From Thermoplasmata archaeon (GTDB taxonomy: Archaea; Thermoplasmatota; Thermoplasmata; Lutacidiplasmatales; UBA184), in contig JAKAYT010000006.1 of NCBI GenBank assembly GCA_021826685.1, positions 1 to 56,405 on the forward strand: DNA of 56,405 nt, given 5' to 3'. A program made the translations under genes and the position numbers. The notes below the pieces were generated by a model, which did not search any database, was not told where the DNA came from, and saw nothing but the letters and a program-made list of their open reading frames with translations. How positions within the stretch are numbered: the stretch's first letter is position 1; the number at the start of each line of letters is the position of its first letter. Shown here in pieces: positions 1-56,405 of the stretch.

Positions 1-124
1 CGGTCTCGGGGGCGGGGTCCGAGGGCCTACGCGGAGTCTTAGGGCCGCCCAAGCGGCGGGGGTTGGACGGGGGCCGAAGCTTCATGCGGGGAAGCGGTTC
101 CCATCGTGCGGGTGAGACAATCCC

Positions 125-2131
125 GTGACCCCCACTCCGACCCCCTCGACGGTGCCGCCGCCCGCTCCGACGATCCCCCGGTTCTCGATAGGGTACATGG
201 ATCGGTCTGCCGATCCGAAGGTCGACTTCTACCGCTTCGCGTCCGGCGGTTGGATCGACCGCAATCCGGTACCGGCGGACAAGGCGCGCTGGAGCGGATT
301 CAACGAGCTCTCCGACTACAATTTCCTCCTGCTCCGAGAGATCTTGGAATCCGCGGCCCGGCCGGGGCGACCGGCTACGCACCCGACCCCACGGCGCCAG
401 GTAGGCGATTTCTATGTCTCGGCCGTCAACCGCGAGCAGCGCGAGAAGCGAGGGTTCGCCCCTCTCGAACCGGACTTGGTGGCGATCCGCCGCCTTGCTT
501 CGGCCCGATCGGTCGTGGACCTGGTGGCCCGGTTCCACCGTCGCGGCATCCCCGGCCTGTTCTCGGCGTATGTGGCGCCCGACGAGAAGGAGAGCTCGGT
601 CTACGCGCTCTACCTTACCCAAGGCGGACTGTCCCTCCCCGACCGGGACTACTACCTGACGGAGGGCTTTGCAACGGTTCGGGAAGGTTACGCGATCCAC
701 CTTCGGCGGGCTCTGGGCCTGCTCGGAATCCCCGCGGCCCGGATCGAGCGTGAGGCGGAGTCGATCGCCCGGCTCGAGACCGAACTGGCCAAATCCAGCC
801 GATCCCGTGTCGATCTCCGCGATCCGTACAAGAACTATAACCGGTTCACCCCGGCCGAGATCGCGAAGCGATACCCCCACCTTCGCCCGTCGGACTACCT
901 CGCGCGGCTCGGCGCCGGCGCCCCGCCGTACGTGGTCGTGGGTCAGCCCGAGTTCTTCGATTGCGTGGACCGTCTCCTCCGCACCGTGCGCCTAGCCGAT
1001 TGGAAGTCCTACCTGCGCTGGAACCTGGTGCGCTCGAGCGCCGACGAACTTCACGGGGCGATCGAGAACGAACACTTCGACTTCTTCCGTCGCCAGATCC
1101 TGGGTCAGCAGGAGCCCGAGCCGGAGTGGAAGCGAGCCGCCATCACCATCGATGCCTCGGTCGGGGAGGCCCTCGGCCGCCTCTACGTCCAGCGGCATTT
1201 CCCGAAGGAGGCCGAAGCGCGCATGGCCGAGCTCGTCGCCGACCTGCGGTCGGTGTTCCAGGACCGTCTCCAGCGGTTACCCTGGATGACCGACGCGACC
1301 AAGGAGAAGGCCCTGCGGAAGTTCGAACGCTTCTCGGCGAAGATCGGACACCCGGACCGATACCGGGATTATTCGAGCGTGCGTGTCTCGCGCTCCGACC
1401 TTCTGGGGAACGTGCGCCGGGCCGCCGCTTTCGAGGTCCGACGTAACGTGACGCGGATCGGCGGGCCGGTCGATACGGCCGAGTGGGAGATGACCCCGCC
1501 GACCGTGAACGCCTACTTCCACCCTACGAAGAACGAGATCGTCTTCCCCGCCGGGATCCTCCAACCGCCGTTCTTCGACGTAACGATGGACGACGCGGTC
1601 AACTACGGGGGCATCGGCGTGGTGATCGGCCACGAGATGACTCACGGCTACGACGATCAGGGTCGGAAGTACGACGCCGACGGGAACCTCAAGGACTGGT
1701 GGACCGACTCGGACGCGAAGGAGTTCGAGTCCCGCGCCCGGCGGATCGTCGAGCAGTTCAACCGCTTCGAGCCGCTGCCGAACGCCCACGTCAACGGAGA
1801 GCTTACGGCCGGCGAGAACATCGCCGACCTCGGCGGGTTGCGCATCGCCTACGAGGCGCTCCGACGACGCTTGGACGACGGCCGGACGCCGCGCCGCCCG
1901 ATCGACGGCTTTACCCCGGAGCAGCGATTTTTCCTTTCCTACGGCCAGATCTGGCGGATGAACGTTCGCGAGCCCGAGGCGCGCCGTCTCCTAACCATCG
2001 ATCCCCATTCACCGGGCCGCTACCGCGTGAACGGGCCCCTGGCGAACCTTCCGGAGTTCTTCGATGCGTGGAACGTCCCGGAAGGCTCACCGATGCGGCA
2101 GCCCGAAGAGCACCGCGTGGAAATCTGGTAG
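125..2131 (+). CDS. M13 family (neprilysin/PepO-like) zinc metallopeptidase
   Basis: VNAYF, HEMTH zinc motif, GENIAD and D-P-H-S-P motifs; GTG start; no obvious signal peptide. Confidence 0.93.
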   Translation: MTPTPTPSTVPPPAPTIPRFSIGYMDRSADPKVDFYRFASGGWIDRNPVPADKARWSGFNELSDYNFLLLREILESAARPGRPATHPTPRRQVGDFYVSAVNREQREKRGFAPLEPDLVAIRRLASARSVVDLVARFHRRGIPGLFSAYVAPDEKESSVYALYLTQGGLSLPDRDYYLTEGFATVREGYAIHLRRALGLLGIPAARIEREAESIARLETELAKSSRSRVDLRDPYKNYNRFTPAEIAKRYPHLRPSDYLARLGAGAPPYVVVGQPEFFDCVDRLLRTVRLADWKSYLRWNLVRSSADELHGAIENEHFDFFRRQILGQQEPEPEWKRAAITIDASVGEALGRLYVQRHFPKEAEARMAELVADLRSVFQDRLQRLPWMTDATKEKALRKFERFSAKIGHPDRYRDYSSVRVSRSDLLGNVRRAAAFEVRRNVTRIGGPVDTAEWEMTPPTVNAYFHPTKNEIVFPAGILQPPFFDVTMDDAVNYGGIGVVIGHEMTHGYDDQGRKYDADGNLKDWWTDSDAKEFESRARRIVEQFNRFEPLPNAHVNGELTAGENIADLGGLRIAYEALRRRLDDGRTPRRPIDGFTPEQRFFLSYGQIWRMNVREPEARRLLTIDPHSPGRYRVNGPLANLPEFFDAWNVPEGSPMRQPEEHRVEIW

Positions 2132-2191
2132 AGCGCCTCCCCCGGCGAGAACCCTAAGAGTGCCCGGGCCCTGCCGCGGGGGGTTGGCCGT

Positions 2192-2557
2192 ATGCAGCTC
2201 TCACCATCCAGCGTGGCCGTCTTGGTTTCGAACAAGAAGCGAGCGATACGATGGTACCGGGAGAAGCTGGGACTCAAAGTCTTCCACCATGCTGGACACC
2301 GGATCACCGTCGGGTCGCGTCGGACGGGGATGCAACTGCACTTGTGCGATCCCAAGGATTGGATGGAGCGCCCGAAGCTCGAGCCCGGGAATTCGGGGAT
2401 ACTCTTCCGGGTCGACGGGGACATCGAGCGGGCGTACCGCACGCTCAAGCGACGCGGCGTCCGCTTTTCGCAACCTCCTACGAAGGAAGAGTGGGGATGG
2501 AACTGCCGCTTCGTCGATCGCGACGGGAACGAATTCGCACTGATGCCGAACGACTAG
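2192..2557 (+). CDS. VOC/glyoxalase family protein
   Basis: AIRWYREKLGL N-terminal pattern and EEWGWNCRFVDRDGNEF C-terminal pattern. Confidence 0.85.
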   Translation: MQLSPSSVAVLVSNKKRAIRWYREKLGLKVFHHAGHRITVGSRRTGMQLHLCDPKDWMERPKLEPGNSGILFRVDGDIERAYRTLKRRGVRFSQPPTKEEWGWNCRFVDRDGNEFALMPND

Positions 2558-3357
2558 CGCCCGTAGCGCCGCCGGCGGGTTTGGAACGCGTGGATGGCCC
2601 GAAGGAACTCTAGGTGGGTGAGCCCCGGCCACATCACGTCGGAGAAGTACAGTTCGCTGTAGGCCGACTGCCAGAGAAGGAAGTTGGACACGCGCTCCTC
2701 GCCGCTCGTCCTCAGGATGAGGTCCGGGTCCGGCATGTCGGCCGTGTAGAGGTGCCGCCCCACCGCCTCGGCATCGATCTCCTCGGGGCGCAGCCGTCCG
2801 GCCCGCACGTCCTCGGCGAGGCTTCGGATCGCTTGGACGAGCTCGTCCCGGCCGCCGTACGCGATGGCGAGGTTGAAGAAATACTCCGAGTAGTCCTTCG
2901 TGGCCTCCTCGGCCCGTGCGATCGCCTGGCGGACGCGCTCCGGCAGGAGGTCGCGTCGGCCGAGCGCGCGGACCCGAATGTGATGTCGGTGGACCCGCGG
3001 GTCCTTGGCCACGTCGAGGAACCCCTGCTCGATGAGGTCCATTAACGTCTCGACCTCGTCCGGGGTCCGGTGGAGGTTCTCGGTGGACAGGCCGAAGACC
3101 GTCAGCACCCGGACGTTCACCTCCAAGCACCAGTCGAGAATGTCCTCGAGCTTGCGCTTGCCTTGGTTGTGCCCCTCCGGGATCAGAAGGTCGTGCGACT
3201 CGGCGAACCGGCGGTTCCCGTCCATGATGATGGCGAGGTGGCGCGGGACCGGCGCCGACCGGACGAGCGCCAGGAGCTTGCGCTCCTGAGCGTCTCGGAT
3301 CGCTCCCCCTACGACCTCGGAAAGGTACGAGGGGCGTCGGGCCGGTTCGTCCGTCAC
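2554..3357 (-). CDS. uppS: cis-polyprenyl diphosphate synthase
   Basis: HLAIIMDGNRR, LSTEN, IAYGGR and DLILRTSGEERVSNFLLWQ motifs; C-terminal RRYG. Confidence 0.96.
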   Translation of the reverse strand: MTDEPARRPSYLSEVVGGAIRDAQERKLLALVRSAPVPRHLAIIMDGNRRFAESHDLLIPEGHNQGKRKLEDILDWCLEVNVRVLTVFGLSTENLHRTPDEVETLMDLIEQGFLDVAKDPRVHRHHIRVRALGRRDLLPERVRQAIARAEEATKDYSEYFFNLAIAYGGRDELVQAIRSLAEDVRAGRLRPEEIDAEAVGRHLYTADMPDPDLILRTSGEERVSNFLLWQSAYSELYFSDVMWPGLTHLEFLRAIHAFQTRRRRYGR

Positions 3358-3411
3358 ACCCTCGTCGAGGCGGAAGCAGGTTAAACGGTGAAGGGGGGTC
3401 GGGCCCGGGAG

Positions 3412-3514
3412 CGCCCTGGTCGGGAGTTTCGGGCCCGGGGGAGACCCCGAGCGCCTTCGAACCCGAGTCCCAGGCTCGACAGACCTAGATCCTAGACCAC
3501 TAGACTACCAGGGC
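3412..3514 (-). tRNA. tRNA-Asp(GUC) with 30-nt intron in the T-loop (intron 3426-3455, position 59/60)
   Basis: Acceptor GCCCTGG/CCAGGGC+G; anticodon arm TAGGT-CTGTCGA-GCCTG; T-stem TCGGG/CCCGA; removing the intron restores TTCGAAT and gives 73 nt; BHB central helix TTCG/CGAA with AAG and ACT bulges. Confidence 0.93.
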
Positions 3515-3629
3515 ACCGGACCCGAGGTAGAGCCACGCTCCTATGAACTTTCCCACGCCGGTTGGCGCCGCGATTCGAGTCGAGAGCGCGGTTTATGTAG
3601 CGGTGGGCGAGGTGACGAGGGTCGCAGAT

Positions 3630-3767
3630 ATGATCGTCGCCTGGCTCATCGCCATCGGAATCATCGTGGGAGGGGTCCTCGTCGTGACCCACCTCGGCGT
3701 CAACGTCCTGGGCATGATCGGTCAAGGGTTCCACGAACTCGAGCGCGCCCTGTCGGCTCCCTTGTAG
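3630..3767 (+). CDS. small single-pass membrane protein (45 aa)
   Basis: In-frame ATG at 3630 of ORF 3543-3767, downstream of TTTATG at ~3592; hydrophobic N-terminal helix followed by an amphipathic tail. Confidence 0.55.
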   Translation: MIVAWLIAIGIIVGGVLVVTHLGVNVLGMIGQGFHELERALSAPL

Positions 3768-3778
3768 CGTCGGACCGG

Positions 3779-4342
3779 TCAGCCCCGAGCTAGGAGGCGC
3801 AGGACCGCGGCGCGGAAGGTCCGGGCCCGGATGTCCGGCATCGCTCCGTGCGCGCGAAGCTCGGCCTCGATCTCTGCCTCGTGGCCGGGCGGCGGAACCA
3901 GCGCGGTCGGGATCCCGAGGCGTCGGCCCGCTTCGATGTCCAGCCAGCGATCGCCCACGATCGCGCTGCGAGCGATGTCGAGGTTCAGGTCCCGGCGGGC
4001 GCGTTCGAAGAGCTCCGTTCCCGGCTTGCGGCAGCGGCACCCGCGCTCGGGGAGGTGAGGGCAGTAGTAGAACGCGTCAATCTCGGCGCCGTGCGGCCGG
4101 AGTCGCTCGTTGAGCCGCGCATGGATGCGGCGCACGTCCTCGTCGGTCACTAGGCCCCGCTCGATCCCCGACTGGTTCGTGACGCAGACGAGGCGAAGTC
4201 CATGCGCGCGCGCGAGCGACAGAGCCTCGGTCACCCCTCGATAGATCTCGAGGCGGTCCGCCTCCGCGAGGTAATGAAGGTCGACCATCAGGGTACCATC
4301 GCGGTCGACGAACAGCGCGGGGGTTCTCCCCGAATCCACCAC
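3779..4342 (-). CDS. HAD-IIIA family phosphatase (GmhB/histidinol-phosphatase-like)
   Basis: DRDGT, VTNQSG, CPH...CRCRKPG and GDRWLD motifs; start moved to GTG 4342 to avoid overlap with the divergent gene. Confidence 0.9.
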   Translation of the reverse strand: MVDSGRTPALFVDRDGTLMVDLHYLAEADRLEIYRGVTEALSLARAHGLRLVCVTNQSGIERGLVTDEDVRRIHARLNERLRPHGAEIDAFYYCPHLPERGCRCRKPGTELFERARRDLNLDIARSAIVGDRWLDIEAGRRLGIPTALVPPPGHEAEIEAELRAHGAMPDIRARTFRAAVLRLLARG

Positions 4343-4397
4343 GTCCGGCCGAACGGGCCCTCCCTTATCGTATTGGCGGCGGTCGCCTAGCGGGCGC

Positions 4398-5141
4398 ATG
4401 AGTGGCTCTCTTCCGTCCACCGTCTTCCGCAGGCTCGACACCGCCTTCGCGCCGATCCGCGCTCGACTTCTCGAGAACGCGGCCCCCGCGACCCTCCTGT
4501 TCTCGGGCGGGGTCGATTCGTCGCTGCTCGCCCACGAACTCGCTTCGATGTCCGCGCTCGAGCTCCTCGTGATCGGGCGGGCCGGGAGTCCGGATATCCT
4601 TCAAGCTACTTCGGCCGCCTCCACGCTCGGGCGGTCGCTCACGGCGATCGAGGTCACCGAGCGCGACGCCGCATCCGCGGTCGCTGAGTACTCGCCCGAG
4701 CTCGCGGACGCCCGGGGTCCCGATCGCGACGTAGCGGTCGCATTTGCCCTCGCGATCCAGCGGGCCGCGTCCCCTCGCGTACTGAGCGCCCAGGGGGTGG
4801 ACGAGCTCTTCCTGGGATACCACCACTTTCGAGACTTGTCCCCGGTGGCCGCGGAGGAGCGGTCCGGTCGCGATCTCGAACGGCTCCAGCAGCGCGAGTG
4901 GCCCCGCGCGGTCCGCATCGCGCGAAGATCGGGCCATGCGATCGAGGCACCCTTCCTCGATCCGGATTGGATCCAGGCCGTCCGCGCAATTCCGATCGAG
5001 GAACGGCTCCCTCACCCCGAGATGAAACACCTGTTCCGAGCTTGGGCCGAGCACCGCGGCCTACCGGCCGAGGTCGCCCATCGCCCCAAGCGCGCGATGC
5101 AGTACGGCTCTCGCATCCACCAGCTCTTGAGGGGCTCCTGA
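4398..5141 (+). CDS. asparagine synthase C-terminal (ATP pyrophosphatase) domain protein, no glutaminase domain
   Basis: FSGGVDS PP-loop, QGVDELFLGY, PFLD and RPKRAMQYGS motifs. Confidence 0.85.
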   Translation: MSGSLPSTVFRRLDTAFAPIRARLLENAAPATLLFSGGVDSSLLAHELASMSALELLVIGRAGSPDILQATSAASTLGRSLTAIEVTERDAASAVAEYSPELADARGPDRDVAVAFALAIQRAASPRVLSAQGVDELFLGYHHFRDLSPVAAEERSGRDLERLQQREWPRAVRIARRSGHAIEAPFLDPDWIQAVRAIPIEERLPHPEMKHLFRAWAEHRGLPAEVAHRPKRAMQYGSRIHQLLRGS

Positions 5142-5195
5142 AACTCGCCAAAGGGGTTATCCCCGATTGGGTCCCACTCCGGCGAGGCGCGAATC

Positions 5196-5954
5196 GTGCT
5201 GAGCCCGGTCGACGCCCTGATCGGCGTCGCGGTCACGGTGGTGCTCGCGGTCGTAGCCGTACTCGGTCGCGCGTTGACGCCACCGGCCGCGGGGATCTCG
5301 GCCGTCTTCGGTTCGGTGATCGTGGTCCTGGCCGGCTTTCCGTATCTCGGCTTGCTCGCCCTCTTCGTGCTCGCGAGTTCCCTGGCCACCCACTACGGCT
5401 TCGAAGAGAAGGCCCGGCGCTCCATGCAGGAGGGCCAGCACGGTGAGCGGGGCATGTCGAACGTGCTCGCGCACATCTTCCTCCCCACGATCCTCGTTCT
5501 GGTCGCCACCCTCTTGCCCATCCAGCTTCCCTCGACGGCGTTGTCGTTCCTCTACGCCAGCGCGATCGCCTTCGGCGCATCCGACACCCTCGCGAGCGAG
5601 CTCGGGATCCTCTCGGGCCACGCCCGGAGCATCCTCACGGGCCGCCCCGTGCCCCCGGGGACCAACGGCGGGGTGTCGCCCCGAGGAGAGGCGTTCGCCC
5701 TCGTCGGGTCGGTGACCACCGCGATCGTGGGATGGGCCCTCTTTGTCGCCTTCTCCACCCCCACCGTCAGCGTGGGGTTGTTCGTCGGGGGAGTGGCTGC
5801 GGCAGGATTCGTCGGATGCCAGATCGACTCCGTGCTCGGGGAGGCGCTCGAGAACCGCCGGCTGCTCACGAAGGGCTCGACCAACTTCGCGGGAATGGGC
5901 TCCGCGATCCTGATCGGTATTGCGATCCTGATCCTCGCGGGAGCGATCCTCTGA
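5196..5954 (+). CDS. DUF92 (TMEM19-like) membrane protein
   Basis: Multiple TM helices; SDTLASELG, PPGTNGGVSPRGE and IDSVLG motifs. Confidence 0.9.
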   Translation: MLSPVDALIGVAVTVVLAVVAVLGRALTPPAAGISAVFGSVIVVLAGFPYLGLLALFVLASSLATHYGFEEKARRSMQEGQHGERGMSNVLAHIFLPTILVLVATLLPIQLPSTALSFLYASAIAFGASDTLASELGILSGHARSILTGRPVPPGTNGGVSPRGEAFALVGSVTTAIVGWALFVAFSTPTVSVGLFVGGVAAAGFVGCQIDSVLGEALENRRLLTKGSTNFAGMGSAILIGIAILILAGAIL

Positions 5955-6670
5955 TGTCGCGGAGGGTACGCGGCGGAAGCGTCGTCCTGCTTTCCGGGGG
6001 GATGGACTCCGCGACCTGCCTCGCGATCGCGTCGGCCCGCCATCCGCCGGTGCACGCGCTGAGCGTGCGATACGGTCAGAGGCACTCGCGCGAGGTCGCG
6101 AGCGCCCGAGCCCTCGCCCGATTCTTCCGTGCGGCGGAACACGTCGAGCTCTCCCTGCCGATCGGGCCGCTCTGGGACTCGGCGCTCACGCATCGCGACC
6201 GTCCTCTCCCGCGCGGTCGCTCGGCCCGGGCGACGATCCCATCCACGTACGTCCCGGCGCGGAACACGATCCTGCTCGCCCTCGCGCTCGGATACGCGGA
6301 GAGCCACGGGCTGGACCGGGTCTACCTGGGCGTCAACGCCGTCGATTACTCCGGATACCCAGATTGCCGGCCGGAGTTCCTCCGCGCCTTCGAGCGCCTC
6401 GCGCGTCTCGCCACCCGCCGCGGGGTGTCGGGAGGTCGGCCGATCCGGATCGTGGCCCCGCTCCTATGGCGCTCCAAGGCCGAGATCGTCCGAGCGGGGG
6501 ACCGACTCGGGGTCCCGTGGGAGCTCACGTGGAGTTGCTACGCCGGAGGCCCCCGGCCGTGTGGTCGGTGCGATGCCTGCCGGCTACGCGCTCTCGGCTT
6601 CGCGAAGGCCGGTCGCGCGGATCCGGCGCTCGCTACTTTGCCGCGGCGCCGGCGACGACGGGCGGGGTAG
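5954..6670 (+). CDS. queC: 7-cyano-7-deazaguanine synthase
   Basis: SGGMDS, YGQRH, TYVPARN, YPDCRPEF and SCY...CGRCDAC motifs; ATG overlaps DUF92 stop (TGATG). Confidence 0.96.
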   Translation: MSRRVRGGSVVLLSGGMDSATCLAIASARHPPVHALSVRYGQRHSREVASARALARFFRAAEHVELSLPIGPLWDSALTHRDRPLPRGRSARATIPSTYVPARNTILLALALGYAESHGLDRVYLGVNAVDYSGYPDCRPEFLRAFERLARLATRRGVSGGRPIRIVAPLLWRSKAEIVRAGDRLGVPWELTWSCYAGGPRPCGRCDACRLRALGFAKAGRADPALATLPRRRRRRAG

Positions 6671-7094
6671 GCGGCGGTGCCAGCGGAGTCACTTCGGACG
6701 TGCAGTACGGGCAACGGGTCGCCTTGACGTTGATCGACATAAAGCAGGCCGGACACTCTCTCGTGGTCGGGGGGCCTTTCGGCTTCTTGGCCTCTAAACG
6801 TTCCTGGGCCTTCTCCATTGGGAGGGCGATCGCGAAGAACACGACGACGAGCACGACCACGAAGTTCAGCGCCGCGCTGGCCAACGAGCCGAACTGGAAG
6901 TACGAGTTCTTGATCGTCACGTTGCCGAGGTTGTTGAGGTTCCCGGCCCCGGCGAGGCCGACGAGGGGGTTCACGACGTCGGTGACCAGCGCCCCGACGA
7001 CCGCCACCACCGCAAGCCCAATGACGATCCCCACCGCCATCGCGGCGAAGTTGCCTCGTGTGGCGAACTTCTTGAAATCCGCCCAGAGACCCAT
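6633..7094 (-). CDS. mscL: large-conductance mechanosensitive channel with C-terminal CxxC...CxxC
   Basis: FKKFATRGN...MAVGIVIG motif, two TM helices, CPAC...CPYC tail. Confidence 0.9.
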   Translation of the reverse strand: MGLWADFKKFATRGNFAAMAVGIVIGLAVVAVVGALVTDVVNPLVGLAGAGNLNNLGNVTIKNSYFQFGSLASAALNFVVVLVVVFFAIALPMEKAQERLEAKKPKGPPTTRECPACFMSINVKATRCPYCTSEVTPLAPPPTPPVVAGAAAK

Positions 7095-7174
7095 CGTCGT
7101 CCGCTCCGCCGCCGCGTCGAACGGAGGTCGAGGAACCCGATATTTGAACCCTCTCGCGCATCGGCGGCGGGCGG

Positions 7175-8974
7175 TTACATCCGCTCGAGCCGCTCGATGC
7201 CCATGAGGTCGAGCACGTTGCCCAGGGTCTGGTGCGCCGCCGCCACCAGCGCGAGACGGCTGGTCCGCTCCGCGTCCGCCGAGAGCACGGGCACCGCGTG
7301 GTAGAACCGATTGAACTCGTCCGCGAGATCGTGCGCGTAGCCGGCGACGTTCTGGACGTGGTTCGTCCGCAGTACCACCCGCAGCGTGCGCGGCAGGCGG
7401 GCGATCACCCGGACGAGCGCCTTCTCCGGTTCGCTCGTGTAGTGAGCGGGATCGTACCCGACGAAGAATTCGCTCGCCCCAGATTTCCGCAGGATGCTAC
7501 CGGCCCGGGCGTAGGAGTACTGCACGAACGGCCCCGACCTCCCCTCGAAGCTCAGGGCTTGCTCCCAGTCGAACGCGACCGGCTTCTCCGGGGCGATCCG
7601 GAGGATGTGGAACCGGACCGCTCCCGTGCCGACGGCCTCGGCGATCCGGTCGGCTTCCGCGGCGTCGATCGACTCCCATCGATCGCGGACCTCGCCCCGA
7701 GCGCGCTCGACCGCATCGTCCAGGAGCTCGTCCAGCCAAACCGCCGAGCCGCCCCGCGTCGACATGCGGCCACCGCCGTGGGCGAGGATGTCCTGATAGA
7801 TGATGAAGATCGGGCGACGCGGCTCACCGAGCTCTTCGAAGAACGCATCGAGCGTGCGGGCGTGAAGTCGGTGGTCCTGTCCCAAGACGTCGACGACGCG
7901 ATCCGCGGACCGCATCTTCTTCAGGTGATAGGCCACGTCGCGCGTAAGATAGAGGCTGGTCCCGTCCCCCCGTTGGTAAACGACGCGGCTCGACTCCTTC
8001 GGGAGCCCGTAGCGACCCAGATCCAGCGCTCGAGCTCCGTTCTCCTCCGTGATCGAGCTCGGCAATCCGTTCAATCGACGGAGGACCGAGTCGACGGACC
8101 CGTCGGTGAGGAGCGAGGATTCCCAGACGAAGGTGTCGAAGCGGACGTTGATCCGCGCCAGCGTGGCGAGCATCCCGGCCAGGATCTTCCCCACGAGCTC
8201 GCGGTGCAGGGGAGGACCGTGTCCTTCCTCGATCCTCTGGACGAGGGCCGCGAGCTCGGCCTGGGCATCCGGATGGTCCTTGAGGTAGGCGCTCACGAAC
8301 GGGTACGGGCGACCGTAGAGCACGTCGTCCCGGCGTACCGGGGGTTCGGGGACGGCGGCCGCCGCCGCGATCTCGGTCGGCCACTGGTCCGCAGGCTTCG
8401 ACCAGATCCAGGTGATCATCGCCGACTGACGACCGAGGTCGTCGACGTAGTACTGGGTCGTGACGGACTCGCCCATCGCCCGAGCCACGCGTGCCACCGT
8501 GTCTCCGATGATCCCGTTGCGTACCCGCCCCACGTGCAGGGGACCGGTCGGATTGGCGCTGGTGTGCTCGACGATGGCCGTCGGACCGGGCCCGTCCTGG
8601 CCCCCATAGCGCGCGCCTCGGGCGGCGACGCGCTCCAAGGTCTCGCGCGCGAGACGTGCCGTAACGACACGGAAGTTGACGAAGGCTCCATCGGCGCTCA
8701 CGCTCTCGATGGAACGGCTCGGGGACCACGACTTGGCCAGGTCGGCCGCGAGCACCGGTGGAGCGCGCCCGGCCGGTCCGGCGAGACGATGTACGGGAAG
8801 GGCCACGTCTCCTTGCCGGCCTCCCTCGAGATCCAGGAGGCTTTCCAGGACGCCGCGTTCCGTCCCGAGTCCGATCCGGTCGGCGGACGCCTCGAGCTCG
8901 TCGAGAAGTTCCTCCAGTATCGGGGCCCAGGGATCGGGCGAGACCGGACCGGGCGAGGACTCCGATTTCGCCAT
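7175..8974 (-). CDS. argS: arginine--tRNA ligase
   Basis: EHTSANPTGPLHVGR (HIGH), RMSTR, QYSYAR motifs and C-terminal LERM. Confidence 0.96.
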   Translation of the reverse strand: MAKSESSPGPVSPDPWAPILEELLDELEASADRIGLGTERGVLESLLDLEGGRQGDVALPVHRLAGPAGRAPPVLAADLAKSWSPSRSIESVSADGAFVNFRVVTARLARETLERVAARGARYGGQDGPGPTAIVEHTSANPTGPLHVGRVRNGIIGDTVARVARAMGESVTTQYYVDDLGRQSAMITWIWSKPADQWPTEIAAAAAVPEPPVRRDDVLYGRPYPFVSAYLKDHPDAQAELAALVQRIEEGHGPPLHRELVGKILAGMLATLARINVRFDTFVWESSLLTDGSVDSVLRRLNGLPSSITEENGARALDLGRYGLPKESSRVVYQRGDGTSLYLTRDVAYHLKKMRSADRVVDVLGQDHRLHARTLDAFFEELGEPRRPIFIIYQDILAHGGGRMSTRGGSAVWLDELLDDAVERARGEVRDRWESIDAAEADRIAEAVGTGAVRFHILRIAPEKPVAFDWEQALSFEGRSGPFVQYSYARAGSILRKSGASEFFVGYDPAHYTSEPEKALVRVIARLPRTLRVVLRTNHVQNVAGYAHDLADEFNRFYHAVPVLSADAERTSRLALVAAAHQTLGNVLDLMGIERLERM

Positions 8975-9026
8975 CGATAGATCAGGGCGTCGGCTTAAGC
9001 GGGGGGTCGGTTTTAACGGTTCCCTG

Positions 9027-9926
9027 ATGGCCGCTCTCCTCCTCGTTCGCTACGGCGAACTCGCGCTCAAGTCTCCGCCGGTCCGTCGCGACTTCGAGCG
9101 CCAGCTCCGCCGCAACATCCTCGATCAGTTCCTGGCGAACGGCCTCGTGGGGCGGCTGCGGAGCGACCATGGTCACCTGTACGCCGAGGTGAACGACGCG
9201 GCGGACGGAACGAGGGTGCTTCGGCGCGTGTTCGGCGTCACTTCGGTCAGTCAGGTCTGGGAGGTGCCGACCGAGTTCGCCGGCATCCGCGAGCGACTGC
9301 TCGAGCTGGGCGAGCCCGCCCTGGTCCCCCACGCGTCGTTCGCCGTTCGATCGCGGCGGACGGGCACCCACCCCTTCACGAGTCAGGAACTCGCCCGCGA
9401 CCTCGGTGCGGCCGTGCTCGATCGGTTCGCCGACCGCAATCTTTCGGTCGACCTCGAGCAGCCCCGCGTCGAACTCTTTGTCGAGGTTCGCGGCCCCCGA
9501 ACGTACCTTTCCCTCGACCGTTTCGCAGGCCCCGGCGGTCTTCCGTTGGGGGTCGCGGGCCGCGTGGCGGCGATGGTCGACGGCCCTCGAGGAGCGCTGG
9601 GAACGTATCTCATGATGAAACGAGGATGCCGCTGCGCCGTTGTCGCCCTGCCCTCGGGTCGCCCGCTTGTCGAGCGGGTCCTCGCACGATTCGACCCGAA
9701 GGTCCGGGTGCGGAACGCCGAGTCGGCCGAGGACGCGTGGGTGCCGCAACTCGCCGAGGCCGCCGAAGAGACCCACGCCGATGGGATCGTCCTTCCCATG
9801 GACGTGGACGGCTTCGCCGTCGAGCGCGAGCGCTGGGGGGACCGCGTTCTGTTCTCGCCCACGGTCGGTTGGAGCGACGAGGAGGTGACGGAGCGATGGA
9901 AGCGCGTCGAGGAACTCGCAGCGTGA
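9027..9926 (+). CDS. THUMP-domain ThiI-like protein with degenerate PP-loop
   Basis: VRYGELALKS, RVFGV, THUMP, GPGGLPLG and LMMKRGC are ThiI hallmarks, but SGGxDS is absent; ATG 9027 follows TTTTAA. Confidence 0.85.
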   Translation: MAALLLVRYGELALKSPPVRRDFERQLRRNILDQFLANGLVGRLRSDHGHLYAEVNDAADGTRVLRRVFGVTSVSQVWEVPTEFAGIRERLLELGEPALVPHASFAVRSRRTGTHPFTSQELARDLGAAVLDRFADRNLSVDLEQPRVELFVEVRGPRTYLSLDRFAGPGGLPLGVAGRVAAMVDGPRGALGTYLMMKRGCRCAVVALPSGRPLVERVLARFDPKVRVRNAESAEDAWVPQLAEAAEETHADGIVLPMDVDGFAVERERWGDRVLFSPTVGWSDEEVTERWKRVEELAA

Positions 9927-10186
9927 TGCAGCAACGAATCGATCCCGAACCCGCTTCGGAGCCCCCGACCCTCCCGACCGGTGGGGCCTCCGCCGCCCCC
10001 GCGCCCATTCCCCCCACCCCGATCCTCCCAGCGCTCCCGCAGGACTCCGACACCGCTCTGTGGGAGCGCCGGCGCCAATGGCGCGAGGAACGGGAGCGGT
10101 TCGAACGCTTCTCGAACATCTCCTCGGCCCGGATACCCCCGCGTCCTTCGCCCGGCTCCTCCTCCCCAGAACGCCCCGAGGAGTGA
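9926..10186 (+). CDS. hypothetical Pro-rich small protein (86 aa)
   Basis: ATG overlaps upstream stop (TGATG); fills the intergenic gap; charged helix WERRRQWREERERFERF. Confidence 0.45.
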   Translation: MQQRIDPEPASEPPTLPTGGASAAPAPIPPTPILPALPQDSDTALWERRRQWREERERFERFSNISSARIPPRPSPGSSSPERPEE

Positions 10187-10265
10187 CCGCGCCTAGCGTT
10201 CTGGGCCCCGCGTTGGGCGAAGCGTTAAGTGGGCCGCCCGAGTCGAGCCGGCGGAGCGCCCATTC

Positions 10266-10454
10266 ATGCCGATCTACGAGGTGACCGGACGGTTCTTGGC
10301 CCGCCGCAACGACTGGCAAATCTTCCGCAAGCGCCACGACGCGACCTCGCCCGAAGAGGCCACGGAGTGGGCGCTGAGCGAGATCGGGGGCTGCCATCAC
10401 GTGGCGCGCCGCCTCATCCGCATCGAGTCGGTCGCGGAGGCTAAGGCGTCGTGA
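10266..10454 (+). CDS. rpl18a: 50S ribosomal protein LX (eL20/L18Ae)
   Basis: YEVTGRF...FRK...EEATEWALSEIGGCHHV.RRLIRI pattern; conserved position before pfdA-ftsY. Confidence 0.88.
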   Translation: MPIYEVTGRFLARRNDWQIFRKRHDATSPEEATEWALSEIGGCHHVARRLIRIESVAEAKAS

Positions 10455-10921
10455 GCGCTCGGGCTCCTTCGGTGACACCGGAGCAACAGGTCCAAGAGGA
10501 CCTGATGCGCCTCGATGCCTACCGCAACCAGCTGAACCAGCTCCTGCAGCAGAGCCAACTTCTCGAGAGCTCGCGTGCCGACCATCTCCGGGCGAGAGAG
10601 ACGCTCGACGGCCTCGACAACGTGGACGCTTCGCGCGAGATCGTGATCCCGCTGGGGGCCGAGACGTACTTGCGCGGCTCCGCCGCCACTCACGCCCCGA
10701 TCCTACTGGGGATCGGGTCCGGTGTCGTCGCCGAGATGGATCGGGCCAAAGCGTCCGAGGTGCTTCACGAGCGGCTGACCCGCTTGGACCAAGCCGCCCG
10801 CGAGCTCGGGGGCCAGATCGACGCTATCCAGGAACGGATCGATGTCCTGACCCAGCGGATCGAGGCGATGACCCAGGGCGAACCGGCCCCATCTGCGAAG
10901 AACGATGTGGGCGGCGATTAG
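10451..10921 (+). CDS. pfdA: prefoldin subunit alpha
   Basis: Coiled coil - beta hairpins (IVIPLGAETY, LLGIGSGVVAE) - coiled coil; synteny with LX and ftsY. Confidence 0.92.
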   Translation: MSARAPSVTPEQQVQEDLMRLDAYRNQLNQLLQQSQLLESSRADHLRARETLDGLDNVDASREIVIPLGAETYLRGSAATHAPILLGIGSGVVAEMDRAKASEVLHERLTRLDQAARELGGQIDAIQERIDVLTQRIEAMTQGEPAPSAKNDVGGD

Positions 10922-11939
10922 GGCGCGTCTGCGTCGCTCCCAACCCACGGAGGCGACGGCGCCGGGCGAGCCGGTCGCACCGACCCCCGCCTCCCCACGC
11001 CCGGCCGTCCCGCCCCCTTCGCGCGGGGATTCGTCCGCCCTCGGCGAGCCGACGCGGCACTTCACGGAGGGCATGATGGGCCGCCACCTCAAGGAGTCGA
11101 CCCTCGATGACGCGCTCGACGACCTCGAGATCGTTCTCTTGCAGTCGGACGTGGCCCTTCCGGTCGCCGAGAAGCTCGAAGAGAACCTCCGACGCGACCT
11201 TCTGGGCAAGAAGCTCCGCTGGGGGGCGGATGTCGAGGCCGCGGTGCGCGACAGCCTCGCGCAGAGTATCCGTTCGATCCTCGCGCGACCCCCCATCGAT
11301 CTTCCGAAGGCGATCCGGGAGTCGCCGACCCACCCGTACGTCATCCTGTTCCTGGGAGTGAACGGGACGGGGAAGACCACGACGATCGCGAAGATCGCGG
11401 GGTGGCTGAAGCACCAGGGGATCGTCTCCGTCATCGCCGCCGGCGACACGTTCCGCGCCGGGGCGATCGAGCAGCTCCTCGTTCATGGTGAGCGTCTGGG
11501 GATTCGGGTTGTCCGCCAACAAGAGGGGAGCGATCCGGCGGCCGTTGCCTTCGACGCGATCGAGCACGCGCGAGCGAAGGGAGTGCCCGTCGTCCTCGTC
11601 GACACCGCCGGTCGACAGCACACCAACGAGAACCTCGTGGCGGAGGCTCAGAAGATCCGCCGCGTTGCCAAGCCGCAGCTCACGCTCTTCGTCGGGGACG
11701 CCCTCAGCGGCAACGATGTCGTCGAACAGGCACGGCTCTTCGATGAAGCGCTCGGCATCGATGGCCTCGTGCTCACGAAGTTGGACGCCGACACGAAGGG
11801 AGGTTCCGCGGTGAGCACCGTCTACGCCACGAAGAAGCCGATCGTGTTCGTAGGCACGGGCCAGGGGTACGACGACCTCGCTCCGTTCGATCCGGACTGG
11901 ATGGTCCGCCGGCTGTTCCAAGAGGGGACCGCGGCGTGA
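10905..11939 (+). CDS. ftsY: signal recognition particle receptor FtsY
   Basis: GVNGTGKTTT, DTFRAGA, DTAGR and TKLDADTKGG motifs. Confidence 0.96.
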   Translation: MWAAIRARLRRSQPTEATAPGEPVAPTPASPRPAVPPPSRGDSSALGEPTRHFTEGMMGRHLKESTLDDALDDLEIVLLQSDVALPVAEKLEENLRRDLLGKKLRWGADVEAAVRDSLAQSIRSILARPPIDLPKAIRESPTHPYVILFLGVNGTGKTTTIAKIAGWLKHQGIVSVIAAGDTFRAGAIEQLLVHGERLGIRVVRQQEGSDPAAVAFDAIEHARAKGVPVVLVDTAGRQHTNENLVAEAQKIRRVAKPQLTLFVGDALSGNDVVEQARLFDEALGIDGLVLTKLDADTKGGSAVSTVYATKKPIVFVGTGQGYDDLAPFDPDWMVRRLFQEGTAA

Positions 11940-12673
11940 GCGCCGAGATCGACGTGGTTCTGGTCCGGCCCAAGGAGGACGGAAACGTCGGCGCCGTCGC
12001 CCGGGTCGCGCGGAATTTCGGCGCCCGCCATCTGGTCCTCGTGGCCCCCCGCGCCCCTCTCGGTCCGGAGGCGCGTCGCCGCTCGATGGGCGGCCTCGCG
12101 CTCCTCAAAGATGCGCGCACCTACTCTACGCTCGATCGTGCGATCGTCGATGCGGACCTCGTCGTGGGAACGACCGACATGTCCACGGGACGGTCGAACG
12201 CCTACCTTCGCCGCTCGGTGAGCCCTGAGAGGCTCGGAGAGATGCTCGCACCGGTCCACGGCCGCGCGGCGATCGTCTTCGGCCCGGAGGACAACGGGCT
12301 ATCCCGGACCGAGCTCAATCGATGCGATCTGCTGGTGCACATCCCCGCGCGACGCGAGTTCCCGACCCTCAACCTTTCGCACGCAGCGGCGGTCGTGCTC
12401 TACGCGGTCCACCGGGCTCCGAAGGGCATGTCGGACCTTAGCACGCCGGCCCCCGAGATCGTCGAGCTGAACGGCCGGGAAAAGGAGCTCTTCTTGGCCC
12501 GCGCCGAGGGAATCCTGTCTCGGACCCGCTATCCCGCCCACAAGCGCAGGGGTTTAATCCTCCTCTTTCGTCGTGTGCTCGGACGCGCCAGCCCGACCGA
12601 GGCCGAGTATCGCATGATGCTCGGATTCCTGAAGGGCATCGATCGATCGTTGGCCGGCAAGCGCAGAAAATGA
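11936..12673 (+). CDS. trmJ: SPOUT tRNA methyltransferase, TrmJ family
   Basis: GNVGAVARVARNFG, VFGPEDNGL and PTLNLSHA motifs. Confidence 0.88.
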   Translation: MSAEIDVVLVRPKEDGNVGAVARVARNFGARHLVLVAPRAPLGPEARRRSMGGLALLKDARTYSTLDRAIVDADLVVGTTDMSTGRSNAYLRRSVSPERLGEMLAPVHGRAAIVFGPEDNGLSRTELNRCDLLVHIPARREFPTLNLSHAAAVVLYAVHRAPKGMSDLSTPAPEIVELNGREKELFLARAEGILSRTRYPAHKRRGLILLFRRVLGRASPTEAEYRMMLGFLKGIDRSLAGKRRK

Positions 12674-13083
12674 GCGATAACGGAGAGTGGCTACGGGGCC
12701 GAGGGATCGGCCGCGAGCGATTCGCGACGTACCTCGGCGACTACCTCGCGACCCTCGGATTCGAGGTTCAGAAGACGGAGTTCGCGGAGCCCACGCACAC
12801 CGTACTCTCGGCTCGGCTTACCCGCATGAACCCCTCCGTCCCCGCGTCCGCGAAGGAGCTCAGCTTCGAGCTGTTCCCGAGCAGCGGGGGAGCCACCCTC
12901 TATTGGAAAGGCCCCGCTCAGATCGACGCGAAGGAAGCCGGTCGAATGGACCGCTTCGTGAGGGAAATCTCGACCCATCTCGAGCGCGTGATCGCGACCG
13001 AGAGCCATCTCGCGTCGCGCGTGATCCGGCCGCCCGTCGTGCGCCTGCCTTGGGAGCCGGCGCCTTCGGCCGCTCCTTCGTGA
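12670..13083 (+). CDS. hypothetical protein
   Basis: ATGA coupling to the trmJ stop; globular-looking composition. Confidence 0.65.
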   Translation: MSDNGEWLRGRGIGRERFATYLGDYLATLGFEVQKTEFAEPTHTVLSARLTRMNPSVPASAKELSFELFPSSGGATLYWKGPAQIDAKEAGRMDRFVREISTHLERVIATESHLASRVIRPPVVRLPWEPAPSAAPS

Positions 13084-13098
13084 AGGTGCGGGCCAGCT

Positions 13099-13353
13099 TC
13101 AGCTCTTCTTCTCGGTGGCCGCAGAATCCTTCGGCTCCGTTCCCTCGCCCTTGAGGCCCTTCTTCATGCCCGAGACGAATCCTTTGGCGCCCAGGACACC
13201 GGCGCGGCCGATCTTGCCCGCGACGACGCCCGTGTCCTTCGCGATCTGCTCCGTCCCACTGACGGCCCGGTCTCCGAAAGAGAGCTCCTTGCCGCACTTC
13301 GCGCAGGTCTTCGCACCCTCCGGCACCTCGGCGCCGCATGCTGGACACTTCAT
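13099..13353 (-). CDS. zinc-ribbon domain protein
   Basis: CPACG...CAKCG followed by a Gly/Lys amphipathic tail; TTTTTA box ~40 nt upstream. Confidence 0.75.
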   Translation of the reverse strand: MKCPACGAEVPEGAKTCAKCGKELSFGDRAVSGTEQIAKDTGVVAGKIGRAGVLGAKGFVSGMKKGLKGEGTEPKDSAATEKKS

Positions 13354-13512
13354 GTCGGTTAGTTCCCCCCGGCGCCAGAGCGCGCCGGCTCTAAAAAGTC
13401 ACTCTCGCCGCAGCGACCGGTCTCGGGACTGTTCGAAGCCGCCCCGATGAGAGAGCTGGGGTGTCGGGCACGACGTTTTGCCCCCGTCTGGCAGACCACC
13501 CGACAGGTCAGA

Positions 13513-13520
13513 TTTAAATA
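13513..13520 (+). promoter_or_regulatory. TATA box of thermosome gene
   Basis: TTTAAATA in a GC-rich context; GGAGG Shine-Dalgarno before ATG 13578. Confidence 0.8.
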
Positions 13521-13577
13521 GAACCGCTTTTCTACCCAAACCGACCACCCAGAGGGATCTCGGGGAGGAAGAAGCGT

Positions 13578-15245
13578 ATGCTGACAGGACAAACACCGAT
13601 TTTGGTACTGAAGGAAGGAACGAAGCGTGAGAAGGGGCGCGGTGCGCTCTCGAACAACATCTCGGCAGCGAAGGCGATTGCAGACGCGGTCCGCTCGACG
13701 CTCGGCCCCCGGGGCCTCGATAAGATGCTCGTCGATTCGATGGGCGATGTCGTCGTCACCAACGATGGGGTCACCATCCTCAAGGAGATGGACGTCGAGC
13801 ACCCGGCCGCGAAGATGCTGGTCGAGGTCGCGAAGACCCAAGACCAGGAAGCGGGCGACGGGACCACCACGGCGGTCATCTTGACCGGCGAGTTGCTGAA
13901 GCGCGCCGAGAGCCTCATCGAGCAGAACATCCACCCGACGATCATCAGCCAAGGCTACCGTCTCGCCTCCCAGAAGGCTCTCGAGATGCTCGACCAGATC
14001 GCGCAACCGATCAAGATCGAGGACCACGCGATGCTCAAGGAGATCGCCGAGACCGCGATGGGCTCGAAGTCGGTCAGTTTCAACCGCGAGCTTCTGGGCG
14101 AGATCTCGGTCAAGGCTGTCACCAGCGTGGCCGAGAAGAAGGACGGCCGCTACTCGGTCGACCTCGACAACATCCAGCTCATCAAGAAGCAGGGCGGCGC
14201 GATCTCGGACACTCAATTGATCGAGGGCGTCATCGTCGACAAGGAGAAAGTCCACTCCGGGATGCCGACGCTGGTCACGAACCCGAAGATTGCTCTCCTG
14301 GACGCGGCGTTGGAGATCAAGAAGACCGAGATCGACGCGAAGATCGAGATCAACGATCCCACCCAGCTCAACGCGTTCCTCGCCGAGGAGGAGAACATGC
14401 TGCGTCGGATGGTCGACCAGGTCAAGAAGTCCGGCGCGAACGTCGTCTTCTGTCAGAAGGGGATCGACGACCTCGCCCAGCACTTCCTCGCCAAGGAAGG
14501 GATCTACGGAGTTCGCCGCGTGAAGAAGTCCGACATGGACAAGCTGGCGAAGGCCACGGGCGCGAACGTGGTGAGCAAGGTCAGCGAGCTCACGGCGGAG
14601 GACATCGGCACGGCCGGCACGGTCGAGGAACGCAAGATCGGGGAGGATTCCCTGACGTTCGTCACCGGAGCCAAGAAGGCGAAGGCGGTCAGCATCCTCA
14701 TTCGCGGCGGGACCGAGCACGTGCTGGACGAGATCGAGCGCTCGCTCGATGACGCCCTGAACGTCGTCGCCGTGGCGGTCGAGGACGGGAAGTACGTCTA
14801 CGGCGGCGGCGCGACCGCGAGCGAGCTCGCCCTCCAGCTGCGCGACCACGCGGCGAAGGTCGGCGGACGCGAGCAGATCGCGTTCGAGAGCTTCGCGGAG
14901 TCCTTGGAGACGATCCCCCGGACCCTCGCCGAGAACGCGGGCCTCGACCCGATCGACATCCTGATCGAGCTGAGGAAGTCCCACAAGGCGGGCAAGAAGA
15001 GCGCCGGCGTGAACGTCCGCGCGGGCAAGATCGACGACATGAGCGGTCTCAAGGTGATTGAGCCGATCCGCGTGGGACGTCAGGCGATCGAGAGCGCGAC
15101 CGATGCCGCGGTGATGATCCTGAGGATCGACGACGTCATCGCGTCCAAGTCGTCCCCGCCCCCTTCGGGCGGTGCCGGCGGCCCGGGCGGCCCCGGCGGA
15201 ATGGGCGGCATGGGCGGGATGGGCGGCGGCGACTTCGAGGACTAA
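13578..15245 (+). CDS. ths: thermosome (group II chaperonin) subunit
   Basis: [24 protein letters not shown] and ILRIDDVI motifs; GGM-repeat tail. Confidence 0.98.
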
Positions 15246-15811
15246 GCTCGGAAGCTACTGTCCCCCCGCGAACGCGAACCCATTCGGCCGCCTTCGCCCT
15301 TCGGGGCAAGGCGGCCTTCGGTGGCCCGACGAGAGCGATCTAAGGTTGCCCGAGCCCTCTCCCTTGCGGGAGAGGCGAGCATGCCGGGGCGCCCGCGTAC
15401 CGTTTTTCGGCGTTCACGTTATCCGAAGCCTCCTTGTGTGCGGGCCCTCCCGCCGGAGTGGGGAATCGTGCGCATCCTTCAACGAACTCCGTGCAGGGCG
15501 CGAGAGCGAGGGCACGGAGGGGACGTTCCCCCCGCCGCCCGGGCCGCGCCGGAGATAGGTTCACCGATGCGCGTCGCGCGGACGATCCACGAGGCGGCTC
15601 CCGGGCCGTCGCGAGGTGAACTATGCCCCCCCTCCCTGGTGCCGGTGAACGACGAGCTCGATCGGGGGTGCGATCGGTGACGGTGCCCGATGCCGAGCGG
15701 GAGGGCGGTGCCGGCGTCCCCCGTCGCGAGTCGGTTGGCGAGGTTCGCTCCGGGGTTCCCGGGGACAAGGGCGAGGGCTCGATCCGTGCACGGGCCGCGC
15801 CCGGTCCACCG

Positions 15812-16762
15812 ATGCGCCGGGCGGTCTCGTTCTGCGCGACGAACTACGAGACGAAAGAGACCCTTGGCGCATCGCTCGCGAGCATCGAGCGGATCGGGGA
15901 ACTCGCCGGGGTTCCGTTCGAGATCGTAGTTGCCGACGGGCCGAGCGGAGCCGAGGTACGATCGGAGCTACTCGCTTGGAAGGAGGCGGACCCGATGGGC
16001 CACCAACTCATCCTCCACGAACGCAGAAATCGCGGGTACGGCCGACGTCTCGCCTTCGAGCAAAGCTCGGGGGAGTACATCGTGCCCTTCGACACTTCGA
16101 TCGTCTACACGCCGGAGATCTACGGCCCGCTTCTCCGCGCGTACGTCGCCCTCCGGACAAAGCGGATGCTCTTCTCGGAGGTATGCGTGTTTGAACGTTC
16201 CACGATCGAAGCGGTTGGGGGATGGCGCGACCTGATCGGAGGCGAAGATGTTGACGTGCAGGCGCCGGTCGCGCGGCGGTTCGGGATGATCGCCTATCCC
16301 ACCGGGGACCCCGGATCGCAATCGGCGTCGCTCCGAGCGTTGGAGCGACAGTCACGGTACGCCGGGCGACGGGGTCTCCCGCGCCTCTGGCGGCTCTTCC
16401 TCACGCAGCGCGATCAGATCGTGGGGGCGAACTATCGGGTCCGAGACCTCTTGGACTTCAACCGAACCAAGCCCCCGCTCGTGCGGGTGGCCGCGCGAGC
16501 GTGGTTCACGGCGGCCAAAACGGCGGCCGGACTGCGAGGGCTCAAACCCCGCGAGAACGGATCCAACAACTACCTCTACGTACGGGAGGAGACGATCCGG
16601 TCGATGCGCGACGGAGATCGGCTGGAGCTCGGGTGGTCGGAGGGACCACCCGTTCGCCTGGCGCTCACGCAGGACGAACGCTCGTATCTATCGCTCCATT
16701 CGACGCTCTACCGCACGGTGGCCGAAGAGCATCCCGAACTATTCCTGGACAAGGCGGGGTAA
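15812..16762 (+). CDS. glycosyltransferase family 2 protein
   Basis: FEIVVADGPS, NRGYGRRLAFEQSSGEYIVPFD, VGGW and GEDVD GT-A motifs; start refined from ORF 15623. Confidence 0.82.
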   Translation: MRRAVSFCATNYETKETLGASLASIERIGELAGVPFEIVVADGPSGAEVRSELLAWKEADPMGHQLILHERRNRGYGRRLAFEQSSGEYIVPFDTSIVYTPEIYGPLLRAYVALRTKRMLFSEVCVFERSTIEAVGGWRDLIGGEDVDVQAPVARRFGMIAYPTGDPGSQSASLRALERQSRYAGRRGLPRLWRLFLTQRDQIVGANYRVRDLLDFNRTKPPLVRVAARAWFTAAKTAAGLRGLKPRENGSNNYLYVREETIRSMRDGDRLELGWSEGPPVRLALTQDERSYLSLHSTLYRTVAEEHPELFLDKAG

Positions 16763-16935
16763 AGCAGCAACATGCCCCGGGCCGCGCGCCATGGGCGCCC
16801 CCGTGGGTCCGATCGATACGCCCGGTCCGGAAGATTGGCAGCCCGTGGTCGCGCCCCGGGGCTCGGGGTTCGGGGAAAGCGGGGCATGGGCTCCGGCTTA
16901 AGCTCGTCAGGACGTGAGGAGGCCGCGAGGCGACG

Positions 16936-18087
16936 ATGTCGCTGGACGAGGTCGCGGACTCTCCCATCCTCCGTCTCATCGACCGGATCTTCGAGATGCG
17001 CCGGGAAGGTGCCGAGATCCTTTCGCTCCACATCGGCGAACCCGACTTCGAGACACCGCTGGGCATTCGAGAGGCCGCGTTCCGCGCGATGAACTCCGGT
17101 CGTACCCACTACGTCGCCGCGCAAGGAAGCCCGGGACTCCGAGCGGCAATCGCGGACCGGCTCCGTACCCGCCACGGGATCCCGGCGCGGGCCGAGACGG
17201 TCGTCGTCGTCCCGGCCAAGTTCGCTCTGTACGCGTCGTTGCTCGCCACGGTCGGCCCGGGAGACGAGGTCCTCCTTCCGGACCCCACCTACTTGCTCGT
17301 GCAACCCAGCCAGTTGGTCGGAGCGCGACCCGTGTTCTTCCCCCTCCGGGAGGATTTCTCCTTCGACCTCGACGCCATGGCCCGCGCGATCACCCCCCGC
17401 ACCCGCGCCGTGGTCCTTGTCAGCCCATCGAACCCTACCGGACGACTGCTCACGGAGGAGGACATCCGCGGGATCCTTGGGCTAGCCCGACGCCACGGGC
17501 TGGCGGTCATCAGCGACGAGACGTACGAGTCGCTCGTCTACGAGGGGGTCCACGTCGCACCGGCGGCCGTCGCCGGTACCGACACGACCGTGATCACGAT
17601 CGGGAGCTTTTCGAAGATCTACTCGATGACCGGCTGGCGGATCGGCTACGCGATCGCGCCGGCGCCGATCGTCGCTCGGCTCGTCAAGATCGTCGAGCAC
17701 ACCCTCACCTGCGTTCCCCCGTTCATCCAGGACGCGGCGGAGTGGGCGCTCGCGAATGCTTCGGAGGACGAGGCGCGGTTCCGGGCGACGTTTCGCGAGC
17801 GTCGGGACCATTTGATCGAACGGTTGTCGAAGGTTCGGGGCCTTGCTTTCGTCCGCCCGCAGGGTGCCTTCTACGTATTCCCGAAGTACGATCTTCCTCT
17901 CCCCTCGGTGGAGTTCTGCGGGGCCTTGCTCCAAGAGGAGCGCGTCGCGGTGGTCCCCGGGATCGCGTTCGGACCGCACGGAGAGCGACACTTCCGCATA
18001 TCCTACTCCAGCCGTCTCGAGGTGGTGGACGAGGCGGTGGCGCGGCTCGAGCGATTCGTCGAGCGCCGCTCCACGCCCCGGATCTGA
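16936..18087 (+). CDS. PLP-dependent aminotransferase class I/II
   Basis: IGEPDF, SPSNPTG, SDETY and SFSKIYSMTGWRIG (PLP lysine) motifs. Confidence 0.95.
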   Translation: MSLDEVADSPILRLIDRIFEMRREGAEILSLHIGEPDFETPLGIREAAFRAMNSGRTHYVAAQGSPGLRAAIADRLRTRHGIPARAETVVVVPAKFALYASLLATVGPGDEVLLPDPTYLLVQPSQLVGARPVFFPLREDFSFDLDAMARAITPRTRAVVLVSPSNPTGRLLTEEDIRGILGLARRHGLAVISDETYESLVYEGVHVAPAAVAGTDTTVITIGSFSKIYSMTGWRIGYAIAPAPIVARLVKIVEHTLTCVPPFIQDAAEWALANASEDEARFRATFRERRDHLIERLSKVRGLAFVRPQGAFYVFPKYDLPLPSVEFCGALLQEERVAVVPGIAFGPHGERHFRISYSSRLEVVDEAVARLERFVERRSTPRI

Positions 18088-18130
18088 GGCCCCCCAACCG
18101 TTCTTGTAGTCGACTCGGTTCGCGGGGACG

Positions 18131-18787
18131 ATGAGCGACCCGCGCCGCGTCCACGATCTGACCGCACGGCTGGAGACCCACATGCCGGTCTGGGCGACCT
18201 CGCCCCTCCCGGTCTTCGAGCCGGTCGGGGTCGTTGCTCGGGACGGCTACGCGATCGAGAGGATCGCGTGCATGACCCACACCGGGACCCACGTCGACGC
18301 TCCGTACCACTTCCTGGAGGACGGGCTGACGGTCGACCGGATTCCACCCGAGAAGCTCGTGGGGTCGGCGGCGGTCCTGGACCTACGCGGCGAGACCCAG
18401 GGAGATCGGATCCCCGTGCCGGCCCTCTCTAAGCACTGGCCGAGCGGACCGGTGCCGGACATGGTGTTCTTGCACACCGGATGGAGCGACATCCGGGCGC
18501 CGACACGCAAGTACCTCTACGAGTTCCCAGGAATCGACCCGGACGGAGCGAAGTGGTTGGCGGCGCGCGGGATCCACGCCGTCGGGACCGACGCTCTTGG
18601 GATCGACCCTTACTCTAACTCGAAGTTCGAGGCGCACAAAATCCTCCTCGGCCAGGGAGTCTACATCATTGAGGCGATGGCGCATCTCTCGGAGCTGAAG
18701 GAGGGACAGCGCTACACGGCCTTCGTCGGCCCGTTGAAGATCGCGGGCGCGAGCGGAGCCATGGCCCGGGTGCTCGCGGTCGAGTAG
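18131..18787 (+). CDS. cyclase family metal hydrolase (kynurenine formamidase-like)
   Basis: HTGTHVDAPYH, VGTD, H..LL and IIE motifs. Confidence 0.92.
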   Translation: MSDPRRVHDLTARLETHMPVWATSPLPVFEPVGVVARDGYAIERIACMTHTGTHVDAPYHFLEDGLTVDRIPPEKLVGSAAVLDLRGETQGDRIPVPALSKHWPSGPVPDMVFLHTGWSDIRAPTRKYLYEFPGIDPDGAKWLAARGIHAVGTDALGIDPYSNSKFEAHKILLGQGVYIIEAMAHLSELKEGQRYTAFVGPLKIAGASGAMARVLAVE

Positions 18788-18798
18788 GGGGCGCCGAG

Positions 18799-19587
18799 AT
18801 GGAGACCGGACTCCGCGGCGCCCGGGTGCTCGTCACCGCGTCGAGCCAAGGGATCGGCTTCGGCATCGCCGGGGGGTTCGTGGACGAGGGCGCTCGAGTG
18901 GTGATGAACTCGTCGGACGCGACCCGGCTCGAGAACGCCGTGGAACGCCTTCGCTCGCGCGGCGAAGTGCACGGCATCGTCGCGGACCTCTCGCGCCGCG
19001 AGGACCTCGATCGGCTGGTCGATGAGACGATACGCCGCCTCGGGGGGCTCGACACGCTGGTCTACGTCACGGGATCTCCGAAGCCGGGAGTCTACTTGGA
19101 ACAGGGCTACGCGGAGTGGGAGTCCGCGGCTCGACTGCTGGTGGTCAGCCCCGCGTATCTCGCCCGGCGCGTGGCCGACGAGATGCTCCAGAACGGAACC
19201 CCGGGTCGGATGGTCTTCCTCACGTCCGTATCGGTTCGCGAACCGATCCCCACGATCGCCACTTCGAGCGTCTGCCGGATCGCGGTCGCCGGTCTCGTCC
19301 GGACCTTGGCGCGCGAGGTCGGTCCTCGCGGCATCCGGGTGAACGGGATCCTGCCCGGCTGGATAAACACGGGGCGAGTGGACGACATGCTCAAAGATGC
19401 CGTGCGTCGGCGAGGGATCACTCCCGATGAGGCGCGGGCCGAAATCACGCGGGCGATCCCGCTGGGGCGAATGGGTACCGTCGAAGAGATCGCCCGAGCG
19501 GCGATCTTCCTCGGGAGCGATCTGTCGAGCTACGTGAGCGGAACGATGCTCGCGGTCGACGGGGCTCTGCTGCACTCGGTGGGTTGA
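18799..19587 (+). CDS. SDR family oxidoreductase
   Basis: TASSQGIG, GIRVNGILPG and VDG motifs; catalytic YxxxK replaced by SSVCR (atypical subgroup). Confidence 0.92.
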   Translation: METGLRGARVLVTASSQGIGFGIAGGFVDEGARVVMNSSDATRLENAVERLRSRGEVHGIVADLSRREDLDRLVDETIRRLGGLDTLVYVTGSPKPGVYLEQGYAEWESAARLLVVSPAYLARRVADEMLQNGTPGRMVFLTSVSVREPIPTIATSSVCRIAVAGLVRTLAREVGPRGIRVNGILPGWINTGRVDDMLKDAVRRRGITPDEARAEITRAIPLGRMGTVEEIARAAIFLGSDLSSYVSGTMLAVDGALLHSVG

Positions 19588-19593
19588 CGCTCG

Positions 19594-19950
19594 CTACGGC
19601 CCGTCCGGAGCCAGGACCTCATCGCGGAAATCCTCCCGCTCCGGGGAGAACACGTCGAGCACCACGGTATCGTCGTGCGGCCCGGTCACGAGCTCGTGCG
19701 GCACTTCGCTGGGCACGAAGTAGGACGATCCCGCGCGTATCTCCCAGACCGCGTCGCCGACGCGGAATCGACCTCCCCCCGAGAGGACGGTGCCGGATTG
19801 CGCGTGAGGGTGATGGTGGCGCGGGAAGGTCGTGTTGGGTGCGATCCGGTAGAGGACCATCATGACCCCGCCGCCCGCCGTCAGTATGCGCCGACGCACG
19901 CCCGGCATCACCTCGTGCCACGCTTCCGGTCGATCATCCCACAGCGGCAT
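19594..19950 (-). CDS. cupin domain protein
   Basis: HHHPHAQ...VPSEVPH...LDVFSPERED cupin_2 pattern; start refined to ATG 19950. Confidence 0.88.
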   Translation of the reverse strand: MPLWDDRPEAWHEVMPGVRRRILTAGGGVMMVLYRIAPNTTFPRHHHPHAQSGTVLSGGGRFRVGDAVWEIRAGSSYFVPSEVPHELVTGPHDDTVVLDVFSPEREDFRDEVLAPDGP

Positions 19951-20041
19951 TTTCCTTGGCAACGCCCTCGCGCGCGCGAGTCTTTGCGCGGAGGACACCA
20001 TCCGTGCGGGTCCATAAGCGGATTTCGCTCTTCGCTTCATC

Positions 20042-20063
20042 TTTATAGGCGAAAGCAATTCGC
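20042..20063 (+). promoter_or_regulatory. TATA box plus adjacent GCGAA-N5-TTCGC palindrome upstream of APC permease
   Basis: TTTATA at 20042-20047 followed by an inverted repeat at 20049-20063. Confidence 0.55.
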
Positions 20064-20112
20064 GTGCTAAGGCGAAGCATCCCCTGGGAGGGGGACGCTA
20101 CCCGGGAAGGCC

Positions 20113-21780
20113 GTGGTCGACGCGAATCCCACACCGGCGATTGGAGCGGAAGGAGTCACGCGGAACGTCTACGTCCCCAAGGAAGTTTCTGAGCGCAAGG
20201 ACGTCTACGTACGCCAGTCCTCCGGTCTCGTCCGGTCGGTGGGACCCCGAACGGCGCTCTTCGCGAACCTCGTCGCGATGGGGATCGTCGTCAACTACTT
20301 CTGGATCGTCTTCGCCTCGGCAGGATATCCGAACGCGAACCTCGTCACGACCGTCGGCATCGGGGTTCTGATCAACGTCGGGATCGGCTACGTCTATTGG
20401 ATGCTGTCGAGCGCGATGCCGCGCTCGGGTGGCGACTACGTGTTCATGGGTCGCATCTTCCACCCGAGCATCGGACTCGCGGTGAACCTCGTCTTTACCG
20501 TCGTTTTCGTCAGTTGGGCCGGGTATTTCGCCTACTACTGCGCCGTCTATGGATTTCCGATCCTATTCGCGAGCTACGCGGTCGCGGGAGGACCGGCCTC
20601 GGCGACCGCGCTCTCCTGGGCCGCTACGTTGAGCACTTCGACCGGTGCCCAGATCGCGGTCGGCGGGGCGTTCCTCGCCGCGGTGGTGCTGATCAGTTTC
20701 CTGCCGACGAAGTGGATTTTCCGGACCACGGTCGGCATCTTCGTAGTGACCGCCGTGATCTATGTCGTGATGATGGGGGTCATGCTGACGCACACCTCCG
20801 CTCAGTTCGAGAGTGCCTGGAACGCGCACAACCCCGCCTCCCAGACGTACGCCAAAATCGTGGCCAGCGCGGCTTCTACCTCATCGATCACGTTCGCGGG
20901 GACGTTCCTCGGGGTCGTCTATACGATGCTGAGCTTCATCGGTTATGCCAACAGTTCCTATTTCGCGGGAGAGATACGGGGAAACCCTACGCGCACCCAG
21001 GGACTCGCGATTTTCGGGGCGCCGCTGATATTCGCGGCCCTGATCGCCGGCCTCTACGCCGAGACCTACAACCTGTTCGGCCGTACCTTCCTGATCGGAT
21101 TGAGCCAGGGATATCTCTCGGGCACCGTCTCGACCGCGGGGTTCCCGTCGCCGCTCTACCTCGCGGCCTATCTCGCGGGCAACCCGTATCTGGCCGCGTT
21201 CCTCGCCCTGGGGATCCTGCTGACCTTTTTCGGCTTCTCGCTGATCTACTTCATCCTGCCGACCCGAAACCTCTTCGCCTGGTCGTTCGACCGAATCCTC
21301 CCCTCGTTCTTCGCCCGCGTCAGCCGCCGAGGGGTTCCGTACGTCGCGGTCGCGACGCTCGCCGTCGCTTCCGCGATCGTACTCTACATTGGTGTGTACA
21401 CCACCTTCTTCTCCTATCTCTCGTATTCGAACTTCGGGTTTTGGTTCGCGGTGGGCATCGTCTGCCTCGGCGCGGCACTGTTCCCGTTCCTGCGCCCCCG
21501 GCTCTACGGCCAGGCGCCGGCGATCGTTCGGGCCCGCGTGGGGAAGGTTCCGATCCTGTCCATCGTGGGCTTCGCCTGCGCGGGGGCCGCTTGGTTCGTT
21601 AGCTACGCCGCGTCGACGGCGCAGTACGTGGAGCCCTCGGGCGCCTACAACTACGATTACCTGATCTTTCTGCCGGTCGTGTTCGTCATCGGCCTCGTGG
21701 TCTATTGGATCGCCTATGCCCTCCAGAAGCACCGGGGCGTACCGGTCGATCTGATCGCGAAGGAACTTCCGCCCGATTGA
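20113..21780 (+). CDS. APC superfamily amino acid permease
   Basis: YVRQSSGLVR, AMPRSGGDYV, AGEIR, RNLFAWSFDRILP motifs and C-terminal ELPP; ~12-14 TM helices. Confidence 0.92.
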   Translation: MVDANPTPAIGAEGVTRNVYVPKEVSERKDVYVRQSSGLVRSVGPRTALFANLVAMGIVVNYFWIVFASAGYPNANLVTTVGIGVLINVGIGYVYWMLSSAMPRSGGDYVFMGRIFHPSIGLAVNLVFTVVFVSWAGYFAYYCAVYGFPILFASYAVAGGPASATALSWAATLSTSTGAQIAVGGAFLAAVVLISFLPTKWIFRTTVGIFVVTAVIYVVMMGVMLTHTSAQFESAWNAHNPASQTYAKIVASAASTSSITFAGTFLGVVYTMLSFIGYANSSYFAGEIRGNPTRTQGLAIFGAPLIFAALIAGLYAETYNLFGRTFLIGLSQGYLSGTVSTAGFPSPLYLAAYLAGNPYLAAFLALGILLTFFGFSLIYFILPTRNLFAWSFDRILPSFFARVSRRGVPYVAVATLAVASAIVLYIGVYTTFFSYLSYSNFGFWFAVGIVCLGAALFPFLRPRLYGQAPAIVRARVGKVPILSIVGFACAGAAWFVSYAASTAQYVEPSGAYNYDYLIFLPVVFVIGLVVYWIAYALQKHRGVPVDLIAKELPPD

Positions 21781-21822
21781 GCGCGTGAACGCGCTTTTGA
21801 GGGCGAAACGCTGACCTCCGGC

Positions 21823-22854
21823 GTGAGCGAGCGCGTCGATCTCGTCATCGACCCGAAGCGCGGCCGACACATCTCGGTCGAGCTTCCGCTCGAGCAGAAG
21901 GTACCCCGCGAAGAAGCGCGTCGGCGGGTCGGCGTCCCCGACTTCGTCGATCTGTCGGACCCTCAAGTGGGAAAGGCGGTTTCCCTATTGGAGGCGATCC
22001 AACGGGAGCGGCCCGCCCTTCGCGTGGCCCTCTTCGGGGGGACGGCGTGCCGCCTGCGCTGTCCGTCCAGTAACGATCCCGCGAGCGGCCTTCGCCGTTC
22101 GCTCCACGATATCGATCTCGCGGTGCCGTTCGACGAGATGCCGCGGCTCCGGCTCTTCTTGGAGGGCCTCGCGGCTCGCGAAGGAAGCGCCCTTCAATTC
22201 TTCGAGACCCCCGCCGACCACGTGTTCAACTCCTACGGGGAAGGGCTGCGCCTGCGCTATCACTCGTTGCTCCAGGTGGAGGGGAACCAGATCGAGCTCG
22301 GGACCCTCGACCTGATCGCGGACGAGTTCCGATTCTGCCACCACATCGACCTGCGCCGCGATCTCAACCGTGCGTTCCAATCCGGATGGACGGTGTCGCC
22401 GGCGATCCTTCTCCTCACCAAGCTCCAGTTCATCCAGCGGATCCCTCTCACCGATTCCGCATTGGTGCCGGAGCGCGTGCTCGAGCCGATCGGTCGGTCC
22501 AGCGTGGCGATCGGACCGGAGGCCAAGGACGTGCAGGACATCCTCGCGCTCCTCCGCGACCACCCGCTGGACGGCGCTCCCGAGTCGATCGACCCGGACC
22601 GGCTTGTCGAGCTCACCGGCAAGGATTGGGGACTGTGGAAGACCGCCTCTCTCACACTGGCGATGACCGGCCGCTCCCCGGTCCTCGCGGGGATGCCGGT
22701 CGACGCCCGTCTCGATTGCGTCGAGAAGATCCGGAAGGTCCAGGAGGCTCTCGCTCGGCACGAACCGCCGCACCGACGTCGCCTCTTCGGCGGGCCATGG
22801 TGGACGGAGGTCGACTCGCCGCAGTCGATCGACCGGGCCGGTCAGATCTCCTGA
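21823..22854 (+). CDS. uncharacterised nucleotidyltransferase-fold protein
   Basis: hhGG (LFGG) followed by DIDL, a third acidic strand (LDLIAD), LLLTKLQ and KDVQD; pol-beta NTase signature. Confidence 0.72.
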   Translation: MSERVDLVIDPKRGRHISVELPLEQKVPREEARRRVGVPDFVDLSDPQVGKAVSLLEAIQRERPALRVALFGGTACRLRCPSSNDPASGLRRSLHDIDLAVPFDEMPRLRLFLEGLAAREGSALQFFETPADHVFNSYGEGLRLRYHSLLQVEGNQIELGTLDLIADEFRFCHHIDLRRDLNRAFQSGWTVSPAILLLTKLQFIQRIPLTDSALVPERVLEPIGRSSVAIGPEAKDVQDILALLRDHPLDGAPESIDPDRLVELTGKDWGLWKTASLTLAMTGRSPVLAGMPVDARLDCVEKIRKVQEALARHEPPHRRRLFGGPWWTEVDSPQSIDRAGQIS

Positions 22855-22856
22855 GC

Positions 22857-23804
22857 CTATCCCGAGGTGAGCACGGCCGAGCGGACCTTGTCCGGGTCGA
22901 GGTCGACGAGGGCGCCGAGCAGCGCGCCTTCGTTGTACGCGCTACCGCAATTGACCGAGAGCGTCCGTCCGAACGTCGTGGTCCCGCGGGACTCGTGGAT
23001 GTGCCCGTGCAGGGCCAGGAGCGGGTGGTAGCGCTCCAGCGCCGCACGGACCGCGGTGCTCCCCACGTGGACCATCTCGGTCTCTCCGCCCGGGGACATC
23101 GCTTTGGTCAGGTCGGGCAGCAGTTTCGGCGCCAAGTCGAGCGGGGTCCCGAACGGCGGGACGTGGATGTTGAAGACCGCGCGGGCCGGTTCGCGCAGGC
23201 GGCCCGCGAGATCGTCGATGCGGCGCGCGATCTGTTCTTCGGACAACTCTCGGTGGGTCTTCCACGGCGTGGGGTTGCTGTAGGGGATCGTCAGCATCTC
23301 GTGGTGGCCATCGATCGCGAGGATCTCCTGGTCCGTGAGCTCCGCGCGATCGTCGTTCGCGATCACGGACTCCATCGAGGTTAGATCGTCGTTGCCGAGG
23401 CCGATGAGCAGGCGGGTCGGCAGGTCGGCGAGGCGTTCCCGGGCCCACGCGAGCCACCGCCGAAGGTCGTCCAGCGCGAGTGCCTCGAAGGCGCGATCCG
23501 CCCGGTCCCGGTCCGCGAGGAGGTCCTCCCACTCGGCCCGGGTCGTCCGCAGCGGCAGGGTCGCCGAATCGCGCAGGGAGGCTTCGAGGCGGGCGAGCTC
23601 TTCGGGGTTCCGCGCGGTGCGCGTCTCCCCGTCCCCCGTCACCGTCCACTCGGTCCCTTCGGAGAACACGGGGGTCATCGTCTTCGCGGCGACGTCCCCG
23701 CCGACGAGCAGGATGTCGGCGCGGTAGACGCGCGCCGCATTGACGAACTTCCGGAAGCACACGGCCGATCCGTGAAGGTCCGCGACGAAGAAGATCCGCG
23801 TCAT
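22857..23804 (-). CDS. Icc-related calcineurin-like metallophosphoesterase
   Basis: DLHG, GGD, GNDD, HVPP and GHIHE motifs. Confidence 0.9.
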   Translation of the reverse strand: MTRIFFVADLHGSAVCFRKFVNAARVYRADILLVGGDVAAKTMTPVFSEGTEWTVTGDGETRTARNPEELARLEASLRDSATLPLRTTRAEWEDLLADRDRADRAFEALALDDLRRWLAWARERLADLPTRLLIGLGNDDLTSMESVIANDDRAELTDQEILAIDGHHEMLTIPYSNPTPWKTHRELSEEQIARRIDDLAGRLREPARAVFNIHVPPFGTPLDLAPKLLPDLTKAMSPGGETEMVHVGSTAVRAALERYHPLLALHGHIHESRGTTTFGRTLSVNCGSAYNEGALLGALVDLDPDKVRSAVLTSG

Positions 23805-23818
23805 CGGCGGCGCTCCCT

Positions 23819-24388
23819 CTACGAGGTGGTCGTGCGACGGGCGAGGTACTCCCCGACCTTGCGGACCGCGCGCGAGCGGTGCGAGAGCCGGTTCTTCGCT
23901 GCCGGGGGGACCTGGGCGAACGTCTTCGTCCAGCCGTGCGGGACGAAGATGGGGTCGTACCCGAACCCGGCCGTGCCCCGGGCCCGAGGGGCAATGGTTC
24001 CCCGGACCGTGCCGGTGAAGATCCTCGTGCGAGATCCGACGCGGAGTCCGGCCGCCGCGCGGAACTCGGCGTCCCGCGCGCGACGACGTAGGAGCTCGAG
24101 CATCGGACCGAATCCCCAGGCCGACAGGAAGTGGGCGCTGTACACGCCCGGGAATCCGGCGAGGGAGTCGATGAAGAGCCCCGAATCCTCGACCAGGACG
24201 TTCCCGGGAATGTCCTTTACCGCGGCGAGCTTCGAGCGCACCACGGTCGAGAGATCGTCCGCTTGAGGCTCAGGGAGGCGCCGGCGCCGCCAGTGGACCC
24301 GGATGCCGTAGGGCGCCAGGATCTCCCGGACTTCGCGTGCCTTGCCCGGGTTCGTGCTGACGAACGTGAGCCGGATCACGCCGCTCAC
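23819..24388 (-). CDS. rdgB: non-canonical purine NTP pyrophosphatase (RdgB/HAM1)
   Basis: STNPGK, EDSGL, FPGVYS, GFGYDPIF and SHR motifs. Confidence 0.95.
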   Translation of the reverse strand: MSGVIRLTFVSTNPGKAREVREILAPYGIRVHWRRRRLPEPQADDLSTVVRSKLAAVKDIPGNVLVEDSGLFIDSLAGFPGVYSAHFLSAWGFGPMLELLRRRARDAEFRAAAGLRVGSRTRIFTGTVRGTIAPRARGTAGFGYDPIFVPHGWTKTFAQVPPAAKNRLSHRSRAVRKVGEYLARRTTTS

Positions 24389-24924
24389 CAGGGATAGGAA
24401 TCGTAGGCGATGATCTCGTCCGGGCTCTTCCGGCCCCCGTCCGCCTCGCCCGAACTATGCCCGTTCGGCTCGGCAGGGTATCCCATCGGGAGTACCGCGA
24501 TCGGATGGACGCCCTCGGGGACCCCCAGCACGGATCGGACCTTCTCCTCGTTGAAATCCACCATCCAGTTCGTTCCGAGGCCCTCGGCTTCCGCCGCGAG
24601 TTGGAGGGAATGGATCGCGACGGCGACATCGAGCGGGTAGGCCGAAATGTAGCCTCCGATGGTGATGGGGATGTCTTCCTCGACGGCGAAGGCGACGATG
24701 ATCACCGGAGCATCTCCGACGATCTTGCGCCGCGAAATCGCCTGCGTCAGAAGGCGCTTTCGTTCGTCGTCGCGCACCACGACGAACCTCCACGGTTGGA
24801 GGTTCCGTTGCGAGGGGCTCAGTCGAGCCGCTGCCAAGACGTTCTTGAGGGTCTCGGGGGGGAGCGGGCGGGGCTGGAACTGATAGGTGCTCCTCAGGGA
24901 GCGAATCGCCTCTTCGACGTCCAT
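24385..24924 (-). CDS. nitroreductase family protein
   Basis: SPSQRNLQPWRFVVV, AEGLGTNW and LPMGYP motifs. Confidence 0.92.
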   Translation of the reverse strand: MDVEEAIRSLRSTYQFQPRPLPPETLKNVLAAARLSPSQRNLQPWRFVVVRDDERKRLLTQAISRRKIVGDAPVIIVAFAVEEDIPITIGGYISAYPLDVAVAIHSLQLAAEAEGLGTNWMVDFNEEKVRSVLGVPEGVHPIAVLPMGYPAEPNGHSSGEADGGRKSPDEIIAYDSYPW

Positions 24925-25083
24925 GAAGTCCTTTGGAGAAGGGGGTTGAGCGAACGCTGTACGGGGGTTACCCCTCGGTGGAAGTCGGAGACATTCGACC
25001 GGTTGGAGGCCCGACCCACCTTATAGGCTTTCGCCGTCCCCGGTCGCCGCGTTGAAATCCTCGGGCGCCCGGTGCGGGGACGA

Positions 25084-26631
25084 TCACGGCCCCCCCACGC
25101 TTCCCGCGGGGACTCGCCGGCCGACGGGCGCGGAGCCGCGGCGCGGGTAACGAAGCACGCGAAGGGAGACGAGCGCGATCCAGAGGAAGGGGGCGACGAC
25201 GATGAGGCGCTCGAGCCCACCGAACCCGAATCCACTCCCGTAGTTGACCCACTGGGCCACACCTACGATCTCGGGCCGCGCGATCAGGACCACCCAGGCG
25301 AGCGCGAAGAACCCTGAGACGAACGTGTAGATCGTCCAACCCTTCCCCCACGGCGATCGGTCCGCCGCGAGCGCCGCTCCGAATCCAATCACGGCCAGGG
25401 CCGCGAGCAGGAACGCGATCGCGGCGAAGGCGATGTGGAGTTCCAGCAGCGTGTCTTCCGGCGCGACCCCGACCCCGGCTGCCCCCATTCCGCCGATGGC
25501 GAGAAGAACGAATGCCCCGGTGGCCCATCCGTTCGGAGGGAATGCTCGGCGGACGAAGAAGGAGCCCGCGATGAGCGCGACTCCGAAGAGGACGATCGCA
25601 TAATTGAACGCGGGCCACCACGGGGAAACCGGCCAGGGAAAGTGAACGGAGAGGTAACTGTCGTAGGGCGGGTTACCGGTGGCGTATCCGGCGCTGCCGA
25701 GGGCGCTGATCGGGTTCGTTAGGAGATTGTAGCAGCCTCCGAAGTTCGAGCACGGATAGGCGAGCTGGGCCGCGATCATTACCCCGACGAAGGAAACGAG
25801 CCCGAGCAGCCACGTGAGGGCGCCGTAGATCTCCCACGAGCTCGACGAGAGCGGGTGACGGACCTCCGATGGGGTCGGGCCGTGTTCTCGAGGACGGCGC
25901 AGTACCCGGATCGCGACGGCGGCCACCCACACGAGCGGGGCGACGACGATCATCCGCTCCACGCCGCCGTAGCCGAAGCCGCTGCCGAAGACCGGCCACG
26001 CGGCGAGGACCCCGAACGAGGGAAGGACGAGCGCGATCATCCAGGCGAGCGAAAACAGGCCCGACGCGATGGTATAGGTCGACCAGGCCCGACTCCAGGA
26101 CCGATGACCCACCCACGAGATTCCGATGAGAAGCGTAGCGAGGCCGGCCCCTAGGAAGGTGATCAAGGCGAAGGCAGAGTGTACCGCGAGGAGGGTGTCC
26201 TCCGGCACTACTCCCACCCCGGCCGCGCTGAGCCCCGAGAGGGCGAGGAGCCCAAGCCCCACCTCGGCTAGCCTCGAGCGAGGGAAGGCCCGGAACATGA
26301 GCAGTGTGCCGGCGAAGAGGAATGTTCCGAGGGCGAAGATCGAGTAGTTGAAGACCGGCCACAGGTAGGAGAAGGGCCAAGGATACGCCACCCCTTGGTA
26401 GGAGAAGGTCGGGGGGTTACCCAGAAAACCACCGCTCCCCAGATTGCTGATCGGATCGGTGAATAGATTGTAACAACCCCCGTGGTTGGCGCATCCGTAC
26501 GCCGCTTGGACCACGAAGAGCGCGACCGCGAATTGAACGATCCCGATGAGCCAGAGCCATGCTCCGTAGGTCGCCCACACGCTCTCGGCCGGCGCACCCG
26601 GGGCGGCGGTGGAAGCCGCAGGACCGCTCAT
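25084..26631 (-). CDS. membrane protein with two tandem DUF998-like domains
   Basis: Two homologous halves (CYNL..PIS.LGS...GVGV.PEDTLL..H...G.G.GG.ER). Confidence 0.82.
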   Translation of the reverse strand: MSGPAASTAAPGAPAESVWATYGAWLWLIGIVQFAVALFVVQAAYGCANHGGCYNLFTDPISNLGSGGFLGNPPTFSYQGVAYPWPFSYLWPVFNYSIFALGTFLFAGTLLMFRAFPRSRLAEVGLGLLALSGLSAAGVGVVPEDTLLAVHSAFALITFLGAGLATLLIGISWVGHRSWSRAWSTYTIASGLFSLAWMIALVLPSFGVLAAWPVFGSGFGYGGVERMIVVAPLVWVAAVAIRVLRRPREHGPTPSEVRHPLSSSSWEIYGALTWLLGLVSFVGVMIAAQLAYPCSNFGGCYNLLTNPISALGSAGYATGNPPYDSYLSVHFPWPVSPWWPAFNYAIVLFGVALIAGSFFVRRAFPPNGWATGAFVLLAIGGMGAAGVGVAPEDTLLELHIAFAAIAFLLAALAVIGFGAALAADRSPWGKGWTIYTFVSGFFALAWVVLIARPEIVGVAQWVNYGSGFGFGGLERLIVVAPFLWIALVSLRVLRYPRRGSAPVGRRVPAGSVGGP

Positions 26632-26757
26632 TCAACCCGGGCGCCTTACTGCCGCGCAGCACAAGAAGCCGAGGGGCTCGAGGGACGCGCGCCCGATCGG
26701 GTTTTCCGCGGCTCTACCGCCGGTACCACCGAGCTCCCTTCCGCTCGGACCATACGG

Positions 26758-26764
26758 TTAAATA
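26758..26764 (+). promoter_or_regulatory. TATA box of smc-scpA-scpB operon
   Basis: TTAAATA ~100 nt upstream of the smc ATG. Confidence 0.65.
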
Positions 26765-26866
26765 TGGCGGACAGGGCTGATGAACTCCCGCCGACAATTG
26801 TCTGACAAACAGGCAACCGGGTTCGGCGGACGCGAGAACCGTGCGCTCACACAGGGAGAACGAAGG

Positions 26867-29800
26867 ATGCACCTAAAGCGTCTCAAACTGCGGAACTTCA
26901 AGTCGTTCGCCGGTGCGACCGAGATCCCGTTCGAGCCAGGGCTCACGGGCGTCGCCGGGCCGAACGGGATGGGCAAGTCGAACATCTCGGACGCGATCTT
27001 GTTCGTGCTGGGGCCGACGAGCTCGAAGGCGCTGCGGGCCGAACGCCTAACGCACCTATTCTTCAACGGCGGTTCCTCGAAGAAGCCGGCCACCGAGTGC
27101 GAAGTCAGCCTCGTGTTCGACAATGCGGACAAGATGCTGCCCGTCGATTCCCCGGAGGTCGAGATCACCCGGTACGTCAAGCTCGCACCGAGCGACCCGG
27201 ACGGCTACTACTCCTACTTCTACGTCAATGGAAAGCGCACGACCCAAGGGGAGATCGACTCGATCCTATCGCACGCGCGTCTGTCCGGCGATGGCTACAA
27301 CATGGTCCAGCAGGGGGACGTGAACCGGATCGTCGGCATGGGCCCCGTCCCTCGCCGGGCGCTTCTCGAGCACCTCGCCGGTATCTCTCAGTTCGACGAA
27401 GAGCTCGCACGGGCGGAGACGAAGCGCACCGACCTCGATGCGAACTTGGACCGGATCCGTACGATTCTGACTGAGGTGAAGAGCCATCTTTCTTCCCTGG
27501 AGGAGCAGCGCTCTCAGGCGCTCCAGTACCGGCAGGTCCAGGAGGAAAAGCGGCGCAACGAAGCGCGTCTTGCCCGGGCCGACCACCTGATGGCCAACAA
27601 GGAGGCCGAGACGTGCCGTGCCCAGGTAGAAAGCTCGCGCGCGGAGATCGAGCGGTTGTCCCAAGAGCACCAGCGACTCACGGGGGAGAAGGACTCCCTC
27701 TCGGCGCAGATCGAGCAGCTCAACCAGGAGATCGCGAAAGCCGGAGGAGAGGAAGCGAAGAAGTTCCGCGCGGAGTTGGACGAGAAGACCCTCGCCCACG
27801 CCCGGCTCCAATCCGGCCTCGAACACGCGGAGGAGTCCCTCCAGGACCTCCGAACGACGGTGGAAGAGCTGACTCGCCAGATCGCCGCGGACGACAAGGA
27901 GCTCGCGCGGTACTTGGCCGACGAGACCCAGCGAGCCGAGGCGCTCACCGCGGCGACCGCCCAAGGCGAGGAGGCCACGAGGACGCTCTCCGAACTGACC
28001 GGGGGCTCCGATCACTCTCAGAAGAAGCTCGCGGGCGCCCGCAAGCGCCAGCTCGAGCTAGAACGGCAGCAGACGGACAAGCAGACGGCTTGGAAGGCGG
28101 CGATCGAGAAGCGCGAGGCCGCGAAGGCCGCGGTGGAGGCCGCCGAGCGAGCGCGCGCTCAGGCCGAGGACGATCAACGGGCGCGCAGCGTGGAAGTGAA
28201 GGATCTCGAGCTTCGCGTGCGCGAGGCCGGGTCCGGAACCGGCAAGGGTGCGTCGACCGGCGACCTACAAAAGGAGCTGTTCCAGCTCAAGAACAAGGAG
28301 AAGATGCTCACGGCCGAGTCCGACCGCCTCGGCCGGGAGCTCCTCGAAGCGAATCGCCAGTACATGGCGCTCGACGCCCGGCTAAAGGTCCGGGCCGAAT
28401 CGGGCCGGGCGGGGGCGTACACCGCCGTCGATTACATCGTCTCTCAGCGCAATCTCGGCAAGATATCGGGGATTCGCGGGACCGTCGAGGAGCTCGCGCA
28501 TTACGATCCGAAGTATCAGACCGCGCTCGAGGTGGCCGCCGGCGCCCGCCTCCAAGCGATCGTGGTCGAGAACGACCAGATCGCCGAGGATTGCATCAAG
28601 CTCCTGCGATCGGAGAACCGAGGGCGGGCGACCTTTCTGCCGCTCAACAGGATCCTTCCTAACCGTCCGAAGGGCAAGTCCCTGATCTCCGCTCAGGCCC
28701 CCGGATCGGTCGGATTCGCGCTCGACCTCGTGAAATTTGACGAGGAGCTCCGCCCGGCGTTCTGGTACGTCTTCGGAGAGACCGTCGTCTTCGACGATCT
28801 CCCGCACGCGCGAGCCCAAATGGGGGGGGTCCGGCTCGTGACCATGGCCGGCGACCTCATCGAGGCGACCGGTGCGATGACCGGCGGGTCGTTCGATAGA
28901 TCGAAGTCCGGTCGCTCGCACGAGACCGCGGCGGAACTGAAGCGCCTCGGCGAGGAGGTAACGACCAAGAGCGCGGCCGAGAACGCCGCGCGGGCCGAGC
29001 TCGCCAAGGTGGTGGAGCGGGTCCGGGAGATCTCGACCGAGCTATCCACGCGTTCGATCGAGGCGAGCGCCCACGCGTCGAACCGTCAGGTCCTGGATCG
29101 GGAGCTCGCCCAAGCGCACCAGCGTCTCAACGAAGCGACCCAGCGTATCCGTGCGGCGGCGGACGACCACTCGGCATCCTCGAGGTCGCTCGCGGAGGCC
29201 GAGTCGCTCGTGGCATCGCTCAACCAGGAGCTCGAAGCTCTCACGGCGCAGGTCGCGGCGTCCCGCGAAGAGTTCTTGAGCCACCTTCCGAGCCAAGCCT
29301 CCCAGCGCATCCGCGAGCTGCAGGAGGTCGTCCAAGCGTCGACCGACAGCCGCGTGCGCCTCAGCGGAGAGCTCGAGTCGATCCGCACCTCCATCGCCGC
29401 GCTCCGCCAGCGGCTGGCCGAGGAACGGTCGCGCCTCGCGACCGGCCAGAAGGACATCGCCGCGCGCACGAAGGAGATCGAACGCGCTCGCAAGACGGTC
29501 GCCCAGGCAAAGGCGGCGGTCGAGGCCCTCAAGCAGGTGGAAGAGCAGCAAGGCTCTGCGGCGCGGGAGCTACAGGATTCGAAGCACGCCCTGGACGGGC
29601 GTCTGGTCACCCTCATCGAGAAGCTCGCCGCGGTCTCGAGCCAGCTCGAGACCCGACGTTCGATGCTCGGGCAGGAAGAGACGCGCGTGCAAGTCGCCGA
29701 GCAGCGGCTGGCCGAAATCACCGAGGCGCTGCGCGAGTTCCCCGAGCCAGAACCGGACGAGAAGCCGATCCCGGTGGACGAGTTGAAGCGCACGATCGCC

Positions 29801-30532
29801 ACGCTCGAGGCACAGCTGACCGCCATGGGCTCCGTCAACCTGAGGGCCCTCGAGGAGTTCGACCAGGAAAAGGCGCGGGTCGACGAGTTCGAGAGCGAGG
29901 TCGCCCGGCTCACGACCGAGAAGACCGAGCTCGTGAAGCTCGTGACCGAGATCGAGGAGAAGAAGCGCGCGAAGGTTTCCGCGGTCGTCGGCCAGGTCAA
30001 CGACTATTATTCCGAGGTCTACCGCGAGCTCTCGGGCGGGGGCCTGGGGAGCTTGGCGCTCGAGAACGAGAAGGACCCCTTGGCCGGAGGCCTGCTCATC
30101 CATGCGCAGCCCGTCGGTAAGACGGTCCACCGGCTCGAGGCGCTCTCGGGCGGAGAGAAATCGCTCGCCAGCCTTGCCTTCATCCTCGCCCTGCAGCGCT
30201 ACGATCCCAGTCCGCTCTACGTGTTCGACGAGGTCGACCAGAGCCTGGACGGTCTCAACGCCGAGTACGTCGGACGGATGCTCGCTCGGAATGCCGAGCG
30301 GGCGCAGTTCGTCGTGATCTCCTTGCGTAAGGTGACCCTGAAGTTCGCCCACCGTCTCTACGGCGTGACGATGCGGGGCGACGGCTGCTCGCGCGTCGTG
30401 GGGCTGCGCCTGGACGACATCCGCGACGTCGACGAGAAGGGCTCCGAGCCGACCCGCGGCCGCGCCGGACCCGCTCCAACGTCCCCGAACGTTCCGACCG
30501 GGCCGACCGTGTCGGTCCCGGGGGCGCGATGA
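26867..30532 (+). CDS. smc: chromosome segregation protein SMC
   Basis: NFKSF, GPNGMGKSN, QGDV, hinge GRATFLPL and LSGGEKS/DEVD motifs; long coiled coils. Confidence 0.97.
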   Translation: MHLKRLKLRNFKSFAGATEIPFEPGLTGVAGPNGMGKSNISDAILFVLGPTSSKALRAERLTHLFFNGGSSKKPATECEVSLVFDNADKMLPVDSPEVEITRYVKLAPSDPDGYYSYFYVNGKRTTQGEIDSILSHARLSGDGYNMVQQGDVNRIVGMGPVPRRALLEHLAGISQFDEELARAETKRTDLDANLDRIRTILTEVKSHLSSLEEQRSQALQYRQVQEEKRRNEARLARADHLMANKEAETCRAQVESSRAEIERLSQEHQRLTGEKDSLSAQIEQLNQEIAKAGGEEAKKFRAELDEKTLAHARLQSGLEHAEESLQDLRTTVEELTRQIAADDKELARYLADETQRAEALTAATAQGEEATRTLSELTGGSDHSQKKLAGARKRQLELERQQTDKQTAWKAAIEKREAAKAAVEAAERARAQAEDDQRARSVEVKDLELRVREAGSGTGKGASTGDLQKELFQLKNKEKMLTAESDRLGRELLEANRQYMALDARLKVRAESGRAGAYTAVDYIVSQRNLGKISGIRGTVEELAHYDPKYQTALEVAAGARLQAIVVENDQIAEDCIKLLRSENRGRATFLPLNRILPNRPKGKSLISAQAPGSVGFALDLVKFDEELRPAFWYVFGETVVFDDLPHARAQMGGVRLVTMAGDLIEATGAMTGGSFDRSKSGRSHETAAELKRLGEEVTTKSAAENAARAELAKVVERVREISTELSTRSIEASAHASNRQVLDRELAQAHQRLNEATQRIRAAADDHSASSRSLAEAESLVASLNQELEALTAQVAASREEFLSHLPSQASQRIRELQEVVQASTDSRVRLSGELESIRTSIAALRQRLAEERSRLATGQKDIAARTKEIERARKTVAQAKAAVEALKQVEEQQGSAARELQDSKHALDGRLVTLIEKLAAVSSQLETRRSMLGQEETRVQVAEQRLAEITEALREFPEPEPDEKPIPVDELKRTIATLEAQLTAMGSVNLRALEEFDQEKARVDEFESEVARLTTEKTELVKLVTEIEEKKRAKVSAVVGQVNDYYSEVYRELSGGGLGSLALENEKDPLAGGLLIHAQPVGKTVHRLEALSGGEKSLASLAFILALQRYDPSPLYVFDEVDQSLDGLNAEYVGRMLARNAERAQFVVISLRKVTLKFAHRLYGVTMRGDGCSRVVGLRLDDIRDVDEKGSEPTRGRAGPAPTSPNVPTGPTVSVPGAR

Positions 30533-31524
30533 CGATCTCCGAGACCGAGGCGCGCAGCCTCGGAGGGACCCCGACCCCGACGCCGCCCGGGAGCACGTCG
30601 GCCGTTCCACGGGAGGCGGCGGAAAAGGTACTCAACTACCTCGTCTTCCACCGCTCCTTGATCGGGGAGGAGGAAGCGTCGAACTCGTTGCTCGACCGGT
30701 ACCTGAGCCTCGTTCAGAACCTGGAGGAAGGGGTCCACGTCGTGATCACGGACCCGTTCCAGAAGGCGACGGCGATGCTCTTCGAGCTCGTGCTCGCCGA
30801 GTCGTTCGATCCGTGGGAGATCGACCTCGTCAAGTTCACCCAGACGTACGTCGAGCGGGTGCACGAGGAGGCGTCCCTCGACTTCCCCGTCGCGGGACGC
30901 TTGCTTTCGATGGCCTGGAACATCCTCTATCTCCAGTCGGAGGAAGTCCTCCACCACCGCGAGCTGCCGCCCGAGGGGGACCTCGCGGGCCTGGACGCCC
31001 CCGCACTCGATCCGTCCTCGGAGACCTACCTCGACATGCTCGACACTCCGGAGTCGGTCGACGTCACCTCCACGATCCTGGACGATGCCACCTCCTCTCC
31101 GCTGCTCGAGATGGTCCGCCATCCCGAGACGCGGCCGGTCAGCCTGCTCGAGCTCGTCCGCGCGTTCGACGAGGCGGAGACGGAGGCCCGCGCCTCGGCC
31201 CGCATCCAGGAGCTCCGCGAGCGGCTCCGGGAGGAGCAGCGCGCTCCCCCCGAGGTCCTGGTCCACGGCGACATCCCCGAGCAGGATGTGGAAGCGGTCT
31301 GGGCCGGAGTGCTCCGCCATCCCAAGGACGAGCCGTTTCCCTTCCTCGACATCTGGAAGGAGTCGAGCGGGCGGAGCCGGTTGGTCGCGCTGTTCCTCGC
31401 CTCTCTCTACCTCGCGCGCGAGCAGTCGATCCACTTCGAACAGGAACGGCTCCTCGAGACGCCGATCCTCCTCATTCGAAAGGTCGACGAGCGGCACCCG
31501 GTGATCGAAGAGGAGGCGTCCTAG
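30529..31524 (+). CDS. scpA: kleisin ScpA
   Basis: FDPWEIDL and C-terminal FLASLYLA...EQE; coupled to smc. Confidence 0.88.
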   Translation: MTISETEARSLGGTPTPTPPGSTSAVPREAAEKVLNYLVFHRSLIGEEEASNSLLDRYLSLVQNLEEGVHVVITDPFQKATAMLFELVLAESFDPWEIDLVKFTQTYVERVHEEASLDFPVAGRLLSMAWNILYLQSEEVLHHRELPPEGDLAGLDAPALDPSSETYLDMLDTPESVDVTSTILDDATSSPLLEMVRHPETRPVSLLELVRAFDEAETEARASARIQELRERLREEQRAPPEVLVHGDIPEQDVEAVWAGVLRHPKDEPFPFLDIWKESSGRSRLVALFLASLYLAREQSIHFEQERLLETPILLIRKVDERHPVIEEEAS

Positions 31525-32160
31525 ATGCCGAGCAAGGTCGACCGCGTGGTCCTCCAGGTCGAGGCCGTCCTGTTCGCGAGCGGAAGGCCGCTCAGCGTGA
31601 GCGAGCTCACGGAAGCAATCGGGGCGGGCGACCATCGGGTGGTCCAGCACGCCGTGCGGACCCTGGTCGGGGCGTACGAGCACCGCCAGTCCGCGCTCGA
31701 AGTCCGACGCGTCGGAGATCGCTACGCCCTCCAGCTTTGCGAGGAATACGTCCCGGTCGTCCAAGCCGTGACGCCGGTCGAGATGGCGCCCCGGACCCTC
31801 AAGACCCTCACGCTGATCGCCTACCACCAGCCGATCCTGCAGAGCCACCTCGTCCGGATGACCGGTGACTCGGCCTACGAAGAGGTCCAGCGCCTGCGCG
31901 GGATGGGACTCATCCACACCGAACCCAAAGGCTCGACCCTCGAGCTGGCGACGAGCCGGAGGTTCGCCGAGTACTTCGGCATCGGCTCGACCAAGCCACA
32001 GGAGATCCGAAAGTTCCTCGAGTCGAAGCTCGGCATCGCGTCGACTCCGCCGGGCCCCGAGACCCCCACCGCGGCGGTAGCGCCCTCGAGCCCTTCGAGT
32101 GAGGCCGCGCCGGGCGAGAGTCCGCCCGCCCCCGAAGAACCACCGGCGCCTCCCGCATGA
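31525..32160 (+). CDS. scpB: ScpB
   Basis: VEAVLFAS, TLTLIAYHQPI and FAEYFGI motifs. Confidence 0.93.
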   Translation: MPSKVDRVVLQVEAVLFASGRPLSVSELTEAIGAGDHRVVQHAVRTLVGAYEHRQSALEVRRVGDRYALQLCEEYVPVVQAVTPVEMAPRTLKTLTLIAYHQPILQSHLVRMTGDSAYEEVQRLRGMGLIHTEPKGSTLELATSRRFAEYFGIGSTKPQEIRKFLESKLGIASTPPGPETPTAAVAPSSPSSEAAPGESPPAPEEPPAPPA

Positions 32161-32215
32161 GCGCCCGGACGTCCGTCGCGTCGACCATTAATCCTCGGAG
32201 CGTCTCGGCGGCCCG

Positions 32216-32641
32216 ATGGTCGATGCGGTGGAAGCGGCAGACCCGAACTGCGTCTTCTGCCAGATCGTCGCGCGCACGGCGCCCGCCTACATCGTCTACG
32301 AGGACGAGGAGGCCCTCGCGTTCCTCGATATCTTCCCGTTCACTCGGGGTCACCTTCTCGTCATCCCCAAACACCACGTACCGCGCCTGACCGACCTGCC
32401 CGAGAGCGAGCACGCGGCGTACCTCCGAGCGCTCGCGAAGGTCTGCCGCCGTGCCGAGCGACTGAGCTCCGACTACAACATCGCCCTCAACCAGGGGGCG
32501 AAGGCGGGCCAGATCGTGTTCCACCTACACTTCCACGTCATCCCTCGCTACGGGGAGGGAAACCCGTTCCACTCGCGCCCGAGGGATCGGCTGCCCGAGG
32601 CCGAGGCTCGCGCGCTGGTCGCGGCGCTGAGCGCTCCGTAG
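32216..32641 (+). CDS. HIT family hydrolase
   Basis: CVFC, GHLLVIPK and HLHFHVIPR motifs. Confidence 0.94.
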   Translation: MVDAVEAADPNCVFCQIVARTAPAYIVYEDEEALAFLDIFPFTRGHLLVIPKHHVPRLTDLPESEHAAYLRALAKVCRRAERLSSDYNIALNQGAKAGQIVFHLHFHVIPRYGEGNPFHSRPRDRLPEAEARALVAALSAP

Positions 32642-32644
32642 TCC

Positions 32645-33529
32645 ATGGCGTCCGTCCCCCGGCACCCGGCGGTCGCCGGTCAGTTCTACGAAGGGGACCT
32701 CTCCGCCCTTCGTCGGCAGGTCGATGCGTGCTTCGCTGACCCTCGGGGGCCCGGCCCGCTGCGGAACGCCCCGAAGGCTCGGCAGGGCCGGCGGATGCGC
32801 GCCGCGGTCGTGCCCCACGCCGGCCTTCCGTTCAGCGGACCGATAGCGGCGCACGCCTACGCCGAGCTCGCCGCCGATCCCGTGCCGGAAGCGGTGCTCA
32901 TCCTCGGCGTCGATCACCATGGGATCGGCCCCCTGGCCGCGCTCTCCCTTCGGCCATGGCACACGCCGCTCGGCGATGTCCCGATCGCGTCGGACCTCGC
33001 CCGCGCCCTCACCGTGCCCCCGGTGACGATCGACGAGGCCGCGCACGCACTGGAGCACTCGATCGAGGTGCAGCTCCCGTTCCTCGAGCGGGTCGTTCCC
33101 GGCGTGCCGTTCGTCCCCCTCCAGATCCACTACGCCGAGCTCGATGCCTTGCGACGGGTCGCGCGGATCGTGCAGAACGCGGTGCGCGGAGGCGACGTCG
33201 TCGTGCTCGCGTCGAGCGACTTCACGCACTATCGGCCGGCCGAGGTCGCCCGCGCGCTGGACGAGGAGATGCTCGCCCGGATTTTGGCGCGGGACGGCCC
33301 GGGGCTGTATCGCCTCGTGCGCGACCGCGAGCTCTCGATGTGCGGGATCGCCCCGGTCACCGTCCTGCTCGAGGCCCTGGCGGACGAGCCGTTGACGGCG
33401 CGGCTTCTGCGCTACGGCCATTCGGGGGAGGCGGCGCCGATGCGCGAGGTGGTGGGATACGCGAGCATCGCCTTCGAACGCGACCTCGGACCCGCCCCTT
33501 CCGCCGCGGGCCGCCCCTCCGTTAAATAA
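32645..33529 (+). CDS. MEMO1 family protein (AmmeMemoRadiSam protein B)
   Basis: PAVAGQFY, PHAG, EHSIEVQLPFL, SSDFTHY, MCG and VVGYAS motifs. Confidence 0.93.
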   Translation: MASVPRHPAVAGQFYEGDLSALRRQVDACFADPRGPGPLRNAPKARQGRRMRAAVVPHAGLPFSGPIAAHAYAELAADPVPEAVLILGVDHHGIGPLAALSLRPWHTPLGDVPIASDLARALTVPPVTIDEAAHALEHSIEVQLPFLERVVPGVPFVPLQIHYAELDALRRVARIVQNAVRGGDVVVLASSDFTHYRPAEVARALDEEMLARILARDGPGLYRLVRDRELSMCGIAPVTVLLEALADEPLTARLLRYGHSGEAAPMREVVGYASIAFERDLGPAPSAAGRPSVK

Positions 33530-33557
33530 CGCCCCCGGCTCCGCCGCCCGACCCGGC

Positions 33558-34142
33558 ATGATCCTCTCCGACACGAAGATCCGGGACGAGATCCGCAAGG
33601 GGCGCATCGTCATCCGTCCCTATCGCCCCTCGTCGCTCGGCACGAACTCCTACGACGTCCACCTGGGCCCGTACCTCGCGGTCTATCGGGACCCGGCGCT
33701 GGACGCGCGGGTCCTGAACCCGGTGAAGGAGTTCCGCATCCCGAGCTCGGGGTATGTGCTCGTCCCCGGCCAGCTCTACCTGGCCGTGACCGAAGAGTAC
33801 ACGGAGACCCATGGGTTCGTCCCGTTCCTCGAGGGCAAGTCGAGCCTCGGCCGGCTCGGGATCGACATTCACGCGACCGCCGGCAAGGGCGACGAGGGAT
33901 TCTCGAACTACTGGACGCTCGAGATGAGCGTCAAGCTCCCGGTCCGCGTCTACGCCGGGATGCCCGTCGGCCAGCTGATCTACTTCGAGATCTCCGGCCC
34001 GGTGCGGAACAGCTACGCGACCAAGCGCTCGGCGAAGTACCGCAAGGTCTCCGCGCACCCGCAGCCGTCGAGGATGTACCTCAACTTCCCCCAGGGCCGC
34101 GCGCGCGGACGCCGCTACCGCGCGCCCCGCGGAGCCAGATAG
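33558..34142 (+). CDS. dcd: dCTP deaminase
   Basis: MILSD, EGKSSLGRLG, WTLE and GQLIY motifs. Confidence 0.92.
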   Translation: MILSDTKIRDEIRKGRIVIRPYRPSSLGTNSYDVHLGPYLAVYRDPALDARVLNPVKEFRIPSSGYVLVPGQLYLAVTEEYTETHGFVPFLEGKSSLGRLGIDIHATAGKGDEGFSNYWTLEMSVKLPVRVYAGMPVGQLIYFEISGPVRNSYATKRSAKYRKVSAHPQPSRMYLNFPQGRARGRRYRAPRGAR

Positions 34143-37006
34143 AACGCGGGGCGGCCGGGCCTCGCGCGCTCGCGACGATTCATCGGGTCTGCCTCGCCCG
34201 CCTCGTGCTCCGGGAGCACCCGCACTTCGGCGAACCCGAACCTCCGGACCAGGTAGGCCTCGGCGGCCCGGAGGATCCCGACCTCGTCGATCCGCACGGG
34301 AGATAGGGGAGGCTCGGACCGCAGGAGGGGCGCGACGCGCTGGACGTACTTCGGGATCTCGGTCCGGTGGGAGGAGACCTCCGGGTGGGCGAGGGCCCGC
34401 TCCATGATTTCCGCGACCCGCGGGGTCTCTCCGCGGTCGAGGGTCTCGCGCATCCACGTCTCGACCTCGCGCTTCCACGGGGCCGCGACGAAGAACAGCG
34501 CATCCTCGGGCACCGGCTCCTTTCTCTCCATCACCGGACGCAGCACGTGACGAAGGTCCTCCTCGACCGTTGCGAGAAAGCGTTCGGACTCTTGCGCGGC
34601 CTCGGCCCGCGGGAACTCCTCGGGTGTCGGGAACGGTGCCACCGCGACGAGGCTGTTCACACGACCCTGGGCCAACTCTTCGGCGAGGTGAGGGGTGATC
34701 GGGGACAACAGCCGGATCCACGCGCGGCCCAGTCGATCGGTCGCGGCCCCCGGGACCCCTCCCCGGGCGTAGTAGCGGCGCAGGACGGTCGGAACCGAGA
34801 CGTAGATTGCCTCGGCCGCGTCCCGCAGTCGCGCCTCCGAGAACCCTTCGACCGCGCGCCGGACGATGTCGTGCATCTCGCTGTCCAGCCAGGCATCCAG
34901 CTCCGGGGTCCCCGGCGAGTCACCGGGGGTCCCGATGACCAGGCGCTCTACGTCAGCCAGGCGATCCTGGGCCGCGTCCGCGAGCGCCGGGTCCCACTCG
35001 AGATCGAACGCCGGGAGGGCGGCGGTCGCGTACGTGAGCCGGAGCGCGTCGGCGCCCCAGCGTTCGAGCGCCTCTCGGATGGGCGGGATCGGGCCGCCCT
35101 TCCCCCGGATGTCCTTCTTGGAGACCTTCTCGCCGGATTCGGTCGTGATCCATCCGTGCACGAAGATCCCGCGGGGCCACAGCTCGGGGGGTAGCAGGCG
35201 AGCGTGCGTCAGAACGAACGGCGGAAGATGAACGCGCTTGTGTTCCTTCCCGGCGATGTTGAGGTCGAGCGGGTACCAATACAGGAACTCCGCGCGCGCC
35301 TCTTTCTGGATCTCGATATCTACGGTCGGCTCGCCGTGCCCTTCGCCCAGGAAGACGAAGTCGAAGAACGCCTCGGTCAGCTGTTCGGGGGTCAGGCCCC
35401 GGCTCGCCACCGTCCGTCGGACGATGTAGTACGCCGGATAGAACGTCGAGTCCGCGATCGGTTCGATGACCCACTCGGGATCGAATGGGAATGGCGTTCC
35501 CAGCCACCGCCCCCGACGGGTGCATGGGCGATCGTCGATCCAGTCGATGATCTGGGGGAAGTCCCGGGCATAATCGTCCGGGGAGATGGTGAGCCGGGCC
35601 AGCGCTTGTCGCCCGAGATCCTTCCACTCGGGATCGCTGTAGCGTAGGAACCACTGGCGCGGGATCCGTCGGATGACGACCGCATGACCGTTGCGGCAGA
35701 GGACCGGCTCGCTGAACTCTTGGAGCTCGAAGCCCAGTCCGCCCTGGTAGAGCCGCTCGGTGATCCGTTCGCGCGCCTCGCGGACCGGCACTCCGAGCAG
35801 GTCGGGCACGGTCATCGTCCCGCGGGTGAACTCGAGCCGGTAGAGGCGCTCCGTCGCCTCCTGGAGCGCCTCCGTGTCGGCGAGCCGCTTCGCCCCGGAC
35901 GCCCGGTTCGCGCGCTCGGCGGGGGTTCCGGGCCCGCCGCCCAGGGTTTGGTCCGATGCCGGTAGCTCGTGCGCCGGCGGTACGGCCAGGATGACCGGAG
36001 GGGAACGGACGATCTCCTTCCACTTCGGAGAGAGCGCGGCGAGGCCCAGCGCGTCCGCGGGGGAGTGGGCGGGGACGGACATCACGACGCCGGTCCCGAC
36101 CTGAGGATCGACCAGCGGGCTCGCTAGGACCGGGACGTGCACCCCGGTCAGTGGCGCTACCACCATCTTCCCGATCAGCTCAGCGGGGGGGACGACGTGC
36201 CCTACGCGACCGCCGTACTGCTCGGTGAGTCGCTCGGCGCCCGCGCGGGACACGAGATAGGTCTTGCCCTCGTGGTGCCAGACGCTCAGACCCTCCTTCT
36301 CGGGGATCCAAAGGTTCGTGATCCCGTAGATCGTCTCGGGCCGGAGCGTCGCCGCTAGGAGCATCCGCCCGTCCTCGAGTCGAAAGGCGAGGGTCGTGAA
36401 GCGCACGATTTCGGCCGAGCCGCCGCGGGAGAGGTCCGTCTCCGATGGGTCGACCGCGACCGGGCCGCAGATCGGGCAGACCGGCGCGAAGTGGGTCTTC
36501 TGGACGAGGGCTCCGAAGCTCTTCAGCCGGTGGAACTGCCAGCGGATGAACGCCCGATAGTCCGGGTCGATGGTCGTGTAGTAGGCGCTCTCGTCGAAGA
36601 GGAAGCCCATTCTCCGAAAGACCTCGAGGTAGTTGCGGCCCAGGAAGCGGACCACGGTCTCGGGATCCTCGAGCTTCGGCCACTCGACGGGGTCCACTCC
36701 CTCGCTCTCGAGCGCTTGCAACACTGCCGGGTTCCGGTCCTTGACCCGCTGGGCGAACGTGACGGCAGGCAGGCCCGATCCATGGACCCCGAAGGGGAAG
36801 AACGTCTGCGATCCCCGCATCCGGTGGAAGCGGTGGAGCGCGTCGGCGTACACCAAGCCTCGAAGGTGTCCTACGTGCAGGAACCCGCTTGTCCCGGGGT
36901 AGGCGACGATCGCGTAGAACTTGGAGCGATCGTCGCGGCGGACCGCGGTGGCGATCTTCGCCTCCCTCCACACCTCTTGCCACTCGCGTTCGCGTGCCCG
37001 CTCCAT
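34115..37006 (-). CDS. leuS: leucine--tRNA ligase (archaeal type, variant motifs)
   Basis: HVGH; editing domain ATLRPET and GTGVVMSVPAH; WVIEPIADST; KVSK; C-terminal ARPGRPAF. Confidence 0.88.
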   Translation of the reverse strand: MERAREREWQEVWREAKIATAVRRDDRSKFYAIVAYPGTSGFLHVGHLRGLVYADALHRFHRMRGSQTFFPFGVHGSGLPAVTFAQRVKDRNPAVLQALESEGVDPVEWPKLEDPETVVRFLGRNYLEVFRRMGFLFDESAYYTTIDPDYRAFIRWQFHRLKSFGALVQKTHFAPVCPICGPVAVDPSETDLSRGGSAEIVRFTTLAFRLEDGRMLLAATLRPETIYGITNLWIPEKEGLSVWHHEGKTYLVSRAGAERLTEQYGGRVGHVVPPAELIGKMVVAPLTGVHVPVLASPLVDPQVGTGVVMSVPAHSPADALGLAALSPKWKEIVRSPPVILAVPPAHELPASDQTLGGGPGTPAERANRASGAKRLADTEALQEATERLYRLEFTRGTMTVPDLLGVPVREARERITERLYQGGLGFELQEFSEPVLCRNGHAVVIRRIPRQWFLRYSDPEWKDLGRQALARLTISPDDYARDFPQIIDWIDDRPCTRRGRWLGTPFPFDPEWVIEPIADSTFYPAYYIVRRTVASRGLTPEQLTEAFFDFVFLGEGHGEPTVDIEIQKEARAEFLYWYPLDLNIAGKEHKRVHLPPFVLTHARLLPPELWPRGIFVHGWITTESGEKVSKKDIRGKGGPIPPIREALERWGADALRLTYATAALPAFDLEWDPALADAAQDRLADVERLVIGTPGDSPGTPELDAWLDSEMHDIVRRAVEGFSEARLRDAAEAIYVSVPTVLRRYYARGGVPGAATDRLGRAWIRLLSPITPHLAEELAQGRVNSLVAVAPFPTPEEFPRAEAAQESERFLATVEEDLRHVLRPVMERKEPVPEDALFFVAAPWKREVETWMRETLDRGETPRVAEIMERALAHPEVSSHRTEIPKYVQRVAPLLRSEPPLSPVRIDEVGILRAAEAYLVRRFGFAEVRVLPEHEAGEADPMNRRERARPGRPAFYLAPRGAR

Positions 37007-37140
37007 CGCGACTGCGGGCGAGCCGGGCGGTCTATTTTAGCGACACCCGACACACGCGCCCCACGGCGTTTCCTCGCCGGTCGCGGCCGCGCGTCCGAGC
37101 GAAGAGCTCATGCCTCGCTCCATCGCTGGGACCCGGGCCG

Positions 37141-37770
37141 ATGCGGATCATCGAAACGTTTCACTCTCTTCAGGGCGAGGGACCGCTGACCGGTGTTCGC
37201 ACCACGTTCGTCCGGGCGGCCCGGTGCAACCTGAGATGCACGTGGTGCGACACGAAGTACTCCTTCGGGCCCGGCCACGAGCGATCGGTCGCCTCCCTCG
37301 TCAAGGAGGTCGAACGAAACCGGACCGGCTACGTGTGCCTGACCGGGGGCGAGCCGCTCCTCCAGCGCGAAAGCGTCCGGTTGGTGCGCGCGCTTTCCGC
37401 GAAGGGGATCACCACGGTCATCGAGACCGGGGGATCGCTCGACGTTCGCCCCTACCTGGCGATCCCGCGCGCGATCCTGAGCGTCGACGTGAAGTGCCCC
37501 GGATCTCGGATGGAGGCGCACAACCGTTGGTCGAACCTGCCGCTACTCCGGCGAAGGGACGTCGCGAAGTTCGTGATCAACGATCGCGGGGACTATCTCT
37601 ACGCGCGCCGCGCGCTCGCCCACCATCCGACCCGGGCGCAGGTCGTCTTCCAGCCGGTATGGGGGACGCCGCCGGGGCGCCTCGCCGACTGGGTGCTCGC
37701 CGACCGGCTCGACGCCCGGGTCATGTTGCAGGAGCACAAGGTGCTGTGGGGGGACGTCCCCGGCCGCTGA
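37141..37770 (+). CDS. queE: 7-carboxy-7-deazaguanine synthase (radical SAM)
   Basis: SLQGEG, CNLRCTWCDT, TGGEPL and QEHK motifs. Confidence 0.92.
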   Translation: MRIIETFHSLQGEGPLTGVRTTFVRAARCNLRCTWCDTKYSFGPGHERSVASLVKEVERNRTGYVCLTGGEPLLQRESVRLVRALSAKGITTVIETGGSLDVRPYLAIPRAILSVDVKCPGSRMEAHNRWSNLPLLRRRDVAKFVINDRGDYLYARRALAHHPTRAQVVFQPVWGTPPGRLADWVLADRLDARVMLQEHKVLWGDVPGR

Positions 37771-37813
37771 CGAGTGGGGTCCTCCCACGCGGGCGAGGCC
37801 GGCGCGAGGCCTA

Positions 37814-38956
37814 ATGAGGCCGGCGACCTCGGCACTCCCGAGCAAGATGGGGACCCAACCGTCCACCAATCCGGGAGGCCTCGGCGGGCTCGTCGCCGAC
37901 TTCGGCAAGGCCCGTTCGATGGTCTTTCCGCGGGTGGTACTCGCCGGACATGGAGTGCTCAACGAGATCGGTTCCATGTGCACCGATTTCGGCTTCGGGA
38001 AGCGCGGGAGCATCATCACCGGACCGACCACCCTGGCCCTCGCGGGCCAGCGGTGCGCGGACCTCCTCGGCGGATCCGGATTCGAGATCGTGACCACGAT
38101 CGCGCACGAGGCGACCGAAGACGAGGTCGCCCGCGTTCAGAAGGAGATCGAAGCCGCCCGCCCGGGCTTCATCGTCGCGGTCGGCGGAGGCTCGAAGATC
38201 GACATCGGCAAGGTGATCGCCGACCGGCTTCGACTGCCTTTCGTGAGCGTCCCCACGTCCGCGGCCCACGACGGGATCTCCAGCCCTCGCGCTTCCCTGC
38301 ACGGGGCGAAGACCTCGACGAGCATCCAGGCCGCGATGCCACTCGGCATCCTCGCGGACACCGAGGTCATCATCCGGGCGCCGTTCCGCCTGCTGGCCTC
38401 GGGATGCGCCGACGTCGTGAGCAATCTGACCGCCCTTCTCGACTGGAAGCTCGCGGTCCGGCTGAAGAACGAGGAGTACTCCAGCACGGCCGCCACCCTC
38501 GCCGAGTACGCGGCTCAGGAGATCGTCGATCACGCCGCGTACATCAAGCCCAACCTGGAGGAGTCCGCATGGATCGCCATCCGCCCCCTGCTCGTCGCGG
38601 GGATCGCGATGAGCGTGGCCGGCTCCTCGCGCCCGTGCTCGGGGAGCGAGCATCTTTTCAGTCATGCCCTCGATAAGGTCGCCGCGCACCCCGGCCTCCA
38701 CGGGGAGCAATGCGGGATCGGCTCCATCATGATGATGAACCTGCACGGGGGCGACTGGCGCCGCATCCAACGCACCCTCCGGATGCTCGGAGCCCCGACA
38801 AATGCGGAGCAGATCGGCGTGAGCGCGGACGAGGTCGTCCGGTCGCTAGTCATGGCGCACTCCATCCGCCCGGAGCGCTACACGATCCTCGGGGCGAACG
38901 GCCTCACACGGGAGGCGGCGCAGCGTCTCGCCCGCGTCACGGAGGTCATCGACTGA
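37814..38956 (+). CDS. egsA: sn-glycerol-1-phosphate dehydrogenase
   Basis: GGGSKID, SAAHDGISS, SGSEHLFSH and HGEQ motifs; true start may be ATG 37847. Confidence 0.95.
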   Translation: MRPATSALPSKMGTQPSTNPGGLGGLVADFGKARSMVFPRVVLAGHGVLNEIGSMCTDFGFGKRGSIITGPTTLALAGQRCADLLGGSGFEIVTTIAHEATEDEVARVQKEIEAARPGFIVAVGGGSKIDIGKVIADRLRLPFVSVPTSAAHDGISSPRASLHGAKTSTSIQAAMPLGILADTEVIIRAPFRLLASGCADVVSNLTALLDWKLAVRLKNEEYSSTAATLAEYAAQEIVDHAAYIKPNLEESAWIAIRPLLVAGIAMSVAGSSRPCSGSEHLFSHALDKVAAHPGLHGEQCGIGSIMMMNLHGGDWRRIQRTLRMLGAPTNAEQIGVSADEVVRSLVMAHSIRPERYTILGANGLTREAAQRLARVTEVID

Positions 38957-39384
38957 TGGCCGAGATCACGCTCATCGCCCACCCGGAAGCGAAGGAGGGC
39001 TACGAGTTCATCTACCAGGGCGGCGCACCCGTGTGCCGAACCTGCCCGTATCGACAGGCGTGTCTCACTCTCGATCCCGGACGACGCTACTCCATCGTCC
39101 GGGTCCGCCCGATCACGCACCCGTGCGCGATGCAGGAGGCCGAGGCGAACGTCGTCGAGGTGCGAGCGGTTCCTCGCACGCTCGTCGTCGACGCGCGAGC
39201 GGCTACGGTCGGTGCCCGCATCGAAGTCGGTCGCTACGCGTGTTCGCGCCTCGACTGCCCGCACTGGTCGGTGTGCGCGGGACCATCGCTCCCTCCCAAG
39301 CAGCAGTACCACATCGAGCGCGTCGACGCCGCTCCGGTCGACTGTCGCATCGGCAGAACGCTCAAACAGGTCGAGGCGGTCTAG
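38956..39384 (+). CDS. UPF0179 family protein
   Basis: ITLI...G.EFIY.G...CRTCPYRQACLTLDPGRRY pattern; TGATG coupling to egsA. Confidence 0.85.
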   Translation: MAEITLIAHPEAKEGYEFIYQGGAPVCRTCPYRQACLTLDPGRRYSIVRVRPITHPCAMQEAEANVVEVRAVPRTLVVDARAATVGARIEVGRYACSRLDCPHWSVCAGPSLPPKQQYHIERVDAAPVDCRIGRTLKQVEAV

Positions 39385-39393
39385 CGCGCGTGC

Positions 39394-39502
39394 GGGGCTG
39401 TGGGGTAGCTACGGGCCCGAGGCATCTCCCTCGGTCCGCTCTACTGGTCCATCCTTCGAGCTTTGGGAGCTCGGGACCCCGATTCAAATTCGGGCAGCCC
39501 CA
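39394..39502 (+). tRNA. tRNA-Pro(UGG) with ~34-nt intron in the D-loop (approx. 39411-39444)
   Basis: Acceptor GGGGCTG/CAGCCCC+A; anticodon arm CGAGC-TTTGGGA-GCTCG; T-arm CCCGA-TTCAAAT-TCGGG; removing the insert restores D-loop AGCTTGGTCCA and gives 75 nt. Confidence 0.9.
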
Positions 39503-39540
39503 TCGCGCCCCGGTCCGTTCCAGCGAGGTTTCTCCGCCCC

Positions 39541-40392
39541 ATGGATGAACCGCCGGACGCACCGAACGCCGCGGCGGAGGACGCGGCCACCGCGATCCCG
39601 ACCCTGGGCCTACACTCCGCTACCCTGCCGTGCGACGTCTGTGGAAGAGCGACGCCGCACCGGATCCTGCATCTCCGTCGGGGACCCCAGACCGCGCACG
39701 GCGCTCCGAGCGGCGTCCACGGCGTGGCCCGGTGCCGAGTCTGCCACTCCGTTCGGCCGTTCTCGATCGGAAATCCCGAGGCCGCCGTGGTCGTCCCGGT
39801 GGTCGTCTCCGACGGCCCGCGCTCGCGTAGGGTCACGACGGAACTCCCCGCGCATCGCCGCCTCCAGGTCGGATCGGGCGTGCCGGACTCCGAGGTTCCG
39901 TGGATCGTGCGAGGGATCGACCGCCACGACGGGCGCCGGGTGTCCGAAGCTCGATCCGAGGAGATCGCGACGCTATGGGTCGAGCGGGACCGCGGACCGA
40001 CGGTGCCCTTGTCGATCATCGAGGGGCGACGCACCCGCTCCCTCAAGCTCGCCACACGGCCGGAAGCCGCGTTCACGGTCGGCGACGTGCTGAGGGTCGA
40101 CGAGGTCGAAGTCCGGGTCGTCCGGATCCGGGCCCGTGGCGTGAACTGGCAACGTCCCGGGGATCGGTTCGCGGCGCCGGAGATCCAGCGGCTCTACGCG
40201 CGACGGAACGTGAGGCCGCCGGCAGGCAAGAGGCCCTGGAGCCGCGATCGCGATACCCCGGTCTCTCGCGATAGCTCGACCTCCCGTTCGGCCCGTTCCC
40301 GCTCATCGCCCGGCGTAAGCAGGAATCGGGCCGTGCCGAGGAGGCGGACCGCGCTCTCGGGAGCGACTGTCCACCGTTCCTGCCCCTCGTAG
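39541..40392 (+). CDS. HVO_0476-family archaeal zinc-finger protein
   Basis: CDVC...H.IL...CRVC followed by two repeated beta domains ending IQRLYA; C-terminus runs into rqcH. Confidence 0.75.
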   Translation: MDEPPDAPNAAAEDAATAIPTLGLHSATLPCDVCGRATPHRILHLRRGPQTAHGAPSGVHGVARCRVCHSVRPFSIGNPEAAVVVPVVVSDGPRSRRVTTELPAHRRLQVGSGVPDSEVPWIVRGIDRHDGRRVSEARSEEIATLWVERDRGPTVPLSIIEGRRTRSLKLATRPEAAFTVGDVLRVDEVEVRVVRIRARGVNWQRPGDRFAAPEIQRLYARRNVRPPAGKRPWSRDRDTPVSRDSSTSRSARSRSSPGVSRNRAVPRRRTALSGATVHRSCPS

Positions 40393-42080
40393 CGGAGGGT
40401 GCCGAGCGCGAGCTCGAGGGGGAGGTCCTTCAGGTAGTGCTTGGTCCCGGTGACCACCCACGATCCTCGCGCGACGAACTCTCCCGTGGCCGGGGTCTTC
40501 GAGACCTGGTCCGCCGTCACCCAGAACGCGGTCGCGGACGCGAGACCCGCTCTCCAGGCCTTGGAGAAGGCGACCGCCCAGCGGCCCGCCTCGTCGATCG
40601 TCCTCTCCGGGATGGGTCCCCGGCCCGGGCCGGGCGACTTGACGACCACGCTCGGGGCGCCGTGAAGGTCGGCGTGGAGGTAGATGTCGCCGTCGCGCAG
40701 ATGCCGTCGGACGACGCGATCGTTCGATCCCGCATCGCGCCCCGCCACGACGATCAGGCGGTCGGAGGAGACGAACCAACGGAATCGCTCGAACCAGAAC
40801 TCGGGTCCGTGGGTCTCCTCCCCCACGGAGGTGCGAGCACGACGAGGCGGAGCGACGGGATGGGCGAGCCGTGCCTCGGAGGCCGCAAGCGCGGCACGCG
40901 CCCCGGCGAGCTTGGCCTGAGCCCTCTTCGCCTCGTCGAACAAAGCTTGCGCGGAAGCCCGGGGAGGCTGGTCCACGAGAACCGAGACGATCTGACCGTC
41001 GAGGGAGATCGGGGCACTAGCGGGTGGGTCGGGCCTCGAGCGTATATCGGCGAGCTGGCGCTCCACCTCCTCGAAGTGCGTGAGGATCGCCTGACCCTGG
41101 GCTACGAGCCGGCGGGCGGATTCCTCGAGCGACCGCACCGCCTCGATCTGGCGTTCGCGCTGACGTTCGAGGTTCCCTCGCTCGATCTCCTCCGGACTCT
41201 TCGGGGGAGCCGGTCCGGCGGGAACGAGGGCGGGGAAATAGCGAAGGGCCGCATCGCTGAACCGCGGTAGCTCGGTCTCCCGGACGCTCGGATCGTCGGC
41301 CCAGCGTCGGGACGGGTAGGGGGTCGCGTCGACGACCTCCCGATCCCGCTCGTAGACGTAGCCGCGCGGAGGGTCCGCAATCTCGGATCGGAGCTGGGAG
41401 ATCGTGCTACGGAGCATACCCGCGATCTCGACCGGAGAGGAAGCCGTCGTCACGTGGGCTCGTGCGAGGATCTCCTCGGCGGCGGGCCCTCCGAGGGCCA
41501 GGCGAGCCGCGAGTGTGCTGGGGAGGTCGCTATGGGAGCGCCGGAGCTCCTCCGCGAGCTGCTCTGTTTCCATGGACCACGGGTCGGTGCGCTCGGGCGG
41601 CCGTTGGTATTCCGCACCGATCCGCACCACTCGATGCGCCCAGGCGCGTGGTTTGGCGACGGCGACGATCGTCCCCCCTTCGGCGACTACGAGGTTTCCG
41701 GATCCGAAGAACTCGAGGCCCAGGACGAGCTGCGACGCACCGCCGCGGAGGAGCTCGAGCTCGAGGTAGCGCTCGCTCTTCGGATCTCGCGCTCCGGTGA
41801 CGATGGCACCCGAGAGAAGCCGGCGGAGGTCCTTGGCCATCGGGGTGAGGTCTTCCCCATGTTCCCCGATCTCTCGGGCCAGAGCGGCATATCGACCCGG
41901 GAATAGACGAAGCTCCCATCGGCCCTCGTTCGGGACTCTGAAGACAAGGCTCCAGCCTCTGCCCGGAAGGTCGAACACCTTGTCGACCCTCGCTTTCGTC
42001 AGGGCCCGGATCTCCCGGACCAACGCGAGCGTGTCCAGGGCCGTGAAACGATCCTTGAGCGTGGGGCCGTCCATGGTCAT
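40194..42080 (-). CDS. rqcH: ribosome rescue protein RqcH/Rqc2 (NFACT family)
   Basis: LEFFGSGN, WFERFRWFVSS, AGRDAGSND, HADLHGAP, FSKAW and QVSKTP..GE motifs. Confidence 0.92.
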   Translation of the reverse strand: MTMDGPTLKDRFTALDTLALVREIRALTKARVDKVFDLPGRGWSLVFRVPNEGRWELRLFPGRYAALAREIGEHGEDLTPMAKDLRRLLSGAIVTGARDPKSERYLELELLRGGASQLVLGLEFFGSGNLVVAEGGTIVAVAKPRAWAHRVVRIGAEYQRPPERTDPWSMETEQLAEELRRSHSDLPSTLAARLALGGPAAEEILARAHVTTASSPVEIAGMLRSTISQLRSEIADPPRGYVYERDREVVDATPYPSRRWADDPSVRETELPRFSDAALRYFPALVPAGPAPPKSPEEIERGNLERQRERQIEAVRSLEESARRLVAQGQAILTHFEEVERQLADIRSRPDPPASAPISLDGQIVSVLVDQPPRASAQALFDEAKRAQAKLAGARAALAASEARLAHPVAPPRRARTSVGEETHGPEFWFERFRWFVSSDRLIVVAGRDAGSNDRVVRRHLRDGDIYLHADLHGAPSVVVKSPGPGRGPIPERTIDEAGRWAVAFSKAWRAGLASATAFWVTADQVSKTPATGEFVARGSWVVTGTKHYLKDLPLELALGTLRYEGQERWTVAPESAVRLLGTARFLLTPGDERERAEREVELSRETGVSRSRLQGLLPAGGLTFRRA

Positions 42081-42141
42081 CCCCTACCGGCGAGCGACGG
42101 ACCGCCCCCATTAAGCGTTCTTCGACCTGCTCGGGGCGCGC

Positions 42142-43287
42142 ATGTCCCTTCCACTCCAACCGCTCGCCGCCTTGCGGCGGGAGGTACGCACGTACGCGGA
42201 GCGGGCGATCGCCCCGCTGACCGACGAAATCGACCGGTCCGACCGCCTCCCTCCCGAGGTCTTCCGCGGGCTGGCGCAGGAGGGTCTTACGGGGCTCGGT
42301 ATCCCAGCGGAGTGGGGCGGGATCGGGGGAGGGACCCGCGAGCTGAGCGTCGTGCTCGAGGAACTCTCACGAGTCAGCGCGACGGTAGGGACTGACCTCT
42401 CGGTGCATCTCTCGGTGTGCGCGGCTCCGATCCTGAAGTGGGGCACGGATACGCAGCGAACGCGATGGTTGCGACCGCTCGCGCGAGGAGAGTCGCTCGG
42501 CGCTTTCGCGCTGACCGAACCCGGAGTAGGCTCGGACGCCGCGCACCTTTCGACGCGGTATGAGCGAATCGGCGCCGGGGTGCGGATCACCGGCTCGAAG
42601 ATGTTCATCACGAACGGGAGCAGCGCCGGGATCGTGCTCGCCTTCGCGACGTTCGATCCCGCCCGTGGCTCCCACGGGATTAGCGCGTTCCTGATCCCTC
42701 GCGGGACCCCGGGGTTCTCGGTCGCGCAGCGCCTCGACAAACTCGGGCTGCGCGGCAGCGAGACGAACGAGCTGATCTTCGATGGCGTGGAACTTCCCGC
42801 CGACGCCCAGCTGGGGCGAGAGGGAGAGGGGCTCTCGATCGCGCTCGGGGCCCTCATGGGCGGGCGGATCGGCATCGCGTCGTGCGCCCTCGGGGTCGCC
42901 CAGGCCGGGTTCGACCAGCTTCGTGCCGCGGTCGCGCAGAGTCCCGACGACGAGCGTCGGGCGCGCCTCGCGCGCGCATGGGCCGACCTTTCCTCAGCGC
43001 GTGCCCTGATCGAGAAGGCCGCCGAAGCCAAGGACGCGGGGCAGCCGTACGAACTCGCCGCGTCGACGGCCAAGCTGGTGGCGGCGCGTGTCGCCGCGTC
43101 GATTGCCCACGATGCGGTCGAGGTCATCGGGGGGCCGGCGACGCTACGAGGGCATCCGGCCGAGCGGATCCTGCGCGACGCCCGGGTCTTTCCGATCGTC
43201 GAGGGGACCACCGAGATCCAGGAACGGATCGTCGGCAAGATGCTGAGCGAGAGCGGGACCGGTAGGATCCCTTCCGACCATGCCTAG
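42142..43287 (+). CDS. acyl-CoA dehydrogenase family protein
   Basis: FALTEPGVGSD, GSKMFITNG, KLGLRGSET, GRIGIA and IVEGTTEIQ motifs. Confidence 0.92.
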   Translation: MSLPLQPLAALRREVRTYAERAIAPLTDEIDRSDRLPPEVFRGLAQEGLTGLGIPAEWGGIGGGTRELSVVLEELSRVSATVGTDLSVHLSVCAAPILKWGTDTQRTRWLRPLARGESLGAFALTEPGVGSDAAHLSTRYERIGAGVRITGSKMFITNGSSAGIVLAFATFDPARGSHGISAFLIPRGTPGFSVAQRLDKLGLRGSETNELIFDGVELPADAQLGREGEGLSIALGALMGGRIGIASCALGVAQAGFDQLRAAVAQSPDDERRARLARAWADLSSARALIEKAAEAKDAGQPYELAASTAKLVAARVAASIAHDAVEVIGGPATLRGHPAERILRDARVFPIVEGTTEIQERIVGKMLSESGTGRIPSDHA

Positions 43288-45604
43288 GCCTCGCGGGGGA
43301 CGCCGCACGGGACCCTCGCCTCCCGCTCCCCACTCCCCGCTCGTCCCGGTCGCGCCCGCACTGGGGGGGACGCCCGTCGACTCCACGGCGATCGATCCCG
43401 AGTGCCGCGCCATCCTCAGCAAGGAGGGGATCCGTTCCCTCTATCCTCCCCAGGCGGCCGCGCTTGGCCCCGCTCTCGCAGGGCGCAACCTCTTGCTCGC
43501 CTGCCCGACCGCGAGCGGGAAGTCGCTCGTCGCGTACCTCGCCCTCGTCCGCGCCTTCCGCGAAGGCCGACGCGGGCTCTACATGGTGCCGCTGCGGGCG
43601 CTCGCCCGGGAGAAGGCCGAGGAGCTGCGCGCTTTCGAACCCCTCGGTATGCGCGTCGGCATCTCGATCGGCGACTTCGATCTGCGGCCGGACCAGCTCG
43701 ACCAGGTCGACGTGCTCGTCGCGACCAGCGAAAAGGCGGACGCGCTCCTGCGGCGCGGGAGTCCCTGGCTGGACGGCGTCGGGGTCGTCATCGCGGACGA
43801 GGTGCATCTCTTGCGAGACCCCGATCGGGGTCCGACGCTTGAGATCACCCTGACCCGGCTCCGCCGGTCCTATCCGGCGCTTCAGGTCGTGGCCCTAAGT
43901 GCCACGGTCGGGAACGCTGAAGAGGTCGCGCGGTGGTTGTCGGCCGAGCCAATCGTCAGCGACTTCCGCCCCGTCCCGCTCAAACACGGCGTCTATCACG
44001 ATGGGCGGATCGTATTCACCGACCTCTCGACGCGAGATGTCCCGGGACCGGGAGAGGCCGTCCCTCGGCTCGTGCGCAACGTGATCGAGGAAGGAGGTCA
44101 GGCGTTGGTGTTCGTGAACACGCGCCGCGCGAGCGAGCAAGCCGCCCAAGGACTGGTGCCCACCGTCCGCTCCCTCCTCTCCCCGGAGGATCGCGTTTCC
44201 GCGCGAGAGACCGTCGAGACGCTGCTCTCCGTCGCCGAAGAAGAGACCGAGGGGGTCCGTCGCCTCTCCGAGCTGATCCCCCACGGCGTCGCCTACCACA
44301 ACGCGTCGCTCACCAATGCCGAGCGCGAGGTGGTGGAGCACGCGTTCCGCGATCGGATCCTGAAAGTGCTGGTCGCGACGCCGACCCTCGCCGCCGGGAT
44401 CAACCTCCCCGCGCGCCGCGTGATCGTTCGCGACACCTATCGCTACGACGACCGGATCGGAATGCAGGCCCCGATCCCCGCGATGGAGATTCAGCAGATG
44501 TGCGGCCGGGCCGGTCGACCGCGCTTCGACGCGAGCGGGGAAGCGGTGCTGGTGGCCCGTGACGCCGAGCAAGAGGAGCGCTACCTCGACACCTATCTCT
44601 CGAGCCCGCCCGAGGATATCGAGAGCCGACTCGCCGCCGAGCCCGCGCTGCGCATGCACTTGCTCGCGCTGGTGGCGAGCGGGGCGGTCGCGAGCGAATC
44701 CGACCTCGAGACGTTCTTCCGGGGGACCCTCTACGGACACACCCTGCCGTGGACGGACCTCGTCGATCACATCGATCGCGTGCGTCGGTTCCTCGAGCAG
44801 AACGAGTTCCTCGATGCCGGTCCGATCCTGCGAGCCACGCCGTTCGGCCAGCTCACGAGCGAGCTCTACCTCGACCCCTTGAGCGCCCTGATTCTGCGGA
44901 CGATGCTCGACCGCGCCCCGTTGGGCGTCGGCCCGTTCGCGCTGCTGGCGGGCATCTCGGCGGCTCCGGACCTCCCTCCGCTCTTCCTCAAGCGGGACGA
45001 GGAGGCCGTACTGCTCGAGCGTTTCACCAACGAAGCCGAGGAACTCCTCGTCAAACCGGAGGAGCCTCCCCTCGCGCTCCCGCTCGAGACCTACCTAGCG
45101 ACGCTGAAGACCGCGAGCGTTCTTGAGGCGTGGGTCTCGGAAATCCCGATCGCCGAGATCACGGCGAAGTTCGGGATCGGAGCCGGCGACCTCCACGCGA
45201 AGGCGGACGACGCCGAGTGGCTCCTCTTCGGCCTGGGTCGCTTCGCCGTGCGCTTCCAGCGTCGCCTCGCGCGGCCGGTGGACGACCTCGCGCTCCGGGT
45301 GCGTTACGGAGTCCGCGAAGAGCTCCTCGACCTCGTGCGACTTCGAGGGGTCGGCCGCGCTCGCGCCCGGGCTCTCTATCGGGCCGGATACGCCGATCGA
45401 GAGGCGTTGCGCGCCGCTCCGGTGGACCGCATCGAGCAGGTCCTCCGCTCGCGTCGACTCGCCGAGTCGATCCTCGCCCAAGTCCGTGGCAAGGGAGGGC
45501 CGACCGGCGGGCCGATCACCCCGGTCGAGGGAGCGGCCACGCCGGCCGCGCCGCACCGGCGGGGGACCCGTACGCTCGAGGAATATCGATCGGCCGGGGA
45601 CTGA
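43280..45604 (+). CDS. hel308: Hel308/Ski2-like DNA helicase
   Basis: PTASGKS, DEVH, SATVGN, TLAAGINLP and QMCGRAGRP motifs; C-terminal HhH (GVGRARARAL). Confidence 0.93.
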   Translation: MPRPRGGRRTGPSPPAPHSPLVPVAPALGGTPVDSTAIDPECRAILSKEGIRSLYPPQAAALGPALAGRNLLLACPTASGKSLVAYLALVRAFREGRRGLYMVPLRALAREKAEELRAFEPLGMRVGISIGDFDLRPDQLDQVDVLVATSEKADALLRRGSPWLDGVGVVIADEVHLLRDPDRGPTLEITLTRLRRSYPALQVVALSATVGNAEEVARWLSAEPIVSDFRPVPLKHGVYHDGRIVFTDLSTRDVPGPGEAVPRLVRNVIEEGGQALVFVNTRRASEQAAQGLVPTVRSLLSPEDRVSARETVETLLSVAEEETEGVRRLSELIPHGVAYHNASLTNAEREVVEHAFRDRILKVLVATPTLAAGINLPARRVIVRDTYRYDDRIGMQAPIPAMEIQQMCGRAGRPRFDASGEAVLVARDAEQEERYLDTYLSSPPEDIESRLAAEPALRMHLLALVASGAVASESDLETFFRGTLYGHTLPWTDLVDHIDRVRRFLEQNEFLDAGPILRATPFGQLTSELYLDPLSALILRTMLDRAPLGVGPFALLAGISAAPDLPPLFLKRDEEAVLLERFTNEAEELLVKPEEPPLALPLETYLATLKTASVLEAWVSEIPIAEITAKFGIGAGDLHAKADDAEWLLFGLGRFAVRFQRRLARPVDDLALRVRYGVREELLDLVRLRGVGRARARALYRAGYADREALRAAPVDRIEQVLRSRRLAESILAQVRGKGGPTGGPITPVEGAATPAAPHRRGTRTLEEYRSAGD

Positions 45605-46661
45605 CCCCCTCGGGCGACAGCAGCCGCACGAGGGAGCGGGTGCCCCCGATGCCCCCGAGTCGGACGGTCCGCTGCACGTACCCGGTTTGCTCCAAGCGCA
45701 GAATCCGTCGCCACAGTGTCGTGGAGGCAAGCGGTCGTCGACCCTGCGCCGCCGCGAGCTCGCGCTCGCGTTCGCGCACTCTAGCGAGGTCCGCCGGATC
45801 GGTTCGGGCCAGTTGGCGAAGCGCCTCGAGCAAGGAGCGTTCGACCGGCCCCTCCCAGGAACCAGGGCCCGGTCGATACACCGAGTCCGGTTGGAGCGCC
45901 GTCGCGCCGAGGAGCTCGCGGCGGAGGAGGTCGAGCGCGCGCGAGGCGCCTCGCCCGTCCCGACGAGCGCGCTCGACGATCGACGCGACGAGCCCCACGG
46001 GGCCCTCTCGCCCCAGCGCCCGGGAGAACCGATCGGCGACGATCGACCGCAGTTCTCCCTCGGCGAGAGGCGACAGCTCCCGGAGCGCGGCGGCGGGAGC
46101 CCACGCTCGACGGGCGCGCCGCACGGTGTCCGCCCGGCCGGCCACGACGACGGTGACCGGTGGAAGGCCCGCGACCCCCTCGGGAAGGTAGCGATCCGGC
46201 GTGCGGAAGGGTGCGACCAGCGGTTCGAGCGGAGGGCTCCCGCTGTCTAGATCATCCACCAGAACGACGATCGGACGCGCCTCCCGACGGATCCGGCGAA
46301 GGAACCCTGTCATGATCTCGGCCGTCGCGAATCCCCGGCCGACGAATCCCGGGTCGAGCTGTCGGAGGAGAGTGGTCGCGACTGCGGCCGCGCCTCGGCT
46401 CCCGCGCATCCGGGCCGCCAGCACGCGCGGCGACGGGCGATGCTCGTAGGGCGCGTCGGCGGCAAAACGCCGGATGGCCTGTCGGGCGACCGTGGACGTA
46501 CCGCTACCCTCGGTGCCGGCGACCCATAGATGGGGGGCGAGGGAAGGCGGCCCGTTCGCGTGCAACTGTTCGGCCAGCTCGGTGACTTCGCGAGCCCGGT
46601 GCATCGGATTCGGCGGGAGCCAATCGGCCGCGAGGACCTCCGGGTGAGGGACGGCGAACAT
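45516..46661 (-). CDS. Orc1/Cdc6-like AAA+/winged-helix protein with degenerate Walker motifs
   Basis: EVL..DWLP...HR.RE..EL N-terminus; GTEGSGTS; VVLVDDLD; ASRALDLLR; wH LWRRILRLEQTGY...GGTRSLVRL; start refined to ATG 46661 (TATA at ~46684). Confidence 0.78.
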   Translation of the reverse strand: MFAVPHPEVLAADWLPPNPMHRAREVTELAEQLHANGPPSLAPHLWVAGTEGSGTSTVARQAIRRFAADAPYEHRPSPRVLAARMRGSRGAAAVATTLLRQLDPGFVGRGFATAEIMTGFLRRIRREARPIVVLVDDLDSGSPPLEPLVAPFRTPDRYLPEGVAGLPPVTVVVAGRADTVRRARRAWAPAAALRELSPLAEGELRSIVADRFSRALGREGPVGLVASIVERARRDGRGASRALDLLRRELLGATALQPDSVYRPGPGSWEGPVERSLLEALRQLARTDPADLARVRERERELAAAQGRRPLASTTLWRRILRLEQTGYVQRTVRLGGIGGTRSLVRLLSPEGVSPRPIDIPRAYGSPAGAARPAWPLPRPG

Positions 46662-46804
46662 TGGAGGCACGAGGCCTGTTAGGTATATGAAATCACATAG
46701 CGGCGTGATAGTTGACTTTCCGAGGGCCGAACGATCGTCGCCCGGCGCCCCGGCGCGCGGCGAGGTTAAGTCTCGTGCACGTTGGCTTCGGTGGAGTTCG
46801 CACC

Positions 46805-47914
46805 ATGTCACGCCGTGTTACGCTCATTCCGGGGGACGGGATCGGGCCCGAAGTCACTCGGGCCGCCATCGACGTCGTCGCTGCCACGGGGGTCGCCATC
46901 GACTGGGAGGTCGCCGAAGCCGGAGAGAAGACTTTGGCGACGTTCGGTACACCCCTCCCGGACTCGGTCCTCGAGTCGATTCGCAGGAACCGCATCGCGC
47001 TCAAGGGCCCGATCACCACCCCCATCGGCAGCGGGTTCCGAAGCGTCAACGTCGCCCTGCGCCAGCAGCTCGACCTCTATGCGTCGGTGCGGCCGGCGCG
47101 CGCGATCGCCGGAGAAGGGACGCGGTTCCCCGAGACCGACCTGATCGTCGTGCGGGAGGCGACCGAGGGCCTGTACTCGGGGGTCGAGCACTGGGTCGAC
47201 CGCGACCACACCGCCGCCGAGACGGTGAACATCATCACTCGCAAGGCGTCCGAGCGGATCATCCGGTTCGCGTTCGAGCTCGCCCGACGCGAGCACCGCC
47301 ACAAGGTCACGGCGGTCCACAAGGCGAACATCATGAAGACGACGGGCGCGCTTTTCCAACAGGTTTTCCGGGAGATCGCCCCCCACTATGCCGACATCGC
47401 TTCCGAGGAGCGTCTGATCGACAACATGTGCATGCAACTCGTCAAAAAGCCGGAGGAGTACGATGTCATCGTCACGACGAACCTCATGGGCGACATCCTG
47501 TCGGACCTGTGCGCGGGGCTCGCCGGAGGGCTGGGCGTCGCTCCCGGGGCGATCTACGGCGACGGCGTCGCGGTCTTCGAGCCGGTCCACGGTTCCGCGC
47601 CCAAGTACGCGGGTCAGGACAAGGCCGATCCCGTGGCCGAGATTCTTTCGGCCGAGCTCCTGCTGAGGCACATCGGCGAGCGAGAGGCCGCCGACCGGAT
47701 CTGGCGGGCGGTCTGGGAGACGATCGAGGAGAAGAAGGTCGTCACCTACGATCTCGCGCTGCCCGGTTACACCGCGCGGCCGGTGCCCCCCTCGACCTGC
47801 TCGGCCATGGCGAAGGAGATCGCTCGCAAGGTACCGCTGGTCGATCTTTCGAAGCCTATGCCGCGAGTGACGACCAGCGCCAAGAGCGCGGTCGATCCCC
47901 ATCTCGAGGCGTAG
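46805..47914 (+). CDS. isocitrate/isopropylmalate dehydrogenase family (probably NAD-dependent IDH)
   Basis: [33 protein letters not shown] and FEPVHGSAP motifs. Confidence 0.92.
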
Positions 47915-47920
47915 GTAGGT

Positions 47921-48319
47921 TCACTCGAGTAGATCTTCGAGCTCGCCCGCGACCAGGCTGAGCAGTTGGTCGAGGGCTCGGTTCTTGAACTCGGTGATCT
48001 GGCCGGAGTTCGTTTCGATCCGGGCGAAGAACTCGTCTCCGTCACGGAGGAAGGCGAGCGAGAGCAGGTGACTGCGTCCGCTGGGGCCCCGGGTCGGCAG
48101 CGGCGCCACTGAGGGCTCGGGAGCCGGCGCGACGGGGCGGGACGGCTCGCGCCGCACGCTCTTCGGCGCCGGGCGAGGTGACGCGACCTTGGGCTTTGGC
48201 CCGGCCTTCTTCTTCGGGACCGGACGGGTCGGTCGGGGTCGGGGCTTCGATCGTCTCCGGGCCGCCGAACGGGCGGCGGGTCGGGACGCGCCAGATTTCT
48301 TCCGAGAAGGGCTCGGCAT
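47921..48319 (-). CDS. hypothetical protein: basic Lys/Arg/Pro-rich N-terminal tail plus small acidic C-terminal domain
   Basis: ATG 48319; ordered C-terminus HLLSLAFLRDGDEFFARIET...ELEDLLE; fills the gap between genes. Confidence 0.6.
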   Translation of the reverse strand: MPSPSRKKSGASRPAARSAARRRSKPRPRPTRPVPKKKAGPKPKVASPRPAPKSVRREPSRPVAPAPEPSVAPLPTRGPSGRSHLLSLAFLRDGDEFFARIETNSGQITEFKNRALDQLLSLVAGELEDLLE

Positions 48320-48535
48320 CCGATATCCCCGGATTCGACCGCACAAGGCTCCCCTATTTCAGCATGCCGATTTTCGCACGTGCACTGCCGCATCTACCGA
48401 TCGGGAGGGCCGCGGGCGCTGCGCCCCTCGGGGGAACGCGCGACGAACGTCAATGCTATTGGTAGGGGTCCTTCTTCTCCGCCGTACGGGTTCCGCCCTG
48501 GCGACGGGGCCCGGCACGGGAGACGGACGCTTCGC

Positions 48536-50335
48536 ATGGCGGGCAGGGAACGCACTTCCGATGGCCGCACCGACCTCCAGCCCGAGACCTTGCTCTGGCT
48601 CGGAGCGCTCGCGTTCCTAGTGGTATTCCTCGCGCTCGAACCCTACCTCTCCTTCTCGCTCTTCGGGTCGGACTCCGGCGAGTACTTCCGCATCACGAGT
48701 TCCTTGATTGCCACCGGCCACATCCCGACCGGTGCGGCCTATCTCGGGTGGGGCACGGCCTACCCCGACTTCCCCGGCATCTACCTTCTGGCCGGAGCCG
48801 GCATCGAGGGAATGGGCCTGAGCACCTTCTCCGGGCTCACGATCATCATACCGGTCGTCGCCGCGCTCAGCTTCCTTCCGATGTTCCTCCTGTTCCGCCG
48901 GCTCTTCCCGCACGATGGCGTCGCGCTGCTTGGAGCGGCGCTCGCCTCCGTGTTCATGCCGCGGGTCTTCTCGATCGCCCACCCGGCCCCGCTCGCGCTC
49001 GGGGATTTTTTGGTCGTCGCCGCGTTATGGATGTTCGTCGAGAGTCGGCGCGACCTGCGGTGGTACCTACCGCTGTCCCTCGCGGGAGGGGCGCTCATCG
49101 TCACGCACCACCTTTCGACCTTCTTCTTTCTCCTGAGCGCGCTGGGAGCGGTCGTTCTGCTGGAGCTCTGGCGGCCCGGTCTGTGGAGCCGCCGGTTCCC
49201 GACCCGAGAGCTCGCCTTCCTTGCCGGGATGTCCACCGCGACCCTCGCGTTCTGGTTCTGGGCCGCCCCGACGTTCGTGTCCGATGTGATCGAGCCCGGA
49301 CTCGGACATTCCGTGCTCGCCAACTTCGCCCCGCTGGAGGCCATCGTGCTGGCGGGGATCGCCCTCGCCGGCCTCCTCGTGGTGCTCCGACGGGGCCGGT
49401 TCCGCCCGGTCCGCGGAAGCTGGCTCGGGATCCCCACGACCCGCTCCCTCTCGCAGGACCTCCTGCTGCTCACGATCCTCATCGCCGCGGGGGTGTCGAC
49501 GATCATCTTTGTCCCGTTGCCGGGAACCAGTCAGCTGGCGACTCCCGCCACGGTACTCTGGTTCTCTCCCATCTTCGTGGTAGGGATTCTGTGCGCCGGG
49601 AGCCGACGGACCCCGACCGTCTCCCGCCTCGGGCTCTTCTCGGTCACGTGGACGCTCGCCCTGGGGATCGCGGCCGTGCTCGTGCTCGTGGCCTCGTATT
49701 TCACCAAGGGTTCAGCGATCGTCGAGGCGATCCCCGCTTCCCGGTTCGTCGAGTACCTGATGATCCCGATCGGCCTTCTGGCGGCGATCGGTATCGGCCG
49801 GCTCTTGGCACGCGCGGACGACCGGCTCGGCCGACGCGCCTTCGTCGCCGCGTGCCTCGGGATCTTCGTCTTAGTCGCGGCCAACGCGGCGATCATCTAT
49901 CCTCCGCAGCAGGATTTCGGAGGGTTCCAGGAAGGGCTGACCGTCGCGGACTCGGGGTTATGGATGTGGACGGGGATGAACGTCCCCGCGAGCGCGGCGG
50001 TCGCCAGCGACCACCGCATGAGCTCCATGGTCTTCGGCTTCGACCACAATCCGGCGACGTGGGATTCGACGCCCGCATTATTCACCGGGTCCAACTGGTC
50101 CGCGGCGCAGGCCGAACTCGCCCGTTCTCCCGCGCCGTACGCCTTACATGCGATCGATTACGTGATCGTGGACTCGGTGATGCACATCGGCGTCGCCCTC
50201 AACCCCTCGGGATTGGCCAAGCCGCTGAGCGCGGCGGCGATCGCGTGGTTGGGCGAAATGCCGTTCGTCCCCCTCTACGAGAACGGTTCGAACGTGATCT
50301 ACCTCGTCGACTTCGCCGATCTCCCCTCGTCATAG
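48536..50335 (+). CDS. multi-pass membrane protein, GT-C-like glycosyltransferase candidate
   Basis: TM1 followed by a GSDSGEY loop, YPDFPG, THHLST, ~13 TM helices and a soluble C-terminal domain (DYVIVD...LYENG..VIY). Confidence 0.7.
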   Translation: MAGRERTSDGRTDLQPETLLWLGALAFLVVFLALEPYLSFSLFGSDSGEYFRITSSLIATGHIPTGAAYLGWGTAYPDFPGIYLLAGAGIEGMGLSTFSGLTIIIPVVAALSFLPMFLLFRRLFPHDGVALLGAALASVFMPRVFSIAHPAPLALGDFLVVAALWMFVESRRDLRWYLPLSLAGGALIVTHHLSTFFFLLSALGAVVLLELWRPGLWSRRFPTRELAFLAGMSTATLAFWFWAAPTFVSDVIEPGLGHSVLANFAPLEAIVLAGIALAGLLVVLRRGRFRPVRGSWLGIPTTRSLSQDLLLLTILIAAGVSTIIFVPLPGTSQLATPATVLWFSPIFVVGILCAGSRRTPTVSRLGLFSVTWTLALGIAAVLVLVASYFTKGSAIVEAIPASRFVEYLMIPIGLLAAIGIGRLLARADDRLGRRAFVAACLGIFVLVAANAAIIYPPQQDFGGFQEGLTVADSGLWMWTGMNVPASAAVASDHRMSSMVFGFDHNPATWDSTPALFTGSNWSAAQAELARSPAPYALHAIDYVIVDSVMHIGVALNPSGLAKPLSAAAIAWLGEMPFVPLYENGSNVIYLVDFADLPSS

Positions 50336-51042
50336 GGAACGAGGGTCCCATCGCGACGCCATAGAAGGATCGGCGTGGAGCTCGCACGCGCGAGCTCTTC
50401 TAACGCCCGCGCGGCCCAAGCGAGCTTGGCCCGCTTGCGGGCTTTCTGGGCCGAGCCTTCCTCGCGGACACGATCGAAGTCGAATGCCCATAATAGGATC
50501 CTGCGCGCGCCCCGATCCTCGGCCAAGTAGGCGGCGCGGTCGCCGTCGGTGAACCCTCCCACGTTGATCAACTCCGCATCGGGCGGACCCGCCCACGACC
50601 CGGCCAGCTCTTTGGAGAACTCGGGGACCCAAGTGGCCAGGGCCGGCCGGTTGTCCGAGTGGGCGTGTACGACGACGAAGCTCCCCCGGTGGTGGGCCGT
50701 GACCTCGCTCTCCACGGGACCATCCAGATCGGTCGTGATCACGTCCGGAACGAGGTTCGCGCTGAGGCATGCCACGGTGGCGCCGTCCGCGGCCAGGACC
50801 GCCGGTCGAGGGTCGGAGGCCGGGAGCCGCCAGACCGGAGGCGGTCCCCCGCCGGGGGCCCGCCCGACCACGACCGCGTCCCGTCCCTCCAGCCGGAGGC
50901 GTAACCGCTCGAGGGCACGGGTGCGGGCCGGGGTCGGTAGTAGCCGCCGAAGCTCTTCGGCCGCCTCGCGTTCGCGTGCGAGATCAAAACCGAACTCCCG
51001 GGCGATCCGCTCGTAGATAGGGGCCCAGCGGGCGTACTCCAC
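50299..51042 (-). CDS. mptE: 6-hydroxymethyl-7,8-dihydropterin diphosphokinase (DUF115)
   Basis: W.PIYERIAREFGF, AADGA, TTDLDG, HAHSDN, GGFTDGDRA and KRAKL.WA motifs. Confidence 0.88.
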   Translation of the reverse strand: MEYARWAPIYERIAREFGFDLAREREAAEELRRLLPTPARTRALERLRLRLEGRDAVVVGRAPGGGPPPVWRLPASDPRPAVLAADGATVACLSANLVPDVITTDLDGPVESEVTAHHRGSFVVVHAHSDNRPALATWVPEFSKELAGSWAGPPDAELINVGGFTDGDRAAYLAEDRGARRILLWAFDFDRVREEGSAQKARKRAKLAWAARALEELARASSTPILLWRRDGTLVPYDEGRSAKSTR

Positions 51043-51070
51043 GGTTTTCCCCTTTCTCATCGGACAGCGC

Positions 51071-51077
51071 TTTATAA
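51071..51077. promoter_or_regulatory. TATA box between divergent mptE and ftsZ
   Basis: TTTATAA, readable on both strands, in a short divergent gap. Confidence 0.65.
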
Positions 51078-51116
51078 GAGGCCCCTGTCCTGTCCGCCGC
51101 CGAGGAATCGATCCGA

Positions 51117-52214
51117 ATGCGACCGCTAGCGAACGAAATCCTATCCCATCTCCCGAAGAGCGAGGAAACCAAGCCGTCCGCCGGCGCGTCCAGCGACGAT
51201 GCCGAGCTCGAGCAACTGCTCGCGACGCTCCGCGTGAACATCCGGGTCGTCGGGTGCGGCGGCGGTGGGTCGAACACGATCAACCGCCTCATCGAGGATG
51301 GCCTCACGGAGGCGGAGACGATCGCCTGCAACACCGACGCGCAACACTTGTTGACCGTTCACTCCAACCGTAAAGTGCTCCTCGGTCGACGCCTGACCCG
51401 GGGCCTCGGGGCCGGGGCGCTGCCGGACGTCGGCGCGAAGGCAGCCCTCGAGGCCCTGGAGGACCTCAAGGGGCTCCTCAAGAGTTCGGACATGGTCTTC
51501 ATCACCTGCGGTCTCGGGGGAGGCACCGGCACCGGTTCCGCTCCGATCGTCGCGCAGGCCGCGAAGGCCAGCGGCAACGATCCGTTGACGATCGCCGTCT
51601 GCACGTTGCCGTTCGCCTCCGAGGGAACGGTTCGGGCCGAGAACGCTCAGGAAGGGCTCGATAAGCTGAGGAACGTCGCGGACACGGTCATCACCATCCC
51701 GAACGACCGACTGTTGGAGCTGGTTCCCCGTCTCCCCGTCCAGACCGCGTTCAAAGTCGCCGACTCGGTGCTCGCGCGGGCGATCCGCGGCATCACGGAG
51801 CTGATCACGCGCCCGGGTCTCGTGAACCTCGATTTCAACGACCTGCGCACGATCATGAAGGGCGGTGGCGTCGCTCTGATCGGTATCGGAGAGTCCGAGA
51901 GCGACAACCGTGCCGAGGATGCGATCAACGAAGCCATCCACTCACCGCTGCTCAAGGTCGACATCGCCGGGGCGACCGGCGCGCTGGTCAACGTGACCGG
52001 GGGGCCGGATATGTCCGTGGGCGAGGCGGCCAAGGTCGCCGAGGTCGTTCAGAAGTCACTTGCGCCTAACGCACGGATTATCTGGGGTGCGGCCATCGAT
52101 CCTACGATGCAGCATACTCTGCGCGTGATGCTGGTGGTCACCGGGGTTAAATCCCCCCAGATTCTCGGGGCGCATCCCGGGGCGAGCTCCTCCGAGATCG
52201 ACCGGGTCCGCTAG
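51117..52214 (+). CDS. ftsZ: cell division protein FtsZ
   Basis: [27 protein letters not shown] and NLDFND motifs. Confidence 0.98.
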
Positions 52215-52232
52215 AACCTACGGGGAAGGACC

Positions 52233-52478
52233 ATGGCAGTCATCGATCGTGCCCGCACCATGCAGGACGAGTTCGACGCTCGTCTCAAGCGGATCGGCCA
52301 CGGAAAGTACGGCCGCATCCTCCGGATGGCGCGCAAGCCGAGCCGAGAGGAGTACATCCGCGTCCTCCAGATCACGTTTGCCGGCGCGGCGATCATCGGG
52401 CTCACGGGATTCGCGATCTACGTGTTCTTCACGGCGGCCGGGCCGTGGCTCTGGTCGAACTACTTCGCGGGACTCTAG
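52233..52478 (+). CDS. secE: protein translocase SecE/Sec61-gamma
   Basis: RILRMARKPSREEY followed by a TM helix; ftsZ-secE-spt5 synteny. Confidence 0.93.
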   Translation: MAVIDRARTMQDEFDARLKRIGHGKYGRILRMARKPSREEYIRVLQITFAGAAIIGLTGFAIYVFFTAAGPWLWSNYFAGL

Positions 52479-52496
52479 GCGCGCGCGGAAATCAGC

Positions 52497-53507
52497 ATGG
52501 CCGGAGTTCCACCGCACGACGAGGACGAGGAGGGCATCGGCCTCCTCGGTCCCGAGCCTACCGCGGCCGTCGCGCCGCCCAAGGCGGCGCCGTCGGCGCC
52601 GAGCGCGGCCTCCCCGGCGCCGACCTTGAGCCCGGCACCGGCCCGGCCGGGGGCTCCGACGCAACTCTCGCTCAAGGCGGCCGACGACACCGTCCGTCCC
52701 GTCACGGCGGGAACGGTCACGACGCTCAGCGCGGTCCTCTCGAGCACCAAGGGCGAGGGTGGGCCTGCGGAGCTCACGATCGAGGTCGGGTACACCTCGA
52801 CCTATCCCGGAGAGGGCGCGGAGTGGCCCGTCCGCTGGGTCCCTCCCGGCAAACGGACCGCCGTTGAGCTCTTTGCCCGCCGCCAAACCATCGAGGTCGA
52901 GATCCCGCCCAACGGCGCCGTCCCGCTCTCGTTCGAGATCACCGCCCCGGTCGGCGTGCGCTACGGGGACCGCCTCGAGGTCCGCCTCTCGGCGAAGGGC
53001 GCGGCGGGTGGCACGCCGGCCCGGCTCACGCTCGCCTGCGTCGCGCGCCAGTCCCTACTGGCGATCAAAACGTCCCGCGGCTACGAGCGCGAGGTCGCCG
53101 ACACTCTCCTCGCACGGGCCGAGGAGAAGCCCGACGTCGTCTTCGCGATGCTCGTGCCGAGCGCGCTGCGCGGTTACGTCTTCGCGGAGGGGATGAGCTT
53201 CGAAGGCGTGCACGAGATGCTCAAGGGAATTCGGAAGGCCCGGGGCTTGGTTGCCGGGGAGACCACCCTGAAGGAGGTCGAACCGCTCCTCGTCCCGCAG
53301 ATCACGGTCGAAGGCTTCGTCGAGGGCGCGATCGTCGAGCTCATTAGCGGTCCGTTCAAGGGTGAGAAGGCCCGCGTCAAGAAGATCGACCAAGCGAAGG
53401 AAGAGATCACGGTCGAGCTGATCGAGGCGGTGGTCCCGATCCCCGTTACGGTACGCGGAGATCACGTGCGCATGTTGGAGAAGGGAGGCGGAAAGAGTGG
53501 CGGATGA
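52497..53507 (+). CDS. spt5: transcription elongation factor Spt5 with N-terminal extension
   Basis: NGN domain (AIKTSRGYE...LRGYVFAE) and KOW (GPFKGEKARV...PIPVTV) from residue ~185. Confidence 0.93.
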   Translation: MAGVPPHDEDEEGIGLLGPEPTAAVAPPKAAPSAPSAASPAPTLSPAPARPGAPTQLSLKAADDTVRPVTAGTVTTLSAVLSSTKGEGGPAELTIEVGYTSTYPGEGAEWPVRWVPPGKRTAVELFARRQTIEVEIPPNGAVPLSFEITAPVGVRYGDRLEVRLSAKGAAGGTPARLTLACVARQSLLAIKTSRGYEREVADTLLARAEEKPDVVFAMLVPSALRGYVFAEGMSFEGVHEMLKGIRKARGLVAGETTLKEVEPLLVPQITVEGFVEGAIVELISGPFKGEKARVKKIDQAKEEITVELIEAVVPIPVTVRGDHVRMLEKGGGKSGG

Positions 53508-53970
53508 AGTGAGTGTCCTCGTCGAAGGTGGCAAGGCCTCCGGGGGCCCCCCGCTCGGCCCGGCGCTCGGACCGCTCGGAGTCAACGTCGGTCAGGTCGT
53601 CGCGGCGATCAATAAGCAGACCGCCCAATTCCAGGGGATGCGCGTGCCGGTCGTCGTGAGGGTCAACCCTCAGACCCGGGAATTCACGCTCACGGTCGGC
53701 CGTCCTCCGGTGGCGGCACTCCTTCTCAAAGAGGCCGGGAAGGAAAAGGGCTCCGGCAAGGCGAAGACGGAGGTCGCGGGCGACGTGAGCCTGGACGCCG
53801 TGAAGAAGATCGCCGAAGCGAAGGGCGACGACCTCTTCGGACAGACGATCGAGCAGAAGATGAACCAGGTCATCGGGACGTGCGTCTCTCTCGGGCTCAC
53901 CGTCGGGGGGAAGGACCCACGCGCGGTGCTTCACGAGCGCGTGGGGACGGCGGAGAAGGCCACCGTATGA
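53497..53970 (+). CDS. rpl11: 50S ribosomal protein uL11
   Basis: GGKASGGPPLGPALGPLG and GTCVSLG motifs. Confidence 0.96.
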   Translation: MADEVSVLVEGGKASGGPPLGPALGPLGVNVGQVVAAINKQTAQFQGMRVPVVVRVNPQTREFTLTVGRPPVAALLLKEAGKEKGSGKAKTEVAGDVSLDAVKKIAEAKGDDLFGQTIEQKMNQVIGTCVSLGLTVGGKDPRAVLHERVGTAEKATV

Positions 53971-54266
53971 TGGGATCTTCCGGGGCGCCTCCTCCCGACC
54001 TCTCGAACGCGGAGGTCGTTGATTACACCCCCATCGAGGGCGACGGTCGGGTCCGCCTGAAGCTCAAGGACGGGGCAACCATCGAGGTCCGCCTCGAGAT
54101 CATGAACATCCTTAGGGCGGGTAACGAGCCCAACACGGGGCTTCCGACTTACATCGTGCAATCGACGCCGCTGATCCGGCTCGTCGACTGCCCGAAGGAG
54201 CTTCGCAAGATCCCGGCGCGCCCCGGTACCGGCAAGGACCAGAAGTCGCTTCCCGGCTTCGGATAG
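53967..54266 (+). CDS. conserved-looking hypothetical protein
   Basis: ATGA coupling to rpl11; beta-rich LKLKDGATIEVRLEI...PNTGLPTYIVQS. Confidence 0.7.
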   Translation: MMGSSGAPPPDLSNAEVVDYTPIEGDGRVRLKLKDGATIEVRLEIMNILRAGNEPNTGLPTYIVQSTPLIRLVDCPKELRKIPARPGTGKDQKSLPGFG

Positions 54267-54324
54267 TTCCGAGCGACGGGGGGGCCCGCCCCGGAGGGAC
54301 GGGCCGAATCGGTTCGACGCTCGC

Positions 54325-54780
54325 CTACTGTACCGGTACCTTCACCTCGGTCGGGACGGGCTGGGGGCTCTGCTTGGGTAGCTCGAGCGTCAGCACGCCA
54401 TTCTCGACCTTGGCGACGGACTTGTCCGCGACGATCGGCTCGGGGAAGACGAGGCTGCGGTAGTAGCCCGAGTAGGTGCGCTCGCGGCGGACGTAGTTGG
54501 CGTCCTTCGAAGCGGTCGCGTTCGTGAACTCACCGCGGATCTCCACCACCTGGTCGCGGATGGTCACCGCGAGGTTCTCCTTCGGGATGCCGGGAACCTC
54601 GAGGGTCAGGCGGTAGGCGCTCGGGGTCTCCTCGACATCGGCCGGGGCCGCTCGCAGGGAGCGCTCGGGCGCGAAGCTGCCGAACGGCTCGAAGAACGCG
54701 TGGCGCAGGCTCTCGAACGCGCGGTCGAAGTCGGTCCAGGGCAGCACGTCGCTTTCGACGGAAGCTATTTCGGTCGTCAT
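54325..54780 (-). CDS. hsp20: small heat shock protein (Hsp20/alpha-crystallin)
   Basis: EVPGIPKENL, RRERTYSGYYRSL, ENGVLTLELPK and C-terminal VPV; GAGGT SD; start refined to 54780. Confidence 0.95.
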   Translation of the reverse strand: MTTEIASVESDVLPWTDFDRAFESLRHAFFEPFGSFAPERSLRAAPADVEETPSAYRLTLEVPGIPKENLAVTIRDQVVEIRGEFTNATASKDANYVRRERTYSGYYRSLVFPEPIVADKSVAKVENGVLTLELPKQSPQPVPTEVKVPVQ

Positions 54781-54810
54781 AGTTACCTCGTTGGGTACCA
54801 GTGGTATGTT

Positions 54811-54829
54811 TGCATTACTATATAATGTA
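54811..54829 (-). promoter_or_regulatory. hsp20 TATA box embedded in an inverted repeat
   Basis: Minus strand TACATTATATAGTAATGCA: TTATATA flanked by CATTA/TAATG arms. Confidence 0.65.
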
Positions 54830-54840
54830 GTCGTATTGGT

Positions 54841-56384
54841 GTAACTGGTCACGCACCTGAAGCCTGCTGACGACCGCCGACGCTTCGACGAACGCCGAGT
54901 ACCCAAAATGTAAATCCGGGAACCCATTACCTCTCTGCCCGAGGCTCCCATGGAGATTCGGGATTGGCGCCTGCTCCTGCTACCGAAGGAAGGCGATTCC
55001 GTCGTGCTCTCCCGAGAGAAAGCGCGGGAGCTCCTCGAGCGACTGGAGCGGCTGGAGAAGGAGAAGGCCGAACTCGAGGAGCAGTTGATGGCGTACAAGA
55101 AGCGCCACCCAGAGACGGTGGGGGTGAAGTTCGGGAAGGCGTATGTGCTGAAGACCCCGACCGAGCCTCGTGTCTCTGGAGGGAAGCCCGGGGCTCGCCC
55201 CGGCCACCCGCCGCGTCTTCGGTCTCGGCCCGACCACATCGATCGGAGGATTCACCTCCCACTGACCCAGTGTTCGGGGTGTGGGGGGCACCAACTCAGC
55301 GCGGTGCAGGAGACCCGCACCCGTATCGTGGAGGATCTTCCCGAACCTCGGACGGTGGTGACGGAATACACGGTGGAGCGGCGATACTGTCGGACGTGTC
55401 GGAAACTCGTGGAGTCCTCCGTCCCAGGCGTGCTGCCGCACGCCCAGTTGGGACTTCGGTTGATGCACGCGATCGTGCAGTTGAAGGTCCGCCACCGAGT
55501 GACGGTGGAACAGATCCCTCCCCTGCTCCGGAGCCTCTACGGAGTGTCGGTGAGCGAGGGGGAGGTCCACTCGGTGCTCGAGCAGATGGCCGCGGCCTAC
55601 GGCCCGGCCTACGAGCGGTTCCGCGAGGAGATGCGGGAGGCGCCCGCGAAATACCTCGACGAGACGCCGTGGTGGGTCAGCGGACAGATGGCCTATCTCT
55701 GGGTGGGGGCGACCCCCACGGAGGCGGTCTACCACATCGGTCCGACCCGAGCTCACACGGAGGCACTGGAGTTGTTGGGCCCGACACCGAAGGGGATCCT
55801 GGTCCACGACCGATTCGTGGCGTATGAAACGGTGGGAACGAAGACGGGAATGCGACACCAGGCGTGCTGGTTTCACCTCTTGGGCGACTCGAAGGAGTTG
55901 GAGGAATTCTTGGGCGAGGAGGGAACCCAGATCCACGGCGTGCTGAAGACGGTCTATCGCGCGGCGCGAGGAGTGGCGGGACGAGGGACCGAGACGCACG
56001 TACGCCAGCTGTGGGAGGCACTGGAAGGCGGCCTATCGAATCGGCAGGGGAGCTCGGTGCACGGGCATCGGTTCGTGCAAGGGATCCTCGCGCTGCGGGA
56101 ACGCCTCTTCGAGTTCGTGAGGAACGCGACGGTCGAGGGGACGAACAATCGAGCGGAGCGGGCCCTCCGCCCGGCGGTGGTGGCGCGCAAGATCAGCGGC
56201 GGGAGTCGAAGTTGGCGAGGGGGGCGAGTGTTCGCGGTGCTGGCCACCGTGGTCCAAACACTCCGACTTCGGGGCCAGGATCTCCTCCGAGACGGGCCGG
56301 GATACCTCGCGGCCGCTCGAGGGTAGCCCCTCATCTCTTCACTATCGCCGATCGCGGTGGCGCTTCAGGTCAGTGACCTGTTAC
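54841..56384 (+). mobile_element. IS66-family insertion sequence, single-ORF type (1544 bp)
   Basis: Terminal IRs GTAACTGGTCACGCACCTGAAGC (54841) and revcomp GTAACAGGTCACTGACCTGAAGC (ends 56384), 20/23 match, starting GTAA. Confidence 0.92.
54950..56326 (+). CDS. tnpC: IS66 family DDE transposase
   Basis: N-terminal coiled coil; KPGARPGH; CSGC/CRTC zinc finger; DETPW, HDRF, QACWFHL and TNNRAERALR motifs. Confidence 0.95.
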   Translation: MEIRDWRLLLLPKEGDSVVLSREKARELLERLERLEKEKAELEEQLMAYKKRHPETVGVKFGKAYVLKTPTEPRVSGGKPGARPGHPPRLRSRPDHIDRRIHLPLTQCSGCGGHQLSAVQETRTRIVEDLPEPRTVVTEYTVERRYCRTCRKLVESSVPGVLPHAQLGLRLMHAIVQLKVRHRVTVEQIPPLLRSLYGVSVSEGEVHSVLEQMAAAYGPAYERFREEMREAPAKYLDETPWWVSGQMAYLWVGATPTEAVYHIGPTRAHTEALELLGPTPKGILVHDRFVAYETVGTKTGMRHQACWFHLLGDSKELEEFLGEEGTQIHGVLKTVYRAARGVAGRGTETHVRQLWEALEGGLSNRQGSSVHGHRFVQGILALRERLFEFVRNATVEGTNNRAERALRPAVVARKISGGSRSWRGGRVFAVLATVVQTLRLRGQDLLRDGPGYLAAARG

Positions 56385-56405
56385 GGCCGTCCGATACTTT
56401 GAAGC

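Follow-up and report, generated by a model that had tools for sequence, protein, structure and literature searches.

About a third of tRNA genes interrupted at position 59/60 in a family of Thermoplasmata encoding a loop-less, two-unit splicing endonuclease

In a Thermoplasmata archaeon of the order Lutacidiplasmatales, and in the family to which it belongs, about a third of the tRNA genes are interrupted at one site, between positions 59 and 60 of the T-loop. The gene at which this was noticed encodes tRNA-Asp(GUC) and lies in the window, by which we mean the whole 56,405-nt stretch of DNA that was analysed. A sequence-only reading of the window had proposed a bulge–helix–bulge (BHB) intron at 59/60 in this gene and considered it unexpected in such a genome; the intron itself is supported, but its novelty as a single gene has gone, and it is one of a set found throughout the family, unexceptional among them. 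The Asp insert is very probably an intron that is cut at two bulges by an α2 endonuclease, EndA, after which A59 and U60 are joined by RtcB. More tentatively, we suggest that this loop-less α2 EndA may support an intron expansion like that of the Thermoproteales, which would extend to 14 tRNA species, to an A57·G combination read as a fourth pair, and to the cutting of D-loop motifs that lack a helix.

Euryarchaea with α2 or α4 enzymes are described as having introns in fewer than 10% of their tRNA genes, with one canonical intron in each (PMC4090602), and loop insertions in the endonuclease are considered to confer a wider range and to drive non-canonical introns (PMC5829648; PMC12397907); statements from the literature, here and below, are those of the portions of each source that were available. 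The pattern in the host genome contradicts the review statements on α2 archaea, in that 19 of the 38 tRNA genes found are interrupted, 16 of them at non-canonical sites, while the enzyme is loop-less. If our tentative suggestion is true, broad specificity would not need the CSL, ASL or L3 loops, and the model in which loops and introns co-evolve would need revision. That model also becomes directly testable with a single small enzyme and substrates that form a natural series, namely the G57-C, A57·G and A57-U motifs, introns from 10 nt to 39 nt, and the D-loop motifs.

The tRNA-Asp(GUC) gene

The gene occupies positions 3514-3412 of the window on the minus strand, is 103 nt long unspliced, and is the single tRNA-Asp(GUC) gene found in the genome assembly, which is 90% complete. 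Exon 1 (3456..3514, minus strand, 59 nt) comprises tRNA positions 1–59, that is, the 5′ strand of the acceptor stem, the D-arm, the anticodon arm, the 5′ strand of the T-stem and the T-loop as far as A59. The predicted intron (3426..3455, minus strand, 30 nt) lies between A59 and U60, and exon 2 (3412..3425, minus strand, 14 nt) supplies U60, the 3′ strands of the T-stem and acceptor stem, and the discriminator G73, with no encoded CCA. Removal of the insert in silico gives a standard cloverleaf with a 7-pair acceptor stem and a 7-nt T-loop, and the ARAGORN score rises from 102.1 for the unspliced gene, which is mis-folded, to 123.3. The Rfam model RF00005 gives the unspliced gene 21.6 bits, under the cut-off of 29. 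The identity of the gene, its strand and the site of its insert are thus confirmed as first proposed, as is the canonical T-loop expected from cutting after the second nucleotide of each bulge.

All five pairs of the T-stem (5/5) can form, and they provide the exon-side helix, h. The central helix, H, pairs UUCG (3461-3458) with CGAA (3431-3428) in four of four positions. On the 5′ side of the BHB (3455..3461, minus strand) the UUCG strand, tRNA positions 54–57, is followed by the bulge A58-A59-G, with the predicted 5′ cut after A59; on the 3′ side (3425..3431, minus strand) the CGAA strand is followed by the bulge A-C-U60, with the predicted 3′ cut before U60. The bulges are therefore AAG and ACU, which, with the 30-nt insert, the GGG/CCC side and the helix, agree with the earlier description. 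The intron hairpin, h′ (3432..3454, minus strand), consists of one G-C pair, a bulged C, an 8-pair stem and a 4-nt loop. Because the bulged C follows a single G-C pair, a strict hBHBh′ assignment rests on one contiguous h′ pair. In the lowest-energy fold (ViennaRNA) H is open, the region forming a 6x6 internal loop; the BHB fold is less stable by 3.4 kcal/mol, so that the endonuclease would have to capture a minor form. The BHB above a hairpin that the sequence-only reading described is therefore compatible with the pairing, although the reading omitted both the single h′ pair with its bulged C and the energetic penalty.

A BRE/TATA-like box, the putative promoter, is found at 3542..3553 (minus strand) and ends 28 nt before the start of the mature tRNA; a TTCATA-like box is present at the same distance upstream in the Asp genes of relatives. 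The downstream neighbour is uppS, a cis-prenyltransferase gene (2554..3357, minus strand; TIGR00055 above cut-off), and the neighbourhood also contains a small hypothetical gene and a HAD phosphatase, an ordinary chromosomal context with no mobile element among the neighbours. The gene for 7-cyano-7-deazaguanine synthase, queC, lies 2 kb from the tRNA-Asp gene (5732-6670, plus strand; TIGR00364 above cut-off). The window contains a second interrupted tRNA gene, that for tRNA-Pro(UGG) (39394..39502, plus strand), with a D-loop insert of about 34–37 nt whose junction is ambiguous. ARAGORN in its intron mode miscalls this gene as Thr, and its 5′ part resembles the region of the Arg-GCG D-loop intron on contig C22.

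Conservation of the Asp intron

A pattern for tRNA-Asp that tolerated inserts of 0–44 nt gave matches in 126 of the 151 genomes of the order; rows were counted by eye, and four were dropped as non-Asp genes, one of these being the sole row of its genome. Within the host family (145 genomes searched) the insert is present in 119/119 true matches, with a length of 27–34 nt, and no intron-less tRNA-Asp was found among the 145 genomes. This is the comparison across related metagenome-assembled genomes that had been proposed from the sequence, and it bears equally on the possibility, raised at the same time, of a pseudogene accompanied by a separate intron-less tRNA-Asp; such a gene was found neither in these genomes nor in the 90%-complete assembly of the host. 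A DNA search returned full-length Asp matches in 17 of the 18 genomes of the same genus, all with the insert. Four genera (11 genomes) were missed by the pattern because their acceptor stem differs, and the covariance model described below located the Asp insert in five genomes of these genera. In another family, which we call f3, the insert is present in both genes matched (2/2), with lengths of 10 and 14 nt; in the sister family, f2, the gene is without a T-loop insert (4/4).

The exons differ from those of the host gene by a median of 2 in 73 nt, and by 5 at most, across 42 other genomes of the family. The intron core has a median identity of 69%, and the z score of the hairpin is below −1.5 in 33 of 43 cases. 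H is paired in 40/40 aligned Asp sequences. In the same 40 sequences all nine hairpin pairs (9/9) show changes on both sides, and there are 51 compensatory cells as against 24.4 in shuffles (0/500 as high); the register of the hairpin varies, since a control slid by one column scores nearly as high as the register chosen. Where the exon has G57 the facing intron base is C, and where it has A57 the facing base is G or U; in three genera the Asp gene shows G57-C, in four A57·G. The gene is real, conserved and probably essential. Two further differences between families were seen. Within exon 1 (3514-3456) the D-stem has C12-G23 in the host family where f2 and f3 have G12-C23, the change being compensatory, and in f2 the tRNA-Asp gene of one genome (L024, G023:C35) contains a 37/38 intron which its three relatives are without, reflecting either a recent gain or differential loss.

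Interrupted tRNA genes across the host genome

The host genome has a size of 1.39 Mb and a GC content of 67%, the type genus of Candidatus Lutacidiplasmatales being described at about 69% GC (PMC9287336). A genome-wide structural scan for a T-arm, an acceptor stem and U8/A14 recovered 35 tRNA genes, of which 13 have a 59/60 insert, and gave 0 matches in the reversed genome; the addition of Leu-CAG, Pro-GGG and Pro-UGG brings the number found to 38. The inserts at 59/60, of 25–38 nt, each occur in a different tRNA species: Asp, Asn, Gln-CUG, Glu-CUC, His, Gly-UCC, Ala-GGC, Ser-GCU, Ser-GGA, Arg-UCU, Arg-UCG, Lys-UUU and Leu-UAG. Five genes have D-loop inserts (Lys-UUU, Leu-UAG, Arg-GCG, iMet and Pro-UGG), three have 37/38 introns (Tyr, Trp and Leu-UAA), and 25 of the 38 have an uninterrupted T-arm. 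For none of the interrupted species was a second, uninterrupted gene found in the 90%-complete assembly, from which 8 of the customary 46 tRNA species were not recovered.

Plain ARAGORN missed or mis-folded all 13 of the genes with T-loop inserts, and with intron search or lowered thresholds its output was mostly noise. The tRNA counts and genome quality ratings assigned to these archaea are therefore likely to be too low. Two of the genes, for Gln-CUG and Leu-UAG, form a tandem pair (G000:C41:108697-108985, plus strand) in which both have 59/60 inserts and Leu-UAG has in addition a D-loop insert of the strict-BHB kind; G031 and G033 also have the pair, and G039 has it twice.

Distribution in the class and phylum

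A covariance model of the T-arm plus intron was built from 19 sequences. On the host genome it recovered its 12 own training sites and one new site, with no false match. It gave 7–12 matches in one genome from each of four other genera and 11–16 in three more genomes of the family; in f2 there were 1–3, and in f3 8 in the first genome and 10 in the second. In wider surveys 40 candidates were scored per genome, and the counts are for this reason lower bounds. Matches occur in at least 93 of 150 genomes of the class, with at least 6–15 per genome in the host family (18/18 genomes) and at least 1–6 in 74 of the 131 others, and in at least 36 of 150 genomes of the phylum; among the 40 candidates scored per genome there were none in several families of the class (0/15, 0/7, 0/3, 0/2 and 0/2). 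On inspection, 12/12 class loci outside the host family and 26/27 phylum loci are tRNA genes with a 59/60 insert, the remaining phylum locus, L188, being a false positive. The rarity in Thermoplasmata that the sequence-only reading had assumed is thus not upheld, introns at 59/60 being frequent in the class.

A 37/38 or D-loop intron is often present as well in the loci inspected outside the host family. The automatic naming of tRNAs with several introns is unreliable there and was left out; the recurring 59/60 hosts outside the order are Arg-CCG, Arg-UCU, Lys-UUU and Trp. The 119 introns collected from the host family are confined to 14 tRNA species. In f3 there are 11 host species (two named by eye), 9 of them common to the host family (hypergeometric 8e-5 on 46 species). 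These distributions suggest a single ancient expansion, either in the order or below it, with f2 having undergone loss or split off earlier. The 59/60 introns of Lys-UUU, Arg-CCG, Arg-UCU and Trp would be old in the Thermoplasmatota. We infer that 14 or more tRNA species came to be interrupted at the site in the ancestor of the host family, or of its order; the introns would since have been inherited vertically, with selection for removability only.

Some loci outside the host family are unusual in themselves. tRNA-Lys(UUU) has three apparent introns, in the D-loop and at 37/38 and 59/60, in other families of the Thermoplasmatota (L145, L157, L158, L161 and L169). tRNA-Trp has a long 37/38 intron together with a 59/60 insert in seven loci (L170, L172, L174, L175, L178, L182 and L190), all from GC-rich families of another class of the phylum. 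The AT-rich f3 (G020, G022; L025, L027, L118-L137, L201-L215) has minimal 59/60 introns of 10–14 nt, with almost no h′ helix, which all end alike and often occur with a 37/38 intron. These are among the shortest archaeal tRNA introns, the range given in a review beginning at 11 nt (PMC4090602).

Variation in the motif

The motif was compared in 187 introns, from loci of 100 genomes in 19 families; Asp is oversampled in this set (48 rows), and most rows were collected with the covariance model. Position 57 is paired as G-C in 94, A·G in 55 and A-U in 36, with G·G and A·A once each and A·C not at all; collapsed by genus and acceptor, the numbers are 43, 36, 34, 1 and 1 for G-C, A·G, A-U, G·G and A·A. 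In the GC-rich host family 54 introns have A57, and the base opposite is G in 49 of them, U in four, A in one and never C, so that many motifs of this family consist of three standard pairs plus A·G; in the AT-rich f3 A57 faces U in 16/16. The absence of A·C, although a change from U to C would be easier, suggests that A·G acts as a pair in H, with the qualification that the covariance model may under-collect A·C.

Both bulges usually begin with A. The 59/60 introns have a median length of 32 nt (25–39) in the host family and of 13 nt (10–33) in f3. Both 4/4 standard H pairs and at least two contiguous h′ pairs are present in 79 of the 187, and for Asp, as for eight more of the 12 own introns tested, a fold other than the BHB is predicted to have the lowest energy. 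In the D-loop introns of Lys-UUU, Arg-GCG and iMet, H has four pairs and a contiguous exon-side helix is lacking. In two genomes (G000:C33:41082-41131 and L240) the central helix of the Asn intron is broken at position 56 by a C·C mismatch, and in a third genus the position pairs normally.

The splicing enzymes

EndA is encoded by one ORF of 354 amino acids, with two N and two C domains (two matches each to PF02778 and PF01974). The catalytic triad, Y285, H300 and K331, is intact when aligned with that of Archaeoglobus fulgidus (1R0V) and is found in the C-terminal unit only. To judge from this architecture, EndA would be of the two-unit α2 type and would act as a homodimer. No other EndA ORF, separate β subunit or three-unit chain was found in the 90%-complete assembly; an EndA homologue is present in 197 of 201 genomes of the class, with one full-length match per genome in relatives. 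The catalytic unit has no CSL, ASL or L3 loop insertion, being colinear with the enzymes of Methanocaldococcus jannaschii (1A79) and A. fulgidus, and the alignment of EndA to the CSL chimera 3P1Y contains a gap. Segment lengths are equal in families with 0 and with 13 intron matches (32 aligned proteins), and the host enzyme groups with ordinary Thermoplasmata EndA. Four residues, S213, R214, E220 and Q327, are particular to the host family, three of them at the site where other enzymes have the CSL or ASL insertion; f3 EndA is without the host-family residues and A. fulgidus shares S213. EndA and RtcB are both encoded in the genome (TIGR00324 above cut-off; RtcB match, E 1e-172). The endA gene lies between a pyrE-like gene and an HTH/ferritin-like gene, and is convergent with the latter (L001:641-2538); L033 has the same layout.

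Proposed route of removal

By analogy with established archaeal splicing, the Asp precursor would be transcribed from the upstream BRE/TATA-like box; EndA would bind the region of T-stem, H and hairpin, and would cut after A59 and before U60; and RtcB would then join A59 to U60. The T-loop suits EndA because the 5-pair T-stem gives the exon-side helix and the invariant U54-U55-C56-R57 gives half of H. The exon thus supplies h and half of H, so that all the intron has to contribute is a hairpin and a 3′ end that matches. Among contigs from eight RNA-library runs, in which only the genes of relatives are represented, the spliced joint was not seen. Seven of the eight runs gave low-depth contigs of relatives' genes; 7/8 contigs span the insert and one covers exon 1 only. 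The contigs may derive from precursor or from carried-over DNA. Mature tRNA is seldom present in libraries of this type, which makes the test a weak one, and unspliced contigs are not evidence against splicing, since contigs cannot show absence.

Biochemical precedent for the substrate range is mixed. The α2 enzyme of Ferroplasma cuts minimal BHB substrates outside tRNA, and homodimeric enzymes cut minimal BHB and BHL-like motifs (PMC8707768). In vitro, a relaxed D-loop motif was a poor substrate for the A. fulgidus α2 enzyme, and an assay on a 59/60 hBH mini-helix was read as indicating that loop-less enzymes are without broad specificity (PMC5829648). It is possible, if rather unlikely, that the introns are spliced but that a plain α2 enzyme is insufficient, the specificity of EndA having been widened by point changes, or the reaction needing the folded tRNA body or a helper factor; either would be required to cut the A57·G motifs and those D-loop motifs that lack an exon-side helix. 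The strong preference of A57 for G and never C in the host family, the helix-less D-loop introns of Lys-UUU, Arg-GCG and iMet, and the distinctive EndA residues, three of the four being at the loop insertion site, would all fit this explanation. However, EndA has no insertion relative to families with 0 matches, S213 is shared with A. fulgidus, the AT-rich f3 has 8–10 such introns, with A-U at 57, without those residues, and the cutting of BHL-like motifs is stated to be already within the reach of homodimeric enzymes (PMC8707768).

Retention of the introns

A separate suggestion, which we consider unlikely, is that the introns are retained for their disruption of the T-arm sequence at which the integrases of viruses and islands attach. 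A role of this kind has been proposed for archaeal introns generally, an example being SSV integration into tRNA-Asp(GUC) (PMC4090602), and the Asp insert does split the 3′ half of its gene, which the sequence-only reading had connected with attB. No viral contig matched the Asp 3′ half, interrupted or intron-less (the viruses of this group being thinly sampled), and the gene has no mobile element beside it, so that on these admittedly weak tests the attB idea gains nothing. Moreover, the one integrase-family gene of the genome is on another contig than the Asp gene, one similar integrase was found in 181 intron-bearing tRNA loci (1.5 kb flanks) and lies upstream of its tRNA, and the 25 genes with an intact T-arm would be left unprotected.

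It is improbable that the intron is a maturation checkpoint which delays or enables modification of the T-loop or elbow (e.g. at 54–58), A57·G serving that step. The intron lies two nucleotides from A57/A58, the choice of G opposite A57 is strong, and intron-dependent modification is known in other systems, to go by the portions of the literature available; against this, the 25 uninterrupted genes have the same T-loop, and the f2 Asp gene manages without an insert. That the insert is not removed at all, the gene being a pseudogene, an integration scar or a gene working with an extended T-arm, is very improbable indeed: no spliced form was seen in the RNA-library contigs and a second Asp gene could be missing from the 90%-complete assembly, but no intron-less Asp gene occurs in the family genomes searched, the exons are near-invariant and the constraint is BHB-specific, 13 tRNA species carry the same motif, each without an uninterrupted copy, and there is neither a duplicated tRNA 3′ end (one Asp 3′ end per genome) nor an adjacent integrase of the attL/attR kind expected of a scar.

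Relation to known systems

Position 59/60 is a listed archaeal intron site (PMC4090602). No publication on a family-wide expansion at this site was found, in a literature search that was thin on subscription journals. In the portions available, a preprint on Asgard archaea (bioRxiv 10.64898/2026.10.13.758758) does not mention Thermoplasmata, a paper on Lutacidiplasmatales has 0 occurrences of ‘intron’, and PMC4153887 and PMC9897764 contain nothing on these introns. A precedent within the class is the tRNA-Lys(UUU) gene of Candidatus Methanomassiliicoccus intestinalis, for which D-loop and 59/60 introns are listed in the supplement to tRNAscan-SE 2.0 (PMC8450103), a listing that also undercuts the supposed rarity. 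The two sites are those of the host Lys-UUU gene, and H is UUCG/CGAA, as in host Asp; this is one gene in an annotation file, Thermoplasmata being unmentioned in the available main text, as compared with 13 genes and a family-wide pattern here. The paradox of abundant introns with a loop-less enzyme is softened by this pair and by the report of homodimers that cut BHL-like motifs.

Candidatus Micrarchaeum acidiphilum (ARMAN-2) has 59/60 introns in pre-tRNA-Pro(GGG) (hBHBh′) and pre-tRNA-Cys(GCA) (hBH), at the same site and with the same BHB on the T-stem and T-loop, and the Cys intron was cut in vitro (PMC3239211). Its enzyme, however, is of the ε2 type with a specificity loop, and its introns are at many sites (PMC3239211), whereas the host enzyme is a loop-less α2 and the host introns are concentrated at two places, 59/60 and the D-loop. 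Korarchaeum cryptofilum is named as the sole α2 archaeon with non-canonical introns (PMC4033280; PMC3239211) and, like the host, combines such introns with a two-unit enzyme of homodimeric type; unlike that of the host, its enzyme has the crenarchaeal loop and groups with the (αβ)2 family. Methanopyrus kandleri has a D-loop intron in pre-tRNA-Glu(UUC) together with a loop-less (αβ)2 EndA (PMC5829648), which resembles the host in pairing a loop-less enzyme with relaxed D-loop introns (Lys-UUU, iMet and Arg-GCG), but few such genes are involved, the subunit type is different and cutting was inefficient in vitro (PMC5829648).

In the Thermoproteales (PMC4033280; PMC4090602) and in the Asgard archaea of the preprint, non-canonical introns have been gained lineage-wide at sites that form a BHB, the T-arm included, and, as in the host, they are missed by routine annotation. 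These archaea differ from the host in that their enzymes are (αβ)2, their introns lie at many sites and single genes have more of them. An origin of the present introns by direct target-site duplication was considered and rejected on inspection, as a duplicated T-loop would place two UUCG strands opposite each other, and these cannot pair. In the Thermoproteales, introns of different tRNA species are almost identical, whereas similarity in the GC-rich host family is weak: in the host genome 27 of 200 shuffles were as high, which leaves recent copying between its tRNA species unsupported. In other genomes 11, 0, 0, 0 and 0 of 200 shuffles were as high (a crude null), and the similarity between introns of different tRNA species is clearer in the AT-rich f3 (0/200) than in the host genome.

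Follow-up and report, generated by a model that had tools for sequence, protein, structure and literature searches.

The euryarchaeal tRNA-splicing endonuclease (EndA) of the alpha'2 type is held, by a rule in print, to accept strict motifs only, the spread of introns requiring an enzyme with a loop (available text of PMC4090602, PMC3488258 and PMC12397907). Loops give EndA its breadth (PMC3241643, PMC3488258, PMC5829648, PMC12397907), and the loop-less alpha'2 enzyme of A. fulgidus hardly cuts introns that are relaxed or lie in the D-loop (PMC3241643, PMC3488258; for all of these, as far as the available text goes). How, then, is a tRNA gene handled whose D-loop carries an insert on a relaxed motif? 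Such a gene, tRNA-Pro(UGG), occupies positions 39394-39502 (+) of the window, by which we mean the whole analysed stretch of 56,405 nt (contig C27), in a Thermoplasmata archaeon (Ca. Lutacidiplasmatales, UBA184 group; genome of 1.39 Mb, 67% GC, 90% complete). The insert could be spliced at the sites proposed for it, with or without help to the enzyme; it could be cut in a shifted pairing; it could stay in the tRNA; or it could have destroyed the gene. We consider it very probable that the insert is an intron at 17/17a, spliced by EndA and RtcB, copied from the intron of tRNA-Arg(GCG), and deprived later of one central pair.

To define the gene, every candidate with at least 3/4 central pairs and at least 3/4 intron-helix pairs was excised and the product passed to ARAGORN. 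Fifteen of the 227 BHB-like excisions yielded a tRNA; among these, removing exactly 39411-39444 gave the highest score for Pro(UGG), 116.7. A covariance model made from the other tRNAs of the genome, all of them free of D-loop introns, aligns the gene over its full 109 nt and places the insert in the D-loop; in the standard tRNA numbering, as we take it to apply, the site is 17/17a. The junction left by excision is identical in intron-less Pro(UGG) orthologues and in the intron-less paralogues Pro(GGG) and Pro(CGG), and neither end of the intron can be shifted. The boundaries are thus exact, as a sister genus has its Pro(UGG) without the intron at this very egsA-UPF0179 locus. The initial annotation, which had called a tRNA-Pro(UGG) with a D-loop intron at these positions, starting 9 nt past the UPF0179 stop (39384), is confirmed in these points, also by a covariance alignment, a kind of check that it had proposed; the uncertainty of 1-2 nt that it had left at the boundaries is removed. 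By default ARAGORN reports no gene at the locus and with the intron option mis-calls it as Thr, and an Rfam search of the locus gave no match. A self-splicing group I or group II intron was ruled out by the length of only 34 nt and the lack of an Rfam match to a large ribozyme core. As to a viral origin, the intron-junction pattern had no exact match in viral_contigs. The coordinates are given in Table 1.

Table 1. Features of the tRNA-Pro(UGG) locus, in window coordinates.
Feature	Position	Strand	Remarks
queE-like radical SAM gene	37141..37770	+	best models are QueE, below their cut-offs
egsA, glycerol-1-phosphate dehydrogenase	37814..38956	+	NF002022 above cut-off
UPF0179 gene, 142 aa	38956..39384	+	PF03684, E 3.9e-34; stop 9 nt before the tRNA
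TATA-like AT-rich hexamer inside the UPF0179 3' end, candidate promoter	39361..39366	+	~33 nt before the tRNA
tRNA-Pro(UGG) 5' exon (positions 1-17)	39394..39410	+	G12-G15, 5' strand of central helix; C16-U17, first two 5'-bulge bases
34-nt intron at 17/17a	39411..39444	+	hairpin 39412-39438; central-helix strand 39439-39442; first two 3'-site bases 39443-39444
tRNA-Pro(UGG) 3' exon (17a-73)	39445..39502	+	anticodon UGG 39464-39466; CCA not encoded

Of 24 genomes of the same genus, 22 have the intron-bearing gene, and the two in which it was not found are 62% and 67% complete. At least 143 loci were examined, including at least 120 from metagenomes, and six of them are cut off before the 5' exon. 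Among the matches listed, the intron is present at 136 of the 137 loci with a readable 5' end (117 distinct forms, 31-36 nt), and the sole intron-less locus (L236) has a different acceptor stem and flank. The exons of 22 aligned orthologues are invariant except at positions 16-17. Exons are in general near-invariant, with compensatory changes in the anticodon stem, while the intron hairpin drifts with compensation: in 22 sequences, which are kin and not independent, four hairpin pairs changed on both sides (14 such cells), and none of 500 shuffles scored as high. Thus the hairpin, read as such from the start, is not due to chance. Among the matches listed, its first four pairs are kept in 117, 116, 115 and 115 of the 117 distinct copies, and its first pair begins exactly three bases after G15 in all 117. 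In two metagenome genes (L277 and L172) the intron tail differs from the rest.

The geometry of the splice sites is that of a BHB-type intron in its relaxed form. In the productive register, G15-C and A14-U pair, U13 faces a C, and G12 pairs with U, giving 3/4 central pairs; at the 5' site a 3-nt bulge lies flush with the intron-side helix h'. The exon-side helix does not form (1/4 pairs; its first pair, G11-G18, is impossible). The strict hBHBh' form is thus lacking on two counts, as only 3/4 central pairs exist here and in 116/117 copies among the matches listed, and no helix h closes the 3' bulge. What remains, a central helix, one bulge and h', is the relaxed HBh' form, made looser than the textbook case by the central mismatch, as had been described for this gene initially. 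In all three genomes of genus g19 and in genome G078 the same register has 4/4 central pairs. Since these relatives pair perfectly there, we regard the cut register as confirmed, and by this comparison the mismatch is probably derived.

In the precursor, once transcribed, exon bases G12-G15 would pair with the 3' end of the intron (3/4 pairs), so that the 5' site would form a 3-nt bulge abutting the intron hairpin and the 3' site would lie in an open loop. EndA would then cut after the second base of each site, excising the 34-nt intron from the only tRNA-Pro(UGG) found in the genome, and RtcB would join the exons, so that a normal D-loop is restored.

Both enzymes expected of a host with BHB-type splicing are encoded, as one EndA gene and one RtcB gene were found in the genome. 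The EndA (354 aa) has two PF01974 and two PF02778 matches in one ORF, with TIGR00324 above its cut-off and the PRK09300 models below theirs. The structural unit comes first and the catalytic Tyr-His-Lys unit last, the triad aligning in the C-terminal unit; by sequence the enzyme is of the alpha'2 homodimeric type, its dimer state being predicted. The catalytic unit has no CSL insert, as its alignment with A. fulgidus and M. jannaschii is gap-free where the chimera 3p1y has the CSL; nor does it have a C-terminal insert on alignment to the same two enzymes, and none of 38 Thermoplasmata EndAs has an insertion at the CSL site. None of the broad-specificity designs was found ((alpha-beta)2 with CSL, epsilon2 with ASL, an L3 loop, or a three-unit chain), and no second EndA gene was seen in this 90%-complete genome. 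An epsilon2 or split EndA was rejected on the single two-unit ORF and the gap-free alignment. In the Thermoplasmata alignment no EndA residue was seen by eye to track the intron load.

That load is heavy. A relaxed ARAGORN run and a loose acceptor-stem scan were swamped by false matches, and nhmmer with the uninterrupted tRNAs of the genome was used instead, together with the covariance model. Of the 37 tRNA genes obtained, 19 are uninterrupted and 3 have an intron in the anticodon loop. The other 15 hold non-canonical introns, 16 in all: 4 lie in the D-loop and 12 at 59/60 in the T-loop, and among these T-loop introns seven have a mismatch in the central helix. The initial annotation, correct as to the gene, had taken the Pro intron singly and missed that it is one of 16. 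Non-canonical introns occur in all eight Thermoplasmata families sampled (one genome each). Counted by reading the alignment of covariance-model matches, with at most 150 candidates per genome, and leaving out two long matches and genomes G027 and G028, genes with D- or T-loop inserts among the matches listed number 18/36 in family f3, 7/32 in f11, 5/41 in f10, 3/37 in f2, 3/38 in f6, 1/37 in f4 and 1/38 in f8. Since these genes are overlooked or mis-called by ARAGORN and Rfam, the tRNA counts on which MAG quality is judged are too low in this group.

Several individual genes illustrate the variety. In the window, tRNA-Asp(GUC) (3412-3514, -), for which ARAGORN gives a wrong 84-nt gene, has a 30-nt T-loop intron (3426-3455) at 59/60 with a perfect central helix. 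Elsewhere in the genome, tRNA-Lys(UUU) (L161, C14:30441-30583, +) has one D-loop and one T-loop intron, the initiator tRNA (L165, contig C32, -) has a D-loop intron near 20/21, and tRNA-Leu(UAA) (L166, C14:57854-57974, -) has an anticodon-loop intron whose central helix, by reading, is about 2/4 in the 37/38 register, no filtered excision giving the right anticodon. The canonical intron of tRNA-Trp (L167, C20:4386-4549, -) is 91 nt long and contains what we take to be box C/D-like motifs, as in euryarchaeal Trp introns. In family f3, tRNA-Arg(CCG) (L302, G026:C22:61976-62094, +) apparently has three introns (17/17a, 37/38 and 59/60), and several T-loop introns of 13-14 nt have a common tail, which suggests recent copying.

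If splicing occurs at the sites proposed, the alpha'2 EndA might still depend on an accessory factor or on the tRNA body, or might cut slowly. This is a variant of the explanation that we prefer, and we find it possible, if rather unlikely. In its favour are the lack of a loop insertion in EndA and the folding results, as the predicted probability of the productive register is low even in the perfectly paired Arg(GCG) intron (median 0.06). It also has an analogue in M. kandleri, whose loop-less EndA removes an HBh' D-loop intron inefficiently (available text of PMC5829648); further published exceptions, as described in the available text, are Korarchaeum with an alpha2 enzyme and three thermophilic methanogens. 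Against it, the splitting of 15 of the 37 tRNA genes, and the mismatches in more than half of the T-loop introns, suggest that such substrates are handled routinely.

A competing fold has to be considered next. Sliding the pairing by two bases lets G12-G15 pair with the last four intron bases (4/4), keeps a 3-nt bulge and adds an exon-side helix, at -37.6 vs -28.9 kcal/mol for the productive register. Among the matches listed, folding favours the slid form in 113/117 copies, all four of its pairs exist in 111/117, and the mismatched C and the wobble U of the productive register are kept in 115/117. EndA might therefore cut there, or the slide might act as a switch that delays splicing. Cutting the slid pairing would, however, leave a tRNA without U17a and G18, and G18 is near-invariant in tRNA; moreover, the g19 genomes and G078 lack the slid pairing and have the productive one, and the Arg intron has no such slide. 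Minimum-energy folding was dropped as a guide to the register, as it fails for the perfectly paired Arg intron too. As g19 and G078 keep only the productive pairing and folding misguides for Arg, we take the register of the initial annotation as the one used, and a role of the slid form, either as substrate or as switch, appears improbable.

Were the insert retained, the tRNA would have to function with a hairpin on its D-loop. The RNA libraries show unspliced contigs only, as this would predict: contigs that reach the intron carry it, several run from UPF0179 into the unspliced tRNA, and no spliced joint was found in contigs from eight out of ten RNA runs, seven of the eight giving contigs of relatives and one giving nothing, contigs being a poor means of showing short spliced tRNAs. 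Such contigs may be DNA, and hence show neither co-transcription nor a lack of splicing, or they may be precursor. Retention needs, besides, neither the constant three-base spacing of the hairpin nor a 3' tail of BHB geometry, and we consider it very improbable.

A second, uninterrupted Pro(UGG) serving as the functional copy, the possibility that the initial annotation had raised against its own reading, was found neither in this 90%-complete genome nor, as an exact intact-D-loop pattern, in any of 90 other genomes of the genus (g1); across family f1 the count was 0/114, but the pattern cannot see genus g15, which is intron-less with a different anticodon stem, and hence only the g1 count is used. 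That the insertion made the gene a pseudogene, another copy being missing from the incomplete assembly, is already largely refuted by these counts and by exons held near-invariant with compensatory changes while the intron drifts, and is hardly credible. CCA codons are in use (270/5057 Pro codons). The Pro(CGG) gene, which relatives in the genus have, was not found in the whole genome, probably because the assembly is only 90% complete. In 8/8 genus genomes checked, neither Pro(GGG) nor Pro(CGG) has an intron. At the end of the T-stem, both Pro(UGG) (39478-39494) and Pro(GGG) (L144) have A53-U61 and not the usual G53-C61, and the Pro(CGG) of relatives has G-C there.

Where did the spliced intron come from? 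The tRNA-Arg(GCG) gene on contig C22 also has an intron at 17/17a (32 nt), between the same exon bases as in Pro. All four of its central pairs are present in 28/28 distinct copies of the genus and in 24/24 further loci. The Pro and Arg intron interiors have a mean similarity score of 6.3 vs at most 2.6 for the 12 T-loop introns, and a structure-preserving null gives -1.9 +/- 1.3 with a maximum of 2.3 (200 replicates). If the two genes were still exchanging sequence, their introns should be closer within than between genomes; in 13 genome pairs the scores are 6.0 within and 5.85 between, 43% of permutations being as high, and hence there is no sign of ongoing copying or gene conversion. The Arg intron is the more widespread, with matches in 52/60 further genomes of the genus, in f3, and in each of the family's six other genera, and it occurs also in g15 and f3, where the Pro intron is absent. 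The wider spread makes it likely that copying went from Arg to Pro; by these comparisons the older Arg(GCG) intron is the probable source of the Pro intron, which would have entered a tRNA whose exon bases on either side match those of Arg. The tail of the metagenome Pro intron L277 is one base from a common Arg(GCG) tail, and may stem from renewed copying or from an error.

Among 24 genomes searched in other genera of the family, 17 have a Pro(UGG) match. The intron tail of the present gene is repeated in ten of these, from genera g16 and g20, and the tail in g19 (n = 3) ends like the Arg intron. All three g15 genomes with a Pro(UGG) match have an empty site at the same egsA-UPF0179 locus. 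Farther away, Pro(UGG) is intron-less in both f3 genomes, and has an intact D-loop in f2, with an anticodon-loop intron in G029. In a quick, unrooted tree of one gene, EndA, genera g1, g16 and g20 group together (SH-aLRT 98), apart from g15, g17, g18 and g19. The central pair would have been lost later, in the g1/g16/g20 clade; these sequences fit either a single gain followed by loss in g15 or two separate gains. With its empty, perfectly paired and degraded alleles, this one syntenic site documents cleanly how an intron is gained by copying from one tRNA to another.

The initial annotation had also placed the tRNA in a queE-egsA-UPF0179 polycistron and linked the intron, next to G15, with archaeosine and QueE. 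The gene order is conserved in 13/13 genomes of g1, g16 and g20, which agrees with the first proposal; a TATA-like codon bias within UPF0179 weakens it. Among the matches listed, the Leu-Lys codons at -34..-29 are TTG in 72/107 and AAA in 62/107 parsed upstream regions (10/117 were not parsed), vs 3.9% and 5.7%, respectively, in 101 other ORFs of the genus. In the genome, 12 of 31 tRNA genes have an AT-rich box at -35..-31; the box in UPF0179 is weak here. As rare Leu and Lys codons are enriched at the distance seen in other tRNAs, it is plausible that a promoter embedded in UPF0179 serves the tRNA itself. The link with archaeosine is not supported: one intron-bearing g19 genome has no queE in the 3.4 kb upstream, two g15 genomes lack it in this stretch as well, and it was found within 1.5 kb of the same-site Arg(GCG) intron at 0/30 loci. 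As the intron pairs with G15, archaeosine would come after splicing. A queC gene lies in the window (5978-6610, +), 31 kb from queE, and a TGT gene on another contig; 3' of the tRNA is a gene for a CPxCG-related zinc finger (PF19769; 39541-40392, +), which adjoins it in 5/22 loci of relatives.

tRNA introns of the non-canonical and the relaxed sort are already known, and neither position 17/17a nor the class-wide pattern can be called new on the literature covered. We found no literature on tRNA introns in Lutacidiplasmatales or at 17/17a, older catalogues lying outside the search; the main text of the Lutacidiplasmatales genome paper does not contain the word 'intron'. Non-canonical introns of Thermoplasmata are probably already in GtRNAdb, as the available part of the tRNAscan-SE 2.0 supplement (PMC8450103) has a Lys(UUU) of 139 nt in Ca. 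Methanomassiliicoccus intestinalis and an iMet of 119 nt in Aciduliprofundum sp. MAR08-339; these fit the Lys(UUU) and iMet introns described above by length, the rows giving no intron positions. The present analysis contributes the empty site in synteny, the alleles with a perfect helix, which fix the register, the copying test, the signal of an embedded promoter and the census of eight families.

In Asgard archaea (bioRxiv 10.64898/2026.10.13.758758, available text), D-arm introns are likewise missed by annotators and many lack a canonical BHB, although the EndA there is mostly (alpha-beta)2, unlike the alpha'2 type here; the main text of that preprint does not mention Thermoplasma. Thermoproteales and ARMAN-2 (available text of PMC4090602, PMC3239211 and PMC3488258) resemble the present host in having many introns outside 37/38, including 59/60 and the D-arm, and similar introns common to different tRNAs, read there as transposition; the position list, itself open-ended, does not contain 17/17a. 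Their EndA is (alpha-beta)2 with CSL or epsilon2 with ASL, and the present host has neither. The interest thus lies in the mismatch between enzyme and substrate, and the intron itself is of a known kind. It may be, tentatively and with the balance tilting slightly against it, that a plain alpha'2 EndA cuts mismatched, helix-less motifs by an undescribed route and that in two families 40-50% of tRNA genes are split in the D- or T-loop, at crenarchaeal levels; if so, the rule that only loop-bearing EndAs let introns spread would be overturned, and the Pro(UGG) intron, whose competing fold is conserved, would be a sharp substrate for testing it.

The closest relative known to us, in the available text of Kaneta et al. 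2018 (PMC5829648), is pre-tRNA-Glu(UUC) of Methanopyrus kandleri, where, as here, a D-loop intron with a relaxed HBh' motif meets a euryarchaeal EndA without a loop. The M. kandleri intron lies at a different position in a different tRNA, and its EndA is (alpha-beta)2, whereas here the enzyme is of the fused alpha'2 type, the central helix of the motif is itself mismatched, and non-canonical introns number 16 genome-wide. With an apparently essential tRNA on a doubly relaxed motif and a loop-less EndA as the sole one found, the present host makes the published EndA rule directly testable.
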